Shown here: piece after piece, positions 1-64,000 of the stretch
Position numbering within the stretch: position 1 is the first letter of the stretch
Layout of the letters: every line of letters starts with the position of its first letter
NCBI GenBank assembly: GCA_023269235.1
Contig: JAHFTW010000003.1
Coordinates: 165,999-229,998 of the forward strand
DNA length: 64,000 bases
Source: Thermoplasmata archaeon
Lineage (GTDB): Archaea > Thermoplasmatota > E2 > JACPAO01 > JAHFTW01
Direction: 5' to 3'
The notes under the pieces: generated by a model
The model's input: only the letters and a program-made list of their open reading frames with translations
Told to the model about the DNA's origin: nothing
The model's database searches: none
Translations under genes and position numbers: made by a program

Positions 1-765
1 GCCTCGCTCGTCGGCCAGGACGGCTTGCACGAGGTCGTCCTCGTGGACGCCGCGAGCACGGACGGCACCGTCGCGCAGGCGCGCGCCTTCGAAGGGCGGC
101 TCCCCTTGCGCATCGTCGTGGAGCCGTGCAGTCGCGGCGCCGGCCGCAACCGCGGCGCGGCGCTCGCGACGGGGGACCTTCTCGCGTTCATCGACGCCGA
201 CTGCGAGGCCGCGCCCGGCTGGGTTGCGGCGCTCGCGGCCGCGTGGGGCGGCGACGCGCAACGCGCCGTCGCAGGCCGCACCACGGTGGTGGGGCCGCGC
301 CGCTACGCCCGCCTGCACCGCGTCGAGCTTCCCCACCGCGGACAGGACACGACGTGGCCGAGCTGCAACCTCGCCTACCCAAAGGCCGTCTTCGACGGGC
401 TGGGCGGGTTCGACCCCGCCTTCGTCACCGCGGAGGACATCGACCTCAACTACCGCGCCGTCGAGGCCGGGGTCACCCTCGCGCAGGCCCCGGAGGCATG
501 CGTCACCGCGCAGTCTCGCGCCGCCCTCGGGGGCTTCCTGCGGCAGGCCTACTGGAACGGCTACGGCCGCAAGCAGCTCACCTTGAAGCATGGCGACCTG
601 TGGCACGAGTACAGCCTGCGTCGTCTCCTCAGCCTCGACGCCCTCTCGCCGTGGGCCGTGCTACGCCTCGCCTCGGGCCTGGTCGGCTACCTGGACGCGA
701 AACTCGGCCGCCCCGCGCCAGGCGCGCAACCTTCAACAACGCCCTCGCCTGCCGTCGTGTCGTGA
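1..765 (+). CDS. Family 2 glycosyltransferase (GT2), 5'-truncated at the window edge
   Basis: Translation 'VLVDAASTDGTVAQARAF...AFIDADCEAAPGW' carries the GT-A 'DAASTDGT' and 'DAD' motifs typical of GT2 enzymes. The frame is open from base 1, so the true start lies upstream. Confidence 0.75.
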   Translation, partial: ASLVGQDGLHEVVLVDAASTDGTVAQARAFEGRLPLRIVVEPCSRGAGRNRGAALATGDLLAFIDADCEAAPGWVAALAAAWGGDAQRAVAGRTTVVGPRRYARLHRVELPHRGQDTTWPSCNLAYPKAVFDGLGGFDPAFVTAEDIDLNYRAVEAGVTLAQAPEACVTAQSRAALGGFLRQAYWNGYGRKQLTLKHGDLWHEYSLRRLLSLDALSPWAVLRLASGLVGYLDAKLGRPAPGAQPSTTPSPAVVS

Positions 766-1457
766 AGGTCACCATCGTCATCCCCACCCTCAACGAGGAG
801 GGCGGCATCGGCCCCACGCTCGACGCCGTGGACCGCAAAGCGTTCGCCGACGCAGGTTGGGACCTGGAGTTCCTCGTCGTGGACGGCAACTCCAAGGACC
901 GCACCCGCGCCATCGCGGAGTCCAAGGGCGCCCGAGTCCTCACCGAGCCGCGCCGCGGTTACGGCCGCGCCTACAAGGAGGGCTTCAAGGCCGCGACGGG
1001 CGACATCCTTGTGACCGGCGACGCGGACGGCACCTACCCCTTCGAGCGCGCTCACGAGTATGTCAAACTCCTCCTCGACGAGGGCCTCGACTTCGTCAAC
1101 TGCGACCGCTACGGCAAGCTCGAGGCCGGCGCCATGAGCACGAAGCACCTCTTCGGCAACTGGGTCCTCTCCACGACGGCGCGCCTCCTCTTCGGCATCC
1201 GCGTGCACGACTCGCAGAGCGGCATGTGGGTCATCCGCCGCGCCGCGCTGGCCGGGCTCGACATCGAATCACTTGGCGAGGGCATGGCCTTCAGCCAGGA
1301 GGTCAAGATCGAGTTCTGGAAGAGCAAAGGCCTCAAGGCGAAGGAGGTCCCGGCCAGCCTGCGCCCGCGCATCGGCACGCCCGTGCTGGCGAGTTGGCGC
1401 GACGGCATCGGGAACCTGAAGGCGCTCTACCGCATGCGCCTCGACCGCGCCTGGTGA
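762..1457 (+). CDS. GT2 glycosyltransferase, dolichyl/polyprenyl-phosphate sugar synthase-like
   Basis: 'VKVTIVIPTLNEEGGI...LVVDGNSKDRT...GDADGTYP' fits the DPM1-like GT2 pattern. The in-frame GTG at 762 overlaps the upstream TGA (GTGA). The track's longer 126..1457 ORF is an R/P-rich upstream extension that overlaps gene 1 and is not credible. Confidence 0.75.
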   Translation: MKVTIVIPTLNEEGGIGPTLDAVDRKAFADAGWDLEFLVVDGNSKDRTRAIAESKGARVLTEPRRGYGRAYKEGFKAATGDILVTGDADGTYPFERAHEYVKLLLDEGLDFVNCDRYGKLEAGAMSTKHLFGNWVLSTTARLLFGIRVHDSQSGMWVIRRAALAGLDIESLGEGMAFSQEVKIEFWKSKGLKAKEVPASLRPRIGTPVLASWRDGIGNLKALYRMRLDRAW

Positions 1458-1461
1458 CCGT

Positions 1462-2019
1462 TCAGGCGGGAAGGTCGAGCGGCACCGGCGCCACTTGCTC
1501 CGGGTCCACGGCCAGCTCGGCGGCGAGGGCGTCATGCAGCGCGCGAATCTTGCGCCACGCCTCGGGCAGCCCCTTGGAACGATACTTCTCCTCGACCTGC
1601 CGAAGCGTCATCCGCTTGTCGCCGGAGTAGAGGTTGTCGGCGTGGCAGACGATGCGCTCCTCCAACGAGACGGGCGTGTAGTCCTTCACGGGGAGTCCCA
1701 GTCTCGAGGCCTCCAAGGCGTCAATGCCGCCGCCCGTGTGCCGCTCGACGATGAGGACGACCGCGGGGTCCCACTCCTCCGTCCGCAGCAGTTCCGCGCC
1801 AAGCCCCGCGTGACGGACGTCCTGCGTGACGCTCCGGCCGATGTCGTGCAGGAGGGCCCCGGCGGCCACCCGCTCGCGGTCCACCGCGAGGCCGTTGCGT
1901 TCGGCCGCGTCGGCAAGGGCCACGGCGAGGCAGGCGACGCAGCGGCAGTGGCGCGGCACCCAAGCGGGCGGATTGGCCGCGAGCAGGCGGCGCCAACCGG
2001 CGTGGGCGAGCTCAGCCAT
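1462..2019 (-). CDS. HD-domain phosphohydrolase
   Basis: 'LLHDIGRSVT...HTGGG...VCHADNL' supplies the HD-superfamily His/Asp motifs. The start was taken at 'MAELAHAGW' (ATG 2019, in frame); the longer track ORF extends into an R/S-rich frame artefact. Confidence 0.7.
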   Translation of the reverse strand: MAELAHAGWRRLLAANPPAWVPRHCRCVACLAVALADAAERNGLAVDRERVAAGALLHDIGRSVTQDVRHAGLGAELLRTEEWDPAVVLIVERHTGGGIDALEASRLGLPVKDYTPVSLEERIVCHADNLYSGDKRMTLRQVEEKYRSKGLPEAWRKIRALHDALAAELAVDPEQVAPVPLDLPA

Positions 2020-2545
2020 GGCGCAAGGCGGGCTCGAGCTCGACGCGGCGCGCCTCGAGCGCCTGCCGCACCTCCGCGCCGTCGAGCGGCTCCATCGGCT
2101 TGTGGCAGACGGGGCACTTGAACTGGATGTCGATGGCGTCCTCGAAGAGGATGCGGCGGTGCCGGTCGGGGCACGCGTAGAACTCGTGGTCCTCCTCGAA
2201 CTTGAGCTGCTTCTCGATGTGCAGCAGCTCATCCGCCCAGCGGCGGCGCAGGATGTGGCGGATCTCCTCGAGGTCGAGGTCCCAGTAGAAGGTCTCCCAG
2301 CCCTTGGAGTCGGTGTCCTTCTCGTACTCGGCGGCGTGGGCTTCCATGAGGCGGTAGAGCGCCTTGCGGACCGCGCTCGCCTTGCGCTCCTTGAACGAGT
2401 CGAGGATGTCCACGCCGGAGACGTGCGGGTGGTCGCGCAGGTGGCGCGCGAGCTCAAGGCCCTCCTCGCCGGCCTCCTCAATGATGTAGCCGCGGACCTC
2501 GGGGTCGTCCAGGGAGGGCTTCCAGTCGGGGCCGCGGACGTGCAT
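2012..2545 (-). CDS. tfe: Transcription factor E (TFE, TFIIE-alpha homolog)
   Basis: An N-terminal winged helix ('VRGYIIEEAGEEGLELARHL...SFKERKASAVRKALYRLME') is followed by a 'CP..C..CPVC' zinc ribbon, the archaeal TFE architecture. Confidence 0.85.
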   Translation of the reverse strand: MHVRGPDWKPSLDDPEVRGYIIEEAGEEGLELARHLRDHPHVSGVDILDSFKERKASAVRKALYRLMEAHAAEYEKDTDSKGWETFYWDLDLEEIRHILRRRWADELLHIEKQLKFEEDHEFYACPDRHRRILFEDAIDIQFKCPVCHKPMEPLDGAEVRQALEARRVELEPALRHG

Positions 2546-2589
2546 GCCCTCCCGATGGCGGCGGTGGTTTCAACCCTTCGTGCGCCGGG

Positions 2590-3156
2590 CTATTCCTCGT
2601 CGTCGGGGGACAAGTCGGCTTCCTCGGCCGCGTCAAGGCCTTCGACCCGCTTGCCGCGCGCGGTCGGGATGACGCGCAGGGCGGCCCCCGCGAAGGCGTC
2701 GGCCTCCCAGGCCCCGCCGCGCAGGCGGTCGAGCAGGAGGGCGAGCGCCGCGACCTCGGAGTGCGGCTGCGAGCCGACGGCGACGTTCCAGTCCGCCAGG
2801 TCGTACAACTCGCTCGGGACCTTCTCGGCGCCGACGACGACGAGGGTGTCGCGCCCGCTCGCGCGGATGGCGGGCGTGGCCTCCCCAAGCGGGAGGCCAT
2901 ACATCGTGAGGTGGACCACTTGGCCGCCGGCCTTCTTCCAGGCGTTGATGGGGCCCTTCCACCCCGTGCCGGAGGCGACGGTGAAGCCGCCGCCGAAGCG
3001 GTCGGCGACGGAGCGGACGGTGCGCTCGACCCCGGTGTCCTCCTCCGCGATGGAGGCCGCGGCGGCGCCAAGGGCGCGGGCCGTCAAGCAGACGTGCGTC
3101 GTGATGCGCTTGTCGCGTGCCGGGCGGTGGCCGAGGCGGAGCACCTCGATGCGCAC
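2590..3156 (-). CDS. trm56: tRNA (cytidine56-2'-O)-methyltransferase aTrm56
   Basis: 'MRIEVLRLGHRPARDKRITTHVCLTARALGA' is the hallmark SPOUT N-terminus of aTrm56, and the ~188 aa length matches. Confidence 0.85.
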   Translation of the reverse strand: MRIEVLRLGHRPARDKRITTHVCLTARALGAAAASIAEEDTGVERTVRSVADRFGGGFTVASGTGWKGPINAWKKAGGQVVHLTMYGLPLGEATPAIRASGRDTLVVVGAEKVPSELYDLADWNVAVGSQPHSEVAALALLLDRLRGGAWEADAFAGAALRVIPTARGKRVEGLDAAEEADLSPDDEE

Positions 3157-3157
3157 C

Positions 3158-3826
3158 TCACGGCCTCCGCAGGTCCACCGTGACGGAGAGGCGCTGGCCG
3201 TCCTGGCAGGGGAGGGCGTCGCGCAGGCGGACCGGCGCGATAAGCTCGAGCGTGGTGGTGTAGTGGCTGCGGTGCGGCAGGATGGCGGCAGCCGACTGGC
3301 CCCCCACGCTGGCGGGCAGGCAGGAGACGGCGCCGAACGTGCGCCCCTCGGCGGTGAACGCCTCGATGGTGTGCGTCGCGTTGCGGCGCATCATCTCTAG
3401 CTTCGCGGCCCCCGACTCGCCGACGTCGAGGTTGAGCGTCCCGGGGAACGGCTCCCACCCAAGCTTCGCCTTGAACTGGGCCACGTACCCGGGGCGGGAG
3501 ATGTAGTAGCGCCCCTCGCCGAGGCCGGCCTTGACGGCGCCCACGAGCGTCACCTGCGCGGGGGCGCCGAAGAGACGCTGGTACACGAGATGCTCCGCCT
3601 CGAGGACGCCGCGGCCCTTGGGCGTGATGCGCAGGCGCTGTTTGCGCACGCTCATCTCGCGCCCGACGAGGCCCGCCTCGGCGAGCTCGATGAGGCGGCG
3701 GCTCGCGCTCTGCTGCGACAGTTCCAGGAGGCCGGCGAACTGCGCGCTCGCGAGCTCGACGGGCCCGTCCAACGCCCCGAGCAAGGCCAATTGTTTCAGC
3801 GCCTCCACGTCGAGCGGCCGGGTCAC
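3158..3826 (-). CDS. ribK: CTP-dependent riboflavin kinase with N-terminal HTH domain
   Basis: An N-terminal wHTH ('ASRRLIELAEAGLV') is followed by the archaeal riboflavin kinase core ('GTLNLDV...PHRSHYTTTLEL'). The start overlaps the stop of the upstream gene. Confidence 0.8.
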   Translation of the reverse strand: MTRPLDVEALKQLALLGALDGPVELASAQFAGLLELSQQSASRRLIELAEAGLVGREMSVRKQRLRITPKGRGVLEAEHLVYQRLFGAPAQVTLVGAVKAGLGEGRYYISRPGYVAQFKAKLGWEPFPGTLNLDVGESGAAKLEMMRRNATHTIEAFTAEGRTFGAVSCLPASVGGQSAAAILPHRSHYTTTLELIAPVRLRDALPCQDGQRLSVTVDLRRP

Positions 3827-5775
3827 GGCCGCGCCGACGCGGGAGGGCCCCTTAACCTGCGCGGCGCCGTGCCTGGCGCGGACGGGTCGGCCCGGAACAC
3901 CGCGAGCAACTCGTCGTACAGGGCCTTGTCCGCCCCTTTCGCGGTGGCGGCGAGACGCTGCACGATGAACTCGGGCGTGCTCCGGGCAAGGTGCCCGATG
4001 CGCGGCATGCGGTCCACGACGAGCCGGTTGTGCTCGTCCAGTCCCGACGCCTCGATGCCGTCCACGCGGACGGGGGCCGTCGTGTGGCGAAGGATGTGCG
4101 GCGCCATGTGGGTGACGACGATGGCGAGGCTGTCGGTGCGCGCCAGGCGGTCGAGGAAGAAGCCGAGGATGCGGCCGGCGGCCTCCAGCTCCGTGACCGA
4201 TTCCACTTCGTCGGCGAGGACGAGGCGGCGGACGCGGCCCTGCGCGAGCGGGAGGAAGGTGCGCAGGAACGACTCGAAGGCGCCGGCGTCGAGGCTACGG
4301 CGCGAGGTGAGGAAATGAATCTCTTCGACCCAGGGGACCTGCGCCCCGGCGCCGACCACGGGGAGCCCGAGGCGCGCCATGAGGGTGAGCTGGGCGACAT
4401 GCTCGAGCAGGGTGGTCTTGCCGCCGGAGTTGGCGCCCGTGAGGAGGGCGACGGTCTCGGTGCCTCCGAGATGGTACGCGATGCGCTGGGCGTCGGCGCG
4501 CTCCGCGAGGTCGAGGTGGACCGACGCATCGAAGGCCAGGGTCTCGGACCAGCCGAAGGGGCGAAGGTCGCAGGCGAGCGCGAAGCAGCCGAGCGCGAAC
4601 GGAGCGTCGAAGGCCTGCCACTCGGCGACGTCGGCCTCGACGGCGGGCCGCAACATCGCGAGGCGCTTGGCGAGCTTGGCGAGGGCAAGGTAATGGTCCT
4701 GCGCGGCCCGGGCGGAACCGTCGCGCTCGACGCGTTCCAGCTCCTCCTCGTCGAGGGCCAGCGGAATCGTGGAGGTGAACGGTTGGATGGCGAGGCCGGT
4801 GCGCTCCCGGGCCAAGGTCTTGGATTCGGCGAGCGTCTGGTCGAGCGCGGCCTTGACGCCGGCGGGGAGTTTGCGGCCGAGGCTCTCCAGAAGCTCCTGC
4901 CCCGTGATGGAGAGGGAGGCAACGCGTTCCTGGAGCCGGGCCTGCGACTCCTTCAGGAGCGCCTCGAGGGCCTTGCGCGCAGCGAGCGGGTTCACAGGCG
5001 GCGTCGGGCGTTGGGCAAGCACGGAGAGCGCCTGCGCGCTGGGGGAGGCCTTGCCAAGCGTGTCTGCGAGGCCGGCGCACGACTCGAGGACGGGGCGGTT
5101 CGTCTCGAACCACGCAAGCACCGATTCGGGGGCGGCCTGGTCGAGTAGCGGGCGGGGCCCGATCTCGAGAACGTTGGGCAGGTTGCCGGCCTCGTTCTCG
5201 CCATCGCAGGAGAGGAGGACCAACTCCATGTCGCTGGACTGGTGGAGGTCGCTCCCGCCTCCGACTTGGGCCCAGCGGTTGACGCCGAGCTTGACGAGCC
5301 GGTCCTGGCCCTCGCCGTCGAGGGCGACCACGAGGCGGGTCGGGTCGAAGCGGGCGGTGGGCTCGGCGAGCGGGCGGATGGCGCGCAGCAGGCGGCGGAT
5401 GCGGTCGCGGTCGAGCCCGGCGACCCGTGCCTTCTGCTCAAGGACCCAGGCCACGTGGCGCGTGGCGGCCTCGGGCGTCGGCTGGGGGACGAGGAGCTTG
5501 ATGCGGCTGCGGCCGGACGCCGTCGCGGCGAAGCCTGCGGCCTTCTCCAGGACCGCGTCCAGGATGGCGCGGGCCTGCGGCGTGGCCGCGAACGCGTCGG
5601 CGTCGTCGCCGCGCGCCTTGCGCACGAGCTCCATCGCCTTGCGTTCGCTGAGCCCCTCGACTTTGGCGAGGCTCGCGAGGTCGCCTTGGTCGATGGCGGC
5701 CTGGGCGCGGGCCTCGTCCTTGAAATGGCGCACGAGGGCGTCGCGCAGCTTGGGCGGGGCAAGGAGGGCGCTCAC
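3823..5775 (-). CDS. mutS2: MutS2-family ATPase (archaeal type, no Smr domain seen)
   Basis: The C-terminal ABC ATPase reads 'LLTGANSGGKTTLLEHV...LVLADE...VVTHM' (Walker A, Walker B and signature) in the MutS domain V pattern. The start was taken at GTG 5775, which overlaps the TGA of the upstream gene (GTGA). The track's extra 190 aa N-terminus is an R/P-rich overlap artefact. No Smr domain is visible at the C-terminus. Confidence 0.75.
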   Translation of the reverse strand: MSALLAPPKLRDALVRHFKDEARAQAAIDQGDLASLAKVEGLSERKAMELVRKARGDDADAFAATPQARAILDAVLEKAAGFAATASGRSRIKLLVPQPTPEAATRHVAWVLEQKARVAGLDRDRIRRLLRAIRPLAEPTARFDPTRLVVALDGEGQDRLVKLGVNRWAQVGGGSDLHQSSDMELVLLSCDGENEAGNLPNVLEIGPRPLLDQAAPESVLAWFETNRPVLESCAGLADTLGKASPSAQALSVLAQRPTPPVNPLAARKALEALLKESQARLQERVASLSITGQELLESLGRKLPAGVKAALDQTLAESKTLARERTGLAIQPFTSTIPLALDEEELERVERDGSARAAQDHYLALAKLAKRLAMLRPAVEADVAEWQAFDAPFALGCFALACDLRPFGWSETLAFDASVHLDLAERADAQRIAYHLGGTETVALLTGANSGGKTTLLEHVAQLTLMARLGLPVVGAGAQVPWVEEIHFLTSRRSLDAGAFESFLRTFLPLAQGRVRRLVLADEVESVTELEAAGRILGFFLDRLARTDSLAIVVTHMAPHILRHTTAPVRVDGIEASGLDEHNRLVVDRMPRIGHLARSTPEFIVQRLAATAKGADKALYDELLAVFRADPSAPGTAPRRLRGPPASARP

Positions 5776-6344
5776 GCGGCCACTTCCCAAAGCGAACGAT
5801 TGTCGGGGTCCTGGGCAAGCGTGTCGTTGCCGGGGTCCACGGCGATGCGGCGCTCGGGCTTGAGGGCGTAGCCGTCGTCCAAGTGGTAGACCTGGAAGTA
5901 CTGGCGTTCGAGGACGCGGCCGGTGGCCTTGTGCTTGCGTGACTGGCCGCCGACCCAGCGCCAGATCTCGACGGAGTCGTAGAGCGGGTCCCACGGCACT
6001 TCGTCCATTTCTTTCCGCTTTCGTCCGATGCCGGAATCGGCGGTGACCTGGATCCAGCGGGTGCGCTGGGCGCGTTTCTTGGCGACGAGGTCGATGCAGC
6101 CGAAGACGTCGTTGGACTGGCTGACCCAGAACGGTCCCCGTTTGGCGCCGGTGCGGACGCAGCGGTGCACCTTGTAGCCCTCGGCCTCGAGCAGCTTGAT
6201 GGCCATCAGCTCGACATGGGCCCCCTTCGTGCTGGTGTTGATGCGGCGCTTGCGTTTTGCGGGGCCCGCCGTCGCGGCGGGGGCGTCGGGAGGGGGGACG
6301 ACGACCGTCTTCGGGGGCAGGGGATAGGTCGGGTCGAGCGGCAC
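5772..6344 (-). CDS. PD-(D/E)XK-fold, Hjc-like nuclease-domain protein with a Pro/Lys-rich N-terminal tail
   Basis: 'HVELMAIKLLEAEGYKVHRCVRTG...FGCIDLVAKKR...WIQVT' aligns to the Hjc resolvase core (E...D...E-x-K). The final E-x-K position appears to read Q-V-T. It is translationally coupled to mutS2 through the GTGA overlap. Confidence 0.55.
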   Translation of the reverse strand: MPLDPTYPLPPKTVVVPPPDAPAATAGPAKRKRRINTSTKGAHVELMAIKLLEAEGYKVHRCVRTGAKRGPFWVSQSNDVFGCIDLVAKKRAQRTRWIQVTADSGIGRKRKEMDEVPWDPLYDSVEIWRWVGGQSRKHKATGRVLERQYFQVYHLDDGYALKPERRIAVDPGNDTLAQDPDNRSLWEVAA

Positions 6345-6634
6345 GCTCCGTCATGGGAGGGCCTGCGGAAGGGCTCTTCCAGGGGTTGAGTAAAACTACG
6401 CAGAAACGTCCCTTGATGACGCAATCGGGAAGCCTCTAAATCCTCAGCCCGCCATAGTATGGACGCGTGCCTGACGCACTCCGTCGCGCACTCACGGCCC
6501 GGACGGACCACCCCTCCCGGCCGCCGTTGTCTGGAGCAGGGAGCATGCCTCTGGTGCACAAGCCTCCCTCCCTGCCCCTCCCCGCGCGCAAGCGCCCCTT
6601 GACCCCCTTGGCCCACATCCTGTGAGGCAAACCC

Positions 6635-7414
6635 ATGAACGTCCGAGATGTCATGACCACGGTGCTCGTCACCGTCGGCAAGGACCGCAACCTGAAGGAA
6701 GTCCTGCACCTGATGGAGCAGAACCGCATCACCAAGCTCCCCGTCGTGGACGACTCCGGCAACCTGCTGGGCATCGTCACAGATGGCTGCATCGCCGACA
6801 AGCTCGGCCGGGAGCACAACAAGGGCATCCAGACCTCGACGCTGCATGCGTCGTCCGTCATGGAGAAGGATTTCCTCGTCGCCCATCCTGACGAGCCCCT
6901 CGCGGCGCTCCTCAAGGACGTCGGCAAGCCCGGGCTCACGATGGTCCCGGTCTGCCAGGGCAAGCGCCTGGTGGGCATCCTCACCAAGGCGGACCTGCTC
7001 AAGTTCGTCAAGTCCGACGCCGCGCTCTCCTCCTTCATGAAGAAGGAGCTGCGCTCGGTCTCCGCGGAAGAGCGGCTCATCCATGCGCGGCGCCTGCTCA
7101 TCGACCACGACATCGCGCGCCTTCCCGTGCTGCGCAACGGCAAGCTCGAGGGCATCATCGCCGAGCACGAGATCGCCGGCGCCTTCGCCGACCTGAAGCA
7201 GGCCGACGCCCACGTCCAGCGCGTCAACCTGCGCGACCTGCAAGTGGGCCCCTACATGCGCCGCAAGGTCGTCACGGGACGCCCCGAGATGTCGGCCAAG
7301 GAGGCTGCCGCCGTCATGCTGAAGGAGCACGTCGGCGCGCTCCCCATCGTGGATGGTTCTGGCACCATCCAGGGCATCGTCACGCGCACCGACCTGATTC
7401 GCACCTTCGCCTAG
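6635..7414 (+). CDS. CBS-domain protein (four tandem CBS repeats)
   Basis: Repeated 'VMT..LVTV...ITKLPVVDD.GNLLGIVT' and '...IARLPVL..GKLEGIIAEH' units; no other domain is present. Confidence 0.8.
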   Translation: MNVRDVMTTVLVTVGKDRNLKEVLHLMEQNRITKLPVVDDSGNLLGIVTDGCIADKLGREHNKGIQTSTLHASSVMEKDFLVAHPDEPLAALLKDVGKPGLTMVPVCQGKRLVGILTKADLLKFVKSDAALSSFMKKELRSVSAEERLIHARRLLIDHDIARLPVLRNGKLEGIIAEHEIAGAFADLKQADAHVQRVNLRDLQVGPYMRRKVVTGRPEMSAKEAAAVMLKEHVGALPIVDGSGTIQGIVTRTDLIRTFA

Positions 7415-7507
7415 GGGGGGCAAGGCGAGCCCCGCGAGGGCGTCGGGACCCCTGGTTTCAACGTCCTCGCGGCAAGGCTTATCCCCGGTGATGGGGCTGC
7501 CACGAGC

Positions 7508-8869
7508 GTGGCTTGGTCTCGCGTCGTGCTCCTGTCCGTGGTCGCCCTCTTGACGCTCTCCGCGTCGCCCGTGAACGCGCAAACGCACCATTGCGGCGAC
7601 ATCCAGCTCGTCTTCCGCAACCCCGACCTCCAGCCGGGCGGCGACGGCAAGATCCACGCGCAGGGCCAGTTCTTCGCGCAGTTCCAGGCCATCGGCGCCG
7701 GCGCCGACAAGATCGCCGTCTTCGGCTTCAGCTTCAGTCCGCTCCCCGTGCAGACCGACGAGTCCACGACCTGCGCCGCCCCGGTCTGGGTCTCGGGAGC
7801 CTACATCCCGAACTACCGCGCCGACTTGAACCCGGACGACGGCTTCTTCATCCCGCTCATCACGCCGCTCGTCCCTGACGGCGAGTACAATGCCGCCGTG
7901 CACGCCTACGACGCCAACAACAACGAGCTGGCGCGGTTCTGGACCCTCGCCGTCGTGGACAACTGCGACGACTCCGCCCCCGGCGGCCGTTGCGACGGCG
8001 ACGCGGCGCAGAACCTCAAGCACGACAAGACCGCGCCCTGGCCGATGATCCTCCCCGGCGATGGCAAACCGCTCGAGGGCCACAAGCTCACCATCGAGTT
8101 CGGCGAGGCGCTCGCGAGCTTCAGCGTCCACCTCAACGGCAAGGACGTCACCGCGCAGATGAAGGAGTGGCCCGGCCGCGTCTGGGACGCCGACTTGACC
8201 CCGGACTATGGCCCCAACGGCCTCGGCGGCAAGCTGCCCCAATGCACCGCGCCTGCCCCGGTCCAAAGCTGCATCAAGTACGGCCCCGCCTACGAGTTCA
8301 CGGACCGCGACCTCACCTCCGCCGACACCATCCACGTCGAGGCCGTGGACCTGGCAGGCAACAAGGCCGTCAAGGACATCCACATCGGCTCCAGCGTGGA
8401 CGGTGGCGCCATCACGCAGGGCATCCCCATCCTCGTGGACAGCGTCGAGACGCTTGAGCAGCAGGCCGAGCCCGGCCACAGCGCGGTGTTCAAGTTCACC
8501 ATCACGAACCAGGGCGCGGGCGACGGCCACCCCTTCGCCGACGCCACGGTGCCCGGCGGCTGGACCTTTGAGTGGCAGCCCACGCACGTCGTCGTCGGCC
8601 CCGGGGAGACGAAGAAGCAGGAGCTCGTCGTCAACGTCCCTGCGGGCGCCGCGCACGGACTCTACAAGGTCAACGCGACGCTCAACTACCGCGCCGGCAG
8701 CGAGGACAAGGTCCTGACGCAGCAGCTCACGGTCGGCGTCGGTGCCTCGACGGCCGGCGAGGCCGCGAAGGCGTCTGCCCAAGCCGCGTCAGGAGCGAAG
8801 GCGTCGCCCTTGCCCCTGCCGTTCGTGGCGCTCGCCTTCGCCTTGCTGGCGCGCCGCCGCCGCGCGTAA
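7508..8869 (+). CDS. Secreted cell-surface protein with a C-terminal TM/ARRRRA sorting-signal-like tail
   Basis: A Sec signal peptide ('MAWSRVVLLSVVALLTLSASPVNA|Q') begins at a GTG start. The body is Cys-containing with Ig/adhesin-like composition. The C-terminus reads '...ASPLPLPFVALAFALLARRRRA*', resembling a PGF-CTERM/archaeosortase signal. Confidence 0.75.
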   Translation: MAWSRVVLLSVVALLTLSASPVNAQTHHCGDIQLVFRNPDLQPGGDGKIHAQGQFFAQFQAIGAGADKIAVFGFSFSPLPVQTDESTTCAAPVWVSGAYIPNYRADLNPDDGFFIPLITPLVPDGEYNAAVHAYDANNNELARFWTLAVVDNCDDSAPGGRCDGDAAQNLKHDKTAPWPMILPGDGKPLEGHKLTIEFGEALASFSVHLNGKDVTAQMKEWPGRVWDADLTPDYGPNGLGGKLPQCTAPAPVQSCIKYGPAYEFTDRDLTSADTIHVEAVDLAGNKAVKDIHIGSSVDGGAITQGIPILVDSVETLEQQAEPGHSAVFKFTITNQGAGDGHPFADATVPGGWTFEWQPTHVVVGPGETKKQELVVNVPAGAAHGLYKVNATLNYRAGSEDKVLTQQLTVGVGASTAGEAAKASAQAASGAKASPLPLPFVALAFALLARRRRA

Positions 8870-9019
8870 GCCGGTCCCGGTGCGGGCGCGCGTCAGGCAG
8901 GTTCACTTCCGTTCCATGAGGCACGTCGCGCCCTGAACAGCGTTCAGTCTCGTCCGGGGCTTCGCCAACAGGAGAGGCGGCGCGGCCCGTTCCGCAGCAC
9001 GACGTCCAAACTCGGGTTT

Positions 9020-9037
9020 TTCCTGAACAGCTTTATA
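9020..9037 (+). promoter_or_regulatory. Putative BRE/TATA promoter of korAB ('CCTGAACAGCTTTATAGC')
   Basis: A 'TTTATAG' TATA-like box lies about 55 nt upstream of the korA start, with a GGAGG SD-like 'CAGGAGGG' in between. It overlaps a copy of the CCTGAACAGC motif. Confidence 0.45.
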
Positions 9038-9090
9038 GCTGGCCCAAGTCGCCGGCGACAAGGCCTTCTTCAGGAGGGCCCCACCAGGTT

Positions 9091-10866
9091 TTGGGCATGG
9101 CCAGCACCACCTTCCGTTTCGCCGGCGAGTCCGGAGAGGGCGTCATCTCCGCGGGCGAGATCGCCTGCCTCGCGCTCAGCGACATCGGCTTCAACGTCTT
9201 CACGTTCGAGTCGTACCCCGCCGAGATCAAGGGCGGCCACTGCTGGTACCAGGTCCGCTCCTCCGACGACGAGCTGGCCTCCGCCGGTGTCGGCGTTGAC
9301 CTGCTCTGCGCTTTCAACCAGGAGGCCATTGACCTCCACGCCAAGGTCGTCAGCCCCGGCGGCGTCATCGTGTACGACCCCGGCCAGGTCACGGTCCCCC
9401 CGACGCGCACCGACGTCCGCCTCCTCGCCATCCCCTTCGACGAGCTCGTCAAGACCCAGGTCCAGTCGGCCAAGTCGAAGAACGTCTTCGCCGTCGCCAC
9501 CGTCGCGGCCCTGAGCGGCATCCCCGCCGCCGAGGTCAAGAAGACGATGCAGAAGAAGTACAAGGGCAAGAAGGCCGAGCTGCTCGCGCTCAACGACAAG
9601 GCCATCGACGCCGCGTACGCGCACATCGTCACCAACAACATCCCGCCCCTCACCACGATGAAGATCGGCCACCACGCCGAGGAGCGCACCCTCATCAACG
9701 GCAACGACGCGATCGCGCTCGGCGCCCTCGCCGCCGGCTGCGACTTCTTCGCCGGCTACCCCATCACCCCCGCCTCCAGCATCCTCGAGGGGCTCTCCGT
9801 CGAGATGCCCAAGCTCGGCCACGTCTGCATGCAGGCCGAGGACGAGATGTCCTCCCTCGCCCACTGCCTAGGCGCGAGCTACGCCGGCAAGAAGTCCGCG
9901 ACGGCGACGAGCGGCCCCGGCTTCAGCCTCATGCAGGAGCTGCTCGGCCTCGCCTCCACCGCGGAGTTGCCCGTCGTCATCATCAACTGCATGCGCGGCG
10001 GCCCCAGCACCGGCCTGCCCACGAAGCCCGAGCAGTCGGACCTCAACGAGATGGTGTACGGCTCGCACGGCGAGGCGTCCCGCATCGTCATGGCCCCCGC
10101 CGGCGTGCGCGACAGCATCATCCAGACCGTCTGGGCGTTCAACCTGGCCGAGAAGTACCAGGTCCCGGTCATCATCGCCACGGACCACTCGCTCAGCAAC
10201 CGCACCGAGAACATCATCCTCCCCAGCCTCAAGGGCACCCCCATCGTCCGTCGCAAGCTCGCCACCGAGGCCGACCTCGTGGACTACAAGCGCTACAAGT
10301 TCACCCCCGACGGCGTCTCGCCCCAGGCCATCCCCGGCATGGTCGGCGGCACGCACACCGCGGAGGGCCTCGAGCACAACGAGTACGGCAACCCGAACTA
10401 CACGGGCTCGAACCATGAGGCGATGATCAAGAAGCGCCTGCACAAGATCGATGACGCTTGGAAGTACCCGGCCGCGCTCGAGACGTTCGGCGACCAGAAC
10501 CCCGACGTCCTCGTCGTCACCTGGGGCAGCACCAAGGGCCCCGTCAAGGAAGCCGTCCTCGCCGCTCTCCAGGAGGGCAAGAAGGTCGGCTACGTCGTCC
10601 CCAAGATCCTCAACCCGCTCCCCGAGACGGGCTTCCTGGACCTCATCCAGAAGGCGCCGCAGGTCATCGTCGCCGAGATGAACCACACCGGCCAGCTCGA
10701 GGGCCTGCTGCGCAAGCGCGTCACGCGCGACTTCATCCGCCTCAACAAGGTGCATGGCACGCCGCTCACCTGGCTCGAGATCAAGGAGAAGATCGACGGC
10801 GCGCTCGCCGGCAAGATCAAGGCCACCGCCACGCACTCGTCCCTCAAGCAGGAGATGACCGCATGA
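9091..10866 (+). CDS. korA: 2-oxoacid:ferredoxin oxidoreductase, fused gamma-alpha subunit
   Basis: An N-terminal gamma domain ('ESGEGVISAGEIACLALSDIGFNVFT') is followed by an alpha domain ('GYPITPASSILE...'). The start may instead be ATG 9097 ('MASTTFRFAG'). Confidence 0.85.
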   Translation: MGMASTTFRFAGESGEGVISAGEIACLALSDIGFNVFTFESYPAEIKGGHCWYQVRSSDDELASAGVGVDLLCAFNQEAIDLHAKVVSPGGVIVYDPGQVTVPPTRTDVRLLAIPFDELVKTQVQSAKSKNVFAVATVAALSGIPAAEVKKTMQKKYKGKKAELLALNDKAIDAAYAHIVTNNIPPLTTMKIGHHAEERTLINGNDAIALGALAAGCDFFAGYPITPASSILEGLSVEMPKLGHVCMQAEDEMSSLAHCLGASYAGKKSATATSGPGFSLMQELLGLASTAELPVVIINCMRGGPSTGLPTKPEQSDLNEMVYGSHGEASRIVMAPAGVRDSIIQTVWAFNLAEKYQVPVIIATDHSLSNRTENIILPSLKGTPIVRRKLATEADLVDYKRYKFTPDGVSPQAIPGMVGGTHTAEGLEHNEYGNPNYTGSNHEAMIKKRLHKIDDAWKYPAALETFGDQNPDVLVVTWGSTKGPVKEAVLAALQEGKKVGYVVPKILNPLPETGFLDLIQKAPQVIVAEMNHTGQLEGLLRKRVTRDFIRLNKVHGTPLTWLEIKEKIDGALAGKIKATATHSSLKQEMTA

Positions 10867-11834
10867 GCACCAACCCGGCTGCCAAGCCAGCCCTCGCCTC
10901 CGCCGGCCACGCCCTCCCCGAGGCCGACATGGTCAAGCCGGTCGCGCGCCCCGCCATCCCCATGGCCGGCGTCCCGCTGGCCGCCAAGGACTACAAGGGC
11001 ACCCTGCCCCCGGTCTGGTGCCCCGGATGCGGCGACTTCGCCGTGCTCGCCGCGATGCAGAAGGCGCTCGCCGACCTCCAGCTCGCCCCGCACGACGTCA
11101 CCTTCGTGAGCGGCATCGGCTGCAGCAGCCGCTTCCCCCACTTCATGAACGCGTACGGCTTCCACGCCGTGCACGGCCGCAGCCTCCCGGTCGCGGTCGG
11201 CGTCAAGCTCGCCATGCCCGAGAGGACCGTCATCGCGGTCGGCGGCGACGGCGACGGCATGGCCATCGGCGCCGGGCACTTCGTGCACACCGCGCGCCGC
11301 AACCCCAAGATCGCCTACGTCATGATGGACAACGAGATCTACGGCCTCACGAAGGGCCAGGCATCGCCCACGTCCGCCATCGGCCTCAAGACAAAGTCTA
11401 CGCCGTTCGCGGGCGAGGGCAAGTCCGCGGACCAGCCCATCAACCCGCTGGCGCTCGCCATCATCTCGGGCGCCACCTGGGTCGCGCGCGGCTACTCCGG
11501 GAAGGTCAAGGAGCTCACCGAGCTCATCAAGCAGGCCATCAACCACGACGGCTACGCCTTCCTCCAGGTCATCAGCCCCTGCGTGACCTTCCACGACATC
11601 TACGAGGCCGCGAAGGCGAACCAGCGCCAACTCGAGCCGACGCACGATGCCAAGGACAAGTTCGCCGCCATGAAGGCCGCCATGACCGACCACTGGGTCA
11701 CTGGCGTCTTCTACGAGGAGCACCGCCAGCATTTCGGCGCCGCCCTCGACGCGCAGAAGAAGGACGCAACCGCCAAGGGCGTCACCGGCCTCGCCGCGCT
11801 CTCGCAGAAGCTCGCCGCCACCTCGACGGCCTAA
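10863..11834 (+). CDS. korB: 2-oxoacid:ferredoxin oxidoreductase beta subunit (TPP-binding)
   Basis: 'WCPGCGDFAVL...GIGCSSRFP...GGDGDGMAIGAGHF' is the TPP-binding beta-subunit pattern. The ATG overlaps the korA stop (ATGA). Confidence 0.85.
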   Translation: MSTNPAAKPALASAGHALPEADMVKPVARPAIPMAGVPLAAKDYKGTLPPVWCPGCGDFAVLAAMQKALADLQLAPHDVTFVSGIGCSSRFPHFMNAYGFHAVHGRSLPVAVGVKLAMPERTVIAVGGDGDGMAIGAGHFVHTARRNPKIAYVMMDNEIYGLTKGQASPTSAIGLKTKSTPFAGEGKSADQPINPLALAIISGATWVARGYSGKVKELTELIKQAINHDGYAFLQVISPCVTFHDIYEAAKANQRQLEPTHDAKDKFAAMKAAMTDHWVTGVFYEEHRQHFGAALDAQKKDATAKGVTGLAALSQKLAATSTA

Positions 11835-11871
11835 ACGCTCCGCCTCCCCTGGACACAGATTCAACAGAAGC

Positions 11872-11910
11872 TTCGGGCATCATGCCCGAATCGACTCTGC
11901 TTCATTTTGG
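11872..11910. terminator. Bidirectional terminator-like hairpin plus T-tract between convergent korB and the downstream minus-strand gene
   Basis: Inverted repeat 'TTCGGGC atcat GCCCGAA' (11872-11890) is followed by 'TTCATTTTGG' (about 11901-11910). Confidence 0.4.
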
Positions 11911-11976
11911 CGTCCGCCGCGGGACTGAATCAATTTCCGTCTTCAAGACGCAACGGGCATCTGCTCAATCTGTGGC

Positions 11977-13458
11977 TTAGGCCAGAAGCGAGACCGTCTC
12001 GCCGGTGCCGGACTCGCGCAGGTAGTCGCCGAGCGCCGCCGCGTAGTCGGCCCCGGTTGCATCCAGCACGCGCCTGGCGAGGGGCGCAAGCGTTCGTCCG
12101 GCTTCTTTGGCGTCGTGCGCGAGGTAGCGTTCGCCCTCGTGCGCCAGCCCGAGCGCGACGAGGGCCGCGAAGAAGTGGGCCGGATGCTGCGCGTGCGCCG
12201 CCTCCTTGCGCAGGCGTTGGAGGAACTGCGTGCGCTCCATCGTGCGCTGGTCGCGCACCAGCCCGTCAAACCAGGCGCCGACCGAGCCGAGGCCCGTGAG
12301 CGTGGGGAGGTCCCCCAAGCGGCGGCGGCGCTGCGCCTCGTCGCGGGCAAGCCGGAGCAGTGTGCGCGCTTCGGTGCCGGCATGCTGCGCGAGGAACGAT
12401 GCGTCGGACTCCCCGAGAAGGGAGGCGACGGCGTCGGGGAGCCGGTCGCGGTGCGCCGCCAGGACGTCGGCGACTTGGCGCGACGGCCCCTTGTGGCCGC
12501 CCGCGGTGAGGATGCGGACCGGCTCGCGCTCCCAGTCGGCAAGTCCGAGCGCGTCGAGGAAGGCGTCCTGGCTCGCGTAGCCGTGGCCGGCCAAGTCGAA
12601 GAGGGCGTCGCTGACCGAGCCTTGCGTCGTCGCGTCGAGCAGGCCGACCTCGTCGAGGCGGCCGAAACGGTAGAGCTCGGCGCGCGAGTCGAGGATGGCG
12701 AGGCGGCGGCCGTCCGGCATGGCGACCTGCAGGTCGGCGGGGCGAGATGGGGCGTCGCCGCGCAGGACGCGGGTCGTGAGGTGGCCGTTCAGATTGCCGG
12801 TGCGTTTGCCGCAGGGGCCGCAGACCAGAAGCGCGGGGCCGCCAGGGAAGCGGAACTCCAGGCGCGGCCGGTCGGCGTGCGGGCAGGAGCGGTCGCCGTC
12901 GGCGGTCGCGGCGAGGGAGAGGCCGGCGCGCTCGGCGAGGTCGTCCCACCACGCTTGAGATGGCGCCGGGATCGTGCCCGTGCTCCACAGGTCGCGGCCG
13001 GCGAAGAACCAGAGGTCGTGCTTGGCGGCGAGCGGCCCGTAGGCAAGCAGGAGGGCGAGCGGGTCGTCCCAGTTCTGCACGCCGAGGTGGACCAGCCGGA
13101 CGACGTGGCCGCGCGCGAGGAAGAAGCGGCGGTTGCCGTCCACGCGGGCATCCAGGAGGACTGGGGCCGTTTCCTGGTCGGCGAGCTCCTGCGCGATGCG
13201 GAGGGCACCGAGCAAGCCTTTGTCGAACCGGGCCGCGAACCCGAGCGAGCCGGACTCCAGCCGCTTGCGCAGGGCAGCGACCGGGCGGGCCTCAGTGCCA
13301 ACCGACGTGGGCAAGACGAGGGTGGGGTCCTTCGCGACGGCGCGGACGTGCTCCAGGAACTGCTCCTGAACGGTCCCGGAGGCGGTGCGCAAGGCCGAGC
13401 GGCGCTTCATCTGCGGCATGCCCGAATCCTGGACCGAGAGCGGTTTCGGCAGCGCCAT
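11977..13458 (-). CDS. Hypothetical protein with a CPH...CGPC zinc-binding-like motif, co-transcribed downstream of RNase R
   Basis: A 494 aa product of ordinary composition ('...RSCPHADRPRLEFRFPGGPALLVCGPCGKRTGNLNGH...') shows no recognisable catalytic motif. Its ATG at 13458 lies 1 nt after the RNase R stop (13460). The R-rich N-terminus of the longer track ORF was rejected. Confidence 0.55.
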   Translation of the reverse strand: MALPKPLSVQDSGMPQMKRRSALRTASGTVQEQFLEHVRAVAKDPTLVLPTSVGTEARPVAALRKRLESGSLGFAARFDKGLLGALRIAQELADQETAPVLLDARVDGNRRFFLARGHVVRLVHLGVQNWDDPLALLLAYGPLAAKHDLWFFAGRDLWSTGTIPAPSQAWWDDLAERAGLSLAATADGDRSCPHADRPRLEFRFPGGPALLVCGPCGKRTGNLNGHLTTRVLRGDAPSRPADLQVAMPDGRRLAILDSRAELYRFGRLDEVGLLDATTQGSVSDALFDLAGHGYASQDAFLDALGLADWEREPVRILTAGGHKGPSRQVADVLAAHRDRLPDAVASLLGESDASFLAQHAGTEARTLLRLARDEAQRRRRLGDLPTLTGLGSVGAWFDGLVRDQRTMERTQFLQRLRKEAAHAQHPAHFFAALVALGLAHEGERYLAHDAKEAGRTLAPLARRVLDATGADYAAALGDYLRESGTGETVSLLA

Positions 13459-13459
13459 C

Positions 13460-16078
13460 CTAGCCACCCACTTCGCTCGGGGGTTTAGCCGCTGTCGTCG
13501 TCCACGAGACCAGCTCCGCCCCGGTGCGGCCGGCGGCGACGTCGCGCGCCACGAGGCGGACGGCGACCCGTTGGCCCAGCCGCGCGACCGTCTCGGGCGC
13601 GTCAAGCGTGCGCGCCGTGTCCACGAGCTGGGCACGCGACAGGCGGCTTGTGTCCGTGGCGCGGCCGAGCGTGCTCTCCCATTCATCCACGTTGAACGGG
13701 CCGCCGGGCACGTCGCGCAGCGCGATGCGGGCCTCCATGCCGTCGGAGCGGACGACGAAGAGGCTAGCAGGCGTGATGCCGGTGATGCGCGCGGGGCCCG
13801 AGCCGGCGTCGGTGGCGAGGACGAGGCAGCTCGCCTTGATGCGGCGCTCCAGGTCGGCGGCCTGGCGTTCCTGGTTGGAGCAGTGGTCGCACAGCGCGCG
13901 CAGGGATACTTGGCCGTGCGGGACCGGTCCCTTGCGGCCTCCGATGAGCCAGGCGAGGTTGCGGTGGACGACGAGGTCGGGGTAGCGGCGAATGGGGCTG
14001 GTGAAGTGGCAGTAGTGCGTCGAGGCGAGGCCGAAGTGGCCTTCGTTGTCGGGCGTGTAGAAGGCGCGCCCCATGCATCCGAGCAGTTTCAGCGTCGCGA
14101 CCTCGGCGAGCTCTTCGTCGCGGTGGCCGGAGAGCAGCTCGACGACGCGGCGGAACGGTTCCAGCCACTTGGGCCGCTCGTCCGGGGAGAGCTGCGCGAA
14201 GCCAGGGAGCCGGGTCGGCTCCGTCGGAGCGGCAGGCACGGGATCGTCGTCGTCCGAGTCCAAACTGGCGCCCCCGCCGAACAGGTTGAGCTTGCCGCCG
14301 CCCGCCTTCAGCTTGTCCAGCATACTCTCGAGGCGCGCAGGTGCCGTCGTCGCCGCGGGCCGACGGGGAAGGGAGAGGTCGGCTTCCATGCCCATCGCCT
14401 CCAGTTGGTGCTGGAAACGCTGCGCCTTCTCGGGCTCCGGGAGTGGGTGGCAGCGGTACAGGACAGGGACGCCGGACTGCGCGAGGTGCTCTGCGACCGC
14501 CTCGTTGGCGGCCACCATGAACGTCTCGATCATGCGCGTCGCGTCGTCGGCGCGCTTCTCCAGGAACGAGAAGCCGGCGTCGCCAAGCAGGACCTTCAGC
14601 TCGCCCGTCTCCAACTCCAGTCCGTTGCGGTGGCTGCGCATCAGCTTGGCGGCGGCCAGCAGGTCGGCGAACGGCGCGGCGCCGGCGTTGGCGCGCTCGA
14701 GGGCGATGCCGTAGCTCAGGTTCTCGGTGACGCGGATGATGGAGTGGTAGTGCGCGCGGCCGACGATGCGGCCGGCGGGGTCGAGGTCGAGGGAGACGGA
14801 GAGGGCGTAGCGGTCGCCATCCGCGCGCAGACTGCAGAGATGGTCGGACAGTCGGTGCGGCAGCATCGGCAGGACACGGCCGGGGAGGTAGACGCTCGTG
14901 GCGCGTTTCTTGGCGTGGCGGTCGAGCAAGGAATCCTGCGTGACGTAGGCGCTGACGTCGGCGACGTGGACCCAGAGCCGCCACCCGTCATCGCGCCGCT
15001 CGAGGCCGACGGCGTCGTCGAAGTCCCGTGCATCGGGCGGGTCGATGGTCCAGCACGGAATCGCGCGCAGGTCGGTGCGCCACGGCTGCGCGGCGAGTGT
15101 CGGGTCCGCGAACTTCGCCGCGGCGTCCTCCGCCTTCGCGTCCTCCTGGTGCTCGAAGAACTCCTCCTGGTTGACGTGGCGCCGCGTCAGGCTCGCCACC
15201 GCGTCCTCGGGCGACCACAAACCGACGCCGAGCAGGAACTGGACGTAGTCACTGGAGCGGCTGGTGGCCCCTCCGACCCAATCGGCGGCGAGGAACGCGA
15301 GTTGCCGGTGCAGGTCCATGCCGAACACTTGGACGGCGCCGAGGCCCGCGATGCCGGCGACCGGCTCGCCGCCGTCGGGGACGCCGTCCCATTCGATGAA
15401 CTGCCGCATCGCCGGCTTCGCCCAGGCCAACGTCGCCGTGTCGCGCGCGTCGAGCTTCGCCTCCGCGACGGAGACGCCCGTGTACACGATGCCGTCTTCG
15501 CCTTCGGTCGCCCGAACAAGCTTGGACTTCAGGAGAGCCAGGTCGGACCAGGCGCGCTCCATCGTCTCGCGCTCCAAGCGGGCCCAAGGTCGCCAGCGGT
15601 CGCCGCGGCCCGCAACAGTCTGGAAGCGGCCAGTCCCCGCGCGGCGGCAGCGGTCCAGCGTCTCGCGCACGTCGCGCAGTTGCTGTGGGGAGGCGGCGCC
15701 CTTGGCCCAGGCTGCCGCAATCTCGGAGTCGCTCCAGTCGTCGCGGCCCGCGTCGCAGGTCGCCTGCCAGAGCTCTTCTTCGAGCTTGCCAAGGTCCTCC
15801 TCCGCCTGCTCGGCGAGCGCGTCGGGGCCCTTCGCGATGAGGAGCTGGAGGCGCGCGGCGGCGCCCTTCTCGTCGTCGGGTCGGCCTTCCCAGCGGGCCT
15901 TGAACGCGCGCCGCTTGAGGTGGTCGGCCTTCACTTCTTTGGGGCCGGCGACCGTGAGGAGGCGCGCCCAGTTCTCGCCTTTGACGCGGCGTCGGTCCAC
16001 GAAGAACGCGAGGTTGCGCGGGGCGTCGAGGCCGTGCAGGCCCGCGGTGAACTCGACGAGGTCGCCGGGCTTCGCCAT
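13460..16078 (-). CDS. rnr: RNB-family exoribonuclease (RNase R / RNase II-like)
   Basis: RNB catalytic motifs are present ('DDAV', 'TSVYLPGRVLPMLP', 'HFGLASTHYCHFTSPIRRYPDLVVHR'); the 872 aa product has N- and C-terminal extensions. Confidence 0.8.
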   Translation of the reverse strand: MAKPGDLVEFTAGLHGLDAPRNLAFFVDRRRVKGENWARLLTVAGPKEVKADHLKRRAFKARWEGRPDDEKGAAARLQLLIAKGPDALAEQAEEDLGKLEEELWQATCDAGRDDWSDSEIAAAWAKGAASPQQLRDVRETLDRCRRAGTGRFQTVAGRGDRWRPWARLERETMERAWSDLALLKSKLVRATEGEDGIVYTGVSVAEAKLDARDTATLAWAKPAMRQFIEWDGVPDGGEPVAGIAGLGAVQVFGMDLHRQLAFLAADWVGGATSRSSDYVQFLLGVGLWSPEDAVASLTRRHVNQEEFFEHQEDAKAEDAAAKFADPTLAAQPWRTDLRAIPCWTIDPPDARDFDDAVGLERRDDGWRLWVHVADVSAYVTQDSLLDRHAKKRATSVYLPGRVLPMLPHRLSDHLCSLRADGDRYALSVSLDLDPAGRIVGRAHYHSIIRVTENLSYGIALERANAGAAPFADLLAAAKLMRSHRNGLELETGELKVLLGDAGFSFLEKRADDATRMIETFMVAANEAVAEHLAQSGVPVLYRCHPLPEPEKAQRFQHQLEAMGMEADLSLPRRPAATTAPARLESMLDKLKAGGGKLNLFGGGASLDSDDDDPVPAAPTEPTRLPGFAQLSPDERPKWLEPFRRVVELLSGHRDEELAEVATLKLLGCMGRAFYTPDNEGHFGLASTHYCHFTSPIRRYPDLVVHRNLAWLIGGRKGPVPHGQVSLRALCDHCSNQERQAADLERRIKASCLVLATDAGSGPARITGITPASLFVVRSDGMEARIALRDVPGGPFNVDEWESTLGRATDTSRLSRAQLVDTARTLDAPETVARLGQRVAVRLVARDVAAGRTGAELVSWTTTAAKPPSEVGG

Positions 16079-16257
16079 TCAAACCGCCCCTTTCGACACC
16101 GGAGACGCAGAGTGAGCAGATTTCCAGTGGGGCTTTGACAGTCGAACCTGCGACATTGCTGGAGTGGACGCCAGAATGGAACCGATTCCACGCCAGCACG
16201 ATGCCAAAAGCATCTGCGGAATCTGTGTCCAGGCAGGCGTCACGAGGCCGCCCCGAG

Positions 16258-16917
16258 CTAGAGCAATCCCGAGGCCAGGTCGCGCAGGGCCGCGGCGGGG
16301 TCCTTCGCCTTCACGACGCCGGAGGCCAGGAGGACGCCATGGGCGCCGAGCTTGCGGGCAGCGCGCACATCGCGCCCGGTCTTGACGCCGGCGCCGCACA
16401 GGACGAGGATGTCGGAGTCCAGGTCGCGCACGGCGGCCACGGCGTCGGAGACGATGGCGGGGTCCGCGGAGGTGACGCTGACCTTGCCGCCGATGAGCTC
16501 CGGGGGTTCCACAGCGATGGCGGTGGGGGCGAGCTTGGCGAGGCGGCGGGCCTCGGCGAGGGAGTCGGCGCAGAGCAGGGTCCACAGGCCGGCGGCCTTC
16601 GCGGCGGCGAGGCTCGCCTTCAGGTCGACGGGCTTGAGCTTGTGCTCGGCATGGTTGAGCAGGGTGCCCGACGCGCCAGCGGCCTTCGCCATGGCGGCGG
16701 TGATGAAGCCGGTCCCGACGCCGGCGGGGAGGGCGTCCACGTGCTGAGCGAAGAGCGGGGCGGAGCGACCGAAGCGCGCCATGTTGCCGAGCTCGGTGAG
16801 GGGCGGGGCGAGTCCAGTGCGGCCCGCGGCGGCGCAAGCGTCGAGGAGAGCGCGGGCGCCCGGCCCGGTCGCCTCGGTGTACACCTTGGCGTTGACGACG
16901 ATGCGGGGGAACTCCAC
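16258..16917 (-). CDS. tpiA: Triosephosphate isomerase (archaeal short form)
   Basis: 'IVVNAKVYTEATG...LLNHAEHKL...VEPPELIGG...LCGAGV' gives the archaeal TIM motifs (NHxEH, the catalytic E in EPPEL, the GAG phosphate loop), and the ~220 aa length matches. Confidence 0.85.
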   Translation of the reverse strand: MEFPRIVVNAKVYTEATGPGARALLDACAAAGRTGLAPPLTELGNMARFGRSAPLFAQHVDALPAGVGTGFITAAMAKAAGASGTLLNHAEHKLKPVDLKASLAAAKAAGLWTLLCADSLAEARRLAKLAPTAIAVEPPELIGGKVSVTSADPAIVSDAVAAVRDLDSDILVLCGAGVKTGRDVRAARKLGAHGVLLASGVVKAKDPAAALRDLASGLL

Positions 16918-16976
16918 GGCGAAGCGAGGGCCGTCCTCTCCATCAAGGCTTTGACGCGCCCCCGTGTGGGAAACCC

Positions 16977-17732
16977 GTGGTCTCGGCGAACCTGGTGGCC
17001 TCCGTCCTCACGCTCCTGCCGGCCATGGGCATCCTGTTCTGGATCCTGCACCGCTACGAGGGATACTTCGAGCAGAACCGCCTCTTCTTCGCCCTGACGC
17101 TGGGCATCTTCAGCGGTCTCCTGCTGCGCTTCCTGGAAGTCTACATGTTCCAGTTCGAGAGCCAGTTCACCGTCGCCGCCACGGGCCTCTTCTTCTCGTT
17201 TCTCTACACGGCCGTCGGCTACTCTCTCCTGGAGGCGCTCGCCAACCAGGCCGTGCTCGGCTTCCGCAAGTTCCGCACCCGGAAAGACACACCCTACTAC
17301 GGCGCGAGCCTCGGCGTCGGCTTCGGCGCGATGTGGAGCCTGCAGGTCGTCACCGTCCTCATCCAGCCCGTCACCGAGCCGGCCCTGGTCCTCTCCGGCC
17401 TCGGCGCGGCCAAGCTCCTGGAGGGCATCCTGCTCGGCGCCGGCCTCGTCTTGGCCCACGCGGGCGCCGCCATCTGGGTCGGCCAAGGCTCCGGCGAGGG
17501 CAAGCTCTGGCGCGGCACCATGGTCGGGGCGCTCTGGCTCGTCCCCGCGCTCGGCATCTACTGGTACGTCGTGGCCGGCAGCCCCGGCCTCCTCCCTGCC
17601 CTCGCAATGGCGGCCTACGGTCTTCTTGCGCTGACGCAGGCGCAGAAGCGCGTCCTCGACACCATCGTCCCGCCTGAGATCCGGGACATGGTGCGCAAAG
17701 AGCGCCGCCGCGCCGCTCGCAAAAGTGAATAG
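16977..17732 (+). CDS. Polytopic membrane protein (possibly PrsW-like protease family)
   Basis: Six to seven hydrophobic helices. 'HRYEGYFEQNRLFF' near TM1 weakly resembles the PrsW E-E-x-x-K region. Function is not established. Confidence 0.6.
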   Translation: MVSANLVASVLTLLPAMGILFWILHRYEGYFEQNRLFFALTLGIFSGLLLRFLEVYMFQFESQFTVAATGLFFSFLYTAVGYSLLEALANQAVLGFRKFRTRKDTPYYGASLGVGFGAMWSLQVVTVLIQPVTEPALVLSGLGAAKLLEGILLGAGLVLAHAGAAIWVGQGSGEGKLWRGTMVGALWLVPALGIYWYVVAGSPGLLPALAMAAYGLLALTQAQKRVLDTIVPPEIRDMVRKERRRAARKSE

Positions 17733-18212
17733 CTACGCGACGAGCCGGTACGTCCGTGACTTCGGTTCCATCAAGAAATCCATGGCCAGCATGCGTGTGA
17801 TCTCCGCTTCGGCACGCTCCAGGTAGATGCCAGAGCGCACCAAGGCGTCGGCGAGTTGACGGTGCGGCATCGGGCCAGAAAGCCGTTCGAGCCAACGGGC
17901 GACCTCCTCGGCGCGCGCGGACTTGTTGATGATGGTGCGGCCCTTCGCCGCGGCGGCGTCCACGGGGGAGTCGTGCCGAGGTTGTGGCTGAAGAAGGACC
18001 GACACGGTCCGGTCGCCTTGCCGGGCCTGGGCGGCCGCGGCCTGGGCGTCTCGGGCGTCGTCGCCTTCCCAGAGCGGCTTGCGGGCAGCCAGCTCCACGG
18101 TGGAGCGGCAGCGGGGGCAGGTCGAGGTGGCGTTGCGCAACTCGACCGCCCAGGGCGCCTTGCATCCGGGGCAGGCAACGACGGCGAAGAGGGCGCCGGC
18201 GGTCGAGGTCAC
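17733..18212 (-). CDS. Zinc-ribbon plus C-terminal wHTH-like small protein
   Basis: 'CPGCKAPW...CPRCRST' is a four-Cys ribbon, followed by 'SGPMPHRQLADALVRSGIYLERAEAEITRMLAMDFL'. The start was taken at the in-frame GTG 18212 preceded by GGTGG; the track's longer R-rich N-terminus was rejected. Confidence 0.45.
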   Translation of the reverse strand: MTSTAGALFAVVACPGCKAPWAVELRNATSTCPRCRSTVELAARKPLWEGDDARDAQAAAAQARQGDRTVSVLLQPQPRHDSPVDAAAAKGRTIINKSARAEEVARWLERLSGPMPHRQLADALVRSGIYLERAEAEITRMLAMDFLMEPKSRTYRLVA

Positions 18213-18448
18213 AGGACCACCACCGTGCCGAAGCCAGAGCCGGAGATGCGGTAAGCCATCCGCTCGGCGCAGGCATCGCAGCGCAGGAGGCCGGCGTGCG
18301 ACTCGGCATCGAAGGGGGACAGGCAGGCGTTGCAACGCACCAGGAGGACCATGGGGATGGCGCGAGGGCGCAGGGGTGGGATGGCCTTGCCGCGGAGGCG
18401 GGTGAAAGCACCGGTTGGGCCAAGACGGGCGCCGTCGTCTCTGGGGCG

Positions 18449-19102
18449 TTGCCCGCGCCTCGGTTCACTCCGTCAGAGCAGCGCCTCATCGCCCGGCTGC
18501 GGACGCCGGAGCAGGTCCAGGCGTGGCTCCTGCGCATGCCCTACAACTGGGAACGGGCGGGCGAGACGAACCGCACCTTGCGCGGTGTCCTGCGTCACAA
18601 GAAGGCGCACTGCCTGGAGGCCGCACTGTGCGCCGCTGCCATCCTGGAACAGCACGGGTTCCCACCACTTCTGATGGACCTCGAGTCGGTGGACCTCCTC
18701 GACCACGTCATCTACGTCTTCCAACGCGGCGGAAAATGGGGCAGCATCGCACGCAGCCGGTGCGCGGGCCTCCATGGCCGCAAGCCGGTCTTCGCGAGCC
18801 TGGCCGCATTGGCAGATTCGTACCGCGCCCCGTTCATCGACACGACCGGCCGCATGAAGGGGTTCGGTGTCCTCGACCTGCGCACCCTGAAAGGAAACCC
18901 GTGGCGCACCTCGACGCGCAACGTCCCCTCCATCTCCGACGCCCTCAACGCCAACCGCCACACGCCGTCCCCGACGCCCGAGCCGGAGTTCCGGACATGG
19001 AAGGTCCGCTTCGATGCCTGGTGGGAGGCCAACGGACGCCCCGCGCACGACTGGCCCGTGTTCGAGGACTATCCGAGGCGCGAGACTTGGCTTTGGCCGT
19101 GA
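18449..19102 (+). CDS. Transglutaminase-like (TGc, papain-fold) domain protein
   Basis: 'KAHCLEAALCAAAILEQHGFP...LLDHVIYVF...GKWGSI' matches the TGc Cys...His...Asp arrangement. There is no in-frame ATG, so TTG 18449 was used as the start. The start is uncertain by tens of codons. Confidence 0.45.
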   Translation: MPAPRFTPSEQRLIARLRTPEQVQAWLLRMPYNWERAGETNRTLRGVLRHKKAHCLEAALCAAAILEQHGFPPLLMDLESVDLLDHVIYVFQRGGKWGSIARSRCAGLHGRKPVFASLAALADSYRAPFIDTTGRMKGFGVLDLRTLKGNPWRTSTRNVPSISDALNANRHTPSPTPEPEFRTWKVRFDAWWEANGRPAHDWPVFEDYPRRETWLWP

Positions 19103-19130
19103 CGTGGCCAAACCCTTGGAATCTCTGCCC

Positions 19131-19529
19131 CTAGAATGGCTCGACGTCAATCTTGTGACGCCGTGCGACCTTGGCCAGAGCCTTGTCCTGGGTGACCAAG
19201 CGCGCGCCGGTCTGCTTGCAGTGGATTAGAAGGAGGGCGTCGCGCGTTCCAATGGCAGGCCGTTCAGCAAGAACGAGAGGCGCGGCCTCGCGCAACGCCC
19301 CCTCGTCCATTGCCTGGCGCAATCCCGGTTGGTCGAAGAACTGGTCCAGCAACGGCTGCGCGTTCACGCCGTAGCGGGACAGGTAATGGGCGACTTCCAT
19401 CTGGACGACGGCGGGAAGAAGAAGGTCGTCGGCCGCGACGGCTTGCGCGAGCCGGCGCTTGGCTTCAGCGTGCTCTGGTCGAAGGTCGTCGACGGCGAAA
19501 ATCCAGACGTTGGAGTCGAAGACAATCAC
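19131..19529 (-). CDS. vapC: PIN-domain toxin VapC
   Basis: 'MIVFDSNVWIFAVDD...IGTRDALLL...LVTQDKAL' shows the PIN acidic residues. The ATG overlaps the vapB stop (ATGA). Confidence 0.8.
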   Translation of the reverse strand: MIVFDSNVWIFAVDDLRPEHAEAKRRLAQAVAADDLLLPAVVQMEVAHYLSRYGVNAQPLLDQFFDQPGLRQAMDEGALREAAPLVLAERPAIGTRDALLLIHCKQTGARLVTQDKALAKVARRHKIDVEPF

Positions 19530-19780
19530 AGCCGTGGCTCCCAGATTTTCTTCAAGTCGAGCGGGTCCATCGGGGAGACGTCCGTCCTCCGGGTCTTGGA
19601 GTTCAGCATGCCGACGAGTTTCCGGAAATGCTCGACCTGGGCCTTGCGCCGGTCCACGACGATCTGCATGTGGCCGTCATGCTCCTCGACGTCAACAACG
19701 CTCCCCGGGGCGAGGTGAAACTTGTCGCGCAGCTTCTTCGGGATGAGGATGCGGCCTCGCTCGTCGACGGTGGCTTCCAT
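19526..19780 (-). CDS. vapB: AbrB/MazE-type antitoxin VapB
   Basis: 'MEATVDERGRILIPKKLRDKFHLAPGSVVDVEE' is the SpoVT/AbrB swapped-hairpin motif (84 aa). The track's longer ORF extends into the antisense of the neighbouring gene. Confidence 0.75.
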   Translation of the reverse strand: MEATVDERGRILIPKKLRDKFHLAPGSVVDVEEHDGHMQIVVDRRKAQVEHFRKLVGMLNSKTRRTDVSPMDPLDLKKIWEPRL

Positions 19781-19924
19781 GGATTCCCATTGGGCTTCCC
19801 AGGATTTGAGGGTTGTGGGAATCAAAATGGGAAAAAATGGTATTTCCACCTGTGCGACCACGGCAGGGTCGGCCAACCAAACATCTTCAAGCCCGGGGAA
19901 AATCCGCGACCGAGCAGTGAACTC

Positions 19925-21100
19925 GTGCGGCGTCTTCTTGGTCCAGCCTTCGCCGTTCTGTTCGTCGCCGGCTGCCTCTCCCCAGCCGTCCCCCACCACG
20001 ACACCGCCGCCGAACCATTGCTTCCGTCGTCGCTCGACGTGGACCTCCACAAATCGTTGCTGAACGTCAGCATGCCCGCAGGACCTTCGACAGCCGTGGT
20101 CGTGCTGAACGTCAGCGATGACATGTGGGTGAAGCGGGTCGTTTCCAACGCCGAGGCGCCGCGTCTCGAAGACCCCGAGTACTACGGTGTTTGCGTCTTG
20201 CTCGAAACGCATGGACTGGGCGATCGAGGCCGACTGAACTTCGTGGTCCTCAAGCTTGAAGGTTCCCGGCTCTCGCCCCTTGGCCCAGAATTTGGCATCG
20301 GCACGCTCAGCGACCGCGGCACCCTCCAAGGTTGGCCTCCTTACTGCGTGACGTCCGTGTACGTCGAAAACCCCGCGGGCCTGTCCTCACGTGTGCCATA
20401 TGGCGTATCGTTGGTCGTTTTCCTTTCTTCCGACGAGAAGGCCATGGGAGCCGAATTCGGTGAGCCGGAGCCCGCGGAAGCACCGATTGAGCCGTTTTCG
20501 GCAACGATCGGCATTGGAACGGTCCCTTGCGTCGTGCAACCAACCGTTCCCCCGCCTCTGGGCAATCCAATCTACAGCTACTGCGGCCCCAAGCAGACCC
20601 AAGCCGTCGAGCCAAGCGTTCGTTCCACTGGCGCGGGCGCAAGCGCCTTCTTCGAATCCGACTTGCCTTGCCTCGATTGCGGCTTCCAGATTGCCGATCA
20701 GCGAACTCCAACCGGCCCTTTGGCAACCGGCCACCTCACGCTAGACCGCACCGAGACTGGACCGAGGATGACCTACTACTCGGCCGGCCTGGTGTTACCG
20801 GTCCTAGGCCGCGGCGCCCTCAGCGTCGACGATGTGGCTCTCGCCGTGACTATCGACGGGAATACCACCAGTGCGCGCTGCACTGGCGTGGCCTTTGCCA
20901 TGATTGGGATGGGCTTCGTGAAGGCGACGTTGAACCTGACCGTGCAATGGAATTCCCGCAGTAACGGCGTCTTTTTCGCAATCTCCCGGTCAATCCCGGT
21001 GGACATGGAGCCGCTCGGCTGGGAACTAAGCACAGGAGCTAGCGTCCATGGACCGTTGCCTACCGGACGCGTCGCTGAACCCCCGCCCTGTTTCAGGTAG
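19925..21100 (+). CDS. Cys-rich lipoprotein of unknown function (Tat-like RR signal plus lipobox)
   Basis: The start was taken at the in-frame GTG 19925, giving 'MRRLLGPAFAVLFVAGC|LSP' (RR motif plus 'VAGC' lipobox). The body has several Cys pairs ('YCGPKQ', 'LPCLDCGF'). The track's N-terminal 200 aa overlap vapBC antisense and were rejected. Confidence 0.55.
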   Translation: MRRLLGPAFAVLFVAGCLSPAVPHHDTAAEPLLPSSLDVDLHKSLLNVSMPAGPSTAVVVLNVSDDMWVKRVVSNAEAPRLEDPEYYGVCVLLETHGLGDRGRLNFVVLKLEGSRLSPLGPEFGIGTLSDRGTLQGWPPYCVTSVYVENPAGLSSRVPYGVSLVVFLSSDEKAMGAEFGEPEPAEAPIEPFSATIGIGTVPCVVQPTVPPPLGNPIYSYCGPKQTQAVEPSVRSTGAGASAFFESDLPCLDCGFQIADQRTPTGPLATGHLTLDRTETGPRMTYYSAGLVLPVLGRGALSVDDVALAVTIDGNTTSARCTGVAFAMIGMGFVKATLNLTVQWNSRSNGVFFAISRSIPVDMEPLGWELSTGASVHGPLPTGRVAEPPPCFR

Positions 21101-21352
21101 TCTCGCCGTCGATTTCGGTTCCCATTTCGGCTTACGACGAACGACCCGGGGGTGTCCGCACGAGGGTTGGGCGCGGATTGTCGCATCGCTGGTGCCTTGG
21201 CGGGCAGCACGGATTTCCCAGCCAACGGTTGTCCGCGACTCGGACTGAGTACGCGTGGCCGGAGGAAGACTTGGAATCATCCTGGAGCATCGTCCTCGTC
21301 GGTGGCCGCTTCGCCCCGCCACCCCTTTAACCACCCCCGAAGTCGGACGCTT

Positions 21353-22810
21353 GTGCAGTTCGACAGCGTCGCCGACATCCTCGCCGGCAAGAAGACGGGC
21401 CAGACGGTCCATCTGCGCGGCTGGGTGCACCGTCACCGCGCCTCCGGCGGCAAGCTCGCCTTCGTCGTCCTGCGCGATGGGTCCGGCACTGTTCAGTGCA
21501 CCGTGAAGGGCGGCGTCGCGGACCCCGATAGCCTCGCGATGGCCGTCCGCGCCAAACTGGAGGCCTCTGTCTCTTCGCTCGAGGGCACCGTCGCCGCCGA
21601 CGAACGCGCTCCCGGCGGTTTCGAGGTCAAGGTCGCCAGGTTCACCCTCCACGAGCCCAACGGCCCGACCGGCGACTTCCCGCTTCGGGGCGAGCAGGGC
21701 ACCGAGTTCGAGCTCGACATGCGCCACCTCTGGCTTCGCTCGACGGAGCTGTCGGCCATCTTGCGCATCAAGCACCGCCTGTACAAGGCCGTCCACGACT
21801 TCTACGACCGCGAGGGCTTCACGCAAGTGGACCCCAGCGTCATCACTACTAACGCCTGCGAGGGCGGCAGCACGCTGTTCACGTTCGACTACTTCGGCCA
21901 GACCGCGTACCTCTCCCAGTCGGCGCAGATGTACCTGGAGGGCTGCATCTTCGGCCTCCCCAAGGTCTACTCCATCACGCCGAGCTTCCGCGCCGAGAAA
22001 TCGCGCACCACGAAGCACCTCACCGAGTTCCACCACCTCGAGGCCGAGTACGCCTGGTGGAACGCCGAGGACTCCCGCGTCCACCAGGAAAAACTGGTGA
22101 CGTACATGGCGCAGACAATCGCCCGTGAGTGCGCCGCCGACCTCATCCTCCTCAAACAGGACCCGGCCCGCCTCGCCAAGATCGGCACCTTTCAGCCCGG
22201 CGAGGGCGGCGAGGACATTGACGGCAAGCGCTTCCCCCGCATCGACTACTCCCAAGCCGTGGACCGGCTCAAGCAGCTCGGCTTCCACGTCAACTACGGC
22301 GACGACTTCGGCGTGCCCCACGAGAAGGCCCTGACGGAGGGCAAGGTCAACCCGCTTTTCATCTGCGACTGGCCCGCCAACATCAAGGCGTTCTACATGG
22401 CCGAGAAGCCCGGAACCGACCGCGTCCTGTGCAGCGACATGATGGGCCCCGACGGATTCGGCGAGCTCATCGGCGGCTCGCAGCGCAGCGAGGACGTCGT
22501 GTCGATGGAGCGCCGCCTCCTCGCGCAGTGGAAGGCCATGGCGCAGTCGAAGGATTTCGACGACCGTCGTCAGTTCAAGCACGAGTGGGAGGCCATCGCC
22601 GCCCGCCTCGGCGAGAACGCCACCGACGAGGCCATCGAGCAGGCGTACCTCAAGCCGTACCAGTGGTACTTCGACCTGCGCCGCTACGGCTCCGTGCCTC
22701 ACTCCGGCTTCGGCCTCGGCATCGAGCGCGTCCTTCGGTGGTTCACTGGCCAGGAGCACATCCGCGACATGCTGCCCTACCCGCGCACGCCGGCGAGGGC
22801 GTACCCTTGA
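21353..22810 (+). CDS. asnS: Asparaginyl-tRNA synthetase (class IIb; AsnRS-like rather than AspRS)
   Basis: An N-terminal OB anticodon-binding domain ('VHLRGWVHRHR..KLAFVVLRDGSG') is followed by class II motifs. 'YLSQSAQMYLE', 'FRAEKSRTTKHLTEFHHLEAE' and 'GGSQRSED...GFGLGIERV' favour AsnRS. The start was taken at in-frame GTG 21353 ('VQFDSVADIL'); no ATG is available. Confidence 0.75.
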   Translation: MQFDSVADILAGKKTGQTVHLRGWVHRHRASGGKLAFVVLRDGSGTVQCTVKGGVADPDSLAMAVRAKLEASVSSLEGTVAADERAPGGFEVKVARFTLHEPNGPTGDFPLRGEQGTEFELDMRHLWLRSTELSAILRIKHRLYKAVHDFYDREGFTQVDPSVITTNACEGGSTLFTFDYFGQTAYLSQSAQMYLEGCIFGLPKVYSITPSFRAEKSRTTKHLTEFHHLEAEYAWWNAEDSRVHQEKLVTYMAQTIARECAADLILLKQDPARLAKIGTFQPGEGGEDIDGKRFPRIDYSQAVDRLKQLGFHVNYGDDFGVPHEKALTEGKVNPLFICDWPANIKAFYMAEKPGTDRVLCSDMMGPDGFGELIGGSQRSEDVVSMERRLLAQWKAMAQSKDFDDRRQFKHEWEAIAARLGENATDEAIEQAYLKPYQWYFDLRRYGSVPHSGFGLGIERVLRWFTGQEHIRDMLPYPRTPARAYP

Positions 22811-23505
22811 GGACGAGCCGTCAAAAGGTCTTGCTCGGCTTGGAGCTTGCCGCATTTACCCTGTTCGCAGGATGTATCGACCCGGCACAGCCGTCCACGG
22901 GAGGTTTTGATTTTCAACTTCCAGATTGGGCCCATACGGGGATTCAGTTCGAAGGGGACAATTTGACTATCGAGGCAACACCGCTCGGCGGAGCAAACAT
23001 GATTGCGCCCCAGGATTATGTGTGGGCATGTTCGTTCGACTGCACCGGCCGTGGGCGCCAGATTTCCTTCGTCCTCCAGGGTGCCCAAACGAACGCTTGG
23101 GTTCAGGTTTCCGCTTCATTGAGCGAGCGACTTATCACCAATCGCTACAACTTCTCATTCGGTCCTGCACCACGAATCAGTGTCAACTACACGGGGGCAG
23201 GTGAGATGTGGCTCGAATTCGACGATTTCGATCACGGCGGAGTACTGTTCCGCGAACCAGCGGGTCCAGAATATCCCGAATCTTGGCGGATTGTAGCGCC
23301 GGGGGTGCCTCATCGCCTGATTGTTCGTACTTTCCCTTGCGCCTATGGATGGTCGGCCTGCTCAGTTCTCGGAACGTATTCGCAAGGAGATGACTTTCAT
23401 GCTTCCGATTATCGCCAATACCCGAGTATTGGATTTGGTTACCACGTCTACGTGAATATTGAAACTTCTGGCGACGTGTCCTACAAGGTGATTCCACCTG
23501 GTTAG
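22807..23505 (+). CDS. Lipoprotein of unknown function
   Basis: The start was taken at TTG 22807, overlapping the asnS TGA (TTGA), giving 'MRTSRQKVLLGLELAAFTLFAGC|IDP' (signal plus lipobox). The body is W/Y/G-rich and beta-like. Start confidence is moderate. Confidence 0.55.
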   Translation: MRTSRQKVLLGLELAAFTLFAGCIDPAQPSTGGFDFQLPDWAHTGIQFEGDNLTIEATPLGGANMIAPQDYVWACSFDCTGRGRQISFVLQGAQTNAWVQVSASLSERLITNRYNFSFGPAPRISVNYTGAGEMWLEFDDFDHGGVLFREPAGPEYPESWRIVAPGVPHRLIVRTFPCAYGWSACSVLGTYSQGDDFHASDYRQYPSIGFGYHVYVNIETSGDVSYKVIPPG

Positions 23506-23509
23506 TACT

Positions 23510-23890
23510 ATGCAGCGATCCCGCGAGGCTCAGCCCGTCACCGACGAGATGCGTGCCAACTACACCGCGGCCCGCGCGTTCCTGTTCGGCGAATGGTTCG
23601 GGGCCAGCCTGTGCGTCGCCTCGTTCACGCTCCTCTACCTCTTCGCCTTCGCCGCGCCCGGCCTCTCCGCGACGACGACACTCATCGTCTGCCTCGCGAT
23701 GCTCGTCGTCGGCGCCTTCGTGTTCCTGCGCAACCGCGCCTACTACGAGCGCCTGGAGTTCCCTTGGGCCAAGCGCTGGCACATCGGGGCCCTCGTCACT
23801 GCAGGCTCCGCAGGCGTCTTCTGGCTCCTCTTCGCCCTCCTCACCACGCTCGCCGCCTTCGGCGTGGACGTCGGCCCCCCAAGCAAGTAA
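23510..23890 (+). CDS. Small membrane protein (3-4 TM)
   Basis: Hydrophobic segments 'LCVASFTLLYLFAFAA', 'LIVCLAMLVVGAFVFL' and 'VFWLLFALLTTLAAF'; no motif. It ends with a TAATG overlap with kae1. Confidence 0.45.
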   Translation: MQRSREAQPVTDEMRANYTAARAFLFGEWFGASLCVASFTLLYLFAFAAPGLSATTTLIVCLAMLVVGAFVFLRNRAYYERLEFPWAKRWHIGALVTAGSAGVFWLLFALLTTLAAFGVDVGPPSK

Positions 23891-24933
23891 TGCGACAAGG
23901 CGCTGGACTTATCCCGGCACGCAATCCCGAGGCCGTGGCGGTCCTCGGCATTGAGTCAACCGCCCACACCTTCGCCGTCGGGGTCGTGGAGGAGGAGAAG
24001 CCGGGCCGCGTCCGCGTCCTCGCCAACCAGCGCGCCATGGTGAAACCCGACCAAGGCGGCATCCATCCCCGCGAGGCGGCGCACGAGCACGCCGAGAAGG
24101 CCCCGGGGGTCCTGGCCGCGGCCCTCAAAGAGGCCAACCTCCGCCCAGAGCAACTCGAAGCCATCGCGTTCAGCCAAGGCCCCGGCCTCGGCCCCTGCCT
24201 GCGCGTTGGTGCCACCGTGGCCCGATCCCTCGCCGTCCGCCACGCGTTGCCCCTCGTCGGCGTCAACCACTGCGTCGCCCACCTGGAGATTGGCCGCGGG
24301 CTCTCCGGAATGGTGGACCCACTCCTGCTCTACGCCTCCGGCGCCAACACCCAGGTCCTCGCCCTGTCGCGCGGCCGCTACCGCGTCTTCGGCGAGACGC
24401 TCGACGTCGGCCTCGGAAACGCCCTCGACAAGTTCGCGCGCGGCGCGGGCATCCCGTTCCCCGGCGGCCCCGAAGTGGAGCGGCTCGCCGCGCAGGCCGA
24501 CCGCGCCAAGCTCCTCGACCTGCCCTACGTTGTCAAGGGGATGGACATGAGCTTCAGCGGATGGCCCATCGCCGCTGAGCGCCTCGTCGCAGAAGGGCAC
24601 TCCCTTGCCGACGTCTGCCACGCCATCCAGGAACACCAGTTCGCCGCCCTCGTCGAGATCACGGAGCGTGCCCTCGCCGCGACCGGCAAGACCGAGCTCC
24701 TCCTCGGCGGCGGCGTCGCCTGCAACGCGCGGCTCCAGGAAATGGCACGGTCCATGGCCCTCGAGCGCGGCGTGGCGTTCTTCGCCCCGCCCCGCAGCCT
24801 TCTCGTGGACAACGGCGCGATGATTGCGTGGCTTGGCCACCTCAAGCTCCGGGCCGGCGGCGCCGTCGCCGTCGAGGACTCTGAGGTCCAGCCCTACGAG
24901 CGCACAGACACGGTCGAGGTGACCTGGCGATGA
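23890..24933 (+). CDS. kae1: tRNA N6-adenosine threonylcarbamoyltransferase Kae1 (KEOPS catalytic subunit)
   Basis: 'VLGIESTAHTFAVGVV...GPGLGPCLRVGATVAR...GVNHCVAHLE...LLGGGVACNARL' gives the Kae1/TsaD ASKHA motifs with the metal-binding H-x-x-x-H (the 'HCVAH' segment). Confidence 0.85.
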   Translation: MRQGAGLIPARNPEAVAVLGIESTAHTFAVGVVEEEKPGRVRVLANQRAMVKPDQGGIHPREAAHEHAEKAPGVLAAALKEANLRPEQLEAIAFSQGPGLGPCLRVGATVARSLAVRHALPLVGVNHCVAHLEIGRGLSGMVDPLLLYASGANTQVLALSRGRYRVFGETLDVGLGNALDKFARGAGIPFPGGPEVERLAAQADRAKLLDLPYVVKGMDMSFSGWPIAAERLVAEGHSLADVCHAIQEHQFAALVEITERALAATGKTELLLGGGVACNARLQEMARSMALERGVAFFAPPRSLLVDNGAMIAWLGHLKLRAGGAVAVEDSEVQPYERTDTVEVTWR

Positions 24934-25559
24934 GCCTGCGCCTCGGCATCGCGGCCAGCGCGGAAGGCATCCTCGAACCCGTCGACCTGCTCGGCCGCGC
25001 AGCCCTCGCAAAGCGCCGTCTGGTCAAGCCGTACCGGCACCCGAGCCTCGACGCCCGCCTGCGCGCCGAGCGGACGCGCGACGAAGCGCGTCTCCTTCTC
25101 GCCGCCCGTCGTGCTGGCATCCCCGTCCCGATCCTGTACGACGCCGACCGCGGCGACGCGACCCTCGTGCTCGAGCGCATGGCCGGAGCGACGCTGCAGG
25201 AGCAGCTCGCCCACGACGCGGAGCCCGTCCGGACCGCGCGCATGGCTGCGTTCGGCGCAATCGCCGCGCGCCTCCACTCCGCGGGCCTCGTGCATGGCGA
25301 CCTGACCCTGCGCAACCTGCTCGTCCCGGAACCCGCCCGCGCCGACTCCCTCGTCCTCGTGGACTTCGGCCTCGGCGGCTTCACGCAGGAGTCCGAGCCG
25401 CGGGGCGTGGACCTGCACATCCTCGAAGAGGCGCTGGAGGCCGTGCGCCCCGACGCGGCCGTCCTCTTCGCCGCGTTCCTCACCGGCTACGCTTGGCCTG
25501 GGGCCGCCGCCGCGCTCAAGCGCCTCGACGAGATCCGCGAACGGGGGCGCTACCGATGA
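24930..25559 (+). CDS. bud32: KEOPS kinase Bud32 (RIO-type atypical protein kinase)
   Basis: A ~209 aa minimal kinase ('GDATLVLERMAG..L', 'LHSAGLVHGDLTLRNLLV', 'LVDFGLG'). Its ATG overlaps the kae1 stop (ATGA), so the two genes are separate and not fused. Confidence 0.8.
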   Translation: MSLRLGIAASAEGILEPVDLLGRAALAKRRLVKPYRHPSLDARLRAERTRDEARLLLAARRAGIPVPILYDADRGDATLVLERMAGATLQEQLAHDAEPVRTARMAAFGAIAARLHSAGLVHGDLTLRNLLVPEPARADSLVLVDFGLGGFTQESEPRGVDLHILEEALEAVRPDAAVLFAAFLTGYAWPGAAAALKRLDEIRERGRYR

Positions 25560-26143
25560 CAACGCCGTCGCCCCCGCTGACGTTCTTCACGACCAACAAG
25601 GGCAAGGTCGCCGAGCTCGCCTCGCAGCTCGCGCCCTTCGGCCTCACGGTGCGCCAGGACGCCCGCGGCTACCCCGAGGTCCAGGCGGACACGCTCGCCG
25701 AAGTCGCCGAGGCGGGCGCGGACTGGCTGCTCGCCAACGGCGCCACGCCCCCGTTCTTGCTCGAGGACTCCGGGCTCTTCGTGGCGGCGCTCAAAGGGTT
25801 CCCCGGGGTCTATTCGCGCCACACGCTCGACACCATCGGCCTGCCCGGGCTGCTCGCCCTTCTGCGCGACGCCCCCCCGGCGCGGCGCGAGGCCTGGTTC
25901 GAGACGGCGCTCCTGCTGGTCGAGGCCGACGGCACGCGCCGCCTCTTCACCGGCCGCTGCGATGGGCGCATCGCGGACACACCGTCGGGGACTGGCGGTT
26001 TCGGGTTCGACCCCCTGTTCATCCCCGCTGGCGCCACCCAGACGTTCGCCGCCATGCCCCCCGCCGCGAAGGCGGCCCTCAGCCACCGCGGGAAGGCGGT
26101 CGCGGCCTTCCTGGAGCACCGGAAGCGAACTGGAAAGCCCTAA
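25556..26143 (+). CDS. rdgB: Non-canonical purine NTP pyrophosphatase (Ham1/RdgB/ITPase)
   Basis: 'FFTTNKGKVAEL...LLEDSGLFVAAL.GFPGVYS...TGGFGFDPLF' is the Maf/Ham1 pattern. The ATG overlaps the bud32 stop. Confidence 0.8.
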   Translation: MTTPSPPLTFFTTNKGKVAELASQLAPFGLTVRQDARGYPEVQADTLAEVAEAGADWLLANGATPPFLLEDSGLFVAALKGFPGVYSRHTLDTIGLPGLLALLRDAPPARREAWFETALLLVEADGTRRLFTGRCDGRIADTPSGTGGFGFDPLFIPAGATQTFAAMPPAAKAALSHRGKAVAAFLEHRKRTGKP

Positions 26144-26171
26144 AGCCATCCGCGCAGGTGGCCAAGACGAC

Positions 26172-27341
26172 ATGGCCTCTGGACGTCGCATCGCCGGCAC
26201 CATCCTGATCATCCTCGCGGTGCTCCTCACCGTCGGCTTCGGCGCCCTCGTGTACGACCAGACCGGCGGCTCGAACGTGCTCGGCCTGGACGCCGACCTC
26301 GCGGGCTACATCATGGCTGGCGTCCTGGGCGCAATCGTCGTCGTCCTCTTCCTGCTCATCGTCGTCCACCACCGCGCCCGTCGGGCCCGTCGCATCGCCG
26401 CCCAGACCGTCGCCGCCGAGCCCCTGCCCGAGGCCGAGGTGGAGTTCACCGAGGTCGCGCCCAGCACCCCGCTCGCCAAGGCGGCCGCCTCGGAGCCCGA
26501 CGCGGGCGAGCCGAGCGGCCCCGAGGTCGTCGTGTACGACCTGCCGCAGGTGCAAGCCGCCTACCGTTCCTTCGAGCGCGCGGACGGCGCGGCCACCTTC
26601 ACCTACCCGCGCACCGTCGCTTCCGCGGTCTACACCAACGACCACCTCGATGTCGGCAACCAGCACGTCAAGGTCCGCACCCTGCTCGCCGGCCCAGCCG
26701 ACGTCGGGCCCATCCCGGACGACCAGGCGGCCCCGGTGCCGCTCTCCCTCGGCCCCGACGACGTGCCCGAACCCTACCGCTCGAGGCTGTTCCGCGCTCC
26801 GAAGGCCTCCAAGATCTCCCCGACGGGCAAGGCCGCCGACGGCGACGCCTTCGTGGCCAAGCTCGCGGAGGCCCGCACCGCCGCCAAGCCCAAGCCCCGC
26901 GCCGGCCCCTCCTACTACGGCTACTCCGGCGACGTCCACCCGGTCGAGGACATCGAAGGCATCGGCGCCATCTACGGCGACAAGCTGCGCAAGGCCGGCG
27001 TGTACACGACCGACCGCCTCTGCTACGAGAAGCCGCAAACACTCGCCGACAAGGTGGGCGTCCCCCGCAAGACCGCCGAGACCTGGCAGCACATGGCCGA
27101 GCTCGTCAAGATCAAGGGCGTCGGCCCCCAGTACGCCGAGGCCATGGCGCGCGCTGGCATCCGCGGCATCGCCGACCTCAAGCGCCGCAGCGCGGCCGGC
27201 ATCGCCGACCAGGTCACCGGCTACCTCGACTCCCTGAACGCCACCGTCGTCGGCACCGCCGTCACGGAGGCCCGCGTCGCCAACTGGCAGAAGGCCGCGG
27301 CGCGCATGAAGCGCGTCCGTCTCAAGGTCCCCGAGCAATAG
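26172..27341 (+). CDS. Membrane-anchored protein with C-terminal DUF4332-like tandem helix-hairpin-helix
   Basis: Two N-terminal TM helices are followed by an A/P-rich linker and then 'VEDIEGIGAIYGDKLRKAGVYTTDRL...IKGVGPQYAEAMARAGIRGIADL'. Confidence 0.65.
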   Translation: MASGRRIAGTILIILAVLLTVGFGALVYDQTGGSNVLGLDADLAGYIMAGVLGAIVVVLFLLIVVHHRARRARRIAAQTVAAEPLPEAEVEFTEVAPSTPLAKAAASEPDAGEPSGPEVVVYDLPQVQAAYRSFERADGAATFTYPRTVASAVYTNDHLDVGNQHVKVRTLLAGPADVGPIPDDQAAPVPLSLGPDDVPEPYRSRLFRAPKASKISPTGKAADGDAFVAKLAEARTAAKPKPRAGPSYYGYSGDVHPVEDIEGIGAIYGDKLRKAGVYTTDRLCYEKPQTLADKVGVPRKTAETWQHMAELVKIKGVGPQYAEAMARAGIRGIADLKRRSAAGIADQVTGYLDSLNATVVGTAVTEARVANWQKAAARMKRVRLKVPEQ

Positions 27342-28434
27342 GCGGAAGCCCAACGCGGCGCACGGGTGCGGCCGGTTGCGGCGCCCGTCGCGGCGGCACG
27401 GTCGCCGGCATCGCCATGGGCAGGATGGGCAGCTCGCCGAGCGTGAGCTGGCGCGTCGGCTCCGGCAACGGCGCCGTCACCCACTCGAAGGGCGGGTTGA
27501 AGAACGGCCGGCTCAGGACGAGGCCGAGCTTTCGGAAGGCGGTGTCCAGCTCGGCACGCCAGGCTGCCTGCCGGTCGTTGGAGGCGAAGAACTTCGTGAG
27601 GTCCTCCCACGGTCCGCCGCGCAGGCGTTCCCAGAGTGGCGCGAGGACGGTCTGCTTGCGGTCGAGCCCCTTCGAGTTGACCCACTGCGCTCCGGCGTCC
27701 AGGAAAGTGCGCGCCACCGCGTCGGCGTCGTGCGTCGTCGGCGGGCAGGCGGGCGTGTAGTTGGCGAACGTGCTGATGCCCGAGTCGGAGAGCTTGCGAA
27801 GGGCGCGTAGGCGGGCGGGGATCGCGGGCGCGGCGGGCTCGAGGACGCGGCGCACTTGGTCGTCGAGCGTCGGGACGCTCAGGCCCACGCGGATCTGGCT
27901 GAACTGCGTGAAGAGGTCCAAGTCCCGAAGCACGAGGGGGCTGCGGGTGAGGACCTCGACGGGCCAGTCGCGGCGGGCGAGGATCTCTAGGCACTTGCGC
28001 GTGATGCGGTGCTCGGCCTCCGCGGGCTGGTACGGGTCGGTCGCCGTGGAGAGGTAGGTCGTGTGCTTGAGGCCGGCCTTCTCCGCCTTCGCGACGGCGC
28101 GGGCAAGGCGCGTCGGCAGGTCGCGTTTCACCACGACGTAGCTGCCCCAGCGTTTGCGTTCCGCATGGATGGTGTCGGGGACGTAGCAGTAGGCGCAGGC
28201 GTGCAGGCAGCCCGCGTACGGGTTCAGCGACCACGCCTCCTTTGTGATGTGGCCGCCCATCGTGAAGTCGGTGAGGCCGCCGGCGCCGTCGGACTCGAGC
28301 ACCTTGCAGAGGCCGTACGAATCGCGCCCCAGGCCGTCAGCGCCCCTCTGGGCGTCGTCGAGGGACAGCTGGGACAGGTCGTGCGCCCGGCGGAGCATCG
28401 GGTGGACCGTGTCGTTGCGGTAGTCCATCGGCAT
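27322..28434 (-). CDS. Radical SAM enzyme, spore-photoproduct-lyase-like (COG1533 / SplB 'DNA repair photolyase' family)
   Basis: 'NPYAGCLHACAYCYVPD' is the atypical CxxxCxxC cluster of the SPL/COG1533 family; the 370 aa length fits. Confidence 0.75.
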   Translation of the reverse strand: MPMDYRNDTVHPMLRRAHDLSQLSLDDAQRGADGLGRDSYGLCKVLESDGAGGLTDFTMGGHITKEAWSLNPYAGCLHACAYCYVPDTIHAERKRWGSYVVVKRDLPTRLARAVAKAEKAGLKHTTYLSTATDPYQPAEAEHRITRKCLEILARRDWPVEVLTRSPLVLRDLDLFTQFSQIRVGLSVPTLDDQVRRVLEPAAPAIPARLRALRKLSDSGISTFANYTPACPPTTHDADAVARTFLDAGAQWVNSKGLDRKQTVLAPLWERLRGGPWEDLTKFFASNDRQAAWRAELDTAFRKLGLVLSRPFFNPPFEWVTAPLPEPTRQLTLGELPILPMAMPATVPPRRAPQPAAPVRRVGLPPIARGP

Positions 28435-28544
28435 ACCGTCGCATGGGGCCGCAGCAGGTTTTACGGCTTGGAGGGGGTCGGCGAAGATGCCGAATCCGTT
28501 ACCGGATCCGGCACCGCTTTCAACGATGGGGTGTGTGGGCCCGC

Positions 28545-29225
28545 GTGGCCGGCGTCATCGGTCTGCGGGGCCCCGACATCGAGAAACGCGATGCCCTTCG
28601 CGGGTACCAGGTCGTGTTCAAGGACGCGGACCGCCCCATCATCCGGCCTCACACGGGTCTGCCGGTTCTCTTCGTCGACGACGGCAAGGCGAAGGTCGAC
28701 CGTCACGTGTTCGGGTTCAGCCGCCGCTTCAGCAGCTTCAACGCCCGCGACGACAAACTGGAGGAAGGCAAACTCTGGATGGGCATGTTCGGCAAGGCGG
28801 GCCACCACGGCGTCGCTCCCGTGTCCTACATCCTGGAATGGTCGGAGTTCTCGGGTGAGAAACTGCCGTACCGCATCGAGCGCGCCGACGGCGCCGCCAT
28901 GTGCGTCCCCTCCCTCGTCGGCCGTTACTGGGAGGCCAAGGACACGCGTGCGGTGGCGCTCGTCACGATCACGCCCAACCCGTTCGTCGCCCGCTTCCAC
29001 GACCGCATGATCGGTCAGCTCGACGACCAGCACGTCGACGTCTGGCTCCACCCCGAAGACCACACTAAGGCCGAGCTTCGCGCCTGCCTCAAGGCGCCGT
29101 CGAACGATGACCTTGTCGCCATCCCGATCCAGGCCGACGTCGGCTCCGCCAAGTTCAGCGACACGTCCGCCCTCGAGGCCACCGGCAAGCCCCTCACGTG
29201 GAAGGACATCAAGGGGGCAAGTTGA
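28545..29225 (+). CDS. SRAP (SOS-response-associated peptidase, DUF159/YedK/HMCES) homolog, paralog 1, with Cys2 replaced by Ala
   Basis: 'FNARDDKLEEGKLW', 'ALVTITPNP' and 'FHDRMIGQL...VWLHPED' match the YedK 'INARVETA', 'LIVTAAA' and 'IHDRRPLVL' motifs. The start was taken at in-frame GTG 28545 by alignment with paralog 2 ('MAGVIGL' against 'MAGLIGL'). No Cys occurs near the N-terminus. Confidence 0.6.
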   Translation: MAGVIGLRGPDIEKRDALRGYQVVFKDADRPIIRPHTGLPVLFVDDGKAKVDRHVFGFSRRFSSFNARDDKLEEGKLWMGMFGKAGHHGVAPVSYILEWSEFSGEKLPYRIERADGAAMCVPSLVGRYWEAKDTRAVALVTITPNPFVARFHDRMIGQLDDQHVDVWLHPEDHTKAELRACLKAPSNDDLVAIPIQADVGSAKFSDTSALEATGKPLTWKDIKGAS

Positions 29226-29884
29226 TGGCCGGCTTGATCGGGCTCAAGAGCTCCGACATCGAGATCCAGGACGCGCTCCAGGTGACCAAGTTCGACTACG
29301 AAGGCAACTGGATTCCGCACCCCGTCGTCCGCCTCACCACGACGCTCCCCGTCGCCATCAACCGGGATGGCGAGCGCGTCGCGGTCCGCGCCCGCTGGGG
29401 CTTCCCCATCGGCGGAGGCCGCCCCGTCGGCAACTCGCGCGACGACAAGCTCGAAGTGAGCCCGATGTGGAAGAGCATGCTCGCGAAGAGCCCCTGCCTG
29501 GTCGCGGCGACTGGGGTCTATGAGCAGGCCGTCGTGGATGGCGAGAAACGGAATCTCTGGTTCCGCCGGCGCGATGGCAAGCCCATCGTCATGCCCGGCT
29601 TCGCGGCCCCGCGCACCTTCGACGGCGAGGCGCGGCTTTGCTGCAGCATCATCACGACGGAGCCGAACAAGTACTTCGGACGCTTTCACCCCCGGCAGGT
29701 CTGCGTCGTCAACCGCAAGGAGGCCGATGCCTGGATGGGCGCCACCACGCCGAAGGAGGCATTGGCCGTCCTGCACGCCCCGGCGGAGACGGAATGGGAA
29801 GCGGTCCCCGTCGATGGACGCATCTTCAAACCAGGACGCGTCGAGATGGAGCACCTCGTCCAGCTCGGACCCCCGATTCCGTAG
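29225..29884 (+). CDS. SRAP (DUF159/YedK) homolog, paralog 2, N-terminus 'MAGL' instead of 'MCGR'
   Basis: 'MAGLIGLKSSDIEIQDA...NSRDDKLEVSPMWKSM...FHPRQVCVV'. The ATG overlaps the paralog 1 stop (TGATG). The 3' end overlaps the convergent polB-like gene by about 59 nt. Confidence 0.65.
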   Translation: MAGLIGLKSSDIEIQDALQVTKFDYEGNWIPHPVVRLTTTLPVAINRDGERVAVRARWGFPIGGGRPVGNSRDDKLEVSPMWKSMLAKSPCLVAATGVYEQAVVDGEKRNLWFRRRDGKPIVMPGFAAPRTFDGEARLCCSIITTEPNKYFGRFHPRQVCVVNRKEADAWMGATTPKEALAVLHAPAETEWEAVPVDGRIFKPGRVEMEHLVQLGPPIP

Positions 29885-32198
29885 CCTGTTCGGGCCGTCT
29901 CGTGCGACCCATGAGCCACGCGACCAGGCCCTCCTCGGTGTATCCAAGAGGCGAGAACAGCGTCTCCGTCATGCGCGCGACGAGGCGGATGTAGGCGTCC
30001 ACGTCGTAGGTCTCCTGGGGCGACCCGAACCACGGCGAGCCTTGGCCCAGAAGCTCGACGGGGGTGACGCGGCCACGCCACGGGCCTTCGGTGCGGGTGA
30101 TGACGTACTTCACGTACTCCCCGGGGCGCCGCTCGGTGCCCGCGTTGCGCAGCGCCCACAGCGCGGCCTTGGTGCCCGTGTTGGAGGTGTACTCCTCGAC
30201 GGCCATGCGTGCTTGCACCATGAGGCCCAGGTCCTCGGCGCGCACTTCGCGGCGGCGCAGACGGTCGACGGCGCGCTTGGCGACCCGTAGCGCCAGCGGC
30301 ACCCGGGTTCGGAAGCCGGCCGCATCGTCGGCCTCCTGCAGGATGTCGAGCATGCCCTGCTGCACGTCGTAGAGGAACGGCGGCGTGTTGTGGCGCTGCA
30401 CCTCGATGCCGCGCACCTTGAGCTTGCCGTCCTCGAACTTGCCATAGTACCGGTTTGGGACGCCCACCTCGCTCTCCGTCGAGTGCGTCTTGGAGGGCAA
30501 GAGGACGAGCCACTTGTAGACGCCCTCGACGTCCATCGGGACGCCGACCTCCTTGGTGATTTTGCGGGCAATGGCGGCTGCGTCGTCGCGCGTCACGCCG
30601 GGTTTGTGCAGGAAGGCGCAATCGGTGAGCGCGTGGACCATCGTGTACCCCTCGGCCTGGGCGACTTCGCGGGCACGCGTCATGCCGGCGCGGCCATAGC
30701 ATTGGATGCTCTGGTGGACCTCGGCGCACCCGAAGCGCGCGTTGCGGTAACGGAAGTATCCGAAGCAGACGACGCCGAGCGCCTTGTGCTCCGACTTGAT
30801 GGCCTTGGCCTTCGCGCGCCGGTCCGCGTCGAGGTCGGCGCGCTTGAGGACGGCCTTCGCCCAGCGTCGGTGCGACCAGAGACGACGCAGGATCTCTGCC
30901 TGGTGGCCGTAGTGTTTCGTGCAGGTGTGGTAGCCGAGCTCGGGGATGACGGGCCCGTCGGGGCAGCAGCTGCAATTCATGGAGTCGCTGCTAAGGTTGT
31001 GCGCCACGACAAGGCTCGGGTAGTAGCCGGAGAAATCGCAGGCGGCCACGTCGTCGTAGAGGCCGGGCTCGGGGACCATGATCTGGCCGCCGCGGTCCAC
31101 GGCGCACAAGGTGGCGGCGGTCTTCCAGTCCTCCGTGAGGTTGCGCTTCCACGGCAGGGCCACGCCCCAGTCCGTGGCGAGGTCGACCTGCATCTGTTGC
31201 AGTGCGAAGCCCGCGCCGTTGCGGTTCACGTCCTGGGCGCGCCGGTTGGCGACGCGGGCAAGGTAGAGGATGCCGTGGAGGTCCTTGCGGTCGTCCTCGG
31301 AGTCGAGCGTCTTCTTCGCGAGGTCGATGTGCCAACGGCCGCGCAGATAGTAGGCGTGCGTCTTGTAGAGCCAGCGCCCGTAGGTGTGGATGCTCTTGCC
31401 CGCCTGGTCCGGCCGGTCCGGGGCCGGGTCGGGGGCGCGCCCGAGCCAGACTCCCTCGCGCAGTCCGAGCGCCTGGATGCGCGTCAGCAGGAACGGGATG
31501 TCGAAGCGATCGCCGTGCCGCGTGACCAGGACATCGGGGTCGTTCTGGCGGAGGAACCGGTCCAAGCCCAGGAGGGTGGCGCGTTCGGCGTCGGGGTCGC
31601 CGGGTTTAGGGCAGACGAGTTCTTGGTCGCCGAGCGTGATGGATTCCAAGGGGTCCGTGAAGGCGGGCGCGTGGCCGACTTGCCGGGCATGGACTTCCAG
31701 GCGCACGACGCGAAGGTCGGGGTCGGGATAATCGACGGTCCAGCGATCGTCCTCGGGATGCGGCTTCAGCTCCGGCCCGTCGGGGCCGACCACAAGGCGG
31801 CACATGCTCCACAAGCCCTGTTCGTGCATCCAACGGCACTCTTGGCTATGATCCACGTCGAAGAAGAGGAAGCCCTTCGTGTGCGTGCGGCGTCGCAGGT
31901 CGGTGGCGATGCTCCAGGTGTCCTGGAAGCGCTTGGGCTTGACCCGCAGAACCTCCTGGGCCGGGCCGCGCAACCAGAGGCTCGCCGTGTCGCGCCACAC
32001 CGCCTCGACGCGCTTGTCCTCCGCGAGGAGCCGTTGGGCGGCCTCCAGCGGCTCTTGGTCGCTGGCGACGCAGAAGCTAGGCTGGTACGGGACGTAGCGC
32101 TTCGTGGTCTGCAAGCCGTGTTTGACCCAGACGACCAAGCAGGAGCGGGTCGGGTGGGTGGACACGTCGAGCAACCAGGCCTGCGTTGGCGAGGGCAT
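29826..32198 (-). CDS. Family B DNA polymerase paralog with degenerate polymerase motifs (likely inactivated or divergent PolB)
   Basis: It aligns along its length with archaeal PolB (reference residues recalled from memory of Pfu Pol). The N-terminal domain ('AWLLDVSTH..CLVVWVK..YQPSFCVA') and motif A ('DFSGYYPSLVVAHNLSSDS') are clear. Motif B reads 'HKALGVVCFGY' where KxxxNSxYG is expected (the NS positions are VV). Motif C reads 'VHALTDCAF' where YGDTDS/YADTDG is expected (first Asp is Leu). The KKRY position reads 'SKTHS'. The Exo I position reads 'FFDVDHSQE' for 'FDIET'. The start was taken at ATG 32198 ('MPSPTQAWLLDV'); the upstream S/T/P-rich extension was rejected. Confidence 0.7.
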   Translation of the reverse strand: MPSPTQAWLLDVSTHPTRSCLVVWVKHGLQTTKRYVPYQPSFCVASDQEPLEAAQRLLAEDKRVEAVWRDTASLWLRGPAQEVLRVKPKRFQDTWSIATDLRRRTHTKGFLFFDVDHSQECRWMHEQGLWSMCRLVVGPDGPELKPHPEDDRWTVDYPDPDLRVVRLEVHARQVGHAPAFTDPLESITLGDQELVCPKPGDPDAERATLLGLDRFLRQNDPDVLVTRHGDRFDIPFLLTRIQALGLREGVWLGRAPDPAPDRPDQAGKSIHTYGRWLYKTHAYYLRGRWHIDLAKKTLDSEDDRKDLHGILYLARVANRRAQDVNRNGAGFALQQMQVDLATDWGVALPWKRNLTEDWKTAATLCAVDRGGQIMVPEPGLYDDVAACDFSGYYPSLVVAHNLSSDSMNCSCCPDGPVIPELGYHTCTKHYGHQAEILRRLWSHRRWAKAVLKRADLDADRRAKAKAIKSEHKALGVVCFGYFRYRNARFGCAEVHQSIQCYGRAGMTRAREVAQAEGYTMVHALTDCAFLHKPGVTRDDAAAIARKITKEVGVPMDVEGVYKWLVLLPSKTHSTESEVGVPNRYYGKFEDGKLKVRGIEVQRHNTPPFLYDVQQGMLDILQEADDAAGFRTRVPLALRVAKRAVDRLRRREVRAEDLGLMVQARMAVEEYTSNTGTKAALWALRNAGTERRPGEYVKYVITRTEGPWRGRVTPVELLGQGSPWFGSPQETYDVDAYIRLVARMTETLFSPLGYTEEGLVAWLMGRTRRPEQATESGVRAGRGAPSRRVLV

Positions 32199-32469
32199 CG
32201 AGGGCCTCCTGGAGGTCTTTCTTGAGCAGGTCCAGCTCCCGGCCTTGGTCGTCCATGAGGCGCATGCCTTCGAGGAGCATGGCGAGCATGACGGGCCGTT
32301 CGAAGTCCATGTGGGGGCGGCGGTTGATGGCGTTGGAGTGGCGGCGGGCGCGGCAGACGAGCTCGTCGAACCACGCCTGCTCCCGGGGTTGGAGTTCGCT
32401 GCGGAACTGCGCGTAGCGTTGCGTGAACGTGTCAAGGGCAATGGTGGTGGTGGGAGTGCTTTGGCCCAT
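32077..32469 (-). CDS. Hypothetical small protein (130 aa) immediately upstream of the polB-like gene
   Basis: Protein-like composition ('FDELVCRARRHSN...ELDLLKKDLQEALDALANAGL'), while the antisense frame is G/A/V-rich junk. The 3' end overlaps the proposed polB-like start by 122 nt, so either its end or the polB start is uncertain. Confidence 0.4.
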   Translation of the reverse strand: MGQSTPTTTIALDTFTQRYAQFRSELQPREQAWFDELVCRARRHSNAINRRPHMDFERPVMLAMLLEGMRLMDDQGRELDLLKKDLQEALDALANAGLVARRVHPPDPLLLGRLGQTRLADHEALRPVPA

Positions 32470-32490
32470 GGGGCACCTTAGGAGAAAGGC

Positions 32491-33195
32491 CTAGGCGGCG
32501 AGGGGTTTTGGGAGTCTGCGTGGGGGCAGTGAAACCACGAGCTCCGGCTCCTCCGGGACGAAGTCGAGCAGGGTCACGCGGCGGCGCAGGCTGGGGTCGA
32601 GGATGACGCCGGCGTCACTCGTCGCCCTCCACCGGTCCGCGACCGGCTGCGCGACCCAGCGGGCGTCCACGCCGTCGTGCGTCGCCTGCGCGAGAGCGGG
32701 GTGGCTCTTCCACCACCGTGGCATGTCCACGCCGAGCAGGATGGGAACGTGGAAGCGGCGTGCCGTCTTGGCGAGGTGGGCGAGGCTGAAGCGCGTGTAG
32801 TCCTCCTGCTCCCAGTCCTGGATCTCCTCGTGGCTCCACAACCGGTCGAAAGGATTGACGACGACGAGACCCGTTTCGCCCTCGCCCAGCTTGAGGTCCA
32901 GGTGGCGCGTGAGGACGGTGTCCCATTGGAACGGCGTCATGCAACGCTTGACGAGGAGCCGGTCGGCGCCATCGTCGGCGGCGTGGCCCCGCGTCATTTG
33001 CAACTCGGCCTGGTCGTAGGGGTTGAAGCTGTGGTCGCCGTCGCACCACAGGACATTTCCGGGCCGTTCACGCAGCGCGGTGTACGCGATCTCTTGGAAG
33101 AACTGCGCGAGGTGGCGGCCCTTCGCGCTCACCAGGGTGAGGCGGTCGGGCTCCAGGAACGTCGACCACACAACGTCCCGTGGTCGGCGGAGCAT
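32491..33195 (-). CDS. Hypothetical protein (234 aa), first gene of the polB-like cluster
   Basis: 'MLRRPRDVVWSTFLEPDRLTLVSAKGRHL...LWCDGDHSFNPYDQ...LVVVNPFDRLWSHEE...' has ordinary composition, strong GC3 bias and no recognisable motif. Its ATG at 33195 lies 21 nt upstream of the next ORF. Confidence 0.55.
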   Translation of the reverse strand: MLRRPRDVVWSTFLEPDRLTLVSAKGRHLAQFFQEIAYTALRERPGNVLWCDGDHSFNPYDQAELQMTRGHAADDGADRLLVKRCMTPFQWDTVLTRHLDLKLGEGETGLVVVNPFDRLWSHEEIQDWEQEDYTRFSLAHLAKTARRFHVPILLGVDMPRWWKSHPALAQATHDGVDARWVAQPVADRWRATSDAGVILDPSLRRRVTLLDFVPEEPELVVSLPPRRLPKPLAA

Positions 33196-33283
33196 GGAAA
33201 CCCTGGCTTGGGGTGAGTGAAGATGCCGAAACTGGTAGCAGACAGGCGACCTCGCGGCGACCCCGCACCCCTTAAATCCCAGC

Positions 33284-33769
33284 ATGGGAAGCAGGCCTTT
33301 GGCGATGACGGAAAGTGCCCTGCGACCCATGGGGGAGAGGGCGGCGCTCTCCTTCCACGAGGCCATCCGGCGCATCGTCGCTCCCGGCGCCCCGGCCGGC
33401 CTCCACCCCGACCTGGAGCTCGCCCTCGCCATCCCACTCAACGCGGTGTGCGAGCGCCTCAAGGGACAGCCCGGGCTGACCCGGGACCGCCTCGTCGAGG
33501 AGGCCCGCCAGCCGTACGTCGAGCAGCTGCTCGCCGCGACCGGGGCAGCACCCGCCGGCCTCCTCCTGGCCGCCGACAGCCTCGCCGTCGGCTTCGGCGC
33601 CGGCCGCGTCGTGCGCGACCTCGCGCGCCCCGGCCGCCTAGTCCTCCTCCCGGCGGCCCCGTCCCCTCCGGGTGCCTTCGTCCGTCTCCTGAACGCCATC
33701 CTTGACGGCCTGCCCGACCTGCCTGACATGCCGGCGAAGGCCGCCCGCGACGACCCCAGTTACGCTTAA
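33284..33769 (+). CDS. Hypothetical protein (161 aa), divergent from the polB-like cluster
   Basis: Strong GC3 codon bias; 'MGSRPLAMTESALRPMGERAALSFHEAIRRIV...'; no motif. Overlapping minus-strand ORFs look like junk. Confidence 0.45.
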   Translation: MGSRPLAMTESALRPMGERAALSFHEAIRRIVAPGAPAGLHPDLELALAIPLNAVCERLKGQPGLTRDRLVEEARQPYVEQLLAATGAAPAGLLLAADSLAVGFGAGRVVRDLARPGRLVLLPAAPSPPGAFVRLLNAILDGLPDLPDMPAKAARDDPSYA

Positions 33770-33793
33770 TCCCAAGACCCGATGTGAACCCCT

Positions 33794-34327
33794 ATGAGCA
33801 CCCGCTTGATCCTGACCGCCACCCTCGTCCTTGCCTTCGCGGTCATGCCCTCCGCGTCCGCCTTGCCGGGGGACCTGAGCCCGGTTGAGAACCTCGCCGT
33901 CGTCACCAAGGCGAAGGGCAACGTCTTGAGCTGGAGCTACCCCGCCGACGTCAAGGCCAGGGACGTCGCGAGCATCGAGATCTGGCGCTTCGACGGCCTG
34001 AGCACCGGCACCTTCGTCGCGCAGGCGCACGGCAAGCACACCACCTACACGGACACCGCCTCCACGAACCCCGACGCGCTCTACACAATGCGCTACGTCA
34101 CGAAGGACGGCGACCAGAGCAGCTTCAGCGACGCCCGCAGTGCCCACTACCCGTACTGTGACGTCTTCGTCGTCGGTCTCCGGGCACCGTACATCGTCGG
34201 CCCCTACGATGACTGCCTCGTCCCGCTCCCGGTGCCCATCGTCGGCCCAATCCTGGACCCGACCGCCCAGCCAACGATTTACTCCGTCCAGAAGATCATC
34301 GCGAGCATCGTGAACAGCAACGAGTAG
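33794..34327 (+). CDS. Secreted protein with fibronectin-III/Ig-like fold
   Basis: A signal peptide ('MSTRLILTATLVLAFAVMPSASA|LPG') is followed by the 'LSWSYPAD...IEIWRFDG...YTMRYVTKDGDQS' beta-sandwich pattern. Confidence 0.65.
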   Translation: MSTRLILTATLVLAFAVMPSASALPGDLSPVENLAVVTKAKGNVLSWSYPADVKARDVASIEIWRFDGLSTGTFVAQAHGKHTTYTDTASTNPDALYTMRYVTKDGDQSSFSDARSAHYPYCDVFVVGLRAPYIVGPYDDCLVPLPVPIVGPILDPTAQPTIYSVQKIIASIVNSNE

Positions 34328-34331
34328 ACGC

Positions 34332-35465
34332 ATGGGTCGCACGCCTAGCCTCATCTTCCTGGCCCTCCTCGGCTCCGTCCTCCTGGCGGGCGCGGGGGCG
34401 CAAGCCGCGCCGACCCTCACCGCTGACCGCCTCGACCTGCGTGGTTCGTTCACGGTCGCCGGCCCGGCCGCCTACTTCCTCGATGACCCCAAGATGGACG
34501 CCTCCAAGCTCAACTTCCAGATGACGGCGGCCCGCATGGACGTCGAGGTGGACACCGCCGCCGCCAGCGCAAGCCTGCTGCACATCGTCGCGACCCCGGG
34601 GGATCAGACCACCGCGTCGTGGAGCCGCTCCAACGTGGAGCTCACAAGTCGGGGCAATGACGCCTACAGCGAGTTCGCGGTTCTGGCCAACGACGGCGCC
34701 CGCGTAGAGGGAGAGGCCTCATGCCTGGGCGTCGTCGCCGGGTCCACGGTCCGCGCCATCCACGAACGGGCCAACATGGGGCGCCCCGACGTCGTCCTGC
34801 CAAACACCCCGCTCCTTTCGCTGGGCGGCTGCGCGCAGACGCTGACCCTCCACGGCGACTTCCGCTTCGTGTTCTGGGGCTGGAAGCTGCACAGCCAGGA
34901 CGCCTCAGGCCAGGCCGATGACATCACGACCGGCGTCGAGACCACCGCCGGCTCCGAGGACACCATTGCCCTGCAGACCAAGCAGCAGGCCTACATCACC
35001 GCGCACGACGCCACTCTCACCCTCCGCCTCCCTGCCTCGCCGCGCTGGTCCCTTGCCTCGGCAAGTCTAGACCTGTTGGGCGACGGTTTGCTTGCTCTCC
35101 GCGACGCGAAAGGCGACATCACCCTCGACGGCCAGAGTAGCCCCCTCCCGGCCGGGGACACCACGATGACCCTCACCCAGGGCGCGCTCCTGCTCGCCCC
35201 GCACGATGGCCGCGTGGGCGGCGCGGTTCGCGGCACGTCCATGGCGCAGTCGCAGGCCGTCTCGTCCCTCACGGACCTGATGGGCACGGGGGTCGGCGCC
35301 GTGGGCTTGGTGCTCTGCGCGGCCGTCGTCGTCTACCTCGTCCGCGTGGTCAGGTCCCTTCGCAACTCCGAGGAGCCGGCCCTTGCGTCCGGCCCTTTTG
35401 AGGCCGCGAAGGCAGAGTTCGCCTCCCTGTTCGACGCCCTCCCGGACGCCAAGGGCCGCGCCTAA
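34332..35465 (+). CDS. Secreted, C-terminally membrane-anchored surface protein
   Basis: A signal peptide ('MGRTPSLIFLALLGSVLLAGAGAQA|AP') and a C-terminal TM ('VGAVGLVLCAAVVVYLVRVVRSLRNSEE'). It starts 4 nt after the previous gene. Confidence 0.65.
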   Translation: MGRTPSLIFLALLGSVLLAGAGAQAAPTLTADRLDLRGSFTVAGPAAYFLDDPKMDASKLNFQMTAARMDVEVDTAAASASLLHIVATPGDQTTASWSRSNVELTSRGNDAYSEFAVLANDGARVEGEASCLGVVAGSTVRAIHERANMGRPDVVLPNTPLLSLGGCAQTLTLHGDFRFVFWGWKLHSQDASGQADDITTGVETTAGSEDTIALQTKQQAYITAHDATLTLRLPASPRWSLASASLDLLGDGLLALRDAKGDITLDGQSSPLPAGDTTMTLTQGALLLAPHDGRVGGAVRGTSMAQSQAVSSLTDLMGTGVGAVGLVLCAAVVVYLVRVVRSLRNSEEPALASGPFEAAKAEFASLFDALPDAKGRA

Positions 35466-35479
35466 GGCCATCCCGGCCC

Positions 35480-35495
35480 GGGCGCTTTTATACAA
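35480..35495 (+). promoter_or_regulatory. TATA box/BRE for rps15 ('GGCGCTTTTATACAAC')
   Basis: A canonical archaeal 'TTTTATA' lies about 90 nt upstream of the S15 ATG, with a GGAGG SD-like 'AAGAGGAAC' 8 nt before the ATG. Confidence 0.5.
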
Positions 35496-35579
35496 CCTCC
35501 TTGTCCGAAGGCTTGGCCACGTCTCCTGCCGCTCGTCACGGACGGCACCGGGCGCGACCAGATTCCAAGAGGAACTACA

Positions 35580-36011
35580 ATGTCCCGCCACGCCAGCAGC
35601 AAGCCCGTCCGCGACGCCGCCCCCACCTGGGTCCCGCTTCGCCCCCGCGAGGTCGAGCAGAAGGTCGTCGAGCTCGCCAAGGAGGGCAAGCAGCCCGCCG
35701 TCATCGGCCTCATCCTGCGCGACTCCTACGGCATCCCGTCCGTCCAGGAGCTGTGCGGCAAGAAGATCGTCCAGATCATGAACGAGGGCGGCGTCACCAC
35801 GAAGCTGCCCCAGGACCTGCAGAACCTGGTCCGCCGCAGCATCCACCTCCAGGAGCACCTCGCCGCCAACAGCCGCGACCTGCACAACCTGCGCGGCCTC
35901 GAGCTGATGGAGTCCCGCATCCGCAGCCTCGCCAAGTACCACACCGGCCGCGGCGAGCTGCCCGAGGGCTGGAACTACACCCGCGCCGGCGCCCGCCTGC
36001 TCGTCGAGTAA
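35580..36011 (+). CDS. rps15: 30S ribosomal protein S15 (uS15)
   Basis: '...KQPAVIGLILRDSYGIPSVQEL...LQEHLAANSRDLHNLRGLELMESRIRSLAKYH' is the archaeal S15/S13e pattern (143 aa). Confidence 0.85.
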   Translation: MSRHASSKPVRDAAPTWVPLRPREVEQKVVELAKEGKQPAVIGLILRDSYGIPSVQELCGKKIVQIMNEGGVTTKLPQDLQNLVRRSIHLQEHLAANSRDLHNLRGLELMESRIRSLAKYHTGRGELPEGWNYTRAGARLLVE

Positions 36012-36019
36012 TCGAGCGC

Positions 36020-37426
36020 ATGGACGCCCCGCCCGCGCGGGGAGTCGCGTCTCCCGGCGACGTCTCGCGTCTCGTGCTGAGCGCGCGCCAGGCCGCGGCC
36101 GCCATCCGCGCGCGGCCGCCCGGCACGCGCTGGCTTCTCGATTGCGACAACGACGCCGACGGCCTGTGCGCCGCCGCCGTCACCGCGCTTGCCCTGCTGC
36201 GCGCCGGCCACCGGTTCACCATCCGCCCGAGCCGGGACAAGCAGGAGGCGCACTACCGCGCCCTGCTGGCCGAGCCGGTGGATGGCTTCCTCACGCTCGA
36301 CAAGGGCACGAGCCACGCGGCCCAGCTTGCCGCCGACCCGCAGCGCAAGGGCCGCCCCGTCGTCGTCGTGGACCACCACAATGTCCCCGCCGCGGCGCAT
36401 GACGGCGTCGTGATGCTCAACCCGCGCACGGTGGGCCTCGACGGCTCCCGCGACGCTTCCGGCGCCACCACGGCGCTCGCGCTCGCCCTTGAGCTCGCTG
36501 GCCCCACGGCCTGGACCTGGGCCCCCATCGCCCTCTCCGGCGCCGTCGGCGACTGGCAGCACATGGGTGGCTGGCAGGGCTGGAACCTCGCCGTCGTCCA
36601 AGAGGCTACGAAGCAAGGCCACCTGCGCATGGTCGCGATGCCGCGCTTCATCGGCGTCAGCCTCGCGGAGGCCCTCAGCCACGCCCGCCCCGCCATCCCC
36701 GGGCTCCAAGGCGACCCCCAGGCGTCTGCCCAGTTTCTCGCTTCGATTCAAGTGGATGCCGACGCGGAGGTCGAGGAGCTGGACGTGGAGGCGCGCACCC
36801 GGCTCGTCTCGGCGGTCGTCGCGCGCCACCTCGCGCACGGCGCGTCGGGCGCCGGGCTCGACCGCCTCGTCGGCCCGCTCGAATGGAACGTGCGCCTGGA
36901 CGCCTCGCTGCGGCAGGTCTTCCGCCTCGTGGACGCCTGCGGCCGCGAGGGCAACCCGCAGGCGGCGCTCGCGTGGCTCATGGGCGACGCGGCCGCGAAG
37001 GCCGAGGTCACGGCCTGTTTCCAGAGCTACCGGCAGGCCCTGTCGGCCGGCGTGCGCGCGCTCCGCGACGGCGGCGTGGCCAAGCGGCAGGCCCTCCAGG
37101 TCGCCTGGACCGAGCGCGCCGACTACACGGGCATGGTGGCGGGCATCGGCATGACGCATATCGTCGCCGACCGGTCCCGCCCGCTCGCCGTGCTCGCGCC
37201 CCGGCCGGACGGGAAGGTCCAGGCTTCGACGCGCGGCACGCACGAGCAGGTCGCCGCCGGCCTCGACCTGGGCGCCGCCTGCTCGGTCGCCGCCCAGGCG
37301 GCTGGCTCCGAGGGCGGCGGCCACCCCGTCGCCGCGGGGGCCGTCATCGCGAAGGAGACGGTCGAGCCGTTCCTCGCGGCCCTGGACGCCGCGCTCATCG
37401 CGCAGAAGTTCCTCGGCGGTGCCTGA
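36020..37426 (+). CDS. recJ: DHH-family RecJ/GAN-like single-strand nuclease
   Basis: 'LLDCDNDADGLCAAA' gives the DHH motif I, and 'VVVDHHNVP' gives DHH. A DHHA1-like C-terminus follows. S15 adjacent to a RecJ-like gene is a conserved archaeal neighbourhood. Confidence 0.8.
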   Translation: MDAPPARGVASPGDVSRLVLSARQAAAAIRARPPGTRWLLDCDNDADGLCAAAVTALALLRAGHRFTIRPSRDKQEAHYRALLAEPVDGFLTLDKGTSHAAQLAADPQRKGRPVVVVDHHNVPAAAHDGVVMLNPRTVGLDGSRDASGATTALALALELAGPTAWTWAPIALSGAVGDWQHMGGWQGWNLAVVQEATKQGHLRMVAMPRFIGVSLAEALSHARPAIPGLQGDPQASAQFLASIQVDADAEVEELDVEARTRLVSAVVARHLAHGASGAGLDRLVGPLEWNVRLDASLRQVFRLVDACGREGNPQAALAWLMGDAAAKAEVTACFQSYRQALSAGVRALRDGGVAKRQALQVAWTERADYTGMVAGIGMTHIVADRSRPLAVLAPRPDGKVQASTRGTHEQVAAGLDLGAACSVAAQAAGSEGGGHPVAAGAVIAKETVEPFLAALDAALIAQKFLGGA

Positions 37427-37635
37427 TGCATCGCCTCACGGTGCGCCTGGAGGCCGTCTCCGCGCCCGCGGCGGCCACGGCGGTCGCGGCGCTCGCACCG
37501 GACAATGGAGGCTTCCTCACGGCGCGGGCCGATGGCTCCGTCGTCGTGTTGGAAGCGTCGGGGACTTCGCCGCGCGCGCTCCTGCGCACGCTCGAGGACG
37601 CGCTCGACTGCCTCTACGCGACCGGACTGCGCTGA
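37426..37635 (+). CDS. pcc1: KEOPS subunit Pcc1-like small protein
   Basis: A 69 aa product: 'LTVRLEAVSAPAAATAVAALAPDNGGF...ASGTSPRALLRTLEDALDCLYA' fits the Pcc1 beta-beta-alpha pattern ('..ADS.ALRA.LNS.LRW'). The ATG overlaps the recJ-like stop (TGATG). Confidence 0.5.
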   Translation: MHRLTVRLEAVSAPAAATAVAALAPDNGGFLTARADGSVVVLEASGTSPRALLRTLEDALDCLYATGLR

Positions 37636-37638
37636 GCC

Positions 37639-38358
37639 TTAGTCGTGGTTGTGGCCTTCGTGGCCGGGCTGCTTGGAGCCGCCCTCGGGGGGCGCCGGGA
37701 AGGACTCGACGAGCTTGATGGCGCGCTTGCCGGCGACGGAGCGGATCTGGTTGACGACGGTGAACTTCGCCATCGTCCAGGAGTTGTCGAACTTGGCCGC
37801 GTCGGGGACGTCGAAGACGACCTCGTCGCTGGTGACGGCGACCTTGTAGCTGCCGGGCTGGAACAGGTTGGCGAGGACCGCCTCGACCTTCTTGGCGTCG
37901 TCCGCGATGACCTCGGTGATGGTGTACTCGTAGGTGAGCGGCTTGCCGGCGAGGTCGTGGTTCAAGTCGACGCGGACGCGGCCGCCGGCGACACGGGTCA
38001 CGATGCCGCGCTCGTTGCTGAGGTTGACGGACATGCCGACTTGGGGCTGGACCTTCTGGGACTTGAACTGGGCCATGGGGACATCCTTGATTTTGTCGGC
38101 CTTGCGCTCGCCGTAGGCGTCGGCGGCGGCGATGTCCACCTTGAGGGGCTTGCCGGCCTGGCCGTGGCTGCGGATGTGCGACTCGAGGCCGGGGATGATC
38201 TGGTGCGCGCCGAGGGCGACGACGAGGGGCTGGTAGCGCTTGCCCTCGCGCAGGATGTCGTTCTTCTTGGCGACCTCCTCGGAGTTCGTCTCGACGAGCT
38301 TGCCGTCGACGAAGAGGGTGTAGTCCAGGCGGATGACGTCGCCGTCCTTGAGGGCCAT
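37639..38358 (-). CDS. FKBP-type peptidyl-prolyl cis-trans isomerase (archaeal long FKBP with IF insert)
   Basis: 'MALKDGDVIRLDYTLFVDGKLVETN...PLVVALGAHQIIPGLE' is the FKBP core; the 239 aa length reflects a C-terminal extension. Confidence 0.85.
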   Translation of the reverse strand: MALKDGDVIRLDYTLFVDGKLVETNSEEVAKKNDILREGKRYQPLVVALGAHQIIPGLESHIRSHGQAGKPLKVDIAAADAYGERKADKIKDVPMAQFKSQKVQPQVGMSVNLSNERGIVTRVAGGRVRVDLNHDLAGKPLTYEYTITEVIADDAKKVEAVLANLFQPGSYKVAVTSDEVVFDVPDAAKFDNSWTMAKFTVVNQIRSVAGKRAIKLVESFPAPPEGGSKQPGHEGHNHD

Positions 38359-38413
38359 GGCGCCGCCGACTCGGGGGACCTACATAATGCGCACGGCGGC
38401 GCCCAGGAGGGGC

Positions 38414-38725
38414 CTACCAGCGGCCTTGGAACTTCAGGTAGCCGACGGCGATGAGGAGCAGGCCCAGCACGGCGTTGGCGACGATGGCGAGGGCGATGAA
38501 GAGGAAGTGGAACGCCAGCACGGCGACGCCGAGGGCGACGAGCGTGATGCCGTAGGCGCTCGAGCCCGAGGACTTGCCCGCGAGGACGAGGACGCCGAGG
38601 ACGAGGGCGGCCACGGCGCCGACGAGCACGAGCGCGCCGCCGAAGCCGAGGAAGCCGAGCGCGACGAGGGCGCCCAGCACGATGAGGACGACGCCGATGG
38701 TCTGGTCCGTGGATTTGGCGTCCAT
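38414..38725 (-). CDS. Small membrane protein (3 TM)
   Basis: Start taken at ATG 38725 ('MDAKSTDQTIGVVLIVLGALVALGF...'), a TAATG overlap with the upstream gene. Confidence 0.45.
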   Translation of the reverse strand: MDAKSTDQTIGVVLIVLGALVALGFLGFGGALVLVGAVAALVLGVLVLAGKSSGSSAYGITLVALGVAVLAFHFLFIALAIVANAVLGLLLIAVGYLKFQGRW

Positions 38726-39141
38726 TAGCACAGCGCCCCGGTGGAGTCGTAGCGGCAGGCGCCGCCATCGCGGTCGTACACCACCGTGCGGCCCGTCCGG
38801 ATGTGGTATTGCACGAACATCCCGGGCTGGATGGCGCCGCAGGCGACCGCGTCCACGTCCTGCACCGTGTAGTGGATGCCGAACAGCTTCGTCGAGACCG
38901 TGACGCCGCCGGCCTGGCCGCCGCTGTGGAACGGTCCGGAGGCCGGGATGCAGGACTTCTCGACGACGGTTGCCTCGACCGCGTAGTCGTTGAGGAACAG
39001 CGAGCCCGCCACGAGGAGAAGGATGCCCACGGCGCCCCCGAGCGCCAAGGAGACAATGGACGCGGTGTTCACGTCAGCGCCCACGCGGCCGTGGTTGTTG
39101 GCCTTTCCGCTGCGAGGCCCGCCCGGGACCCAAGTTTCCAT
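38725..39141 (-). CDS. Membrane-anchored Cys-containing small protein
   Basis: An N-terminal TM ('IVSLALGGAVGILLLVAGSLF') is followed by an extracytoplasmic domain with four Cys. Confidence 0.45.
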   Translation of the reverse strand: METWVPGGPRSGKANNHGRVGADVNTASIVSLALGGAVGILLLVAGSLFLNDYAVEATVVEKSCIPASGPFHSGGQAGGVTVSTKLFGIHYTVQDVDAVACGAIQPGMFVQYHIRTGRTVVYDRDGGACRYDSTGALC

Positions 39142-39176
39142 GGAGCCATCACTAAGCTGAAGTAGCGTGGCAGGTC

Positions 39177-40085
39177 GTGAAGCATGTGCAGATTCATCCT
39201 GTGGTGGTCGTCGGCCTGCTCGGGGCCCTGTTCCTCGCCGGGTGCGCCCAGTCCGGCGACGGGACGGCCTCCAGCTCGTCGCCCGACTCGTTCCGCAACG
39301 TCCAGACCGCCCCCGACACGGGCATCATCAAGGGCGTCGTCGTGTCCGAGTCCATCACGCCCATCCCGGGCGCCAACGTCCAGCTCGCAGGCCAGAAGCT
39401 CAACAAGACGACCGACAAGGATGGCGCGTTCGTCTTCACCGACCTCAAGGCCGGCACCTACTTCCTCAAGGTGACGAAGGCCGGCCACCTCGCGCAGCAG
39501 ACCTCCACCACCGTCGTCGAGGGCGAGACCGACGTCAAGACCCTCAAGGTCATCCTGCCCGTGGACCGCGCCTCGCTGCCGTTCGCCCAACTCTACAAAT
39601 GGGACGGCTTCCTCGAGTGCGGCGTCGGTCTTCCGTTGCCGGACAACCCGGTCTCGCACGGCGGCGTGAACCCGTGCGCCGTCGACGGCGCGAACTCGCA
39701 CAACACGCAGGCCGTCGAGGTGTCCGTCCCGCTCACGATGGCCCAGCTTGAGCTGCGCTGGGACGGCTCCCAGGCGCTCGGCAATTCGCTCTCCATCGGC
39801 ATCCTCGACCCCAACCAGGTGACCCCGGCCGACTTCGCCCACGTGGCGGGTCAGAGCCCGGTCATCCTCCCCGTGGACGGCAAGCTCATCCAGCAGTTCG
39901 AGGGCAACGCCACCAGCATGCTGGAGCGCGTCTTCCCTGCCGCCAACGGCCAAACCCCCGTGCTGATCCTCAACCAGCGCTTCACCGTGTACACGACTGA
40001 GTTCCACGGCTTCGTCCCCCGCGCGGGCTGGGCGTTCGTGACGGACGGCGAATGCACGGGCCCGGCGGACTGTGGGGCGAAGTAG
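39177..40085 (+). CDS. Lipoprotein with carboxypeptidase-regulatory-like (CarboxypepD_reg) domain, copy A
   Basis: GTG start. 'VVVGLLGALFLAGC|AQSGDG' supplies the lipobox, and 'GVVVSESITPIPGANVQLAGQKLNKTTDKDGAFVFTDLKAGTYFLKVTKAGH' the CarboxypepD_reg beta-sandwich. Confidence 0.7.
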   Translation: MKHVQIHPVVVVGLLGALFLAGCAQSGDGTASSSSPDSFRNVQTAPDTGIIKGVVVSESITPIPGANVQLAGQKLNKTTDKDGAFVFTDLKAGTYFLKVTKAGHLAQQTSTTVVEGETDVKTLKVILPVDRASLPFAQLYKWDGFLECGVGLPLPDNPVSHGGVNPCAVDGANSHNTQAVEVSVPLTMAQLELRWDGSQALGNSLSIGILDPNQVTPADFAHVAGQSPVILPVDGKLIQQFEGNATSMLERVFPAANGQTPVLILNQRFTVYTTEFHGFVPRAGWAFVTDGECTGPADCGAK

Positions 40086-40145
40086 GCGTCCCGGCCTCCT
40101 GGCCGTCAGCATTAAGTTGAAGTAGCGCGACGGCTCGTCACGAGC

Positions 40146-41030
40146 GTGGAGACCAAACCCCTCCTGGTGGCCGGTTTGCTGGGGGCCCTGCTTCTTGCCG
40201 GGTGCGCCCAGTCCAATGACGGCACGTCCAGCGACACCTCGACGCCCGACTCCTTCAAGGACATCCAGACCGCGCCCGACACCGGCGTCATCAAGGGCAT
40301 CGTCGTCTCCGAGTCCATCACGCCCATCGCCGGCGCGAATGTCCAGCTCACAGGCCAGAAGCTCAACAAGACCACGGACAAGGATGGCGCGTTCGTCTTC
40401 ACCGACCTCAAGGCCGGCACCTACTTCCTCAAGGTCAGCAAGCTCGGCTTCTTCACCCAGCAGACCTCCACGACCGTCGTCGAGGGCGAGACCGACGTCA
40501 AGACCCTCAAGGTCATCCTGCCCGTGGACCGCACCAGCACGCCGTTCGCCCAGCTCTACAAGTGGGATGGCTTCCTGGAGTGCGGCTTCGGCGTCGGCGT
40601 GGCCGGCGGCGTGGGCGTGAACCCCTGCGCCGTGGACAGCGCCAACTCCCACAACACGCAGGAGGTCGAGGTCATCCAGCCGATCTCCTTCATCCAGATC
40701 GAGATGGTCTGGGAGGGCACCCAGCAGCTCGGCAGCATCCTCAACGTCGGCATCTACGCGAGCGGCACCGCGAACTTCGTGGACAAGAGCGGCGAGTCCC
40801 CCCTCACGCTCCCCGTCACGAAGGAGATCTTCGACAAGAACAAGCCCAACGTGACCTCGATGATCCAGCGCGTCTTCACCGGCACGACCGATTCCAGCGC
40901 TTTCGTCACGACGCTCAACCAGCGCTTCACCGTGTACACCACCGAGTTCCACGGCTTCCTCCCCCGCGAGGACTGGACCTTCGTCAAGAACGGCGACTGC
41001 CGCAGCCCCGCCGAGTGCGGCAAGAAGTAG
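40146..41030 (+). CDS. Lipoprotein with CarboxypepD_reg domain, copy B (tandem paralog)
   Basis: GTG start. 'LLVAGLLGALLLAGC|AQSNDG', and the N-terminal ~130 aa are near-identical to copy A. Confidence 0.7.
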   Translation: METKPLLVAGLLGALLLAGCAQSNDGTSSDTSTPDSFKDIQTAPDTGVIKGIVVSESITPIAGANVQLTGQKLNKTTDKDGAFVFTDLKAGTYFLKVSKLGFFTQQTSTTVVEGETDVKTLKVILPVDRTSTPFAQLYKWDGFLECGFGVGVAGGVGVNPCAVDSANSHNTQEVEVIQPISFIQIEMVWEGTQQLGSILNVGIYASGTANFVDKSGESPLTLPVTKEIFDKNKPNVTSMIQRVFTGTTDSSAFVTTLNQRFTVYTTEFHGFLPREDWTFVKNGDCRSPAECGKK

Positions 41031-41080
41031 TCCGGTCGCGCTGGCGGCGGGCTTATCCGCACCAGCGGGAATGCGGCAGC

Positions 41081-41350
41081 ATGGCTGACAAGGACGACTC
41101 TCGGGCGCTTCTCTACGTGGGCATCGGCGCCGTCGCCGCCGTGGGCGCCGGCTACCTGCTGTGGCGCTTCGCCCTCGACGACAAGCAGCGCCGCCAGGTC
41201 AAGGACGCCGCGAGCGAGATGCTCGAGCGCGGCAGGGGCGTCGCGGTGCAGGGCGTCCAGGCCGCCCGCGACCTCGGCGCCGTCGGCGCGTCCAAGGCCC
41301 GCGAAGCCGCCGACTCGGTCGGCTCCCGCGTCCGCCACATGCGCGACTGA
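41081..41350 (+). CDS. YtxH/DUF948-like small membrane-anchored protein
   Basis: An 89 aa product with one TM ('LLYVGIGAVAAVGAGYLLW') and then a charged helical tail. Confidence 0.45.
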   Translation: MADKDDSRALLYVGIGAVAAVGAGYLLWRFALDDKQRRQVKDAASEMLERGRGVAVQGVQAARDLGAVGASKAREAADSVGSRVRHMRD

Positions 41351-41396
41351 CCGCGCATCACCGAGCGGCAACGGTTAGAACCGCCCCCGCGGTCCG

Positions 41397-43061
<1,665 letters not shown>

Positions 43062-43091
43062 GTTCTTGTCCCGGCGGCCGCTTGCGCCGCC

Positions 43092-43358
43092 ATGGCCCGC
43101 CTGCGCTTCGACGCCACCCCCAACCCCAACGCCCTCAAGGTGACGGGGCCGAGCAAGTTCTGCAACGGCTCGAAGATCATCAGCAAGCCCGAGCAGGCGA
43201 CGATGCCGCTCCCCAAGGCGCTCCTCGCCATCCCAGGCGTCGTCTCGCTGTTCTTCCTCAACGACTTCGTTACCATCACGAAGGCCCCCGACGCCGAGTG
43301 GGACGCGTTGACGCCGTCCATCCAACAGGCGCTCGAGCAGCACCCCCACGCGGCATAG
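43092..43358 (+). CDS. Nfu_N-like (NifU N-terminal scaffold-type) small protein
   Basis: 'RFDATPNPNALKVTGPSKF' matches the Nfu_N 'TPNPnalKF' motif (88 aa). Confidence 0.55.
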   Translation: MARLRFDATPNPNALKVTGPSKFCNGSKIISKPEQATMPLPKALLAIPGVVSLFFLNDFVTITKAPDAEWDALTPSIQQALEQHPHAA

Positions 43359-44040
43359 CGCACGAGGTTCGATTCTCCAGGCGGCGCTTCGCGCCGCCCC
43401 CAACGATTCACTCTGGCATCCAGCCGTTGAAGGGGACGACGCCGTCGGAGGACGTCGGGGATGCCTCGGAGGGTTTGGCGAACCGACGCATCGAATCGTT
43501 CGATGACGAAGCGATGCCCAGGGTGGAAGTCGAATCTGCGTCATTCTGGCGGGGCCTTGGCTGGACTGTTCGATGTCGCCAGAATCGAGCACGAAGACAT
43601 CTGCTGAATCTGAGTTCCTGGTCGTCGGAGTCCGTCGGCCTCGCTTTTCGCAATCGCGCCGCACGTTTCTGCGCAATCCGTGGCGATTCTCCGCCAACTT
43701 CATGAACCACTGCTTGTCATGGTTCGTCCCGTGAGCACCTTGCTCTACCATCCCATGCCGATGCGCATGTGGGGCGGTAGCAAGATGCTCCCCATTTTTG
43801 TCGGCAAGTGCACGTAGGTTCCCTTCGTTGCCCTTGCTGGCGTCGAAGGTGAGCCCTGATGATGTACCAGCCCAAGCTATCCAACACCCCGCACGGCCTT
43901 CCCGCCGCCCCCTCGTTCCAGAGCCAGCTCCGTCAGGTCCGCGTCGTGCGGCCCGTGGCGGTCGTGAGCGTCCTCGGCGTCGCCGACGCGGACGTGGTCC
44001 CGTTGGGGGCGGAGGATTGAGCGACGAGCCCACCCGGCAG

Positions 44041-44589
44041 GACGTTCCTGCCCAAAGCACCCGACGGCGCCCCGAGCGCCCCGAGGTCATCCGGGAGATT
44101 CGCCTCCCGGCCGCCGCCGCCGACGGCGCCAACGGCGTCGCCACGCCGGCGCGGCGCAGGCTCGGCACGCTGTATCTGCTGACGTTGCTTTCGACGGTGG
44201 ACGGCTCGCTTCTGCTGCTGTCCGCGAGCGGCCAGCTCGACTCCTTGGGCGGCGCGCTCGCTGTCGGCCTCACGGTCATCGCGGGCGCCGGCTCCTGGCT
44301 CGCGGCGCGGCAGGCCTTCCAGGGCTGCCGCGGCGTTGGCGACTGGGCCGCGCTCGGTGTTCTGGGCCTGCTGACTCTTGCGGCCACGGCCGCGGCGGTC
44401 TGGCTCGGATCCACGCTTGGCTCGGCGCTGACGCTGCACGTGCTGCCGAAGGCGACCGGGGTCGTCCTGCTGCTCGTGGCGGCCGACATCGGCGGCCTGC
44501 GCGTCCCACGCCTGCGCGGCGTCCCGCTGCCCGTCGCGGTCGTGGCCTGCGCGGGCGTCCTCGAGGCGGTGGCGCAGTGGATTCGTTGA
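44041..44589 (+). CDS. Membrane protein (start uncertain)
   Basis: Hydrophobic helices 'LGTLYLLTLLSTVDGSLLLL', 'ALAVGLTVIAGAGSWLAA' and 'LGVLGLLTLAATAAAVWLG'. No ATG is available and the start was placed arbitrarily within the ORF 43798..44589. Confidence 0.3.
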   Translation, partial: DVPAQSTRRRPERPEVIREIRLPAAAADGANGVATPARRRLGTLYLLTLLSTVDGSLLLLSASGQLDSLGGALAVGLTVIAGAGSWLAARQAFQGCRGVGDWAALGVLGLLTLAATAAAVWLGSTLGSALTLHVLPKATGVVLLLVAADIGGLRVPRLRGVPLPVAVVACAGVLEAVAQWIR

Positions 44590-44834
44590 TCGGCGCCCTC
44601 GTCGCGGCCGCGGTGGCGTGGCTCAGCATCGTCGCGGCCGCGGTCTTCCCCGTGCCGCTCGACCTCGGCTGGCTGCGCCGCCTGGGCGCCGTGAGCCTCG
44701 CGCTCCTCGGCATCCTCGCGCTCGGCGCCCCGGTCCCCGGCTGGCTCCCGCTCGCCGTATTGGGCCTCGGCCTCGCGGCGGCGATGGTGAGTCCGTTCCT
44801 GCGCCGGCCCGACGGCCGGGGCATGGTGCCTTGA
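44577..44834 (+). CDS. Small membrane protein (2-3 TM)
   Basis: GTG start with a 13 nt overlap with the previous ORF; 'LIGALVAAAVAWLSIVAAAVFPV...LLGILALGAPV'. It could instead be a C-terminal piece of the upstream protein. Confidence 0.3.
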   Translation: MDSLIGALVAAAVAWLSIVAAAVFPVPLDLGWLRRLGAVSLALLGILALGAPVPGWLPLAVLGLGLAAAMVSPFLRRPDGRGMVP

Positions 44835-44910
44835 CCGAGCGCTGCCCCAGTAGGGCCCTGGTGAAAGGCGGCCGCGACACCCCTAAGTAGGGGGCACCCA
44901 AGTTGCGGCC

Positions 44911-46242
44911 GTGGGGCTTCCGACCGTCGTGCTGGGCTTCGTCGAAGGCGGCGCCTATCTGGCGCTCTCCGCCTGGATCGTCTGGCTCGGACCCGGCCGC
45001 GGCCTGCACCGCGCCCTCTTCCTTCTCCTCTTCTTCCTCGGCCTGAATGCCATCCTCCACGCGGTCACGCTCGTGGATTTCGCGTCCAAGGGGACCGCCG
45101 TGGGACTGGCCGACCGCTTGCAGACCTACGTCAAGTTGGCCCTCCCGTTCGCGGCCGCGGCGACGGGGGTCGAGTTTCTGCACGGCCACGGCCGGCCCCT
45201 GCGCGCCTCCGTCCGCGCGGGCATCCACCTTGCGTTGACGCTCGCCGCCAGCGCCCTCCTGGCCGCCAACCTCCTTGACCGCTCCCTGGTCCACGACGGC
45301 GCCTTCACCACCGGGCCGTTCGGGCCCCTTCTGTTCGCGGATCGGCTCGCCATGGCGGGCATCGCGGTGCTGCTGCTTGCCACGCCGCGCGGCGAGGACG
45401 CACGCACCATCCGGGTCGCGGCGGCCGCCTTCCTGATGGAGGCGGTCTACGCGTCGGCGCTTCTTCTCCGCAGCGGCGTCGCCATCTACGGCGTCCCGGG
45501 CTGGAACGGCTACGACACCTTGTCCTACCTCGTGGTGCCCGGCCTCGTCCTGGCCGCCGCCGCCCTCGCGGTCGTGTTCGCCTGGAGGCAGGACGCCACC
45601 CTCGGTCACCGCTACCTCGCCCTGGTCCTGTGCGCAGCGGGAACCTCGGTCCTCCTCGACGGCCTTCAGCGCCTCGCCGCGTTGTCGGGCACAGGCGGGT
45701 TCGCGGCCGCCCTCGGCGACCAGGCCTGGCCCGGCACCACGCTGGCCTTCCTGTGGGGCCTGGCGGGCGCCATCACGCTGGCCTACGCCGTCTTGCGCTG
45801 CCGTTTCCTGCGCGCCGAACTCACCGCGCGCAGCGTGTTCCGCGGCGGCGTCGCGGCGGCGGCCCTGACGGTCCTCTTCTTCGTTGCCGGCCAGGTCCTG
45901 GAGAGCCTGTTCAACGCCAACAGCCTCGTCCTCAACGTGGCGGCCGGCGCCGCCATCGCGATCGCCTTGTGGCCGGTGCAGCGCGGCACGGCCTACCTGG
46001 CGCATCGTCTCCTCGACCACGTCCAGGACACGCCAGAGTATCGTCGTGAACGGGGGCACGACATCTACCAGCACGCCGCCCGGGTCGCGTGGCGCGACGG
46101 ACGTGTCTCGGCCCAGGAACAGAGGGCGCTGGCGCGGCTGGGGGAGAGCCTTGAGATCTCTCCAAGCGAGATGAAGCGGCTGGAATCACGGGTTCGGGCA
46201 TTGCCCGGAAGCCAGTCGGCTGCCGTGGCGCAAGGCGCCTGA
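44911..46242 (+). CDS. Polytopic membrane protein with cytoplasmic C-terminal domain
   Basis: GTG start; about 9 TM helices. The C-terminal ~90 aa are hydrophilic ('YRRERGHDIYQHAARVAWRDGRVSAQEQRALARLGESL'). Confidence 0.55.
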   Translation: MGLPTVVLGFVEGGAYLALSAWIVWLGPGRGLHRALFLLLFFLGLNAILHAVTLVDFASKGTAVGLADRLQTYVKLALPFAAAATGVEFLHGHGRPLRASVRAGIHLALTLAASALLAANLLDRSLVHDGAFTTGPFGPLLFADRLAMAGIAVLLLATPRGEDARTIRVAAAAFLMEAVYASALLLRSGVAIYGVPGWNGYDTLSYLVVPGLVLAAAALAVVFAWRQDATLGHRYLALVLCAAGTSVLLDGLQRLAALSGTGGFAAALGDQAWPGTTLAFLWGLAGAITLAYAVLRCRFLRAELTARSVFRGGVAAAALTVLFFVAGQVLESLFNANSLVLNVAAGAAIAIALWPVQRGTAYLAHRLLDHVQDTPEYRRERGHDIYQHAARVAWRDGRVSAQEQRALARLGESLEISPSEMKRLESRVRALPGSQSAAVAQGA

Positions 46243-46277
46243 GGCCCAGGTGGGCGCGCGGCAGCTCTGCCCCGCCT

Positions 46278-46805
46278 TCAGCCCGCGACGAACGTGCGCG
46301 AGTGAGGCTTGAAGCGCTTGATGGCCAACCTGGCTTTGCCGTCGCAGAGGATGATGGTCAGTTCGCGCTCCGGGCCGAGAGCGGCGACGCGCGACTTCGC
46401 CTTGGTCCAGGCGGCCTGGAGGTCCGCGTGGGCGGCCTGGACGAGCTGGTTCGAGACCGTATCGGCGCCGTGGTCGAGCCACGCGATCTCGCTCACCAGG
46501 CCCGGGACGCAGTTGCATTTTCCCTGCACACAAGTGACCTGGTATCCGGCCGCCACTTTCTCGACGCTGCCCACGCAGAGGCCGATGGAGCCCAAGTACG
46601 CCTGGAACATCCGCGCGTCCAGGGCCAGTTCGGGCATGGTCGCCTGGAGCTCGTTGTAGAGCGCCCCGACGGCCTTGCGCATCGTCGGCGGGAGCCGGCC
46701 CGTCTTGGCGGTCCGCTTGGGAAGGGCCTTCGGGGCGGCCTTGCGTCGGGGGGGCGAGGCGTTTGCGGTCGTCTTCCGTTTGGTCGAGGTGGACTTGCGC
46801 GCCAT
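46278..46805 (-). CDS. Hypothetical protein with Lys/Arg-rich N-terminal tail and a Cys-cluster domain
   Basis: Start at ATG 46805 ('MARKSTSTKRKTTANASPPRRKAAPKALPKRTAKTGR...'), followed by '...CVGSVEKVAAGYQVTCVQGKCNCVPG...ILCDGK'. Confidence 0.5.
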   Translation of the reverse strand: MARKSTSTKRKTTANASPPRRKAAPKALPKRTAKTGRLPPTMRKAVGALYNELQATMPELALDARMFQAYLGSIGLCVGSVEKVAAGYQVTCVQGKCNCVPGLVSEIAWLDHGADTVSNQLVQAAHADLQAAWTKAKSRVAALGPERELTIILCDGKARLAIKRFKPHSRTFVAG

Positions 46806-46897
46806 GAAGACCACGCCGGCATCGGCGCCCGGGCTCAAAGGGCTGTCGGGAGGCGCCGCAGCGCCCGGTTTATGGCGTCCCACGGCGTCGCCGGCTC

Positions 46898-47350
46898 GTG
46901 GTCATCCTAGCCGTGGACCAGGTTTCCGTCGCCGTCGAGTCCTTGGACGACGCGAGCCGCATCTACGAGCGCATCCTCGGCTTGCGCGCCACGCATGACG
47001 AGACCGTCTCCGACCAGGGCGTGACGACGCGCTTCTTCCCCGTCGGCCGCACCGACTCCGTCGTCGAGGCGCTGCTCGCCACCGGCCCCGACACGCCCGT
47101 CGGCAAGTTCCTCGCGAAGCGCGGCCCCGGTGTCCACCACATCGCGTTCCGCACCGACGACTTGGACGCCGAACTGGCGCGCCTCAAGGCGCTTGGCGTG
47201 CGCCTCATCGACGAGACGCCCCGCAAGGGAGCGGAGGGCAAGCGCATCGCCTTCATCCACCCCAAAGAGACGGGCGGCGTGCTGATCGAGCTCTGCGAAG
47301 CGCCGCACGGCCACGCCGGGCCCGCCGGCTCGCACGGCGGCAAGCCATGA
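46898..47350 (+). CDS. mce: Methylmalonyl-CoA epimerase (VOC/glyoxalase fold)
   Basis: 'DQVSVAVESLDDASRIYERILGL...GVHHIAFRTDDLD...IAFIHPKETGGVLIEL' is the MCE pattern. GTG start. Confidence 0.8.
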   Translation: MVILAVDQVSVAVESLDDASRIYERILGLRATHDETVSDQGVTTRFFPVGRTDSVVEALLATGPDTPVGKFLAKRGPGVHHIAFRTDDLDAELARLKALGVRLIDETPRKGAEGKRIAFIHPKETGGVLIELCEAPHGHAGPAGSHGGKP

Positions 47351-48075
47351 TGGAGTCCTCCTGGACCGTCGAGCGCGTCGCGAGCGCCAGTTCCACGATG
47401 GACCTCGCCAAGGCGAAGGCGCGCGGCGGGGCGCCCGACCGATGGGCTGTCGTCGCCGAGACGATGACGGGCGGCCGAGGAACCCAAGGTCGGTCCTGGC
47501 ACGCACCTCCAGGCGGCCTCTACACGAGCTTCATCCTGCGCGGCCTGGACGACCCGCGCCTCCTCACGCTCGCCCTCGGCAACGCCGTCGCCGACGTCCT
47601 GGAAGTCGCCGGCGTGGAGCCCCGCCTCAAGTGGGTGAACGATGTCTGGGTCGGCGGCAAGAAGGTCGCCGGCATCCTGGTGGAGATGGAGTCCACCGGC
47701 GACCGCATCGACTTCGCCGTCTGCGGCATCGGCGTCAACCTCAACGGCGAGGCCGCGGCGTTCCCGGCCGACCTGCGCGGCAAGGCGACGACGCTGGAGG
47801 AAGAGTTGGGCTGCGACGTCTGCGTGCCCGACCTCGAAGGGTTCCTCTGGCAATCCATCGACCGCTGGCTCGGCTGGCTCAAGGAGAACCCGCAGCGCGT
47901 CCTGGAGAAGTTCCGCGAACGCGACGCGTTGATGGGCCGCCGCGTGGCCGCCGGCGTCGGGGGAAAGCGCGTCGAAGGGATTGCCGCCGGCATCGACGAA
48001 AAAGGCCGTCTTCTGCTCAAGGTGGACGCCCGCACGGAGCTGGTCCAGGGCGGGACTGTCGAGGTCCTAGGCTAG
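47347..48075 (+). CDS. birA: Biotin--protein ligase (BirA catalytic domain, no N-terminal HTH)
   Basis: 'ETMTGGRGTQGRSWHAPPGGLYTS' gives the GRGRxGRxW motif, followed by 'KWVNDVWVGGKKVAGILVE'. The ATG overlaps the mce stop. Confidence 0.8.
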   Translation: MMESSWTVERVASASSTMDLAKAKARGGAPDRWAVVAETMTGGRGTQGRSWHAPPGGLYTSFILRGLDDPRLLTLALGNAVADVLEVAGVEPRLKWVNDVWVGGKKVAGILVEMESTGDRIDFAVCGIGVNLNGEAAAFPADLRGKATTLEEELGCDVCVPDLEGFLWQSIDRWLGWLKENPQRVLEKFRERDALMGRRVAAGVGGKRVEGIAAGIDEKGRLLLKVDARTELVQGGTVEVLG

Positions 48076-48153
48076 CCGCCATCCTGGACTTTCGGCATCC
48101 GCCGAATCACCCTTCGCCACCCTTTTAAGGGTCCTCCTGGGGTCGAACCCGTC

Positions 48154-49212
48154 ATGCCAGTTGGGATCACCAGCTACGGTGCCTACGTCCCGCGCTACCG
48201 CATCAAGTCGGAGGAGATTGCCCGCGTCTGGGGCGACGACGCCAACGTAGGCAAGGGTCTCAACGTGCACGAGAAATCCGTGCCCGGGCTCGATGAGGAT
48301 GTCGCCACCATCAGCGTGGAAGCCGCCCGCCAGGCGATGCGCCGCGCGAAGACGACGCCCAACGACCTCGGCGCCATCTACGTCGGCTCCGAGTCCCACC
48401 CGTACGCCGTCAAGCCGACTGGCACCATCGTCCAGGCCGCGCTCGACGCGACGCCGTTCATGACGATGGCGGACTACGAGTTCGCCTGCAAGGCCGGCAC
48501 CGCCGCCGTGCAGACCGGCATGGGTCTAGTCAAGTCGGGCATGTGCAAGACCGTCCTCGCCATCGGCGCCGACACCAGCCAAGGCGCTCCCCGCAACGCC
48601 CTGGAGTACTCCGCCTCCGCCGGCGGAGCGGCCATTCTCATCGGAGCCGAGAAGAAGCACATCCTGGCCGAGATCCAGCACACCGTCTCCTTCACGACGG
48701 ACACGCCCGACTTCTGGCGCCGCGAGGGCCAGAAGTACCCGAGCCACGGCGAGCGCTTCACCGGAGAGCCTGCCTACTTCCGGCATGTCCGCGAGGCCTC
48801 GGAGCGCCTGTTCGCCGACACGCGCACGACGGCCAAAGACTACACGCACGCCGTCTTCCACCAGCCCAACGGCAAGTTCCCCGCCACCATCGCGGAGAAG
48901 CTCGGCTTCACGAAGGAGCAGTACGCCACGGGCCTCCTCGCACCGCGCATCGGGAACACCTACTCGGGCGCCGTCCTCCTCGGCCTCGCCGCCATCCTAG
49001 ACATCGCCGAGCCCGACGACTCCATCTTCATGTGCGGCTACGGCTCCGGCGCCGGCTCCGACGCGTTCCAACTCGAGGTCACGCGCAACATCGAGGACTA
49101 CGACCGCAGCCCGCGCGAACAGCTCGCGACCCAGCTCGCCTCCACGACGATGCTCGACTACGCCACCTACGCCAAGCACCGCGGGAAAATCATCCTCGGG
49201 GGGTCCGAATAA
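48154..49212 (+). CDS. hmgB: Hydroxymethylglutaryl-CoA synthase (archaeal type)
   Basis: '[17 protein letters not shown]' and '[10 protein letters not shown]' give the N-terminal and active-site Cys region, with 'GYGSGAG' near the C-terminus. Confidence 0.85.
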
Positions 49213-50423
49213 TGGCCCGCAAGCCCCACGTCCCGCGCAAGGTCCTCCCCGAGGCGTTCGTCCTCGGCGCGAGCCACACCCGATTCGGCGAGGCGTGGGA
49301 GAAGTCCTACCGCGACCTCATGACCGAGGCCGGCCTTGGCGCGCTCAAGGACGCCCGCATCGCGGGCGACGAGATCGATGCCGTCTTCGTCGGCACCATG
49401 AGCACCGGCAAGCTCGTCGGCCAGGAGCACGTCGCCCCGCTTCTCCTTGATGGCGCCGGCCTCGCGGACCGCCACATCCCCGCCACGCGCGTCGAGGCCG
49501 CCGGGGCCTCCGGCGCCGTCGCGTTCCGCCAGGGCGTCAACCTCATCCGCAGCGGCTCCGCCGACGTCGTCGTCGTGGGCGGCATCGAGAAGATGACCGA
49601 CGTCTCGGACGCCGACGCGCAGGCCATCGCCTCCGCCGGCATCGACCAGGAGTGGGAGCACTTCGTCGGCGCCACCGAGACCGCGCTCTGGGCCATGATG
49701 GCGAAGCGCCACATGGCCGCCTTCGGCACGACGCGCGAGCAGCTCGCCGCCGTCGCCGTGAAGAACCACGCGCATGGCGCCAAGAACCCGCTCGCGCAGT
49801 TCCGCCGCGCCATCGACGAGGCCGCCGTCCTGCGCGCCCCGCTCATCGCCGACCCGCTCGGGATGTTCGACTGCGCCCCCATCTCGGACGGCGCGGCCTG
49901 CGTCGTCCTCGCGAGCGCCAAGATTGCCGCCGGCCGCGCCGATGCGGTCCGCGTCTCGGGGTCCGGGATGGCCAGCGATTCTCTCGCGCTCCATTCGCGC
50001 CCCAGCCTCACCAGCCTCGCCGCCACAGAGCACGCGGCCCGGCGCGCCTACGCGGAGGCCGGCATCAGCCCTGCCGACGTCCAACTCGCGGAGGTCCACG
50101 ACGGCACCACGCTCGGAGAGCTCCTGGCCATCGAGGACCTCGGCTTCGTCAAGAAGGGCCAAGGCGGCCCCGCGACCGCGAAAGGCCGCACCACCTTCGG
50201 CGGCGACCTCGCGGTCATCAACCCCTCGGGCGGCCTCAAGGCGCGCGGCCACCCGGCCGGCGCCACCGGCATCGCGCAAGTGTGCGAGGTCGTCTGGCAC
50301 CTGCGTGGCCAGGCCGGCGAGCGCCAGGTCAAGGACGCCCGCATCGGCATCACGCACAACACCGGCGGCACCGGCGCGACCGCCGTCGTCCATGTCCTGG
50401 AGAAGACGGAGGTGCCGGAATGA
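49212..50423 (+). CDS. Acetyl-CoA C-acetyltransferase (thiolase, archaeal SCP-x-like)
   Basis: 'VFVGTMSTG', 'MFDCAPISDGAA' and 'GHPAGATGIAQV' are the thiolase motifs. TAATG overlap with the HMG-CoA synthase gene. Confidence 0.85.
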   Translation: MARKPHVPRKVLPEAFVLGASHTRFGEAWEKSYRDLMTEAGLGALKDARIAGDEIDAVFVGTMSTGKLVGQEHVAPLLLDGAGLADRHIPATRVEAAGASGAVAFRQGVNLIRSGSADVVVVGGIEKMTDVSDADAQAIASAGIDQEWEHFVGATETALWAMMAKRHMAAFGTTREQLAAVAVKNHAHGAKNPLAQFRRAIDEAAVLRAPLIADPLGMFDCAPISDGAACVVLASAKIAAGRADAVRVSGSGMASDSLALHSRPSLTSLAATEHAARRAYAEAGISPADVQLAEVHDGTTLGELLAIEDLGFVKKGQGGPATAKGRTTFGGDLAVINPSGGLKARGHPAGATGIAQVCEVVWHLRGQAGERQVKDARIGITHNTGGTGATAVVHVLEKTEVPE

Positions 50424-50929
50424 GCGTCCCCCGGTTTTGGCGCGAGATTCCCCAGCGCTACAACCTGCAGGCCGCCAAGTGCGGCGCCTGCGAGGGGGTC
50501 TACTTCCCCCCGCGGGAGGTATGCCCCGCCTGCCGACGTGCCTCCATCGGCAAGATGGCCCCAATGCGCCTCTCGGGCGTCGGCACCATCGTCGAGTGGA
50601 CGCGCGTGCACAAGCCGGCCCCAGGCTACGAGATGCAGGTCCCCTACACGGTCGCCCTCATCCAAGCTCCCGAAGGCCCGCTGCTGACCGGCCAGGTCGT
50701 GGACTCCGCCTCAGAGGCAATCCATGTCGGGGCCCACGTGCGCTCCGTCTTCCGCCGGGTCGGCCAGGACGGCGAGGCGGGAGTCATCCACTACGGCACC
50801 AAGTGGGTCGTCGAGGCGAGGGGCGCCGAGGCCCGCTCCGACGCCGTGCCGACGGGCAAGGCGACGGACGGCAAACGCCGCAAGGGCCGGAACAAGGCCT
50901 TATTTCAACCTCCTGTCCGCTCTCCTTGA
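50420..50929 (+). CDS. DUF35 OB-fold/zinc-ribbon protein (HMGCS-thiolase complex partner)
   Basis: 'CGACEGVYFPPREVCPACRR' is a 4-Cys ribbon, followed by an OB fold. ATGA overlap with the thiolase gene. This three-gene arrangement is the conserved archaeal one. Confidence 0.8.
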   Translation: MSVPRFWREIPQRYNLQAAKCGACEGVYFPPREVCPACRRASIGKMAPMRLSGVGTIVEWTRVHKPAPGYEMQVPYTVALIQAPEGPLLTGQVVDSASEAIHVGAHVRSVFRRVGQDGEAGVIHYGTKWVVEARGAEARSDAVPTGKATDGKRRKGRNKALFQPPVRSP

Positions 50930-50956
50930 ATACTCCCGTCCCACTGCAACGGTGTC

Positions 50957-53602
50957 ATGGGGGTGCGAAGCGTCGCGGCGGTGGCCATCCTGGCCGTGGG
51001 CCTGCTGGGGCTCACCATCGCGATTCCCCAGGACACCCACCTGGGGGGAGGCGTCCCCTTCTCAAGTGTGTTCGGGGGCGGCGCGAACATCGCCGGCGCC
51101 GACACCGTCGGTCCGCATGACCCGGACCTGGGAAAGCTGCTGGACCACCTCGACCCGCGCATCCTGGACCCGGCCCTGCTGAAGAACCTCGACCCCGCCG
51201 CCCTTGCGGACATGCTGGAGCGGCTCTCGCCCGAGCAGCTCGCGGCCCTCGGGCTCGACCGCGAGCAGGCGCTCGCCGAGGCGGCCCTTCTGCGCGATCC
51301 CGCCCTCAACAACGCGGCCTTCATCGCCCTCCTCGCTGTCCTTGCCGGCAACGGCCTCGGCTTCACGAACACCCACGGGTTCGGCAACCTCTCCGCGGCG
51401 TACGCCGACCTGGACGGCGACGGCGTGGTGTCGGAAGGGGACGTTCGCCTCGGCGCTGTGGCCCTGTACGCGACCCGCGACGCGGGGTTGAACGACCGGG
51501 CGCGCGCCCTCCTCACGGCCTACAACGCGGCCGGCGCCGTCGGCTTGGACCCGCCTGCCTCGGCCGCGACGCGCACCAACGCGACCGCCGCCACTGCGCC
51601 CCTCCCGGTGCTTGGCTACCCGAGCGACCGCGGCGGGGGGCCGCTCCAGCCGGTCTGCGTCCAGCGCTACTCCCTCGACCTGACCTGTCATCAGCGGACG
51701 TTCGTGCAAGGCCGCGTCTCCGCCGTGGACGACTACTATCTGTTCGGCCTCGACACGACCCGCACCGGAGTTCCCCTCGAGCCCAACGCGCCGGGCGTCC
51801 GCTCCGTGGCCACGCTTCGCCTCACGCTCGACCCCAAGGCCTGGACGCCGGTGCCCACACTGACTCCTGGCGACCGCCTCGTCGGGCTCCTCGGCCCGTC
51901 CATCGAGCTCGCCCGCGACGGCAACGGCATGGTCTGGGCGCGCGGCGCTTCTGGCAACACGACGCTGGACATCACCTGGGCCGTGGACGCCGGCTACTTC
52001 GACCTCAGCGTCCCGGAGGATGTTGGCTTCAGCGACGTCCCGGCCGCGAGCCGCCCGCGCCTTGACTCCGCGACCGCCGCCGTCGGGCTGCGCATCGCCG
52101 ATCTGGCCGGCGCCCAGGACCAGGGCTACCGTGGCGCTGTGGACGCGCTCGTGGCCTACTTCCGCGCGTTCCGGAGCGGCCTTCTCCCGGACCGCTCGCA
52201 GCGCGCCGACGACCTGCTCGCCGTCGCCCAGGCCCAGGTCGGCTGCGCCCGCCAGCGCGCCGAGGCCTTCACGCTCGCCGCCCAGGCGCTCGGCGTCCCC
52301 GCCCGCCTGGTCCTCAACGAGGCGCACGCCTTCTCCGAGGTCTTCGTGCCCCGCGCCGGGTGGCGCATGGTGGACCTCGGAGGCTGCGGCGAGTACCAGG
52401 TCGCGATCCTAGGGTCCCACGTGGAGGTCTTGGCCCGCCAGCAGCTCCCCTACGCCCGCAACCAGGCGCCCGCGAGCGTGGCCGACCCGGCCGCGGCTCC
52501 CGTCACGACCGCCGTGAGTCTCACCCAGAGCCTGCTCAGCGCGCGCCGCGGCAACGATATCACCGTGGACGGGAAGGCCTCCGGTCCCGCGTCATCCGTG
52601 CCCGATGGCGTCCCCGTCGTCCTCTCCTACAACCGGACCCGCGACGCCCCCGGGACCGTGTTCTGCGCCACCTTCACCTCCGGCGGCACCTTCCGCGCGA
52701 CCTGCCGTGTCCCGTCGGACGCCCCGGTCGGCAACCTGCGGCTCGTCGCCCGCCTCGCCCCGTCCGTCCTGGACGACGCACCGTCCCTTGCCTCTTACGC
52801 CGACACTGCGTTCATTGTCCAGAGCCCCGCGCCGGCCCCGCGGCCAGGCCCGACGCGAAGGCCCCGGGTGCGGCGCCCCCTCCGGCAGCCATCCTGTGTG
52901 GCCCAAGGCGCTTCGGCCCCGGCCGCCATCGTTCTTGCGGGCGCCGGAGGCGTTCCCCCGGTCCTCCCCGTCGCCCTCCTGGCCGTCGTGGCACTCCTCG
53001 TCCTCACTCTCCTCGCGTTGGCCCTCCTCCGCCTCGACCGACGCCGTCGCGCCCGCCGCAACCGGTTCCTCCCTCAGCTCCCGCCCTTCCCCGTCGGCAT
53101 CGTGCAGCCCGACCTGCCAAGCCGGGTCCCGCGCGTCTTCGACCCGGACCTCGACCGCGCCCTCACGTTTCGCATGCCCCGGTCCGGCGCGTGGGAGGTC
53201 CGCGACGAGAAGGGCCGCCCGATCCCCGCGCGGGCGCAGGGGCGAGACCTGACGCTCGACCTGCGCGCCCTCGCCGTCGGTCGTCACACCCTTCGCCTAG
53301 GGCGCGTGGGCCAGCCGGCAGAGGACCAGATCGCGGTCGTTCTCAGCGTGAACGACTTGCGGCAGGCTCTCGACGGCGCCACGCGCGCCCTCCTCGCGCG
53401 CCTGGGCCAGCCCACGCCGGGGCCGGCCCTGCTCCAAGCCATCGAGGACGGCCTGCGCAAGGGTGGCGCGCACGGCGAGGACGCGCTCGCGGTGCGTCGG
53501 CTCGCCGAAGGCGCGCTCTACGACGCGCAGGGCTGCGACCGCGCCCGGTTCCACGACTACTTCCTTGCGCTCGACCGAGCGCAGGCACGGAGGCCCGCAT
53601 GA
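50957..53602 (+). CDS. Large secreted, membrane-anchored transglutaminase-like (TGc) protein
   Basis: A signal peptide ('MGVRSVAAVAILAVGLLGLTIA') begins a long extracellular region. The TGc core reads 'QVGCARQRAEAFTLAAQALGVPARLV...HAFSEVFVPRAGWRMVDLGG' (Cys-His-Asp). A TM ('VLPVALLAVVALLVLTLLALALL') precedes a basic cytoplasmic tail. Confidence 0.7.
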   Translation: MGVRSVAAVAILAVGLLGLTIAIPQDTHLGGGVPFSSVFGGGANIAGADTVGPHDPDLGKLLDHLDPRILDPALLKNLDPAALADMLERLSPEQLAALGLDREQALAEAALLRDPALNNAAFIALLAVLAGNGLGFTNTHGFGNLSAAYADLDGDGVVSEGDVRLGAVALYATRDAGLNDRARALLTAYNAAGAVGLDPPASAATRTNATAATAPLPVLGYPSDRGGGPLQPVCVQRYSLDLTCHQRTFVQGRVSAVDDYYLFGLDTTRTGVPLEPNAPGVRSVATLRLTLDPKAWTPVPTLTPGDRLVGLLGPSIELARDGNGMVWARGASGNTTLDITWAVDAGYFDLSVPEDVGFSDVPAASRPRLDSATAAVGLRIADLAGAQDQGYRGAVDALVAYFRAFRSGLLPDRSQRADDLLAVAQAQVGCARQRAEAFTLAAQALGVPARLVLNEAHAFSEVFVPRAGWRMVDLGGCGEYQVAILGSHVEVLARQQLPYARNQAPASVADPAAAPVTTAVSLTQSLLSARRGNDITVDGKASGPASSVPDGVPVVLSYNRTRDAPGTVFCATFTSGGTFRATCRVPSDAPVGNLRLVARLAPSVLDDAPSLASYADTAFIVQSPAPAPRPGPTRRPRVRRPLRQPSCVAQGASAPAAIVLAGAGGVPPVLPVALLAVVALLVLTLLALALLRLDRRRRARRNRFLPQLPPFPVGIVQPDLPSRVPRVFDPDLDRALTFRMPRSGAWEVRDEKGRPIPARAQGRDLTLDLRALAVGRHTLRLGRVGQPAEDQIAVVLSVNDLRQALDGATRALLARLGQPTPGPALLQAIEDGLRKGGAHGEDALAVRRLAEGALYDAQGCDRARFHDYFLALDRAQARRPA

Positions 53603-55074
53603 ACCCAGCGCCGCGCGGCCCGGCGGCGGCCCTCGCCGCGGTCATCCTCCTTGCCCTCGTTGGCGCAGGCCTGTCCTGGCTTTTCGTGGAGCACGTCCTC
53701 GCCCGCGGCGACAAGATCGTGGACGAACCAATTCAGTCCCCCGCGGCGGCGACGCCGCTCTGGGCGGCCGGTGGCGGGGTCGCGTGCCTGGCCGTCTCGG
53801 GCACCATCGGGCTGTGGGCGCCCAGCCTGCGAGGCCGTCGTTGGGCGCCGCTCGTCGCGCTGGGGGCCCCGTGGGCTTTCGCGGCCGGCCTGGGAGTCCT
53901 GGCGTTCACGGTCGGCCCGCCCGCCTTCGCGGTGAGCATCGCCTTCGCGGTCCCCACGCTCGTGGCGGCCCTGCTCGCGGTCGTCCTGCCGCCACCACGC
54001 GACCCAGGGTTCGGGAGGTTCCTCCTCTCATCCTGGATGGCCTTGGGGACCCTCGCAGGCCTGGTCGTGGTGGCTTGGGCGACGCTTGGGGCCCTGGAGG
54101 AGCAGAAGCCGAGCGTCCCATGGTCTTCGGTCCTCGCCGGCCTTGGGCTCGCGACCTTGCTGCAGACAACGGCACGGTACGCGGCGCGGCATGGCGGCGA
54201 ATTGCGCACCGCGCCCCGTCTTCACCAGCAGGTCCGCACCGTCCACGAGACACCCACGGCCCAGGCCGTCGCCGCCCGGCTGCACGCCTACGTCGAGGAG
54301 GGTGTCGGCTCCAAACCGTACCACCAGTTGACGGCCGAGCTGGCGCAGGCCGCAGGGTCGGTCCAGACAACCGTTGGTCCTGCCCCGGGCGAAGCGGGCC
54401 GGCAGCCCCTTCCCGCGTGGGCGGCCGGGTCGGCGGCCCTTCTTCGCGCTCTCGCCTTCGCCCTCCCCTTCCCTGCCTTGCTGCCTGACGCATGGGGTCT
54501 CGGGTTGGGCCTCCTCGCCGCGGGGCTTCTACTTCCGCTCCAAGGCGCGGCCCTCGCCCCACGCAAGGAGCCGTTGCGTCCTATCCCCTGGACCTTGGGC
54601 GGCCTTCTGGCGGCCGGCGGCGGGTATCTTCTCGGCCCGCTCCTGCTGGACGGCGCGCCCTCGGCGCAGTGGATGGGGTCGGGCATCGGGCTCCCGCTTC
54701 TCTTCGTCGCCGCCATCGCCCTGCGCCGCCGCGCTCCCGAGGGGCTCGCGACCATGCGGCTGGCGCACGCGGAGCAGCTGGCCGGGCGATCGCGGACACA
54801 GGTGGCGCGCGGCGCCATCGTCGCCCTGCTCGCGCTCGGACTACCCGTCCTCCTCGGGTCGGTGGCGTTCCTCCTCGGCATCGAGGTCCAGGACGTCCCG
54901 GTCCAGGTCCCCTTGGCCGGGTTCGCGGCCGGGGCACTGTGGAGCCTCGCGGGCTTGGTCACGGGTCCGGCCGCGGGCCCTCACCGGGAGGCGATGCGGG
55001 CCGCGCAGGCGGCGCGCGTCGAAGAGCGCCGCGCGGCGCACAGGAGCATCGTGGAGTCTCTGGAGTCAATCTGA
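53599..55074 (+). CDS. Polytopic membrane protein of the MoxR/DUF58/TGase operon
   Basis: ATGA overlap with the upstream gene. About 10 predicted TM helices rich in A/L/G; no motif. Confidence 0.6.
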   Translation: MNPAPRGPAAALAAVILLALVGAGLSWLFVEHVLARGDKIVDEPIQSPAAATPLWAAGGGVACLAVSGTIGLWAPSLRGRRWAPLVALGAPWAFAAGLGVLAFTVGPPAFAVSIAFAVPTLVAALLAVVLPPPRDPGFGRFLLSSWMALGTLAGLVVVAWATLGALEEQKPSVPWSSVLAGLGLATLLQTTARYAARHGGELRTAPRLHQQVRTVHETPTAQAVAARLHAYVEEGVGSKPYHQLTAELAQAAGSVQTTVGPAPGEAGRQPLPAWAAGSAALLRALAFALPFPALLPDAWGLGLGLLAAGLLLPLQGAALAPRKEPLRPIPWTLGGLLAAGGGYLLGPLLLDGAPSAQWMGSGIGLPLLFVAAIALRRRAPEGLATMRLAHAEQLAGRSRTQVARGAIVALLALGLPVLLGSVAFLLGIEVQDVPVQVPLAGFAAGALWSLAGLVTGPAAGPHREAMRAAQAARVEERRAAHRSIVESLESI

Positions 55075-56039
55075 TGTCACGAAATGGTGTTGAGCAGGTG
55101 TTGGACACGGTGGCCCGTTATTTTGTGGGCCAACGCAAGACGCTCGAGAAGGTGCTGGCAGGCGCGCTCGCCAACGGCCACATCTTGTTCGAGGATTACC
55201 CGGGCCTGGGCAAGACCCTCCTGGTGAAGGTGTTCAGCCGCGCGCTCGGGCTCGACGCGCGGCGCATCCAGTTCACGCCCGACATGCTCCCTGCCGACAT
55301 CATGGGCAGCAAGATCTGGAACCCGACGACGCGCACGTTCGACCTGTTCAAAGGGCCCATCTTCACCTCCGTCGTCCTCGCGGACGAGATCAACCGCGCG
55401 CCCCCCAAGACGCAGTCCGCGCTCCTCGAGGCGATGGAGGAGCGTCAGGTCACCATCGAGGGCGAGACCATCCGCATCCCGGCGCCCTTCTTCGTGCTCG
55501 CGACGCAGAACCCCATCGAGCAGGAGGGCACCTACCCACTGCCCGAGGCCCAGATGGACCGCTTCCTCATGCGCCTCGCCACCGGCTACCCCACCGACGC
55601 CGCCGCGGAGAAGGAGATCCTGCGCCGACGCATCGCGTGGCAGGCCGAGGACCCGACGCAGACCGTCCCCGCCGTCTGCGACGCCAAGACCTTCCGCGCC
55701 TGGCAGCACACCGTCGAACGGGACGTCTTCGTGCACGAGAGCCTGCTCGACTACATGACGAGCCTCGTGCGCCGCCTGCGCGAGCACCCCAAGGTTGAGG
55801 TTGGTCCGTCTCCGCGCGGCGCGCTCGCTCTTCTGCGCGTCAGCCGCGCCCTCGCCTTCGTGCGCGGCCGCGCCTACGTCATCCCCGACGACGTCGCCGA
55901 GGTCGTCGTGGACGTCCTGGCGCACCGCACCATCATCGAAGTGGACCAGGCGCTCGAGGGCGTCACCGGCGAACAGGTCGTCATCGAGGTCCTGCGCTCC
56001 ATCACCCCGCCTGCCCGTCAGGTCGTGGTGGCGCGGTGA
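55074..56039 (+). CDS. moxR: MoxR-family AAA+ ATPase
   Basis: 'GHILFEDYPGLGKTLL' gives Walker A, 'VVLADEINRAPPKTQSALLEAMEE' gives Walker B/sensor 1, and 'VLATQNPIEQEGTYPLPEAQMDRF' completes the MoxR pattern. TGATG overlap with the upstream gene. Confidence 0.85.
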   Translation: MSRNGVEQVLDTVARYFVGQRKTLEKVLAGALANGHILFEDYPGLGKTLLVKVFSRALGLDARRIQFTPDMLPADIMGSKIWNPTTRTFDLFKGPIFTSVVLADEINRAPPKTQSALLEAMEERQVTIEGETIRIPAPFFVLATQNPIEQEGTYPLPEAQMDRFLMRLATGYPTDAAAEKEILRRRIAWQAEDPTQTVPAVCDAKTFRAWQHTVERDVFVHESLLDYMTSLVRRLREHPKVEVGPSPRGALALLRVSRALAFVRGRAYVIPDDVAEVVVDVLAHRTIIEVDQALEGVTGEQVVIEVLRSITPPARQVVVAR

Positions 56040-56064
56040 CGGGGACGCGAGACGGAGCAACCTG

Positions 56065-57351
56065 ATGGGCGTCGGACGCTCGGCCTGGCCGCTCCTCTGG
56101 CTGGGCGGCGCGCTCGCCGCCTCGGCGGTCGCCGCCGGCAACCTGGCGGTCCTCGGCCTCGCGCTTCTGCCGCTCGGGCTCGTCGTCGCGGGGGCTCTCG
56201 CGCCGCGGGCCCGGCTCGACGCGGCGGAGGTCACCCTCGTCCCCGAGCGCGTCGTCGTCGGCCAGGAGGTCGAGGTCACCGTCCGCCTACGGATGTCGGG
56301 CCGGGGCCCGCTGCATCTCCACGCGGTCCTCCCTGAGGCGTTCCGGGTCACCGGCGGCAGCAACGCCCTGCACGCCTGGGCGCGCGGCCGCGGCGAGGCG
56401 ACGCTCCGCTTCACGGCCGCCTGCGGCCGCCGCGGCGTCGTCGCCGTCGGGCCGGTCCAATCCGAGGCGCCCTCGCCATGGTTGCTCGGGGGCCCGACCT
56501 CCTCGGAGACCGGGACGACCGTTCTGCTGCGCGTGGACCCCGTGGCATCGCGGCTGCGGCGCTGGCCCAACCTGCGCTCCGGCGCGCGCAGCCCGCTCGC
56601 GGACATGGACCTCAGCCCGAGCGGCATCCTCACGACGCGGTTCCAGGACATCCGGCCCTACGTGCGTGGCGACCCGCACCGCAGCATCAACTGGAAGGCC
56701 TCCGCACGCCGCGGTGAGCTCGCGCCCAACAGCGGCCTCATGGTGAACGACTACGAGCGTGAGGGCCGCCGCCAGGTGTGGATCTTCCTGGACGCGCGCC
56801 CGGAGCTCGCCGGCACAAGCTTGGACAACGCCCTCGACCGGCGCATCGAGGCCGCGCTCGCGCTGGCCTCGGCCTACTTGCGGCGCGGCTTCAGCCTCGG
56901 CCTCACGCTCTACAACCAGGAGGTCGAGGGGACGCCCTACCCGGACGGTTCTGGCCGTCAGACGCGCCGCATCCTCGAACTCGTCACCGCGCTCCCCCAT
57001 CCTCCCGGGCGCGCCGCCAGTCTTGGCGAGGCGGTGCAGTCGGTGCGCGGCCATCTCCACCATGCCCGCACCGTCGCCCTCGTGGTCACCACGCTCGTCG
57101 GGGGCGAGGAGGAGGACGTGCGCCTGCTGCGTCGCCTGCTTGCCCGTCGGCGCGGCCCCATCCCCGTCGCCGTCGTCCACGTGGACCCGTCCGGCCTGCT
57201 GCCCGACGCCGGGCGCAACGACCTGGCGCGCACCATCGCCCTCCTGGAACGGCCGCGCCTTGAGGCGGTCCGCCGCCTCGGCGTGCGCGCCGTGCGTTGG
57301 GACCCAAGCCAGCAGGGCCTGCCCGCTCTTGTCCGGAGGCTCAGCGCATGA
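56065..57351 (+). CDS. DUF58 (VWA-like) protein, MoxR partner
   Basis: 'FQDIRPYVRGDPHRSINWKASARRGEL' is the DUF58 signature. Two N-terminal TM helices are present. Confidence 0.8.
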   Translation: MGVGRSAWPLLWLGGALAASAVAAGNLAVLGLALLPLGLVVAGALAPRARLDAAEVTLVPERVVVGQEVEVTVRLRMSGRGPLHLHAVLPEAFRVTGGSNALHAWARGRGEATLRFTAACGRRGVVAVGPVQSEAPSPWLLGGPTSSETGTTVLLRVDPVASRLRRWPNLRSGARSPLADMDLSPSGILTTRFQDIRPYVRGDPHRSINWKASARRGELAPNSGLMVNDYEREGRRQVWIFLDARPELAGTSLDNALDRRIEAALALASAYLRRGFSLGLTLYNQEVEGTPYPDGSGRQTRRILELVTALPHPPGRAASLGEAVQSVRGHLHHARTVALVVTTLVGGEEEDVRLLRRLLARRRGPIPVAVVHVDPSGLLPDAGRNDLARTIALLERPRLEAVRRLGVRAVRWDPSQQGLPALVRRLSA

Positions 57352-58052
57352 GGCCCGCCCCGGGATCCTCGTTGCGTCTTGTCCTGCTCGCAACCGCCGG
57401 CGCCGTCGAGGGCGTGCTGCTCGCGCATGGACCCCTGCTCGACCAGTACGCCGCCGTCCGGCTCGGGCCGCGCGGCGTCTTCGTGGACATCACACTGCTC
57501 TCCGCCCTCCTCCTTGGCGCACTCGGCGCGCTGGCTGCCCTTTCCGCGCGGGTCCAGGCCGTCTTCCTTACCCTGCTCGCCGGGACCATCACCTGGAGCC
57601 TCGCCAACGCGAGCCTCCACCCCTGGTGGGTGCTGGACGAGGACCACGAGTGGATTCCCGAGGCGGCGTCCTTCGCACTCCTGGCGGTCCACGTGGCCGT
57701 CCTTCTCGCCGTCGCCTCGGCGGTCCTCCTTGCAGCCCTGGACCGGTATCGCGAGGCCGCCCGCGCGCAAGGGGTTCCGCCCGCCCAACTCCGCCTTGAG
57801 GTCCGTCGCCTGGCTACGGCAGGCTTCACCATGCTCGCGCTTGCAAGCGTCCCGGCCCTCGTCCTTCCGCAGGCGCTCCAAGCCTTCGCCGGCGGCGTGC
57901 ATGGCGTCCTCGACGGCGCCACGGCGTTTGCCGTGCTGCTGGCGGCCATCCTGCTCCTGTTGGTCGGATTGGGCCTTCTTCTCAGCCAGGCAACCGCGCG
58001 ACAAAAAGAACGGCCCACCCGTGTTGTTGAAAGTGGGGACGGAGAGACTTGA
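57348..58052 (+). CDS. Membrane protein (last gene of the MoxR operon)
   Basis: ATGA overlap with the DUF58 gene; 6 TM helices. The 3' end overlaps the convergent tRNA-Met by about 19 nt. Confidence 0.55.
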   Translation: MRPAPGSSLRLVLLATAGAVEGVLLAHGPLLDQYAAVRLGPRGVFVDITLLSALLLGALGALAALSARVQAVFLTLLAGTITWSLANASLHPWWVLDEDHEWIPEAASFALLAVHVAVLLAVASAVLLAALDRYREAARAQGVPPAQLRLEVRRLATAGFTMLALASVPALVLPQALQAFAGGVHGVLDGATAFAVLLAAILLLLVGLGLLLSQATARQKERPTRVVESGDGET

Positions 58053-58107
58053 ACTCCCGACCTGGGCATTATGAGTGCCCCGCCCTAACCAGCTAGGCCA
58101 CGTCCCC
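58034..58107 (-). tRNA. tRNA-Met (anticodon CAU), elongator type; tRNA-Ile2 (CAU) is a possible alternative
   Basis: Folds by hand into a cloverleaf. Acceptor stem GGGGACG/CGTCCCC, D-stem GCCT/GGGC, anticodon stem GGGCA/TGCCC with loop CTCATAA, T-arm GGGAG-TTCAAGT-CTCTC, discriminator A. It has G1:C72 rather than the A1:U72 of an initiator. No CCA is encoded. Confidence 0.85.
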
Positions 58108-58158
58108 GTGGGGAAAGTCTGCGTGGGCTAGGCCCGAAGGCCACGCCGCGGCCGCGGG

Positions 58159-58231
58159 CTTTCCGAGTGGAGCGGCGGGGATTTGAACCCCGGGCCTCGT
58201 CCATGCCAAGGACGCGATCTTCCAGCTGATC
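58159..58231 (-). tRNA. tRNA-Ala (anticodon GGC)
   Basis: Cloverleaf: acceptor stem GGGGCGG/CCGCTCC with the G3:U70 Ala identity pair, D-stem GATC/GATC, anticodon stem CGTCC/GGACG with loop TTGGCAT, T-arm CGGGG-TTCAAAT-CCCCG, discriminator A. Confidence 0.85.
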
Positions 58232-58392
58232 TACCGCCCCGTCTGCTTCGCAGCCGGGGCGGTGAAAGGCCGGCGTCCGCTTCGCGGCTGCCTGCCATCT
58301 ACCGCCCCATTTGCGGTCGCGAGCGCCAGGAGGCGCACGCGGGCAACGCGGCGACATAGCGCGGGTATAAGAGGCCGTTGGACCGCCTTCGG

Positions 58393-59208
58393 TCACTTGA
58401 ACGGGTTCTTCGGGGGGCCGCGCAGCTGGTTGACGCTGCGCACGACGAAGAGCAGGCCCGCGAGGTTCAGCAGGGAGAGCACGACGAGGATGCCGTCGAG
58501 AAGGCGGAAGCCGGCGTCTTGGGCGGGGGCCAGGCGGCCGTCCGAGGCAGACGGGTCGCTCGGGTTCACGGACGAGGCGGGCGCTGCGAATCCGGCAGGG
58601 TGGAGACGAAGGTCACCGATCGTGGCGCGGCCTCCGCCCGATGTCAAAGAGTCCAGATCCACGTAGACCACGCCGAGGATGTCGCGCGGCCCGGAGCCGA
58701 CGAATCCGAGGCTGCCAACCTGCGCGGACGCTGGACGGGAAAGGGACTGGCCTAGGCCAGAGTCAGTGGAGCCGATGCGGGTGGGCGCGTCGCCGAACCG
58801 GATGTCGGGCGCACTGATCGTGCGCGAGCCGTCCACGTCGAGGATCCAGGTCGTGCCGGCGGTGGAGAACCATGCGTTGGGAAGGAGGTCCAGGGCGCGG
58901 CCGGCGTCGCTGTCGGTGACGCCGACGACCGTCCCGGAGGCAAGCGGGCCATAGCCGGTCAAGCGAAGGTCGCCGTAACTGACGCTGTTGGAGCCGTCCA
59001 GGTCAAGGTAGACGGGTTCGTCGGGCACGGAGGCGTCGGGCTTTCCGTTGCCGTTGGCGTCGAGGAAGGCGACGGCCCCATGGAGCGTCTGCAAGGACTG
59101 GTTGGAGTCAGGGTCACCGCTCTTCACTTCCGCGAGGAACGGGGTGGTGGCGGCCGTCACCTGAGTGGCGAGGGCAAAGAGAAGGAGGGCGGAACATGCA
59201 GCGCGCAT
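58393..59208 (-). CDS. Secreted, C-terminally membrane-anchored surface protein
   Basis: Start taken at ATG 59208, giving 'MRAACSALLLFALATQVTA|ATTPF', a clean Sec signal. The track's TTG start at 59241 adds 11 residues. The C-terminal TM reads 'GILVVLSLLNLAGLLFVVRSVNQLRG'. Confidence 0.65.
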   Translation of the reverse strand: MRAACSALLLFALATQVTAATTPFLAEVKSGDPDSNQSLQTLHGAVAFLDANGNGKPDASVPDEPVYLDLDGSNSVSYGDLRLTGYGPLASGTVVGVTDSDAGRALDLLPNAWFSTAGTTWILDVDGSRTISAPDIRFGDAPTRIGSTDSGLGQSLSRPASAQVGSLGFVGSGPRDILGVVYVDLDSLTSGGGRATIGDLRLHPAGFAAPASSVNPSDPSASDGRLAPAQDAGFRLLDGILVVLSLLNLAGLLFVVRSVNQLRGPPKNPFK

Positions 59209-59233
59209 GGCCGGCGCCACGAGAGGGCGGCGG

Positions 59234-59276
59234 AAAAACAACCCGGTTCGCTTCAGGGTCTGAGCGTGGGCTCAGA
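59234..59276 (-). terminator. Hairpin plus T-tract downstream of tbp
   Basis: Inverted repeat TCTGAGC-gtgg-GCTCAGA (59259-59276) spans the tbp stop codon. On the minus strand it is followed by 'TTGTTTTT' (59234-59241). Confidence 0.35.
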
Positions 59277-59820
59277 AGAGCAGGCCGAGCGAGCTGAGCT
59301 CGGCGGTGATCTTGTCGACGGCGTCCTCGGCGTCGCTCTTCTTGCGGGCGCCGGTGCAGACGAGCTTGCCGGAGCCGAAGATGAGGACGACGACCTTGGG
59401 GTCGCTGAGGCGGTAGACGAGGCCGGGGAACTGCTCGGGCTCGTACTCCACGTTCTCAAGGCCGAGGCCGATGGCGATGGCGTTGAGGTTCAGCTCGGCG
59501 CCGAGGTCGCTGGTGGCGACGATGTTCTGGATGGTGATCTCGGGCTCGTCGATGGTCTTGAAGCCGTGGGCGCGCAGCTGGTTGCACACGATGCCGACGG
59601 CGGTGTGGACCTCTTCGATGCTCTTGGCGCCGGTGCAGACGACCTTGCCGCTGCGGAAGATGAGGGCGGCCGTCTTGGGCTCGGGGACGCGGAAGACGAG
59701 GCCGGGGAACTGCTCGGGCTCGTACTCGGCGTTGCTGAACGTGGCGCTGATGGCGTTCAGGTCGAGCTCTTCGCCGATCGAGGTGCTCGCGACGACGTTC
59801 TGGATGTGGATGACAGCCAT
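59272..59820 (-). CDS. tbp: TATA-box binding protein
   Basis: Two direct repeats ('...[14 protein letters not shown]...' and '...[14 protein letters not shown]...') and the archaeal TBP N-terminus 'IQNVVAST'. The 182 aa length fits. Confidence 0.95.
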
Positions 59821-59851
59821 GATGGTCCTCCGGGTGTCGATGGCACAGTTC

Positions 59852-59868
59852 GGTCATATATAAAGGTC
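59852..59868 (-). promoter_or_regulatory. Canonical TATA box of tbp (minus-strand 'CCTTTATATATGA')
   Basis: 'TTTATATA' lies about 35 nt upstream of the tbp ATG on the coding strand. Confidence 0.6.
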
Positions 59869-60032
59869 GAAGGCCAAGGGAAAAGCGGTTTATCAGCCCC
59901 TTATGAGGCGGCCAACGACCTTATGAGGAGGATGAGGCGAGTGCATCGCAAGGGAGCTTCTCCGGCGTTGGACAGGGTGGTTTGCCTTTCCTCCCCCCGT
60001 CGCGTTTTTGTTGTGAACGGCTCTGGTAGCAA

Positions 60033-60770
60033 ATGCCTTCCATGCCTGAGGACCCCCCCACCGAGCTCCCGTCCGTGCCCGACGCGGCGGAGGCGGGGTC
60101 GGTGCCGCCGGGGCGCGAGCGGGGCAAGGAACTGAGCCGCGAGCCCATCCTGCGCGACCGCATCGTGGAGCACCTCAAACGTGGCCCCGACTCCATCTCC
60201 GGCCTGGCGCGCGCCCTCTCCGAAGGCCGCGAGGCGCCCATCCACCGCCTCACCGTCGCCGGCTACCTCCAGGCGCTCGCCGAGGCGGGCATGCTCCGGG
60301 AACTGGACCGCCCCCCGAGCAAGCTCTACCAGCTGGCCAACCCGGAGAGCCACTGGTCGCTGCACCAGCGCCTCCACCGCATCCTGCAGGAACAACCGCG
60401 CCCGGAACGCGAGAAAGTGCGTCTGGCGCTCGCGGTCCTCCAGCAGATGCTCGGGCGCCCCGTGTTCCAGGCCGAACTGCTGCACGCCGGCTTCACCTTC
60501 CTGCCGGACGACCTGGAGCGCATGGTTGTGGGCGACGCCGTCCGTCGTCACTACCGCGACCTCTTCGGCCGCCGCAGCAGCCCGCGCATCGAGGTGCCGC
60601 AGCGCGATCCCCTGCTCGCCCTCAAGGCGGACGACCCCGTGCTGAAGTCCGAGGCCGTCGCCGAGCTCGTGCGCCGCCTCGCCGTGCGCGCCACCGGCGC
60701 CGAGCATCTCGTCGCCGACCGCCTCGCCGCCGTCCACCAGGTCCAGCTCGACCTTGGAGCCGCGCCATGA
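60033..60770 (+). CDS. Winged-helix (wHTH) domain protein of unknown function, upstream of cca
   Basis: 'ILRDRIVEHLKRGPDSISGLARAL...IHRLTVAGYLQALAEAGMLREL' is an HTH. Its stop overlaps the cca ATG (ATGA). Confidence 0.55.
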   Translation: MPSMPEDPPTELPSVPDAAEAGSVPPGRERGKELSREPILRDRIVEHLKRGPDSISGLARALSEGREAPIHRLTVAGYLQALAEAGMLRELDRPPSKLYQLANPESHWSLHQRLHRILQEQPRPEREKVRLALAVLQQMLGRPVFQAELLHAGFTFLPDDLERMVVGDAVRRHYRDLFGRRSSPRIEVPQRDPLLALKADDPVLKSEAVAELVRRLAVRATGAEHLVADRLAAVHQVQLDLGAAP

Positions 60771-62146
60771 CCGCGGCAGGATCCGCGCTCACTCCCCTGG
60801 AGCAGGGCATCCTCGCTCGCATCACGCCGACCACTGCTGAGGAGGCCACCGTGGCGCGCGACGTCGGCGATCTCGTGGCTGCGGTCCACACCGTCCTCTC
60901 GGAGTCCGCGCTCCCCGGCCGCGCGACCGTTCAAGGCTCCATCGCGAAGGGCACCTGGCTCGCGGGCGGCGCCGACTTGGACCTCTTCCTCCTGCTCGAT
61001 CCCTCCCTCCCGCTGGAGCGCCTCGAGGCCGCCGCGCAGAAGGTCGGTCCCAAGGTCCTGCAGGACTGCCAGAAGCGCTACGCTCAGCATCCCTACCTCG
61101 TCGGCTCCTTCCGCGGCCGCGCCGTGGACCTCGTCCCCGCCTACGCGGTCGCCTCCGCCTCCGCGAAGATGTCCGCCGTGGACCGCACGCCGTTCCACAC
61201 CGACTGGGTGCGCAGCCGCCTCGACGCCGCCGGACGCGGCCAGGTCCGTCTCGCCAAGAAGTGGCTCAAGGGCGTCGGCGCGTATGGCGCGCAGACGGCC
61301 ATCGGCGGCTTCAGCGGCTACCTCGTCGAGGTCCTCGTCGCCCGTTTCGGCTCGTTCCACGGGCTCCTGGAGTGGCTTGCCGCCGACGCCCGGCCGCGTC
61401 GCGTCGCGCTCGGCCCTGACCAGGTGAAGGACGACGTCAGCCCGCTCGTCGTCGTGGACCCCGTGGACCCGGCCCGCAACTGCTCCGCCGCCGTCGCCGC
61501 GCCGACCCTGGAGCTCGCCTGCGATGCCGCACGCGCCTACCGCGCCGCGCCGACCGAGCGTTTCTTCTTCCCCAACCCGCCCCGGCCCGAGCCGGCGGCC
61601 GTCCTCGCCAAGCACCAGGAGAACGCCGGCGAATCGTGGCAAGCTCTCCTCCTGCGCCCGCGCACGGACCGGCTCGACATCGTCTTCCCGCAGTTCCAGA
61701 AAGCGGCCCGCTTCATCGCGGCCCACCTGGAGTCGGAGGGGTTCCCTCTCATCCGCCTGCGCACGCACGCCGACGAGGACGCCCCCGCCGTCCTGCTGGA
61801 GTGGGTCACGAAGGCCGTGACGCTGCCCGAGCGCCGCGTCCACGCCGGGCCGCCTGCGTCGGTTCCCGCCAACGCCGACCGCTTCCGCGCCAAGTACGGC
61901 TCCCACCCTGACGCTTTGGGCCCGGTGCGCACGGGCGCGGACGGCCGCGTCGAGGTGGAGCTCCGGGTCGCGCACCGCACAGCGGCCGACCGTCTCGCCG
62001 CCGACCTCGCGGGCCTCGCCTTGGGCCGCCACGTCACCGACGCTCTCGTCGACGCCAAGCACTGGACGGCGCCCGCGCAGGCCGACGCGCGCTGGGCCCC
62101 CGCCGTCGCCGACACCGTCCTCGACCGTCCTCCTTGGTCGCGGTGA
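60767..62146 (+). CDS. cca: CCA-adding enzyme (archaeal class I tRNA nucleotidyltransferase)
   Basis: 'GSIAKGTWLAGGADLDLFLLL' is the class I Pol-beta GS...D.D motif, followed by 'RTPFHTDWV', 'YGAQTAIGGFSGYLVEVLV' and 'SPLVVVDPVDPARNCSA'. The 459 aa length fits. Confidence 0.8.
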   Translation: MTAAGSALTPLEQGILARITPTTAEEATVARDVGDLVAAVHTVLSESALPGRATVQGSIAKGTWLAGGADLDLFLLLDPSLPLERLEAAAQKVGPKVLQDCQKRYAQHPYLVGSFRGRAVDLVPAYAVASASAKMSAVDRTPFHTDWVRSRLDAAGRGQVRLAKKWLKGVGAYGAQTAIGGFSGYLVEVLVARFGSFHGLLEWLAADARPRRVALGPDQVKDDVSPLVVVDPVDPARNCSAAVAAPTLELACDAARAYRAAPTERFFFPNPPRPEPAAVLAKHQENAGESWQALLLRPRTDRLDIVFPQFQKAARFIAAHLESEGFPLIRLRTHADEDAPAVLLEWVTKAVTLPERRVHAGPPASVPANADRFRAKYGSHPDALGPVRTGADGRVEVELRVAHRTAADRLAADLAGLALGRHVTDALVDAKHWTAPAQADARWAPAVADTVLDRPPWSR

Positions 62147-62150
62147 TTGC

Positions 62151-62987
62151 GTGGGCGAGCTCCATCTCGTCGGCTACTCCGAGCGCGGCGGCCCCCACCT
62201 CGTCGCCGTCGGCCCCGCGGGGCCGGAGCCGCTGCCCCTCGCAGGCCCTTTTTCCTGGCAAGTGTCGGGGGTTCGTTGGTGCACGGGCCGCTGGGAGAAC
62301 GGGGTCCACGTTCCTTGCCCCACGAGCGAAGTCGTCGGTGACCAAGGCCAGTGCCTCTCCTGCTCAGGCTTGGAGCACCCGGAGTGCGTCTTCGAGCCGC
62401 TCTGCATGGGCGACCCGGCGGCGTGCGCGTGCCTCGCCTCGTTCAAGGGCGTCGAGCACGTCGTCTATCTCGCCTTCCACGGCATCCTGCCCAAGGTCGG
62501 GATGACGCAGGCGTGGCGCGTCGCGCGCCGTCTTCGGGAGCAGGGCGCCGACGCCTACTTCGTGGTGCGCGGCGGCCTCGACCGCCCTGGCGCGCGCCTC
62601 TTCGAGAAGCAGCTGCACGCCCTGCACCGCGTGCCCGAGCACCGCAACCACCACGAGACGCTGCCGCAGATGGCGCGCCCCGTGCCGTGGCCTGTCGTCC
62701 TTGAGCGCGCCGCCGCGTGGCGGGAACGGCTCGCGGAGCATGCCCCCGGACCCATCATTACGATCGAGGACCACCCCATTGCGCAACCGCTCGCTGCCCG
62801 CCCCCGTCGCGTCGTCGCGTGGGGGCCACACGCCGGCACCTGGCTCGGCGCGAAGGGAAACCACCTGTTCTTCGAGGAGGCGGACCGACCGGGCCGCCTA
62901 GAGTTGGGCGTGCCGCGCGTGGCCGCGCTGAAGCGCGGAGACCTTCTCGGGCGCCGGGTCGTCGTCGAGCCGGCGCGGTCGGACTAG
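62151..62987 (+). CDS. Hypothetical protein with Cys-rich zinc-ribbon and GIY-YIG-like segment (DUF2797-like)
   Basis: 'CPTSEVVGDQGQCLSCSG...CVFEPLCMGDPAACAC' contains several Cys, followed by 'VVYLAFHGILPKVGMTQAWRVARRL' in a GIY-YIG-like pattern. The family assignment is tentative. Confidence 0.5.
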   Translation: MGELHLVGYSERGGPHLVAVGPAGPEPLPLAGPFSWQVSGVRWCTGRWENGVHVPCPTSEVVGDQGQCLSCSGLEHPECVFEPLCMGDPAACACLASFKGVEHVVYLAFHGILPKVGMTQAWRVARRLREQGADAYFVVRGGLDRPGARLFEKQLHALHRVPEHRNHHETLPQMARPVPWPVVLERAAAWRERLAEHAPGPIITIEDHPIAQPLAARPRRVVAWGPHAGTWLGAKGNHLFFEEADRPGRLELGVPRVAALKRGDLLGRRVVVEPARSD

Positions 62988-63766
62988 GCGCGGCGACGCG
63001 CGGCGGCCGCGAGGGCCAGCACGCCGAGGCCGGCGAGGAGGCCGCTTGACGGGGAGGTCTTGCCCGAGGAGGCGGGCGCCAGCAACGAGGAGGCGTCGAA
63101 GCGGAAGTCCTCGGTGCCGAAGCCTTCCTTGAAGTAGGCGCCGTTGGCGCCGGTCTTCGCCTTGACGAGCAGGATGGAGGTGCCGCCCTTCGCGGCCAGA
63201 CGGTCCATCTCGGCGGGCGTGGGGTCGCCGCTGTGCTTGAGGGTGATGGTGATGTCGCGTTCGAACCAGTAGTAGAGGACCGGGTTGGGGCCGCTCTGGT
63301 CGAGTTTCGTGTTGGTGGGGTTCACCAGGTCGGCGCTGGCGATGGCGAGGCTCTTGGGTTCCACGGAGAAGGTGAGCCACTTCGGGTTGCTCGCGACGCC
63401 GGAGAACGTGATGGGGATGGCCGTGTTGGGGTCGGCCAACGTCTGCTGGGCGTCGGGCGGGTAGGTGAGGTCTTCGGAGAGCTTCCAGTAGTACTGGAAC
63501 TTCGCCTTGAACTCCACGGATTGGCCCATGTCGGGGACCTTCATGCAGTCCGAGTGGTCGGCCTTGCGGCAGGGCTTCTTGTCCGCGACTTCGATGTTGA
63601 CGAAAGGCTGGATGTAGCCGCACGGGGGACCGTTCGCGGCGGCGGAAGCGCAAGCCATGGACGCGGGTTCCAGAGGGGAGGCCGTCGCAGGGGCGGGGGC
63701 GGCGGACGCCGCAAGAGGAGCCAGGAGCAGAGCCAGGCAGGCCACCAGGCCCGTCAGCCAACGCAT
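62984..63766 (-). CDS. Secreted surface protein with PGF-CTERM-like C-terminal sorting signal
   Basis: Start at ATG 63766, giving 'MRWLTGLVACLALLLAPLAASAA|PAPA'. Cys-containing globular body. The C-terminus reads '...SSGKTSPSSGLLAGLGVLALAAAARRRA*'. The track's upstream R/P-rich extension was rejected. Confidence 0.65.
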   Translation of the reverse strand: MRWLTGLVACLALLLAPLAASAAPAPATASPLEPASMACASAAANGPPCGYIQPFVNIEVADKKPCRKADHSDCMKVPDMGQSVEFKAKFQYYWKLSEDLTYPPDAQQTLADPNTAIPITFSGVASNPKWLTFSVEPKSLAIASADLVNPTNTKLDQSGPNPVLYYWFERDITITLKHSGDPTPAEMDRLAAKGGTSILLVKAKTGANGAYFKEGFGTEDFRFDASSLLAPASSGKTSPSSGLLAGLGVLALAAAARRRA

Positions 63767-63900
63767 GTTCGCCCATCTGGAGGCCTTCAGCTTAAGCGTT
63801 GTGGGGCGCGCCCCCAGTTTCCGCGTCGGGGGCTCGGCAGGCCGAGGCCGATGGCAAACCCTGAAGTGCGCGGGGCGGCCTCGTCCAGCCCGTGAAGGCA

Positions 63901-64000
63901 CGTGACCGAACTGACATTCCTGGGGACCGGCGGAGGCCGGTTCACCACCATCAGCCAGCTTAGGCAGACCGGCGGACTCTACCTGCGCGACCGCGGCCTG
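63901..64000 (+). CDS. Metallo-beta-lactamase-fold protein, 3'-truncated at the window edge
   Basis: GTG start; 'VTELTFLGTGGGRFTTISQLRQTGGLYL' is the N-terminal strand and loop of MBL-fold hydrolases. The coding sequence continues beyond the window. Confidence 0.4.

Follow-up and report, generated by a model that had tools for sequence, protein, structure and literature searches.

The first gene of a minus-strand operon in a Thermoplasmata archaeon (gene A) encodes a small protein for which a PD-(D/E)XK fold, predicted from sequence, was confirmed by profile alignment and structural modelling, with Hjc-type Holliday junction resolvases as its closest characterised relatives. Judged from its alignment, the gene A family is a branch of the PD-(D/E)XK superfamily that has exchanged the hallmark E-x-K for a strictly conserved Q-x-T and carries an extra Asp. 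The gene lies directly upstream of one whose product looks like an archaeal MutS5-type ATPase. The best explanation of the whole, which we put forward tentatively and judge a little short of probable, is that a copy of a viral-type family became fixed beside MutS5 and acts with it on branched DNA.

Positions in Table 1 and in the text refer to the window, the whole 64-kb stretch of DNA that was analysed. The initial annotation had described a GTGA overlap between gene A and the mutS-type gene, followed on the minus strand by ribK, trm56, tfe, and an HD hydrolase; the overlap is present in the sequence and the downstream genes were identified by their Pfam matches. The strings quoted earlier for the Hjc-like core (ELMAIKLLEAEGYKV, IDLV, and WIQVT) all occur in gene A, as does the Pro-rich, KRKRR-bearing N-terminal tail, which has 10 prolines in residues 1-39 and KRKRR at 30-34. 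Homologues of gene A number 177 at 90% clustering and 309 cluster representatives at 50%, a family that is unnamed in Pfam, NCBIfam, and PHROGs; on these numbers, and on 62-83% core identity across the lineage, gene A is a real gene. In an alignment of close homologues the tail has a conserved DPT[YF]P motif, D4 and P5 being present in at least 90% of sequences, a variable Pro/Ala-rich linker, and the basic KRKRR patch. The DPTYP tail is found only in MutS-linked copies, and the virus- or element-borne relatives P0122, P0125, and P0148 lack it.

Table 1. Features of the gene A locus (window coordinates).
Feature	Position	Strand	Description and basis
Gene A	5772..6344	-	190 aa, GTG start; predicted Hjc-like PD-(D/E)XK-fold protein; ORF and sequence
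Gene A N-terminal tail, residues 1-39	6228..6344	-	Alignment and composition
E45 codon of gene A	6210-6212	-	Active-site column
D79 codon of gene A	6108-6110	-	Active-site column
D85 codon of gene A	6090-6092	-	Active-site column
Q99 codon of gene A	6048-6050	-	Active-site column
T101 codon of gene A	6042-6044	-	Active-site column
GTGA junction, gene A TGA stop / MutS-type GTG start	5772..5775	-	Bases 5775..5772 read GTGA
MutS5-type ATPase gene	3823..5775	-	650 aa; N-terminal HhH and MutS ABC-ATPase domain; no Smr, no MutS I-IV
ATPase core, residues 427-559	4099..4497	-	PDB MutS2 match and motif positions
Walker A GANSGGKT, residues 447-454	4414-4437	-	Motif position
Walker B LVLADE, residues 518-523	4207-4224	-	Motif position
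ribK, CTP-dependent riboflavin kinase, N-terminal HTH	3158..3826	-	Pfam PF01982; GTG start overlaps mutS stop (GTGA)
trm56, tRNA 2'-O-methyltransferase	2590..3156	-	Pfam PF01994
tfe, TFE alpha	2012..2545	-	Pfam PF02002
HD-domain hydrolase	1462..2019	-	Pfam PF01966; start overlaps tfe end by 8 nt
Intergenic region between gene A and divergent CBS-domain gene, presumed operon promoter region	6345..6634	.	ORF positions
CBS-domain gene, divergent	6635-7414	+	ORF; conserved in related loci

Searches with gene A against Pfam (PF01870 included) and NCBIfam gave no match at E<=1, scans against PHROGs and PADLOC gave nothing usable (in PADLOC no match at all), and phmmer found no match among PDB sequences. 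The lack of a Pfam, NCBIfam, PADLOC, or PDB sequence match argues that gene A is not an ordinary Hjc, and the case that the initial annotation had named as refuting its reading, an ordinary Hjc with an intact E-x-K elsewhere, is not borne out. Among the families listed, PF01870 was matched by none of 77 family members; a few members matched Mrr_cat or UPF0102 weakly, and cluster look-ups of distant members returned no names. By these sequence searches the family is separate from Hjc and is curated in no library searched.

The Hjc-like PD-(D/E)XK assignment made earlier was upheld by more sensitive comparisons. When the family profile was run against PDB sequences, Pfu Hjc was the best match (E 0.09), the Hjc matches as a group being sub-significant (E 0.09-1.4) and covering the N-terminal motif only. 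With hhalign, the family profile aligned to Pfu Hjc at 80.8% probability (E 1.3e-5) and to a three-sequence Hjc profile at 76%. An AlphaFold model built from 77 diverse sequences reached a pLDDT of 87.8, superseding an earlier run on close homologues only (pLDDT 73), and predicts the order alpha-beta-beta-beta-alpha-beta (helix 37-54; strands 58-61, 86-89, and 95-101; helix 106-114; strand 123-131). This core order is that of the PD-(D/E)XK fold, in which beta2 opens with an acidic residue facing beta3. The leading Foldseek matches of the model in the PDB were all PD-(D/E)XK nucleases, with weak E-values (~1e-2); Hjc was not among the top 50 PDB matches. In BFVD, the top matches (E 2e-7) were uncharacterised proteins, and Holliday junction resolvases from SSRV1 and a Caudovirales phage were also matched (E 2e-4 to 3e-4). 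Over the two Foldseek searches only PD-(D/E)XK folds were returned, with probabilities up to 0.99-1.0.

Hjc (PF01870; PDB 1GEF, 1HH1, 2WCW), a homodimer that cleaves four-way junctions, is like gene A a small protein with an alpha1-beta1-beta2-beta3-alpha2-beta4 PD-(D/E)XK core, and the two have in common a K-G..E..L..G-[FY]-x-V-x-R N-terminal motif and a D-[LI]-[VI]-A strand. Gene A differs from Hjc in the invariant Q-x-T that stands for E-x-K, in a beta-hairpin insertion of ~16 residues that separates beta1 from beta2 and closes with an invariant S-x-S-N-D, in its C-terminal half (VEIWRWVGG), and in the additional Pro-rich and basic N-terminal tail. Its best annotated structural matches are viral Hjc-type and other PD-(D/E)XK resolvases in BFVD (the putative resolvase of rudivirus SSRV1, RecU, and VRR-NUC; E 2e-4 to 4e-3), from which it differs in a non-canonical catalytic motif and in sequence, identity being only 9-19%. 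Variant PD-(D/E)XK enzymes of the Uma2/DUF820 type also resemble gene A, 3IJM being its top Foldseek match in the PDB. Variant third motifs are known in this superfamily (Q-x-K in Mrr and HinP1I, E-x-Q in BglII), where both a Gln replacing the Glu and a lost Lys have precedents. To our knowledge, no such variant enzyme combines Gln and Thr.

The replacement of E-x-K by Q-x-T, first read from a hand alignment, was recovered by profile alignment and holds family-wide. Two hhalign alignments equated E45, D85, Q99, and T101 of gene A with E9, D33, E46, and K48 of Pfu Hjc, so that of the Hjc catalytic tetrad (E / D / E-x-K) gene A retains E45 and D85 and reads Q99-V-T101 in the E-x-K columns. Across 77 divergent members, which are only 26-71% identical, D79, D85, and Q99 are each present in 77/77 and T101 in 71/77, and the E45 column has 69 E and 8 Q; Gln also stands at this position in viral members. 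D79, just upstream, is an extra invariant Asp, and the family signature can be written K-G..E..(S-x-S-N-D)..D..Q-x-T..E-x-W. No alternative E-x-K is conserved across the 77-member alignment. Judged from these columns, Q-x-T in the gene A family is not decay, because D79, D85, and Q99 are invariant and T101 nearly so among divergent members.

Whether a site of this kind can cut DNA bears on the first of the alternatives, one that the initial annotation had raised, that gene A is a non-catalytic pseudo-nuclease whose Hjc-like fold recognises branched DNA, or an adaptor acting through its tail, with no cutting; we consider this possible, though doubtful. Both residues of E-x-K are replaced, viral members have Gln at the E45 position as well, and the basic patch of the tail would suit DNA binding. 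Moreover, no active PD-(D/E)XK enzyme is known to us in which Thr takes the position of the catalytic Lys, and gene A may therefore not cut DNA. Dead sites normally drift, however, whereas here the Q-x-T itself and two Asp are kept among very divergent members, and invariant replacement residues alongside two invariant Asp suggest a site for metal binding or chemistry. The protein is also retained by viruses in compact genomes, and Gln replaces the catalytic Glu in the active enzymes HinP1I and Mrr. If gene A is active, the catalytic repertoire of the PD-(D/E)XK superfamily is widened; if it is inactive, the family would be a conserved pseudo-nuclease common to archaeal viruses and their hosts.

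The product of the downstream gene had been described as an Smr-less MutS2. Its sole Pfam match is MutS_V (22 bits), and NCBIfam TIGR01069 (mutS2) matches partially (residues 361-557, E 4e-14), scoring 51.8 bits where the cut-off is 400. The PDB structure of MutS2 7vuf matches the ATPase region only (E 1.8e-6). No Smr domain was found by Pfam in the 650-aa protein, whereas other MutS families carry fused nucleases, for example Smr in MutS2. The absence of Smr thus stands, and the name MutS2 does not: with a TIGR01069 score far below the cut-off and no C-terminal Smr, the protein departs from bacterial MutS2, and a MutS ATPase domain whose Walker A and B motifs are intact, in a protein that has neither MutS I-IV nor Smr, fits the archaeal MutS5 type better (PMC2190696). 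Along its full length it is homologous to Methanobacterium HHH_5+MutS_V proteins annotated as MutS-related or MutS2 (33-36% identity, 95% coverage), and from this comparison with the Methanobacterium proteins it looks like a MutS5.

Archaeal MutS5 is the 'MutS2-like' protein of Pyrococcus (Lin et al., 2007, PMC2190696). In Haloferax it plays no part in mismatch repair, its cellular role is unknown, and it has no known partner (PMC11276520, PMC7776575). Binding of Holliday junctions in vitro is reported for MutS5 of P. horikoshii (Ohshita et al., 2017, as cited in PMC11276520). An Hjc-like partner of MutS5 did not come up in searches of the literature. The downstream protein resembles archaeal MutS5 in having a MutS ATPase domain and neither mismatch-binding domains nor Smr; it differs in a lineage-specific C-terminal extension, seen by alignment in the gene-A-linked MutS proteins, and in its nuclease-like neighbour, such a partner being unreported for MutS5. 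With bacterial MutS2 the locus shares an ATPase core, MutS2 being the best PDB and NCBIfam match, and the concept of a MutS-type ATPase with a small nuclease module. Unlike bacterial MutS2, it has no Smr or KOW, and the candidate nuclease is encoded by a separate gene and has an unrelated fold. A conserved neighbour resembling a junction nuclease offers a concrete, testable hypothesis on the role and partner of MutS5.

The order gene A, MutS, ribK, trm56, tfe is identical in 27/28 species-level Thermoplasmatota loci, and an NTGA overlap joins gene A to MutS in 22/29 related loci. Across the lineage the gene A core is 62-83% identical and MutS 40-72%, a difference that also speaks for a functional site in gene A; order and overlap persist down to 40% MutS identity. 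The conserved linkage anticipated earlier is found within the lineage and not beyond it: all MutS-linked loci belong to one high-GC Thermoplasmatota lineage, and gene A was absent from the vicinity of MutS5-type orthologues at the three loci inspected outside it (Methanobacterium and two other metagenomic contigs). Outside that lineage, relatives of gene A with up to 68% identity sit without MutS in DNA resembling viruses or mobile elements, and the family occurs on 21 IMG/VR viral contigs. PHROG annotation of the neighbours of viral and virus-like copies yielded little (a DNA methyltransferase, a radical SAM protein, a HicB-like protein, and unknowns), and one mobile-element relative adjoins MutH-like, NOV_C, and methylase genes. 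A phmmer search with Pfu Hjc found no canonical Hjc among the ORFs of the 64-kb window and the fetched loci, a search that covered 64 kb plus flanks and not the whole genome.

This distribution can also be read as independence of gene A from MutS5, for instance as a resolvase or nuclease that works alone and was acquired from viruses or is shared with them, the adjacency being inherited packing; we think this unlikely, although it has to be weighed seriously. The operon mixes unrelated functions, and at its mutS-ribK, ribK-trm56, and tfe-HD junctions, too, the genes overlap or come close to it. Because the same GTGA joins mutS to the unrelated ribK, the overlap of gene A with mutS is operon packing and no evidence of a complex, and overlap and synteny together could be inherited with the operon. 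MutS5 also occurs elsewhere without gene A, relatives of gene A occur without MutS, and the linked loci all come from a single lineage; these observations, with the other overlapping junctions, weaken the idea of a partnership. Against independence stand the persistence of order and overlap across diverged MutS sequences, the co-occurrence of the lineage-specific tail with MutS linkage, and the relation of both proteins to DNA-junction functions.

The favoured reading, in which the copy fixed beside MutS5 acts with it, would run as follows. Most members of the gene A family reside in DNA of a virus-like or mobile-element-like kind. A copy in one high-GC Thermoplasmatota lineage would have gained a new N-terminal tail (the DPTYP motif and basic patch), and this tailed copy would have become fixed at the head of a chromosomal operon, directly upstream of and overlapping an Smr-less, HhH-bearing MutS5-type gene, so that gene A protein and MutS5 would be made together. 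Both proteins would act on branched or recombination-intermediate DNA, MutS5 contributing ATP-coupled junction binding and gene A structure-specific binding and probably metal-dependent cleavage via a D79/D85/Q99 site. Given its resolvase-like fold, its place next to mutS, and its relatives in virus-like DNA, gene A may have been borrowed from viruses as a nuclease that works with a MutS ATPase. A physical or functional partnership between gene A and MutS5 is plausible but unproven, and the initial proposal of a dedicated partner that would supply the missing nuclease module is conjectural. Catalysis by gene A and the direction of its transfer between virus and host are likewise inferred. A more specific form of this reading, which we would sooner doubt than accept, makes gene A a dedicated junction-recognising and -cutting subunit of MutS5, a virus-derived, lysine-less, Hjc-like nuclease recruited via the DPTYP/basic tail; the pair would then be a two-gene analogue of MutS2-Smr or of MutS-gamma/MutL-gamma, and its D-D-Q-x-T chemistry would be undescribed in PD-(D/E)XK enzymes.

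Two further readings were rejected. A role in defence against viruses, with gene A and the MutS-like ATPase paired as in Septu, PARIS, or Gabija, is very improbable: the architecture of ATPase plus nuclease fits, as does the presence of relatives in mobile elements, including the one beside MutH-like, NOV_C, and methylase genes, but PADLOC gave only P-loop-level noise for MutS (E 0.04-0.07) besides its null result for gene A, the operon belongs to the core genome, fixed together with housekeeping genes throughout the lineage, and is no variable island, and the ATPase appears from its full-length match to be an orthologue of a widespread archaeal MutS5 type. That gene A is an ordinary Hjc, its E-x-K misplaced by hand alignment, is scarcely credible: the KG..E..L..G[FY].V.R and DLVA strings resemble Hjc and Pfu Hjc leads the PDB sequence matches of the profile, but PF01870 and the other Pfam and NCBIfam models fail to match, both profile alignments match Q99 to the E column and T101 to the K column, and the family conserves no E-x-K elsewhere.

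Two minor observations concern the window itself. An 843-aa ATG ORF at 3823..6354 was rejected as a gene, being a high-GC shadow read-through. The negative AT skew at 44-46 kb of the window corresponds to a membrane-protein gene.

Gene A, whose product contains MPLDPTYPLPPKTVVVPPPDAPAATAGPAKRKRRINTSTKGAHVELMAIKLLEAEGYKVHRC...IDLVAKK...RWIQVTADSG..., heads a tightly packed minus-strand operon in a window of ~70% GC. The GTGA at its junction with the MutS-type gene holds the TGA stop of gene A, and its GTG opens the following 650-aa ORF. The sequence strings, coordinates, overlap and operon genes reported in the initial annotation are all real, as judged from the ORFs, the bases at the junction and Pfam matches for the four downstream genes. 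A GTGA overlap also joins the MutS-type gene to ribK, and the spacing further downstream is similarly close; overlapping is typical of this operon in general, not peculiar to the gene A/MutS pair. An ATG-initiated ORF spanning both genes was rejected as a high-GC shadow. Its first ~190 codons cross gene A out of frame, a typical artefact of high GC that is able to mislead a gene caller.

Positions of the features discussed, with identity across loci where gene A adjoins the MutS-type gene (linked loci)
Feature	Position	Strand	Description	Identity
Gene A	5772..6344	minus	GTG start, 190 aa	62-83% (core)
DPT[YF]P motif	6333-6344	minus	gene A residues 1-8	
Gene A/MutS junction	5775..5772	minus	GTGA overlap	
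MutS-type gene	3823..5775	minus	650 aa	40-72%
MutS C-terminal extension	3823-3885	minus	MutS residues ~630-650	
MutS/ribK junction	3823-3826	minus	GTGA overlap	
ribK	3158-3826	minus	CTP-dependent riboflavin kinase with HTH (Pfam)	54-82%
ribK-trm56 junction	3156-3158	minus	1-nt spacing	
trm56	2590-3156	minus	Pfam	65-85%
tfe	2012-2545	minus	Pfam	
tfe/HD junction	2012-2019	minus	8-nt overlap	
HD hydrolase	1462-2019	minus	Pfam	
Shadow ORF	3823..6354	minus	ATG start, 843 aa; rejected	
AT-skewed segment	44001-46000		AT skew -0.33	
Membrane-protein ORF	44911..46242	plus	443 aa, hydrophobic	

Scanning one genome per GTDB species yielded 28 loci, every one from a MAG labelled Thermoplasmatota, Thermoplasmata, Halobacteriales or "bacterium" (the last two labels are probably mislabelling). 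The MutS-type gene directly follows gene A in 27 of these, with ribK, trm56 and tfe next where the contig allows and a divergent CBS-domain gene upstream. The gene A/MutS junction is a 4-base NTGA overlap in 22/29 loci, and at most of the remaining junctions the genes overlap by 1 base or lie 1-2 bases apart. Such an overlap shows that the genes are transcribed together and that their translation is probably coupled; it does not show a complex. The proposed pairing with mutS stands as to conserved gene order, but it is confined to one lineage, and the overlap offered for it is common to the operon. Outside that lineage, HMM searches of six-frame ORFs found no gene A near the MutS5-type orthologues (35-40% identity) of a Methanobacterium genome and two metagenomic contigs.

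Gene A had no match in Pfam, NCBIfam or PADLOC, nor among PDB sequences, and its family was present in none of the curated libraries searched. Homologues numbered 177 in a 90%-clustered database, where those with names are all "hypothetical protein" and those with organism labels are Thermoplasmatota MAGs, except one labelled only "bacterium"; at 50% identity the family comprises 309 cluster representatives. A profile of 77 divergent members searched against PDB sequences gave Pfu and Sso Hjc as best matches, sub-significant (E 0.09-1.4) and limited to the N-terminal motif. In profile comparison by hhalign, the match to Pfu Hjc, whose sequence was verified as 1GEF, reached 80.8% probability (E 1.3e-5) and that to a three-sequence Hjc profile 76%. 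An AlphaFold model built from the 77-sequence alignment (mean pLDDT 87.8, core >95) has the order helix 37-54, strand 58-61, inserted hairpin 65-76, strands 86-89 and 95-101, helix 106-114 and strand 123-131. Foldseek matched this model in PDB to PD-(D/E)XK folds only, with weak E-values of ~1e-2 (Uma2-like 3IJM, the SPARDA nuclease domain, I-Ssp6803I, Bax1, the R2 endonuclease domain, Cas4, VRR-NUC and RecU). In BFVD uncharacterised viral proteins ranked first (E 2e-7). Next came two resolvases (E 2e-4 to 3e-4), one a putative Holliday junction resolvase from rudivirus SSRV1 and the other from Caudovirales, with VRR-NUC and RecU below them. The PD-(D/E)XK fold assignment is secure, and the Hjc-like core proposed earlier is borne out, "Hjc-like" meaning that Hjc is the nearest characterised neighbour and not that gene A belongs to that family. 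That gene A is simply the organism's ordinary Hjc is scarcely credible, as it has no match to PF01870. Within the 64 kb of the window and the related loci with their flanks, a phmmer search with Pfu Hjc turned up no canonical Hjc, though the rest of these genomes may encode one.

Both profile alignments place K40-G41, E45, D85, Q99 and T101 of gene A at K4-G5, E9, D33, E46 and K48 of Pfu Hjc, reproducing the hand-aligned change of E-x-K to Q-x-T. Among 77 representatives 26-71% identical to gene A, D79, D85 and Q99 are invariant (77/77), followed by W128 (73), T101 (71), E45 (69; the other 8 have Gln) and E126 (64; a further 7 have Gln). Gene A is real and strongly constrained. Members on viral contigs (L039-L058, IMG/VR) often carry Gln at position 45, within K-G-x-x-F-Q-x-W, and keep N-D...D...Q-x-T; compared with Hjc, this viral branch lacks two of four canonical catalytic residues and has a third changed to Gln. 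Since a decayed site would drift whereas these replacement residues are fixed, the pattern favours a site that still works, polar or metal-binding, and whose non-canonical make-up would be two Asp and one Gln, perhaps joined by a Lys or Arg (K40 or K109). HinP1I and Mrr, for example, are active with Gln at the Glu position; we know of no active PD-(D/E)XK example in which Thr replaces Lys, and the gene A protein may therefore either cut DNA or not. A non-cutting junction binder or adaptor would suit the Thr replacement, but is a rather unlikely reading of so fixed a site. Gene A represents a new PD-(D/E)XK family whose conserved motif is unusual, it stands in a lineage-specific association that is likewise new, and it is possibly a new active-site variant.

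The P-loop ATPase of the MutS-type protein is intact (Walker A GANSGGKT 447-454, Walker B LVLADE 518-523). Its matches are all partial: Pfam MutS_V at 22 bits, under the gathering score; NCBIfam TIGR01069 mutS2 at E 4e-14, covering a portion of the model and scoring 51.8 bits where the cut-off is 400; and MutS2 chains in PDB, confined to the ATPase region (E 1.8e-6 for 7vuf). These searches detected no Smr, KOW or MutS I-IV domains, in agreement with the initial description of an Smr-less MutS homologue. Along its whole length it aligns with Methanobacterium HHH_5 + MutS_V proteins (33-36% identity, 95% coverage), which their sources name "MutS-related", "helix-hairpin-helix domain-containing" or "MutS2". 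The HhH + MutS ATPase architecture is that of the archaeal MutS5 subfamily named by Lin et al. (PMC2190696), into which the Pyrococcus "MutS2-like" protein was moved (PMC2190696). The protein is better called MutS5-type than MutS2, as judged by sequence comparison with the Methanobacterium proteins. Tight binding of Holliday junctions is reported for the MutS5 of P. horikoshii (Ohshita et al., 2017, as cited in PMC11276520), and Haloferax MutS5 paralogues are listed as having no part in mismatch repair (PMC7776575). In Methanobacterium sp. ACI-7 a gene for a 173-aa zinc-ribbon protein lies 11 nt after the MutS5-type gene (L036:6902-7423).

Both proteins carry lineage-specific ends. In the gene A tail, which is found in MutS-linked copies and absent from unlinked relatives, DPT[YF]P stands at the extreme N-terminus (at least 90% of chromosomal copies keep D4 and P5), and behind it come a Pro/Ala linker varying freely in length and sequence and a basic patch; DPT[YF]P looks like a short docking motif. 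Linked MutS proteins have a variable Pro-rich, basic C-terminal extension, which in alignment is absent from orthologues of Methanobacterium and other contigs without gene A.

Gene A relatives that are not part of this operon lie in virus-like or mobile-element-like contexts without MutS, and the family occurs on 21 IMG/VR viral contigs. The MAG of locus L018 also encodes a 137-aa paralogue (37% identity) that lacks the N-terminal tail (L035:3451-8848, JBAZXE010000038.1). This paralogue follows two long integrase-like ORFs, each carrying zinc-ribbon motifs at the C-terminus, and precedes DUF5131-like (Gp37/Gp68) and TcmP-like genes; with neighbours named by eye and not by HMM, the region looks like an integrated mobile element. 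Other tail-less relatives belong to long runs of small ORFs that share one orientation and have almost no matches in Pfam or PHROG (L061-L064); these are probably uncharacterised archaeal viruses or plasmids. Among these proteins, P0123 (57% identical to gene A) is on a 50-kb contig of unannotated ORFs (L061), P0122 (68%) is in a similar array also encoding an ERCC4+HhH (XPF-type) nuclease (L064), P0125 adjoins MutH-like, NOV_C, DNA methylase and DEAD helicase genes (L062), and P0216 is in a virus-like array.

We tentatively propose that a PD-(D/E)XK protein common to viruses and hosts, nearest to Hjc and with a fixed D-D-Q-x-T site, gave rise to one copy that acquired a new N-terminal tail and was fixed in the chromosome as a core gene heading the mutS5 operon in one Thermoplasmatota lineage, where gene A and MutS5 would form a functional pair acting on recombination intermediates. 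This is the mechanism that we infer to be most likely, because the Hjc-like fold of gene A and the HhH and reported junction binding of MutS5 all point to branched DNA, and because the tail and C-terminal extension are lineage-specific. The association itself is narrow, and the partnership is weakened by MutS5 without gene A, relatives without MutS, and the tight packing of a mixed-function operon. That gene A functions independently and merely inherited its place beside mutS5 would accommodate these observations, but seems doubtful given the paired lineage-specific ends. A defence pair of gene A and the MutS-type ATPase is very improbable, with no PADLOC support and a locus lying in the core genome. 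The accessible literature makes no mention of an Hjc-like partner of MutS5, and the functional pair would offer a testable handle on the role of MutS5.

Elsewhere in the window, a segment of strongly negative AT skew coincides with a hydrophobic membrane-protein ORF and is ordinary codon-composition bias.

Follow-up and report, generated by a model that had tools for sequence, protein, structure and literature searches.

Within the 64,000-nt stretch of Thermoplasmata archaeon DNA analyzed here (the window), a compact island carries seven credible ORFs by our own count: a radical SAM gene, two tandem SRAP genes, three co-oriented genes that include a family-B DNA polymerase, and an orphan ORF, together with two copies of a short repeat element (Table 1). 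An earlier note on this DNA had reported a cluster of eight genes; the cluster stands, as do the gene coordinates apart from refined starts, but the count does not. HMM searches bear out its assignment of a radical SAM protein, two tandem SRAPs, and a PolB (PF04055, PF02586, and PF00136/PF03104, respectively). The start of SRAP1 was moved from 28443 to a GTG at 28545. The ATG of SRAP2 overlaps the stop codon of SRAP1, and its 3′ end overlaps the convergent 3′ end of polB2 by 59 nt. The full polymerase reading frame spans 29826-32441(-), and its start was placed at the ATG at 32198, which is preceded by an AGGAGG Shine-Dalgarno sequence; the last 122 nt of the PPB2 ORF therefore overlap polB2. 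Codon bias within this overlap tracks the polB2 frame. The PPB2 gene was missed by public gene callers.

Table 1. Genes and repeat elements of the island, in window coordinates.
Feature	Coordinates	Strand	Basis or remark
Radical SAM gene	27322..28434	(-)	PF04055
SRAP1, "type A" without Cys2, starts MAGVIGLRGPDIEKRDALRGY	28545..29225	(+)	PF02586
SRAP2, "type B" without Cys2, starts MAGLIGL	29225..29884	(+)	PF02586
PolB2, B-family translesion DNA polymerase, 790 aa	29826..32198	(-)	PF00136, PF03104
PPB2 (arCOG07300 / DUF8156), 130 aa	32077..32469	(-)	Profile homology
iRadA, inactivated RadA/Rad51-like, about 234-235 aa	32491..33195	(-)	Profile homology
Orphan ORF, 154 or 161 aa	33305..33769	(+)	Coding-like GC by codon position
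Repeat element copy 1	28474..28506	(+)	Tentative shared regulatory site; radical SAM gene/SRAP1 intergenic
Repeat element copy 2	33210..33242	(+)	Tentative; iRadA/161-aa orphan ORF intergenic

Taken together, the locus is mostly the described archaeal PolB2 damage-tolerance polymerase operon, beside which lies a conserved SRAP pair, with the cross-linking cysteine changed to alanine, that is apparently absent from the literature. SRAP and radical SAM proteins also occur among phage protein families (phrog_1599, phrog_13321), as might be expected if the cluster were a mobile or anti-phage defense island. These matches, however, involve only generic SRAP, radical SAM, and polymerase families, and no PADLOC system was found, the sole match being to the polymerase part of an intein/homing-endonuclease model. 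Moreover, the flanks consist of housekeeping genes (Kae1, Bud32, Ham1, AspRS, ribosomal protein S15, and a DHH phosphoesterase), GC content is uniform, and neither the ORFs nor the gene calls within 10 kb include an integrase or a transposase. A defense or mobile origin is thus exceedingly unlikely.

Sequence comparison identifies the pair of ORFs preceding the polymerase gene as iRadA and PPB2; together with PolB2, these make up an operon already in the literature, the iRadA-PPB2-PolB2 "mutasome" (Makarova et al., 2014, PMC4104785; Timinskas et al., 2025, PMC11791011). The putative iRadA matches an HMM built from 66 distant-clade homologs (E = 6e-21), its family profile (A3) reaches RadA/Rad51 structures (1pzn, E = 5e-17), and PF08423 scores above its cut-off in 4 of 10 family members. 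Its Walker A GKT is replaced, with GxxxxGKT aligning to a non-conserved stretch (RLTLVSAKGRHLAQ in the window), the helical N-terminal domain is missing, and its C-terminal RRVTLLDFV is similar to the motif for PCNA binding reported in iRadA. PPB2 in turn matches an HMM of 67 distant-clade homologs (E = 3.4e-15) and is 66% identical to a 130-aa protein of the close relative L088 that carries PF26485. The N-terminal arm that is MGRT in published PPB2 reads MGQS here, a variant lacking the Arg3 contact of that paper. Of 85 PolB2 loci surveyed in archaea and bacteria, 74 have an iRadA homolog upstream of the polymerase gene and co-oriented with it, and 77 have a PPB2 homolog directly upstream, so that the adjacent, co-oriented gene order (group 1a) seen here is that of 74-77 of the 85. 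The two upstream ORFs do belong with the polymerase, and the proposal of a DNA-lesion-tolerance module is supported. The arrangement is not, on the other hand, an undescribed one: beyond the operon itself, SRAP has been tabulated as enriched near polB2, in 134 of 1823 neighborhoods (PMC11791011). Of the three unknowns for which the earlier note gave coordinates, the remaining one is the 161-aa ORF, for which no homolog was found.

Because the clustering of iRadA, PPB2, PolB2, and the two SRAPs recurs across many genomes, it lies far beyond chance. The radical SAM gene and the 161-aa ORF are different: their clustering with the module does not recur in related loci, and neighborhood conservation extends to part of the island only. 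The radical SAM protein matches PF04055 (E = 1.5e-14), with the CxxxCxxC motif (CLHACAYC) inside the match. The domain call was right, but membership in the SPL family is not borne out, at 15 bits against a TIGR03886 cut-off of 437.55. The best NCBIfam matches are PA0069 (140 bits, cut-off 360) and Rv2578c (104 bits, cut-off 430). No PDB sequence matched at E ≤ 0.1, and the only two at E ≤ 1 were glycosidases, with no SPL structure among them. A homolog was found neither in the 85 PolB2 loci nor in 27 SRAP-anchored loci (L091-L117), and none is listed in the neighborhoods of the three closest relatives. We regard the gene as of the COG1533/PA0069/Rv2578c type and probably an incidental neighbor. 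The orphan ORF (161 aa) is probably incidental as well: it matches only itself among 5.8 billion proteins, has no homolog in related loci, and gives a single-sequence AlphaFold2 model with a pLDDT of 54.

The two repeat copies could nevertheless suggest that all seven or eight genes, radical SAM and orphan ORF included, form one co-regulated damage regulon in this organism, controlled through that element. The element belongs to repeat family D7 (33 nt, with similarity reaching about 42 nt), and the 64 kb contain just two exact copies of its 12-mer core, GAAGATGCCGAA, where 0.25 chance matches with up to one mismatch are expected. Both copies lie in divergent intergenic regions in the same orientation, and an element common to both divergent promoters could mean co-regulation of the radical SAM gene and the orphan ORF with the module. 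Generic Radical_SAM domains are also found in 65 of 1823 published polB2 neighborhoods (PMC11791011). The element is not conserved in relatives, however, nor was an equivalent shared element found within the relatives' loci; the radical SAM homolog occurs in none of approximately 120 PolB2/SRAP loci, and the orphan ORF has no homolog. Additionally, the region holds about 60 chance-level repeat families, and for one of them to fall in both intergenic regions is only modestly unlikely (about 0.05, our own estimate). A regulon spanning the whole island is accordingly improbable, though less so than a defense origin.

The SRAP pair is apparently the new part of the locus. Both proteins are confidently assigned to PF02586 (cut-off 27.1 bits), SRAP1 at E = 1.8e-20 (73.8 bits) and SRAP2 at E = 1.2e-24 (87.5 bits). 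The SRAP Cys2, nucleophile of the thiazolidine DNA-protein cross-link, has been called "absolutely conserved" (Aravind, 2013). As the earlier note had observed, neither protein here has it: both start M-A-G, with alanine in place of Cys2. Both keep the Asn, Glu, and His equivalent to YedK N75, E105, and H160, as do SRAP2 orthologs, while the canonical RYN(V/I)AP DNA-binding motif has diverged in both, and both lack the C-terminal PIP-like tail found in many relatives. The SRAP1 orthologous group comprises at least 120 Thermoplasmatota sequences. Of 121 that were aligned, 119 cover the column in question; all 119 have Ala2 and a start-capable codon directly 5′ of the Ala codon, and every one of the 121 keeps N66, R68, E98, W99, H152, and R154. 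For SRAP2, only three 50%-identity clusters score below E = 1e-30 among 1.84 billion representative proteins. An AlphaFold2 model of SRAP1 (pLDDT 88.7) superposes on YedK/HMCES structures, including 8d2m, with TM scores of 0.73-0.77, and each of the 21 significant PDB matches is to an SRAP protein; residues 1-3 have a pLDDT below 50, so that the placement of Ala2 in the active site is a presumed one.

The type A SRAP adjoins PolB2, in convergent orientation, on nine of nine informative metagenome contigs, and is adjacent to it in loci L001, L007, L008, L012, and L091 as well; the PolB2 and type A match lists share 20 exact coincidences in contig size. SRAP2 orthologs starting MAGLIGL adjoin PolB2 in L001, L006, L096, L102, L103, L105, and L108. 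L091 holds three Ala2 SRAP paralogs and one canonical copy, and an N-terminally truncated type B copy is found there. In more distant PolB2 loci the SRAPs are of the canonical MC-start kind. The PolB2 operon of three close relatives (L088, L089, and L090) has no SRAP next to it, and the SRAPs are therefore accessory rather than obligatory. The missing nucleophile, the diverged RYNxAP motif, and the absence from some close relatives would all fit decaying pseudo-enzymes, or simple ssDNA binders with neither abasic (AP)-site chemistry nor a tie to PolB2. Decay is hard to reconcile, however, with the invariance of Ala2, Gly3, Asn, Arg, Glu, Trp, His, and Arg in about 120 sequences whose overall identity is 62-81%, with adjacency to polB2 on every informative contig, or with expansion to three Ala2 paralogs plus a canonical copy in L091, and we consider it very unlikely. 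The two SRAPs belong instead to lineage-specific Thermoplasmatota subfamilies in which alanine has been fixed in place of the thiazolidine-forming Cys2.

The polymerase was identified by PF00136 (E = 2.5e-18) and PF03104 (E = 4.4e-6) and by a sequence match to archaeal PolB structures (E = 4e-37). Its motif C, HALTDC, has LTD where Pyrococcus and KOD PolB have DTD, and motif B KxxxNSxYG has become KALGVVCFG, in which the Lys is kept and N, S, and Y are replaced. No variation is seen in the second motif C Asp (D526) among 10 diverse homologs, or in the motif A Asp and motif B Lys family-wide; the family's conserved CxCC...C cluster is present here too. Sequence comparison of the exonuclease motifs gave DVD for the Exo I DxE (N-V-D or N-C-D in relatives), His for Asn in Exo II with FD kept, and no clear Exo III YxxxD, which at the sequence level would fit a decayed proofreading site. 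The substitutions listed in the earlier note are thus real, but do not denote an altered enzyme in the sense intended, since loss of the first DxD Asp is the PolB2 family signature. According to the account of Sulfolobus PolB2/Dpo2 reviewed in PMC11791011, that protein has IID at the motif C position and works as a polymerase, and targeted mutagenesis depends on it; the same account gives DNA-damage induction and translesion activity of PolB2 as known only for Sulfolobales. Given the invariance of these three residues of motifs A, B, and C, and the reported activity of Sulfolobus PolB2 with the same xxD motif, PolB2 here is likely active as a polymerase, by analogy.

These observations bear on the first proposal made for the island, that AP-site binders incapable of crosslinking serve as lesion marks and bring in a PolB paralog that is catalytically dead and purely structural. 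It draws on the absence of Cys2 from both SRAPs, on the replacement of the first motif C Asp and of the motif B N, S, and Y, and on earlier literature in which the PolB2 family was long predicted inactive. Conversely, the metal-ligand Asp pair (motif A and second motif C) and the motif B Lys never vary within the family, and Sulfolobus PolB2, altered in the same way, reportedly functions in translesion synthesis as an active enzyme; a purely structural role for a protein bearing the PolB2 signature is thus not the best reading. As for the SRAPs, they would indeed form no stable cross-link, but they retain the residues that drive Schiff-base formation, and inert binding is therefore unlikely. 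The proposal as a whole has only a slight chance of being correct.

The chemistry expected of such SRAPs can be gauged from an engineered protein. YedK C2A forms a Schiff base through its N-terminal Ala and cleaves AP-DNA, an activity lowered approximately 25-fold by E105Q and 2.5-fold by H160Q, and PDB 8d2m is its Schiff-base complex (Paulin et al., 2022, PMC9436759). With Ala2 for Cys2, the thiazolidine cross-link cannot form; since YedK C2A is limited to Schiff-base and AP-lyase chemistry, we predict by analogy that the window SRAPs capture or cleave AP sites transiently in the service of PolB2 bypass, with reversible imine or lyase activity in place of a stable covalent adduct. SRAP1 and SRAP2 are translationally coupled and converge on the 3′ end of the operon. 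After removal of the Met, the N-terminal Ala amine would attack an AP site in ssDNA; ring opening at the abasic site and Schiff-base formation would fall to the Asn, Glu, and His, and the product would be a reversible imine only. The operon itself would supply a B-family translesion polymerase complexed with a PPB2 trimer and one inactivated RadA, the PIP-like C-terminus of iRadA being the probable tether of the complex to PCNA; this architecture and the presumed damage-inducibility come from the literature on homologs, and both polymerase activity and complex formation at this locus are extrapolations based on Sulfolobus and on published AlphaFold models. Among outcomes for the SRAPs, we tentatively favor, at somewhat less than even confidence, a transient capture that spares the AP site a long-lived DNA-protein cross-link and leaves PolB2 bypass possible. 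The main alternative, β-elimination, which would make them natural ssDNA AP lyases like YedK C2A, is possible, if rather doubtful. Overall, the locus is very probably a PolB2 mutasome operon joined by a convergent, cysteine-less SRAP pair with a predicted imine-only AP chemistry, to the exclusion of the radical SAM gene and the orphan ORF.

Several known systems resemble parts of the locus. Like the published PolB2 mutasome, it has the three genes in the same order and on one strand and has lost the first DxD Asp; its iRadA is a RadA without Walker A or N-terminal domain and with a PIP-like C-terminus, its PPB2 is a small partner with an MG... N-terminus and a helicity taken from the family, and an SRAP lies nearby, as in published PolB2 neighborhoods. 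It differs in the MGQS arm in place of MGRT, the 122-nt PPB2/polB2 overlap, the absence of orc1/cdc6 nearby, and SRAPs that are cysteine-less and duplicated. The radical SAM protein shares with SPL and COG1533 (PA0069/Rv2578c) the radical SAM core, CxxxCxxC, and its best NCBIfam matches, yet falls far under every curated cut-off and is unlinked to the module in relatives. With E. coli YedK and human HMCES, the SRAPs have in common the fold (TM 0.73-0.77), size, Asn/Glu/His in register, and an N-terminal residue directly after the initiator Met, but they have Ala2 rather than Cys and a diverged RYNxAP. They are closer in this respect to YedK C2A, with its N-terminal Ala and intact Glu and His, and 8d2m is among the top structural matches. 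That protein, however, is a laboratory mutant, whereas the Ala considered here is evolutionarily fixed, in two or three paralogous lines, and has a translesion polymerase linked to it; the activity is a predicted one. SRAP genes are known neighbors of bacterial SOS translesion modules (Aravind, 2013). Pol V (UmuD'2C-RecA) and ImuA-ImuB-DnaE2 likewise combine a specialized polymerase with a RecA-family subunit and a small accessory protein, but their polymerases belong to families Y and C rather than B, so that the resemblance is an analogy between systems whose catalytic subunits are not homologous.

The earlier note had described window 27322-33769 as a single island of DNA-lesion genes with altered enzyme homologs. 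The window has a GC content of roughly 70% and comes from a 239-kb contig of a Thermoplasmatota metagenome-assembled genome; housekeeping genes flank the region, with Kae1, Bud32, Ham1 and AspRS on one side and ribosomal protein S15 and a DHH/DHHA1 phosphoesterase on the other. The sequence had been described accurately apart from the start sites of SRAP1 and PolB, which are corrected in the table, and the count of eight genes. Seven genes are credible, all of them sharing the GC3-rich codon usage that genuine genes have in this genome, and the radical SAM, SRAP and PolB assignments held throughout. The SRAP2 and polB2 genes are convergent, their 3' ends overlapping by 59 nt (window 29826-29884), and similar tail-to-tail overlaps of a SRAP gene and polB2 occur in relatives' loci L100, L101, L105 and L108.

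Credible genes of the region, in window positions
Feature	Position	Strand	Gene model and domain evidence
Radical SAM	27322-28434	-	Above Pfam gathering threshold
SRAP1	28545-29225	+	GTG start 28545; SRAP domain above Pfam gathering threshold
SRAP2	29225-29884	+	SRAP domain above Pfam gathering threshold
PolB	29826-32198	-	ATG start 32198 after AGGAGG Shine-Dalgarno; Pfam polymerase and exonuclease domains above gathering thresholds
130-aa ORF (PPB2)	32077-32469	-	No direct Pfam or NCBIfam match
234-aa ORF (iRadA)	32491-33195	-	No direct Pfam or NCBIfam match
154/161-aa orphan ORF	33305 or 33284 to 33769	+	No direct Pfam or NCBIfam match

Three ORFs of the region had been presented as unknowns, and two of them are accounted for by known families. 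Through alignment of PolB, 80 loci were fetched from species-representative genomes, and six-frame ORFs of the PolB2 loci (85 counted) were searched using both the window proteins and iterated profiles. In L004, where the PolB homolog is 34% identical, a Rad51-family gene and a DUF8156 gene precede the polymerase gene. Of the 85 PolB2 loci, 74 have a homolog of the 234-aa protein and 77 have one of the 130-aa protein, most often in the order 234-aa, 130-aa, PolB on one strand, directly upstream of the polymerase; most loci lacking either homolog are cut by a contig end. Profiles built from distant clades only still match the window proteins (E=6e-21 for the 234-aa and E=3.4e-15 for the 130-aa protein). 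The 234-aa family profile matches RadA, Rad51 and DMC1 structures (1pzn, E=5e-17), with non-conserved residues at the Walker A position, and four of ten family members reach PF08423, while the 130-aa protein is 66% identical to a relative's protein annotated as PF26485 (DUF8156). The Pfam copy used gave no PF26485 match even for the L088 protein that carries this annotation, so the model is probably absent from that copy; membership in both families rests on iterated profiles and identity to annotated relatives. By these sequence criteria, the two "unknowns" and the polymerase are an iRadA-PPB2-PolB2 operon, an arrangement noted first by Makarova and Koonin, analysed by Makarova et al. (2014), and given a heteropentameric "mutasome" model in Timinskas et al. 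(2025; PMC11791011).

The window iRadA ends in a PIP-like RRVTLLDFV. The PPB2 frame extends 122 nt into polB2 (window 32077-32198), where codon bias follows polB2; shorter overlaps are present in L001 (~118 nt), L088 (56 nt) and L089 (32 nt). PPB2 goes uncalled by public gene callers here and in some relatives (L001, for example); this overlap is the presumed cause. Annotation is thereby corrected for a lineage in which PPB2 was missed and iRadA and PPB2 were listed as "hypothetical." In L001:6141-7031, a locus whose PolB2 is 68% identical, a Schlafen/AlbA_2-domain gene lies between iRadA and PPB2.

The polymerase itself had been tentatively read as a structural paralog, with substitutions noted at catalytic and dNTP-binding positions. 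The substitutions are real. Aligned with Pyrococcus and Thermococcus PolB structures (E about 1e-37), motif A is DFSGYYPS with its Asp retained, motif B is KALGVVCFG with Lys retained and N, S and Y altered, and motif C is LTD in place of DTD. However, the motif A Asp, D526 (the second Asp of motif C) and K472 (the motif B Lys) are invariant in ten homologs of 33-67% identity, and loss of the first Asp of DxD is a hallmark of the PolB2 family, with IID at that position in S. islandicus PolB2 (PMC11791011). The exonuclease motifs appear degenerate, in keeping with descriptions of the family: DVD stands in place of DxE, and no clear Exo III was found. PolB2 is reported to be an active, damage-induced polymerase on which targeted mutagenesis depends and which extends mismatched termini (work reviewed in PMC11791011). 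On its retained catalytic residues and by analogy with these enzymes, the window PolB2 is probably not a dead paralog. Two further features were seen in this family. An invariant CxCC...C cluster lies between motifs A and B in the ten PolB2 homologs (residues 409-426, about window 30921-30974), and could form a metal site that builds on the disulfide pair found in archaeal PolB. Annotations in many relatives split PolB2 into an N-terminal fragment of ~450 aa and a longer C-terminal piece, or give a protein of 999 aa (L012:2296-8587; proteins P0030, P0101, P0106, P0116 and P0071-P0086), and the two pieces in L012 are 2.2 kb apart; this suggests an intein or insertion near residue 450 in these relatives.

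Both window SRAPs start M-A-G where YedK has M-C-G, confirming the loss of Cys2 noted earlier, and alignment with YedK shows that both retain the active-site Asn, Glu and His. When every SRAP in the PolB2 loci was aligned, the distant loci L003, L014, L016, L017, L030, L033 and L078 proved to encode canonical SRAPs with an MC start; the C-terminus is intact in all of them except L078 and the truncated L003 copy, and where intact it finishes with a PIP-like QxxL(F/L). Loci with PolB2 at least 63% identical to that of the window carry SRAPs starting (M/V)AG, and two conserved types can be told apart among these: type A (MAGVIGLRGPDIEKRDALRGY), which SRAP1 resembles, and type B (MAGLIGL..DIEIQDAL), which SRAP2 resembles. 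Against 5.8 billion proteins SRAP1 matched 141 clusters, and the 120 of these that were listed are 62-100% identical, the named ones bearing Thermoplasmatota or related archaeal labels. In the alignment of these listed matches, Ala2 and Gly3 are each present in 119 of 119, the preceding column is always start-capable (97 Met, 20 Val, 2 Leu), and N66, R68, E98, W99, H152 and R154 are invariant (121/121). For SRAP2, 1.84 billion cluster representatives were scanned exhaustively with HMMER; only three clusters fell below E=1e-30, and the best 150 matches included 108 with an MC start and about six from MAG-type lines. The AlphaFold2 model of SRAP1 (pLDDT 88.7, pTM 0.88; first residues low-confidence) matches SRAP structures only, at TM 0.73-0.77, among them the YedK C2A Schiff-base complex (8d2m). 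The RYNxAP motif has diverged in the cysteine-less SRAPs. Many type-A proteins (P0274-P0310) end in RQATL, GQQTL or QSTLEF, resembling a C-terminal PCNA-binding motif that is absent from window SRAP1 and SRAP2.

These SRAPs are linked to polB2. Scanning metagenome contigs with the type-A alignment gave 14 orthologous loci of at least 62% identity, and in every one of the nine with sufficient flank PolB2 follows directly downstream in convergent orientation, often with a tail-to-tail overlap; the remaining five contigs do not exceed 5.2 kb. The same adjacency occurs in L001, L007, L008 and L012, and 20 exact coincidences of contig size between the PolB2 and SRAP-A match lists lend independent support. 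Beside PolB2 in L091:1-3188 are four tandem SRAPs: type B, a canonical VCGR protein, a third Ala2 type (VAGLEGID start) and type A. A canonical SRAP also occurs together with Ala2 SRAPs in L006. Since PolB2 is not adjacent to a distant Ala2 line (P0196-like, 38-44% identity), and the close relatives L088, L089 and L090 have the PolB2 operon without any SRAP, the SRAPs are an accessory of the PolB2 operon, lineage-specific and frequent but not obligatory.

Conservation of the neighbourhood among relatives thus holds for iRadA, PPB2, PolB2 and the SRAPs but not for the remaining two genes. The radical SAM protein, whose CxxxCxxC is intact, falls far short of the PA0069, Rv2578c and SPL cut-offs and matched only two glycosidases in the PDB at E<=1. 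Phmmer searches of six-frame ORFs found no homolog in the 85 PolB2 loci or in 27 SRAP-anchored loci, nor was the gene present in the L088, L089 and L090 neighbourhoods, and it was dropped as a member of the system. It is abutted by a gene for a membrane-anchored DUF4332/helix-hairpin-helix protein (window 26172-27341; convergent overlap 20 nt), which had no phmmer match in the other 85 loci; a shorter DUF4332 protein directly follows PolB2 in L089:12460-13155. The orphan ORF matched only itself among 5.8 billion proteins, its single-sequence AlphaFold2 model is low-confidence (pLDDT 54), and it was rejected as well. Two adjoining ORFs of 177 and 377 aa at window 33794-35465 match no family and have N-termini that resemble signal peptides or transmembrane segments; they probably encode surface proteins that have nothing to do with the module. 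A defence-system library gave no signature, and there was no evidence of a mobile element, phage-family matches being confined to generic SRAP, radical SAM and polymerase families.

Small room for co-regulation in this genome is left by a similar 33-42 nt element at 28474-28506 and 33210-33242, in the same orientation, within the two divergent intergenic regions (radical SAM/SRAP1 and iRadA/orphan ORF). Its exact 12-mer core, GAAGATGCCGAA, occurs only at these sites in the 64 kb, and the element may be a shared operator or promoter site. In relatives it did not prove to be conserved, whether sought by its exact core, through a consensus of 25 positions, or by comparing the regions upstream of iRadA and SRAP within each locus. 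Scans for sigma-70 promoters and intrinsic terminators, uninformative for an archaeon, found nothing.

In HMCES and YedK, the second-residue Cys cross-links abasic sites and so suppresses mutagenic translesion synthesis. YedK uses the alpha-amine of residue 2 to make a Schiff base with the AP site once its ring has opened, after which the Cys thiol closes the stable thiazolidine. Both ring opening and imine formation are driven by Glu105, and His160 assists with the first of these. YedK C2A forms no cross-link, gives a borohydride-trappable imine via its N-terminal Ala, and slowly cleaves DNA by beta-elimination, a lyase activity lowered about 25-fold by E105Q and about 2.5-fold by H160Q (PMC9436759). 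Given fixed Ala2 and invariant Asn, Glu and His, the Ala2 SRAPs are predicted, by analogy with C2A, to keep AP-site recognition and imine chemistry without the trap. As canonical SRAP cross-links block translesion synthesis and these genes are tied to a translesion operon, we tentatively favour transient capture of the AP site, with the lesion left available to PolB2 bypass. Genuine ssDNA AP-lyase activity is the main alternative and somewhat less probable. More speculatively, the C2A state may have been repeatedly fixed, making Ala2 SRAPs dedicated PolB2 mutasome factors. They would hold an ssDNA abasic site as a reversible imine, or cleave it, and then pass it to PolB2, inverting the HMCES/YedK role in that ssDNA abasic sites would not be locked into a bypass-suppressing cross-link; where a canonical Cys2 SRAP is also present (L006 and L091), the two types could act as a switch that selects either error-free shielding or mutagenic bypass.

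Overall, the original observation is confirmed and its interpretation supported in part. The arrangement is not undescribed: both the PolB2 operon core and its SRAP association are already known from published work, which accounts for the island apart from its SRAPs. The window operon fits group 1a of Timinskas et al., its PPB2 starting MGQS as a variant of their MGRT arm, and these authors tabulated SRAP in 134 of 1823 polB2 neighbourhoods (PMC11791011); the portion of their text available for searching makes no mention of SRAP cysteine loss. Our literature search found no naturally cysteine-less SRAPs, which is weak evidence given that most subscription journals fell outside it. What appears to be new is a conserved family of SRAP paralogs that lack the cysteine and are linked to PolB2; it yields a testable biochemical prediction and a testable link from abasic-site handling to the poorly understood PolB2 mutasome. 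The founding SRAP paper called the second-residue cysteine "absolutely conserved"; a well-populated Ala2 family that otherwise keeps the pocket, beside a translesion operon, amounts to a natural experiment in how the SRAP pocket behaves once its thiol trap is gone.

Follow-up and report, generated by a model that had tools for sequence, protein, structure and literature searches.

A Thermoplasmatota lineage of SRAP proteins with alanine in place of the catalytic cysteine

What can an SRAP protein do at an abasic site once its catalytic cysteine is gone? The canonical function of these proteins is to form a stable thiazolidine crosslink that protects abasic (AP) sites in single-stranded DNA (ssDNA) from breakage. 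In the window (the whole 64-kb stretch of DNA analyzed here), two adjacent genes encode proteins of the SRAP superfamily (YedK/HMCES-type) in which the second residue is alanine. These genes, SRAP-A and SRAP-B, are arranged as follows:

27322..28434, minus strand: radical-SAM protein of the PA0069/Rv2578c type (Pfam and NCBIfam), divergent from SRAP-A and local context only.
28435..28544, no strand: divergent intergenic region of 110 bp between the radical-SAM gene and SRAP-A, from the sequence.
28545..29225, plus strand: SRAP-A, 226 aa, from the GTG at 28545 to the TGA at 29223-29225, N-terminus M-A-G-V-I-G-L.
28548..28550, plus strand: Ala2 codon (GCC) of SRAP-A, at the position of the catalytic Cys2.
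29223..29227, plus strand: TGATG stop/start overlap coupling SRAP-A and SRAP-B, read from the sequence.
29225..29884, plus strand: SRAP-B, 219 aa, from the ATG at 29225 to the TAG at 29882-29884, N-terminus M-A-G-L-I-G-L.
29228..29230, plus strand: Ala2 codon (GCC) of SRAP-B, at the position of the catalytic Cys2.

The open reading frames lie where the initial annotation of this DNA had placed them, joined by the TGATG overlap that it described. The SRAP-A stop and the SRAP-B start have one base in common (GTTGATGGCC), and a Shine-Dalgarno-like AGGGGG run lies 9 nt 5' of the SRAP-B ATG. Inspection of the 110-bp intergenic sequence reveals no convincing Shine-Dalgarno before the SRAP-A GTG, which may point to a leaderless SRAP-A transcript. 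Equally tight coupling, in either gene order, is seen in four related loci (L001, L020, L022, and L023). The starts had been taken as genuine, and comparison bears this out: M/V-A-G is the exact N-terminus of 103 of 118 orthologs in family A and of most in family B. The NCBI annotation puts the SRAP-A start four codons upstream (P0121). As previously claimed, no cysteine is exposed at either possible start, and no in-frame Cys-Gly occurs upstream of the SRAP-A or SRAP-B start; the cysteines nearest the N-terminus are C120 and C181 in SRAP-A and C91, C139, C140, and C160 in SRAP-B. Both reading frames are intact, with a high GC3 (0.85-0.87), and the two proteins are 28% identical over their full length.

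Are these proteins truly members of the SRAP family? The earlier assignment of both is upheld by the Pfam HMM PF02586, which scores SRAP-A at 73.8 bits and SRAP-B at 87.5 bits against a gathering score of 27.1 bits. The SRAP-B match covers profile positions 3-213 and begins on Gly3, so that Ala2 falls into the column of Cys2. The SRAP-A match is confined to profile positions 74-213, and its N-terminal register rests on MAFFT alignments with YedK and 117 canonical MC(G)R proteins. SRAP-B is also aligned by phmmer to YedK and 2f20. At the level of the fold, the AF2 model of SRAP-B (pLDDT 95) finds its best Foldseek matches in YedK, YedK C2A, and HMCES (TM 0.75-0.84). SRAP structures account for each of the 21 best PDB matches (TM 0.69-0.84, E down to 7e-15), among them the YedK DPC (6nua) and the YedK C2A Schiff-base complex (8d2m). 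Homology to the Fpg/Nei fold was tested on the same model with a negative result, every significant fold match being an SRAP structure.

How general is the loss of the cysteine? The replacement of Cys2 by Ala, initially reported for the two proteins of the window, proves uniform: in the MAFFT alignment, column 2 is 100% Cys in the 117 canonical proteins and 100% Ala in families A and B, and a homolog survey for Cys2 loss finds Ala2 in all 235 orthologs with an intact N-terminus (family B 117/117, family A 118/118). The family-A N-terminus reads [MVL]AG[VI]IG[LM] in 118/118 orthologs, and across the clade the heptapeptide MAG[LVI][IVE]G[LI] is highly conserved, more so than in canonical SRAPs. 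Ala2 is encoded in 36 genes from 24 loci by GCC (19), GCA (6), GCG (6), or GCT (5) and never by TGY; a change between Ala and Cys takes two nucleotide changes. In an exhaustive profile search among 1.84 billion representatives, bit scores drop abruptly from the Ala2 clade to canonical MCGR proteins. The clade is monophyletic in 200/200 bootstraps (distance tree, NJ), also when the N-terminal 12 columns are removed.

Taken together, the monophyly of the clade, the uniform Ala2, and the use of four synonymous codons argue that Ala2 is under selection, beyond chance or sequencing error. Selection had been proposed before from the presence of two copies; the comparative evidence for it is much stronger. 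The opposing explanation, that a start was missed, that the Ala codon stems from a sequencing or assembly error, or that the genes are decaying pseudogenes, could appeal to the upstream NCBI start of SRAP-A and to the fact that all clade sequences come from metagenome-assembled genomes (MAGs). It is effectively refuted by the comparative data: the 235 orthologs are independent and would each be two nucleotide changes away from Cys, their N-termini coincide exactly in most cases, and the window genes combine intact frames and high GC3 with a confident AF2 model and no upstream Cys-Gly. Cys2 is described in the SRAP literature as absolutely conserved (Aravind et al., 2013) and is regarded there as what the function of the family depends on. 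Our searches of that literature brought up no previous account of SRAPs that naturally lack the cysteine, or of biochemical work on archaeal SRAPs. The Ala2 lineage is previously unreported.

The clade occurs almost only in Thermoplasmatota MAGs, and the archaeal host implied by the initial annotation is correct. The paralog lineages of the clade number at least four (A, B, D, and E), and the best explanation is an old, Thermoplasmatota-wide clade in which Cys2 changed to Ala once, followed by diversification into these lineages. PIP-like C-termini are found in 66 of 120 A orthologs and 31 of 120 B orthologs; SRAP-A and SRAP-B of the window have no such tail. The window genes belong to variable arrays of two to four SRAP genes next to a PolB2 translesion operon, and a canonical Cys2 copy is present in some of these arrays, a context that had been missed before. 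Among 23 related loci found with the family-B alignment, the array adjoins the same family-B polymerase in 12. A canonical [MV]CGR copy lies inside the array in seven (L001, L003, L007, L011, L012, L022, and L023), and family B stands alone in L004, L008, L016, and L018. In the 64-kb window, tblastn with C-type queries finds no canonical SRAP. A conserved repair cluster formed with the radical-SAM and DUF4332/HhH neighbors was considered and rejected, these genes being absent from all 23 related loci.

In the window, the polymerase and its companions are encoded on the opposite strand:

29826..32198, minus strand: PolB2-like family-B DNA polymerase (Pfam, NCBIfam, and PDB alignment).
32077..32469, minus strand: PPB2 candidate, a conserved ORF of 130 aa between iRadA and PolB2 (tblastn and codon signal).
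32491..33171, minus strand: iRadA-like protein with a RadA/Rad51 ATPase-core fold.

The PolB2 gene is convergent with SRAP-B and overlaps its 3' end by 59 nt; its start, ATG 32198, was set by codon-position GC and has AGGAGG upstream. Motif A reads DFSGYYPS and motif C reads LTD, with the first Asp of DxD replaced, and motif C is [LM]TD in 12/12 orthologs. Substitution of this first Asp is the hallmark of PolB2 (PMC11791011). In some PolB2 orthologs the gene is interrupted at motif B; an intein was considered for the split gene of L001 and rejected, since the insert carries an opposite-strand Kelch/galactose-oxidase-like gene and the halves are separate ORFs. The 130-aa ORF, whose tail overlaps the PolB2 start by 122 nt, is conserved in seven loci (tblastn) and has no match in Pfam, NCBIfam, or PDB phmmer; by position and conservation it is a candidate for PPB2, the small helical protein of the mutasome whose gene lies between those of iRadA and PolB2. 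The iRadA-like protein likewise has no sequence match in Pfam, NCBIfam, or PDB phmmer, and its identity is settled by the fold: the AF2 model (pLDDT 92.6) has the ATPase domain of P. furiosus RadA as its top Foldseek match (TM about 0.65). Its P-loop is degenerate (LVSAKGRH, no GK[ST]), a PIP-like motif (RRVTLLDF) lies near the C-terminus, and one ortholog is named Rad51 by NCBI. The window polymerase is part of an iRadA-PPB2-PolB2 translesion operon, with PPB2 as a candidate, and SRAP genes are known to be enriched near polB2 (PMC11791011).

Does this arrangement mean that the Ala2 proteins act through partners? They could be non-catalytic subunits, assembled into heteromers among themselves or together with a canonical Cys2 SRAP or the PolB2-iRadA-PPB2 complex, that regulate crosslinking, its reversal, or lesion hand-off. 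The coupled multi-paralog arrays with their TGATG overlaps, the canonical copy in seven loci, and the consistent adjacency to the polymerase would suit such a role, as would a rare derivative (P0243) in which the catalytic Asn and His are both lost. However, SRAPs are known to work as monomers, the window contains no canonical copy, several loci have B alone, and the fact that the clade keeps its DNA anchor and catalytic residues points to direct action on DNA. We therefore consider a purely auxiliary role improbable.

These retained residues make up most of the known SRAP active site. SRAP-A keeps N66, R68, E98, T141, H152, and R154, and SRAP-B keeps N70, R72, E100, T144, H155, and R157; among 148 A and B sequences, A2, G3, G6, N70, R72, E100, T144, H155, and R157 are invariant, and paralog types D and E also have these residues. 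In a YedK-anchored alignment, N75, R77, E105, T149, H160, R162, and W175 are retained in the clade. The catalytic Asn75/Glu105/His160 (YedK numbering) correspond to N66/E98/H152 in A and N70/E100/H155 in B, and the phosphate anchor Arg77/Thr149/Arg162, which in YedK holds the AP-site phosphate (PMC6821365), corresponds to the invariant R72/T144/R157. All four paralog lineages, at 25-35% identity, thus retain Asn, Glu, His, and the anchor. In the MAFFT alignment the D-type paralogs seem to lack the catalytic Glu; on inspection this was judged a two-residue misregister, D-type SYVVER being equivalent to family-A SYILEW. The family motifs listed by the initial annotation are kept, with the second box corrected to H-D-R in A and H-P-R in B; its Asp/Pro position is variable, and the His and Arg are invariant.

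Other positions have changed. Arg4, which in YedK contacts the DNA 3' of the lesion, is Leu or Val in 100% of clade sequences, and in family B two further contacts of this kind are replaced (Pro40 by Leu and Trp106 by Gln). In the thiazolidine pocket, W/F103 becomes Ile and P164 becomes Val or Ile, and I147 is retained. The clade is more than a point mutant, and its DNA path 3' of the lesion and its pocket around the adduct may differ, which counts against the imine reading set out below. It could also be argued from these replacements (R4, P40, W106, W103, and P164) that the substrate itself has changed, from intact internal AP sites to 3'-PUA ends produced by lyases, 5'-dRP, oxidized abasic sites, or the reversal or removal of SRAP-DNA crosslinks. 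YedK reacts with 3'-PUA and the SRAP active site catalyzes crosslink reversal (PMC9436759), and arrays that combine a Cys2 copy with Ala2 paralogs suggest that labor on fork abasic sites is divided. Nevertheless, this argument draws on residue changes only and favors no specific alternative substrate, and the residues that anchor the 5' phosphate and recognize the sugar do not differ from those used for AP sites. A switch of substrate seems to us quite improbable.

How, then, might a thiol-free SRAP act? SRAP-A and SRAP-B probably cut damaged DNA or hold it only transiently, with no locking on. More specifically, we favor, with a confidence somewhat short of even, imine chemistry on ssDNA abasic sites that ends in cleavage or reversible shielding. 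Alanine is a preferred second residue for methionine aminopeptidase, and removal of Met1 would expose the Ala2 alpha-amine, although archaeal N-terminal Ala is sometimes N-alpha-acetylated, which would block the amine and tells against an imine. The Arg/Thr/Arg anchor would grip the 5' phosphate of the abasic site, and Asn, Glu, and His would ring-open the sugar and assist the Ala2 amine in attacking it, to give an imine. Without a thiol, this imine would be unable to close into the stable thiazolidine and would be resolved either by beta-elimination (AP lyase, yielding 3'-PUA and 5'-phosphate) or by hydrolysis (a reversible shield). The proteins would act in this way in DNA-damage tolerance, beside the iRadA-PPB2-PolB2 translesion polymerase, and the PIP-like tails of many relatives would tether them to PCNA; that SRAP-A and SRAP-B themselves have no such tail counts against this reading.

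The imine reading draws on the engineered YedK C2A mutant. Its N-terminal Ala amine still makes a Schiff base, seen in crystal structure 8D2M, and the mutant goes on to cut the DNA by AP-lyase activity; both steps require Glu105 (PMC9436759). The imine of the mutant with an AP site is trappable by borohydride, and the rate constant is 1.7 for its formation and 0.05 for the lyase step; E105Q lowers imine formation 10-fold and lyase activity 25-fold, and H160Q has little effect (PMC9436759). AP-lyase cleavage is accordingly the outcome expected in vitro for SRAP-A and SRAP-B. One argument against a lyase in the cell is that cleavage of AP sites in ssDNA would break the DNA at forks, whereas SRAPs are known to do the reverse, so that beta-elimination may have been suppressed by selection. 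Even YedK C2A forms the imine about 30-fold faster than it carries out the lyase step (PMC9436759).

The main rival to imine chemistry is the proposal of the initial annotation, a non-covalent AP-site or ssDNA binder. In our reading of it, the phosphate anchor and the sugar-contacting Asn/Glu/His would recognize the DNA with no covalent intermediate, and the protein would serve either as a reversible sensor or shield or to recruit PCNA and PolB2. Such a protein would need no Cys2, its break-free action would suit the protective biology of SRAPs, and the PIP-like tails would suit an adaptor. Moreover, YedK C2A still binds ssDNA (Kd 7.9 vs 2.2 uM), with contributions to binding from N75, R77, T149, and R162 (PMC6821365). 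This proposal is not the best supported, and we regard it as rather unlikely. Four lineages that diverged deeply all keep Glu and His unchanged, and binding alone would be insufficient to explain their conservation, since YedK H160A binds slightly better (PMC6821365) and E105 is mainly catalytic (PMC9436759). In addition, the N-terminal heptapeptide with its Ala2-Gly3 surpasses its canonical counterpart in conservation, and the imine forms readily in YedK C2A (PMC9436759).

A wider proposal can be put forward tentatively: the Ala2 SRAPs would be natural, selected N-terminal-Ala enzymes that convert the shield into processing or hand-off, acting either as AP lyases on ssDNA or as imine clamps of deliberate reversibility, and that team with a canonical crosslinking SRAP and the PolB2 mutasome at archaeal forks. 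The SRAP scaffold would then give two opposite fates to an AP site at the fork, lock or cut/release, and residue 2 would be the switch between them in evolution. A thiol-free archaeal clade that keeps the ring-opening and phosphate-anchor residues offers a natural experiment on the SRAP active site without crosslinking, and the AP-lyase/transient-imine hypothesis is directly testable by standard assays because the laboratory C2A mutant predicts the chemistry. The linkage to the PolB2 mutasome and the PCNA-type tails further tie the clade to damage tolerance in archaea, a poorly understood process.

How do these proteins compare with known systems? The neighboring operon resembles the PolB2 mutasome (Timinskas et al., 2025; PMC11791011) in its gene order (with PPB2 as a candidate), the substituted first Asp of DxD, the inactivated RadA-fold partner, and the PIP-like motif, whereas the mutasome paper makes no mention of cysteine-less SRAPs or SRAP arrays. 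With Fpg/Nei (MutM/EndoVIII) the clade would have in common a processed N-terminal alpha-amine that forms a Schiff base at the lesion C1', with a Glu nearby. The analogy is mechanistic only, as Fpg/Nei differ in their H2TH/zinc-finger fold, duplex DNA substrate, glycosylase activity, and Pro1 nucleophile in place of Ala.

The canonical SRAPs, E. coli YedK and human HMCES, are much closer. They are related to the clade by Pfam HMM homology and fold (TM 0.75-0.84) and have the same Asn75/Glu105/His160 and Arg77/Thr149/Arg162; canonical SRAP genes, too, lie near a translesion polymerase, and the PCNA-type C-terminal tails of many clade orthologs recall HMCES. In contrast, every member of the clade has Ala for Cys2, which would make the thiazolidine crosslink chemically impossible as the 1,2-aminothiol is missing. 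Arg4 is Leu/Val, Pro40 and Trp106 (family B) and W103 and P164 are changed, the genes form multi-paralog arrays, and the N-terminal heptapeptide is itself highly conserved. The nearest counterparts are the engineered YedK mutants C2A and C2S (8D2M; PMC9436759), which have the same active-site frame and, in C2A, an Ala N-terminus after Met removal; the imine and beta-elimination of C2A match the chemistry predicted for the clade. Differently from this laboratory point mutant, the clade is natural, ancient, and selected, and it carries further coordinated substitutions, through which its balance of lyase cleavage and hydrolysis may have been tuned.

SRAP-A and SRAP-B, the adjacent genes with Ala at the Cys2 position of the SRAP (YedK/HMCES) family, lie in a window of 70% G+C and show a strong coding signal (GC3 of 0.85-0.87).

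28545 (GTG) to 29223-29225 (TGA), plus strand: SRAP-A, ORF of 226 aa
29225 (ATG) to 29884, plus strand: SRAP-B, ORF of 219 aa

The SRAP-A stop and SRAP-B start overlap by one base (TGATG), with an AGGGGG run 9 nt upstream of the SRAP-B ATG. The proteins share 28% identity over their full length, and both score well over the Pfam SRAP (PF02586) gathering cut-off of 27.1 (SRAP-A, 73.8 bits; SRAP-B, 87.5 bits). In SRAP-B the first aligned residue is Gly3, at profile position 3, so Ala2 falls in the Cys2 column. SRAP-A covers only profile positions 74-213, so its N-terminal register was taken from MAFFT alignments. These set families A and B beside YedK and 117 canonical MC(G)R proteins, and in column 2 every canonical sequence has Cys and every A or B sequence Ala (100% each). 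The Cys residues nearest the N-terminus are distant from it (SRAP-A, C120 and C181; SRAP-B, C91, C139, C140 and C160), and the in-frame sequence upstream of either start lacks Cys-Gly. The initial annotation, which had described tandem, TGATG-coupled SRAP paralogs with Ala for Cys2 and no Cys near either N-terminus, is correct in every particular.

Among 5.8 billion proteins searched, B has 131 relatives and A has 141, mostly from Thermoplasmatota MAGs; the best 120 of each are 53-100% identical. Among those with an N-terminus, family B opens with [MV]-A-G-L-[IM]-G in 117/117 and family A with [MVL]-A-G-[VI]-I-G-[LM] in 118/118. Because 103 of these 118 family A orthologs start exactly at [MVL]-A-G, GTG 28545 is the SRAP-A start, rather than the upstream one in the NCBI record. 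Codon 2 of 36 genes, taken from 24 loci, reads GCC (19), GCA (6), GCG (6) or GCT (5) and in no case a Cys codon; a change from Cys to Ala takes two nucleotide substitutions. Since four Ala codons are used and never Cys, this codon pattern indicates that Ala2 is held by purifying selection at the amino-acid level. The earlier argument for genuine starts and selection thus holds, and an artefact is scarcely credible.

How widespread is the Ala2 state? A profile of A and B run against 1.84 billion representative proteins gave 16,614 SRAP hits, nine with E < 1e-30: A and B representatives, their fragments and three other types (MAGLVGV, MAGLEGI and a degenerate MAVLLGL). Below the Ala2 sequences the score drops abruptly, from 158 bits to the 125 bits of canonical MCGR proteins; in these the initial ~30 residues fall outside the profile alignment. 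In a distance tree the Ala2 sequences form one clade in 200/200 bootstraps, also without the first 12 columns. The most parsimonious interpretation is that Cys2 was lost once, anciently, and that the clade diversified afterwards.

A few other SRAPs also lack Cys2. A canonical-lineage paralog at one related locus (L020 9470..10140), joined by TGATG to an A-type gene upstream, opens ATG GCC GGA CGT (MAGRIVYTWD) and represents an independent Cys-to-Ala change. Scattered representatives include P0275 (MPGRLGL...; Pro2, with Gly3-Arg4 kept, recalling the N-terminal Pro of Fpg), P0268 (MVARLTQ...; Val2) and P0243 (MAVLLGL...), an Ala2-clade derivative that has also lost Asn and His. These three are rare (1-2 members) and may be sequence errors.

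On chemical grounds, loss of the thiol rules out the thiazolidine crosslink that defines SRAP function. The rest of the active site is largely retained. Residues invariant across 148 A and B sequences include, in B numbering, A2, G3, G6, N70, R72, E100, T144, H155, R157 and W170. The clade keeps the equivalents of YedK N75, E105 and H160, which serve ring opening and Schiff-base catalysis (PMC9436759), and of R77, T149 and R162, the AP-site phosphate "anchor" (PMC6821365). Two further types, D (MAGLEGI) and E (MAGI[IV]G), keep Asn, Glu and His, the D-type Glu after correction by eye of a two-residue MAFFT misregister. The N-terminal heptapeptide is more conserved in the Ala2 clade than in canonical SRAPs. 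In the PDB, the confident AlphaFold model of SRAP-B (pLDDT 95, pTM 0.92) is closest to YedK in its crosslink (6nua), to the Schiff-base complex of YedK C2A (8d2m) and to HMCES, with TM of 0.75-0.84.

In engineered YedK C2A, the AP site, once ring-opened, is bound as a Schiff base by the amine of the N-terminal Ala, as seen by borohydride trapping and in the crystal structure 8D2M; beta-elimination then cuts the DNA (PMC9436759). Imine formation has a rate constant of 1.7 and cleavage one of 0.05; Glu105 is needed for both (10-fold and 25-fold losses in E105Q), whereas His160 has a small effect on either step (PMC9436759). By analogy, the most likely mechanism for the Ala2 clade, held tentatively, would be imine chemistry through the Ala2 alpha-amine, because four deeply diverged Ala2 lineages keep Asn, Glu, His, the phosphate anchor and an absolute Ala2-Gly3. 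The alpha-amine would form an imine with the AP site; AP-lyase cleavage would be expected in vitro, while in vivo the adduct might instead hydrolyse, making the protein a reversible shield that passes the lesion to PolB2.

Several points speak against extending the YedK C2A analogy in this way. At forks, lyase activity on ssDNA would produce breaks, and the N-terminus might be acetylated. Furthermore, the clade has changed both its DNA contacts on the 3' side and the pocket around the adduct. Among the YedK residues that touch DNA 3' of the lesion (R4, P40 and W106; PMC6821365), R4 is L/V in the clade, and P40 and W106 are L and Q in family B. In the thiazolidine ring pocket (W103 and P164; PMC6821365), W/F103 has become I and P164 V/I, and the canonical YN[IV]AP motif is altered at N37 and A39 too. 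Non-covalent binding of AP sites or ssDNA, as the initial annotation proposed, is possible but rather unlikely, and a shift in substrate, for instance to 3'-PUA ends or to reversal of crosslinks, is a distinctly improbable alternative.

The genomic setting offers further clues. A scan of one genome per species gave 23 related loci. Across these, the conserved neighbours are limited to further SRAP genes and a single family-B polymerase, found in 12/23 (many remaining contigs are short). The arrays contain two to four SRAP paralogs in varying order and orientation (A-B-C-D in L001, B-C-D-A in L012, B-A-C-D in L023); A lies close to B in ~14/23, and closely coupled stops and starts occur repeatedly, whichever gene comes first. 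The C paralog is canonical ([MV]CGR[VI]V.VWD), with Cys2 present. Among the paralogs of these arrays, as seen at L001 (8641..9345, 9348..10046), L012 (736..2439), L023 (9439..10987), L010 (773..1453) and L015 (7543..8220), are the Cys2 type and two more Ala2 types, MAGLEGIDAS... and MAGI[IV]G[LI]RAEDMEQ.... The ~0.9-kb gap between divergent SRAP-A and SRAP-B genes can hold a PIN-domain gene (L009 7526..7912). The window array is A and B alone, and no canonical SRAP was found within the 64 kb. Its surroundings are as follows.

21152..22810, plus strand: aspartyl/asparaginyl-type class II tRNA synthetase
23593..25559, plus strand: Kae1/TsaD, then an overlapping Bud32-like kinase
25962..27341, plus strand: DUF4332 gene with helix-hairpin-helix (HhH) domain and long low-complexity N-terminus, adjoining the radical-SAM gene
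27322..28434, minus strand: radical-SAM gene, PA0069/Rv2578c type (CxxxCxxC, 'GCLHACAYCY'), divergent from SRAP-A
33171..29826, minus strand: complete iRadA-like/PPB2-like/PolB2-like operon, tail-to-tail with SRAP-B
32469..32077, minus strand: conserved 130-aa ORF upstream of PolB2, PPB2-like candidate
33171..32491, minus strand: iRadA-like protein, 226 aa, upstream of PolB2
35580..36011, plus strand: ribosomal protein S15

The housekeeping genes confirm a chromosomal, archaeal setting. The radical-SAM and DUF4332/HhH genes look DNA-related; they are not conserved across the related loci.

The operon has the gene order of the iRadA-PPB2-PolB2 mutasome (PMC11791011). Its polymerase carries motif A DFSGYYPS and an LTD motif C ([LM]TD in 12/12 orthologs); in most PolB2 enzymes the first Asp of DxD is replaced (Timinskas et al., PMC11791011). 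The true PolB2 start is ATG 32198, preceded by AGGAGG. The PPB2-like ORF overlaps this start by 122 nt (32077..32198), and since the codon-position GC signal passes from the PPB2 to the PolB2 frame exactly at 32198, either translation of its last ~40 codons may differ from the annotation or the two genes may truly overlap. The iRadA-like protein has no Pfam match, yet its predicted fold is that of a RadA/Rad51 ATPase core (pLDDT 92.6; P. furiosus RadA is the top match, at TM ~0.65); its P-loop is degenerate, and it carries the PIP-like motif ...VTLLDF. PolB2 is divided between two ORFs in three related species (L001 9830..14975, L002 10645..14406, L019 2756..5939), split near motif B at ~residue 537 of the window long ORF (32441..29826) by inserts of 0.9-2.5 kb; the L001 insert is not an intein and holds an opposite-strand Kelch/galactose-oxidase-like gene. 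These split genes may be disrupted or may encode working two-part polymerases.

A basic linker followed by a [KR]QxxL(xxF) C-terminus, resembling in sequence the archaeal PCNA-interacting peptide, occurs in 66/120 A and 31/120 B among the best 120 relatives of each and is absent from both window copies. The linker is of low complexity, with motifs such as KQATL, QSTLEF, QAGLGSF and QQALF, and such tails occur in A orthologs P0123-P0190, B orthologs P0022-P0118 and the C- and D-type paralogs of L001, L022 and L023. A role as non-catalytic partners, either of a Cys2 SRAP or of the mutasome, is improbable for the Ala2 proteins.

SRAP-A and SRAP-B are members of the SRAP superfamily by homology and fold. 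Having lost Cys2, the functional signature of the family, and with it the linked Arg4 and thiazolidine pocket, they should not be annotated as AP-site crosslinking proteins. SRAP genes are known to be enriched near polB2, in a study that does not mention cysteine loss (PMC11791011), and a full-text literature search, in which subscription journals are incompletely covered, returned nothing on SRAPs that naturally lack the cysteine or on their link to PolB2 arrays. The Ala2 clade runs counter to the description of the SRAP cysteine as "absolutely conserved" (Aravind et al. 2013), and this is apparently the first account of such proteins. Their closest mechanistic likeness would be engineered YedK C2A; Fpg/Nei, which use an N-terminal Pro amine, resemble them by analogy only.
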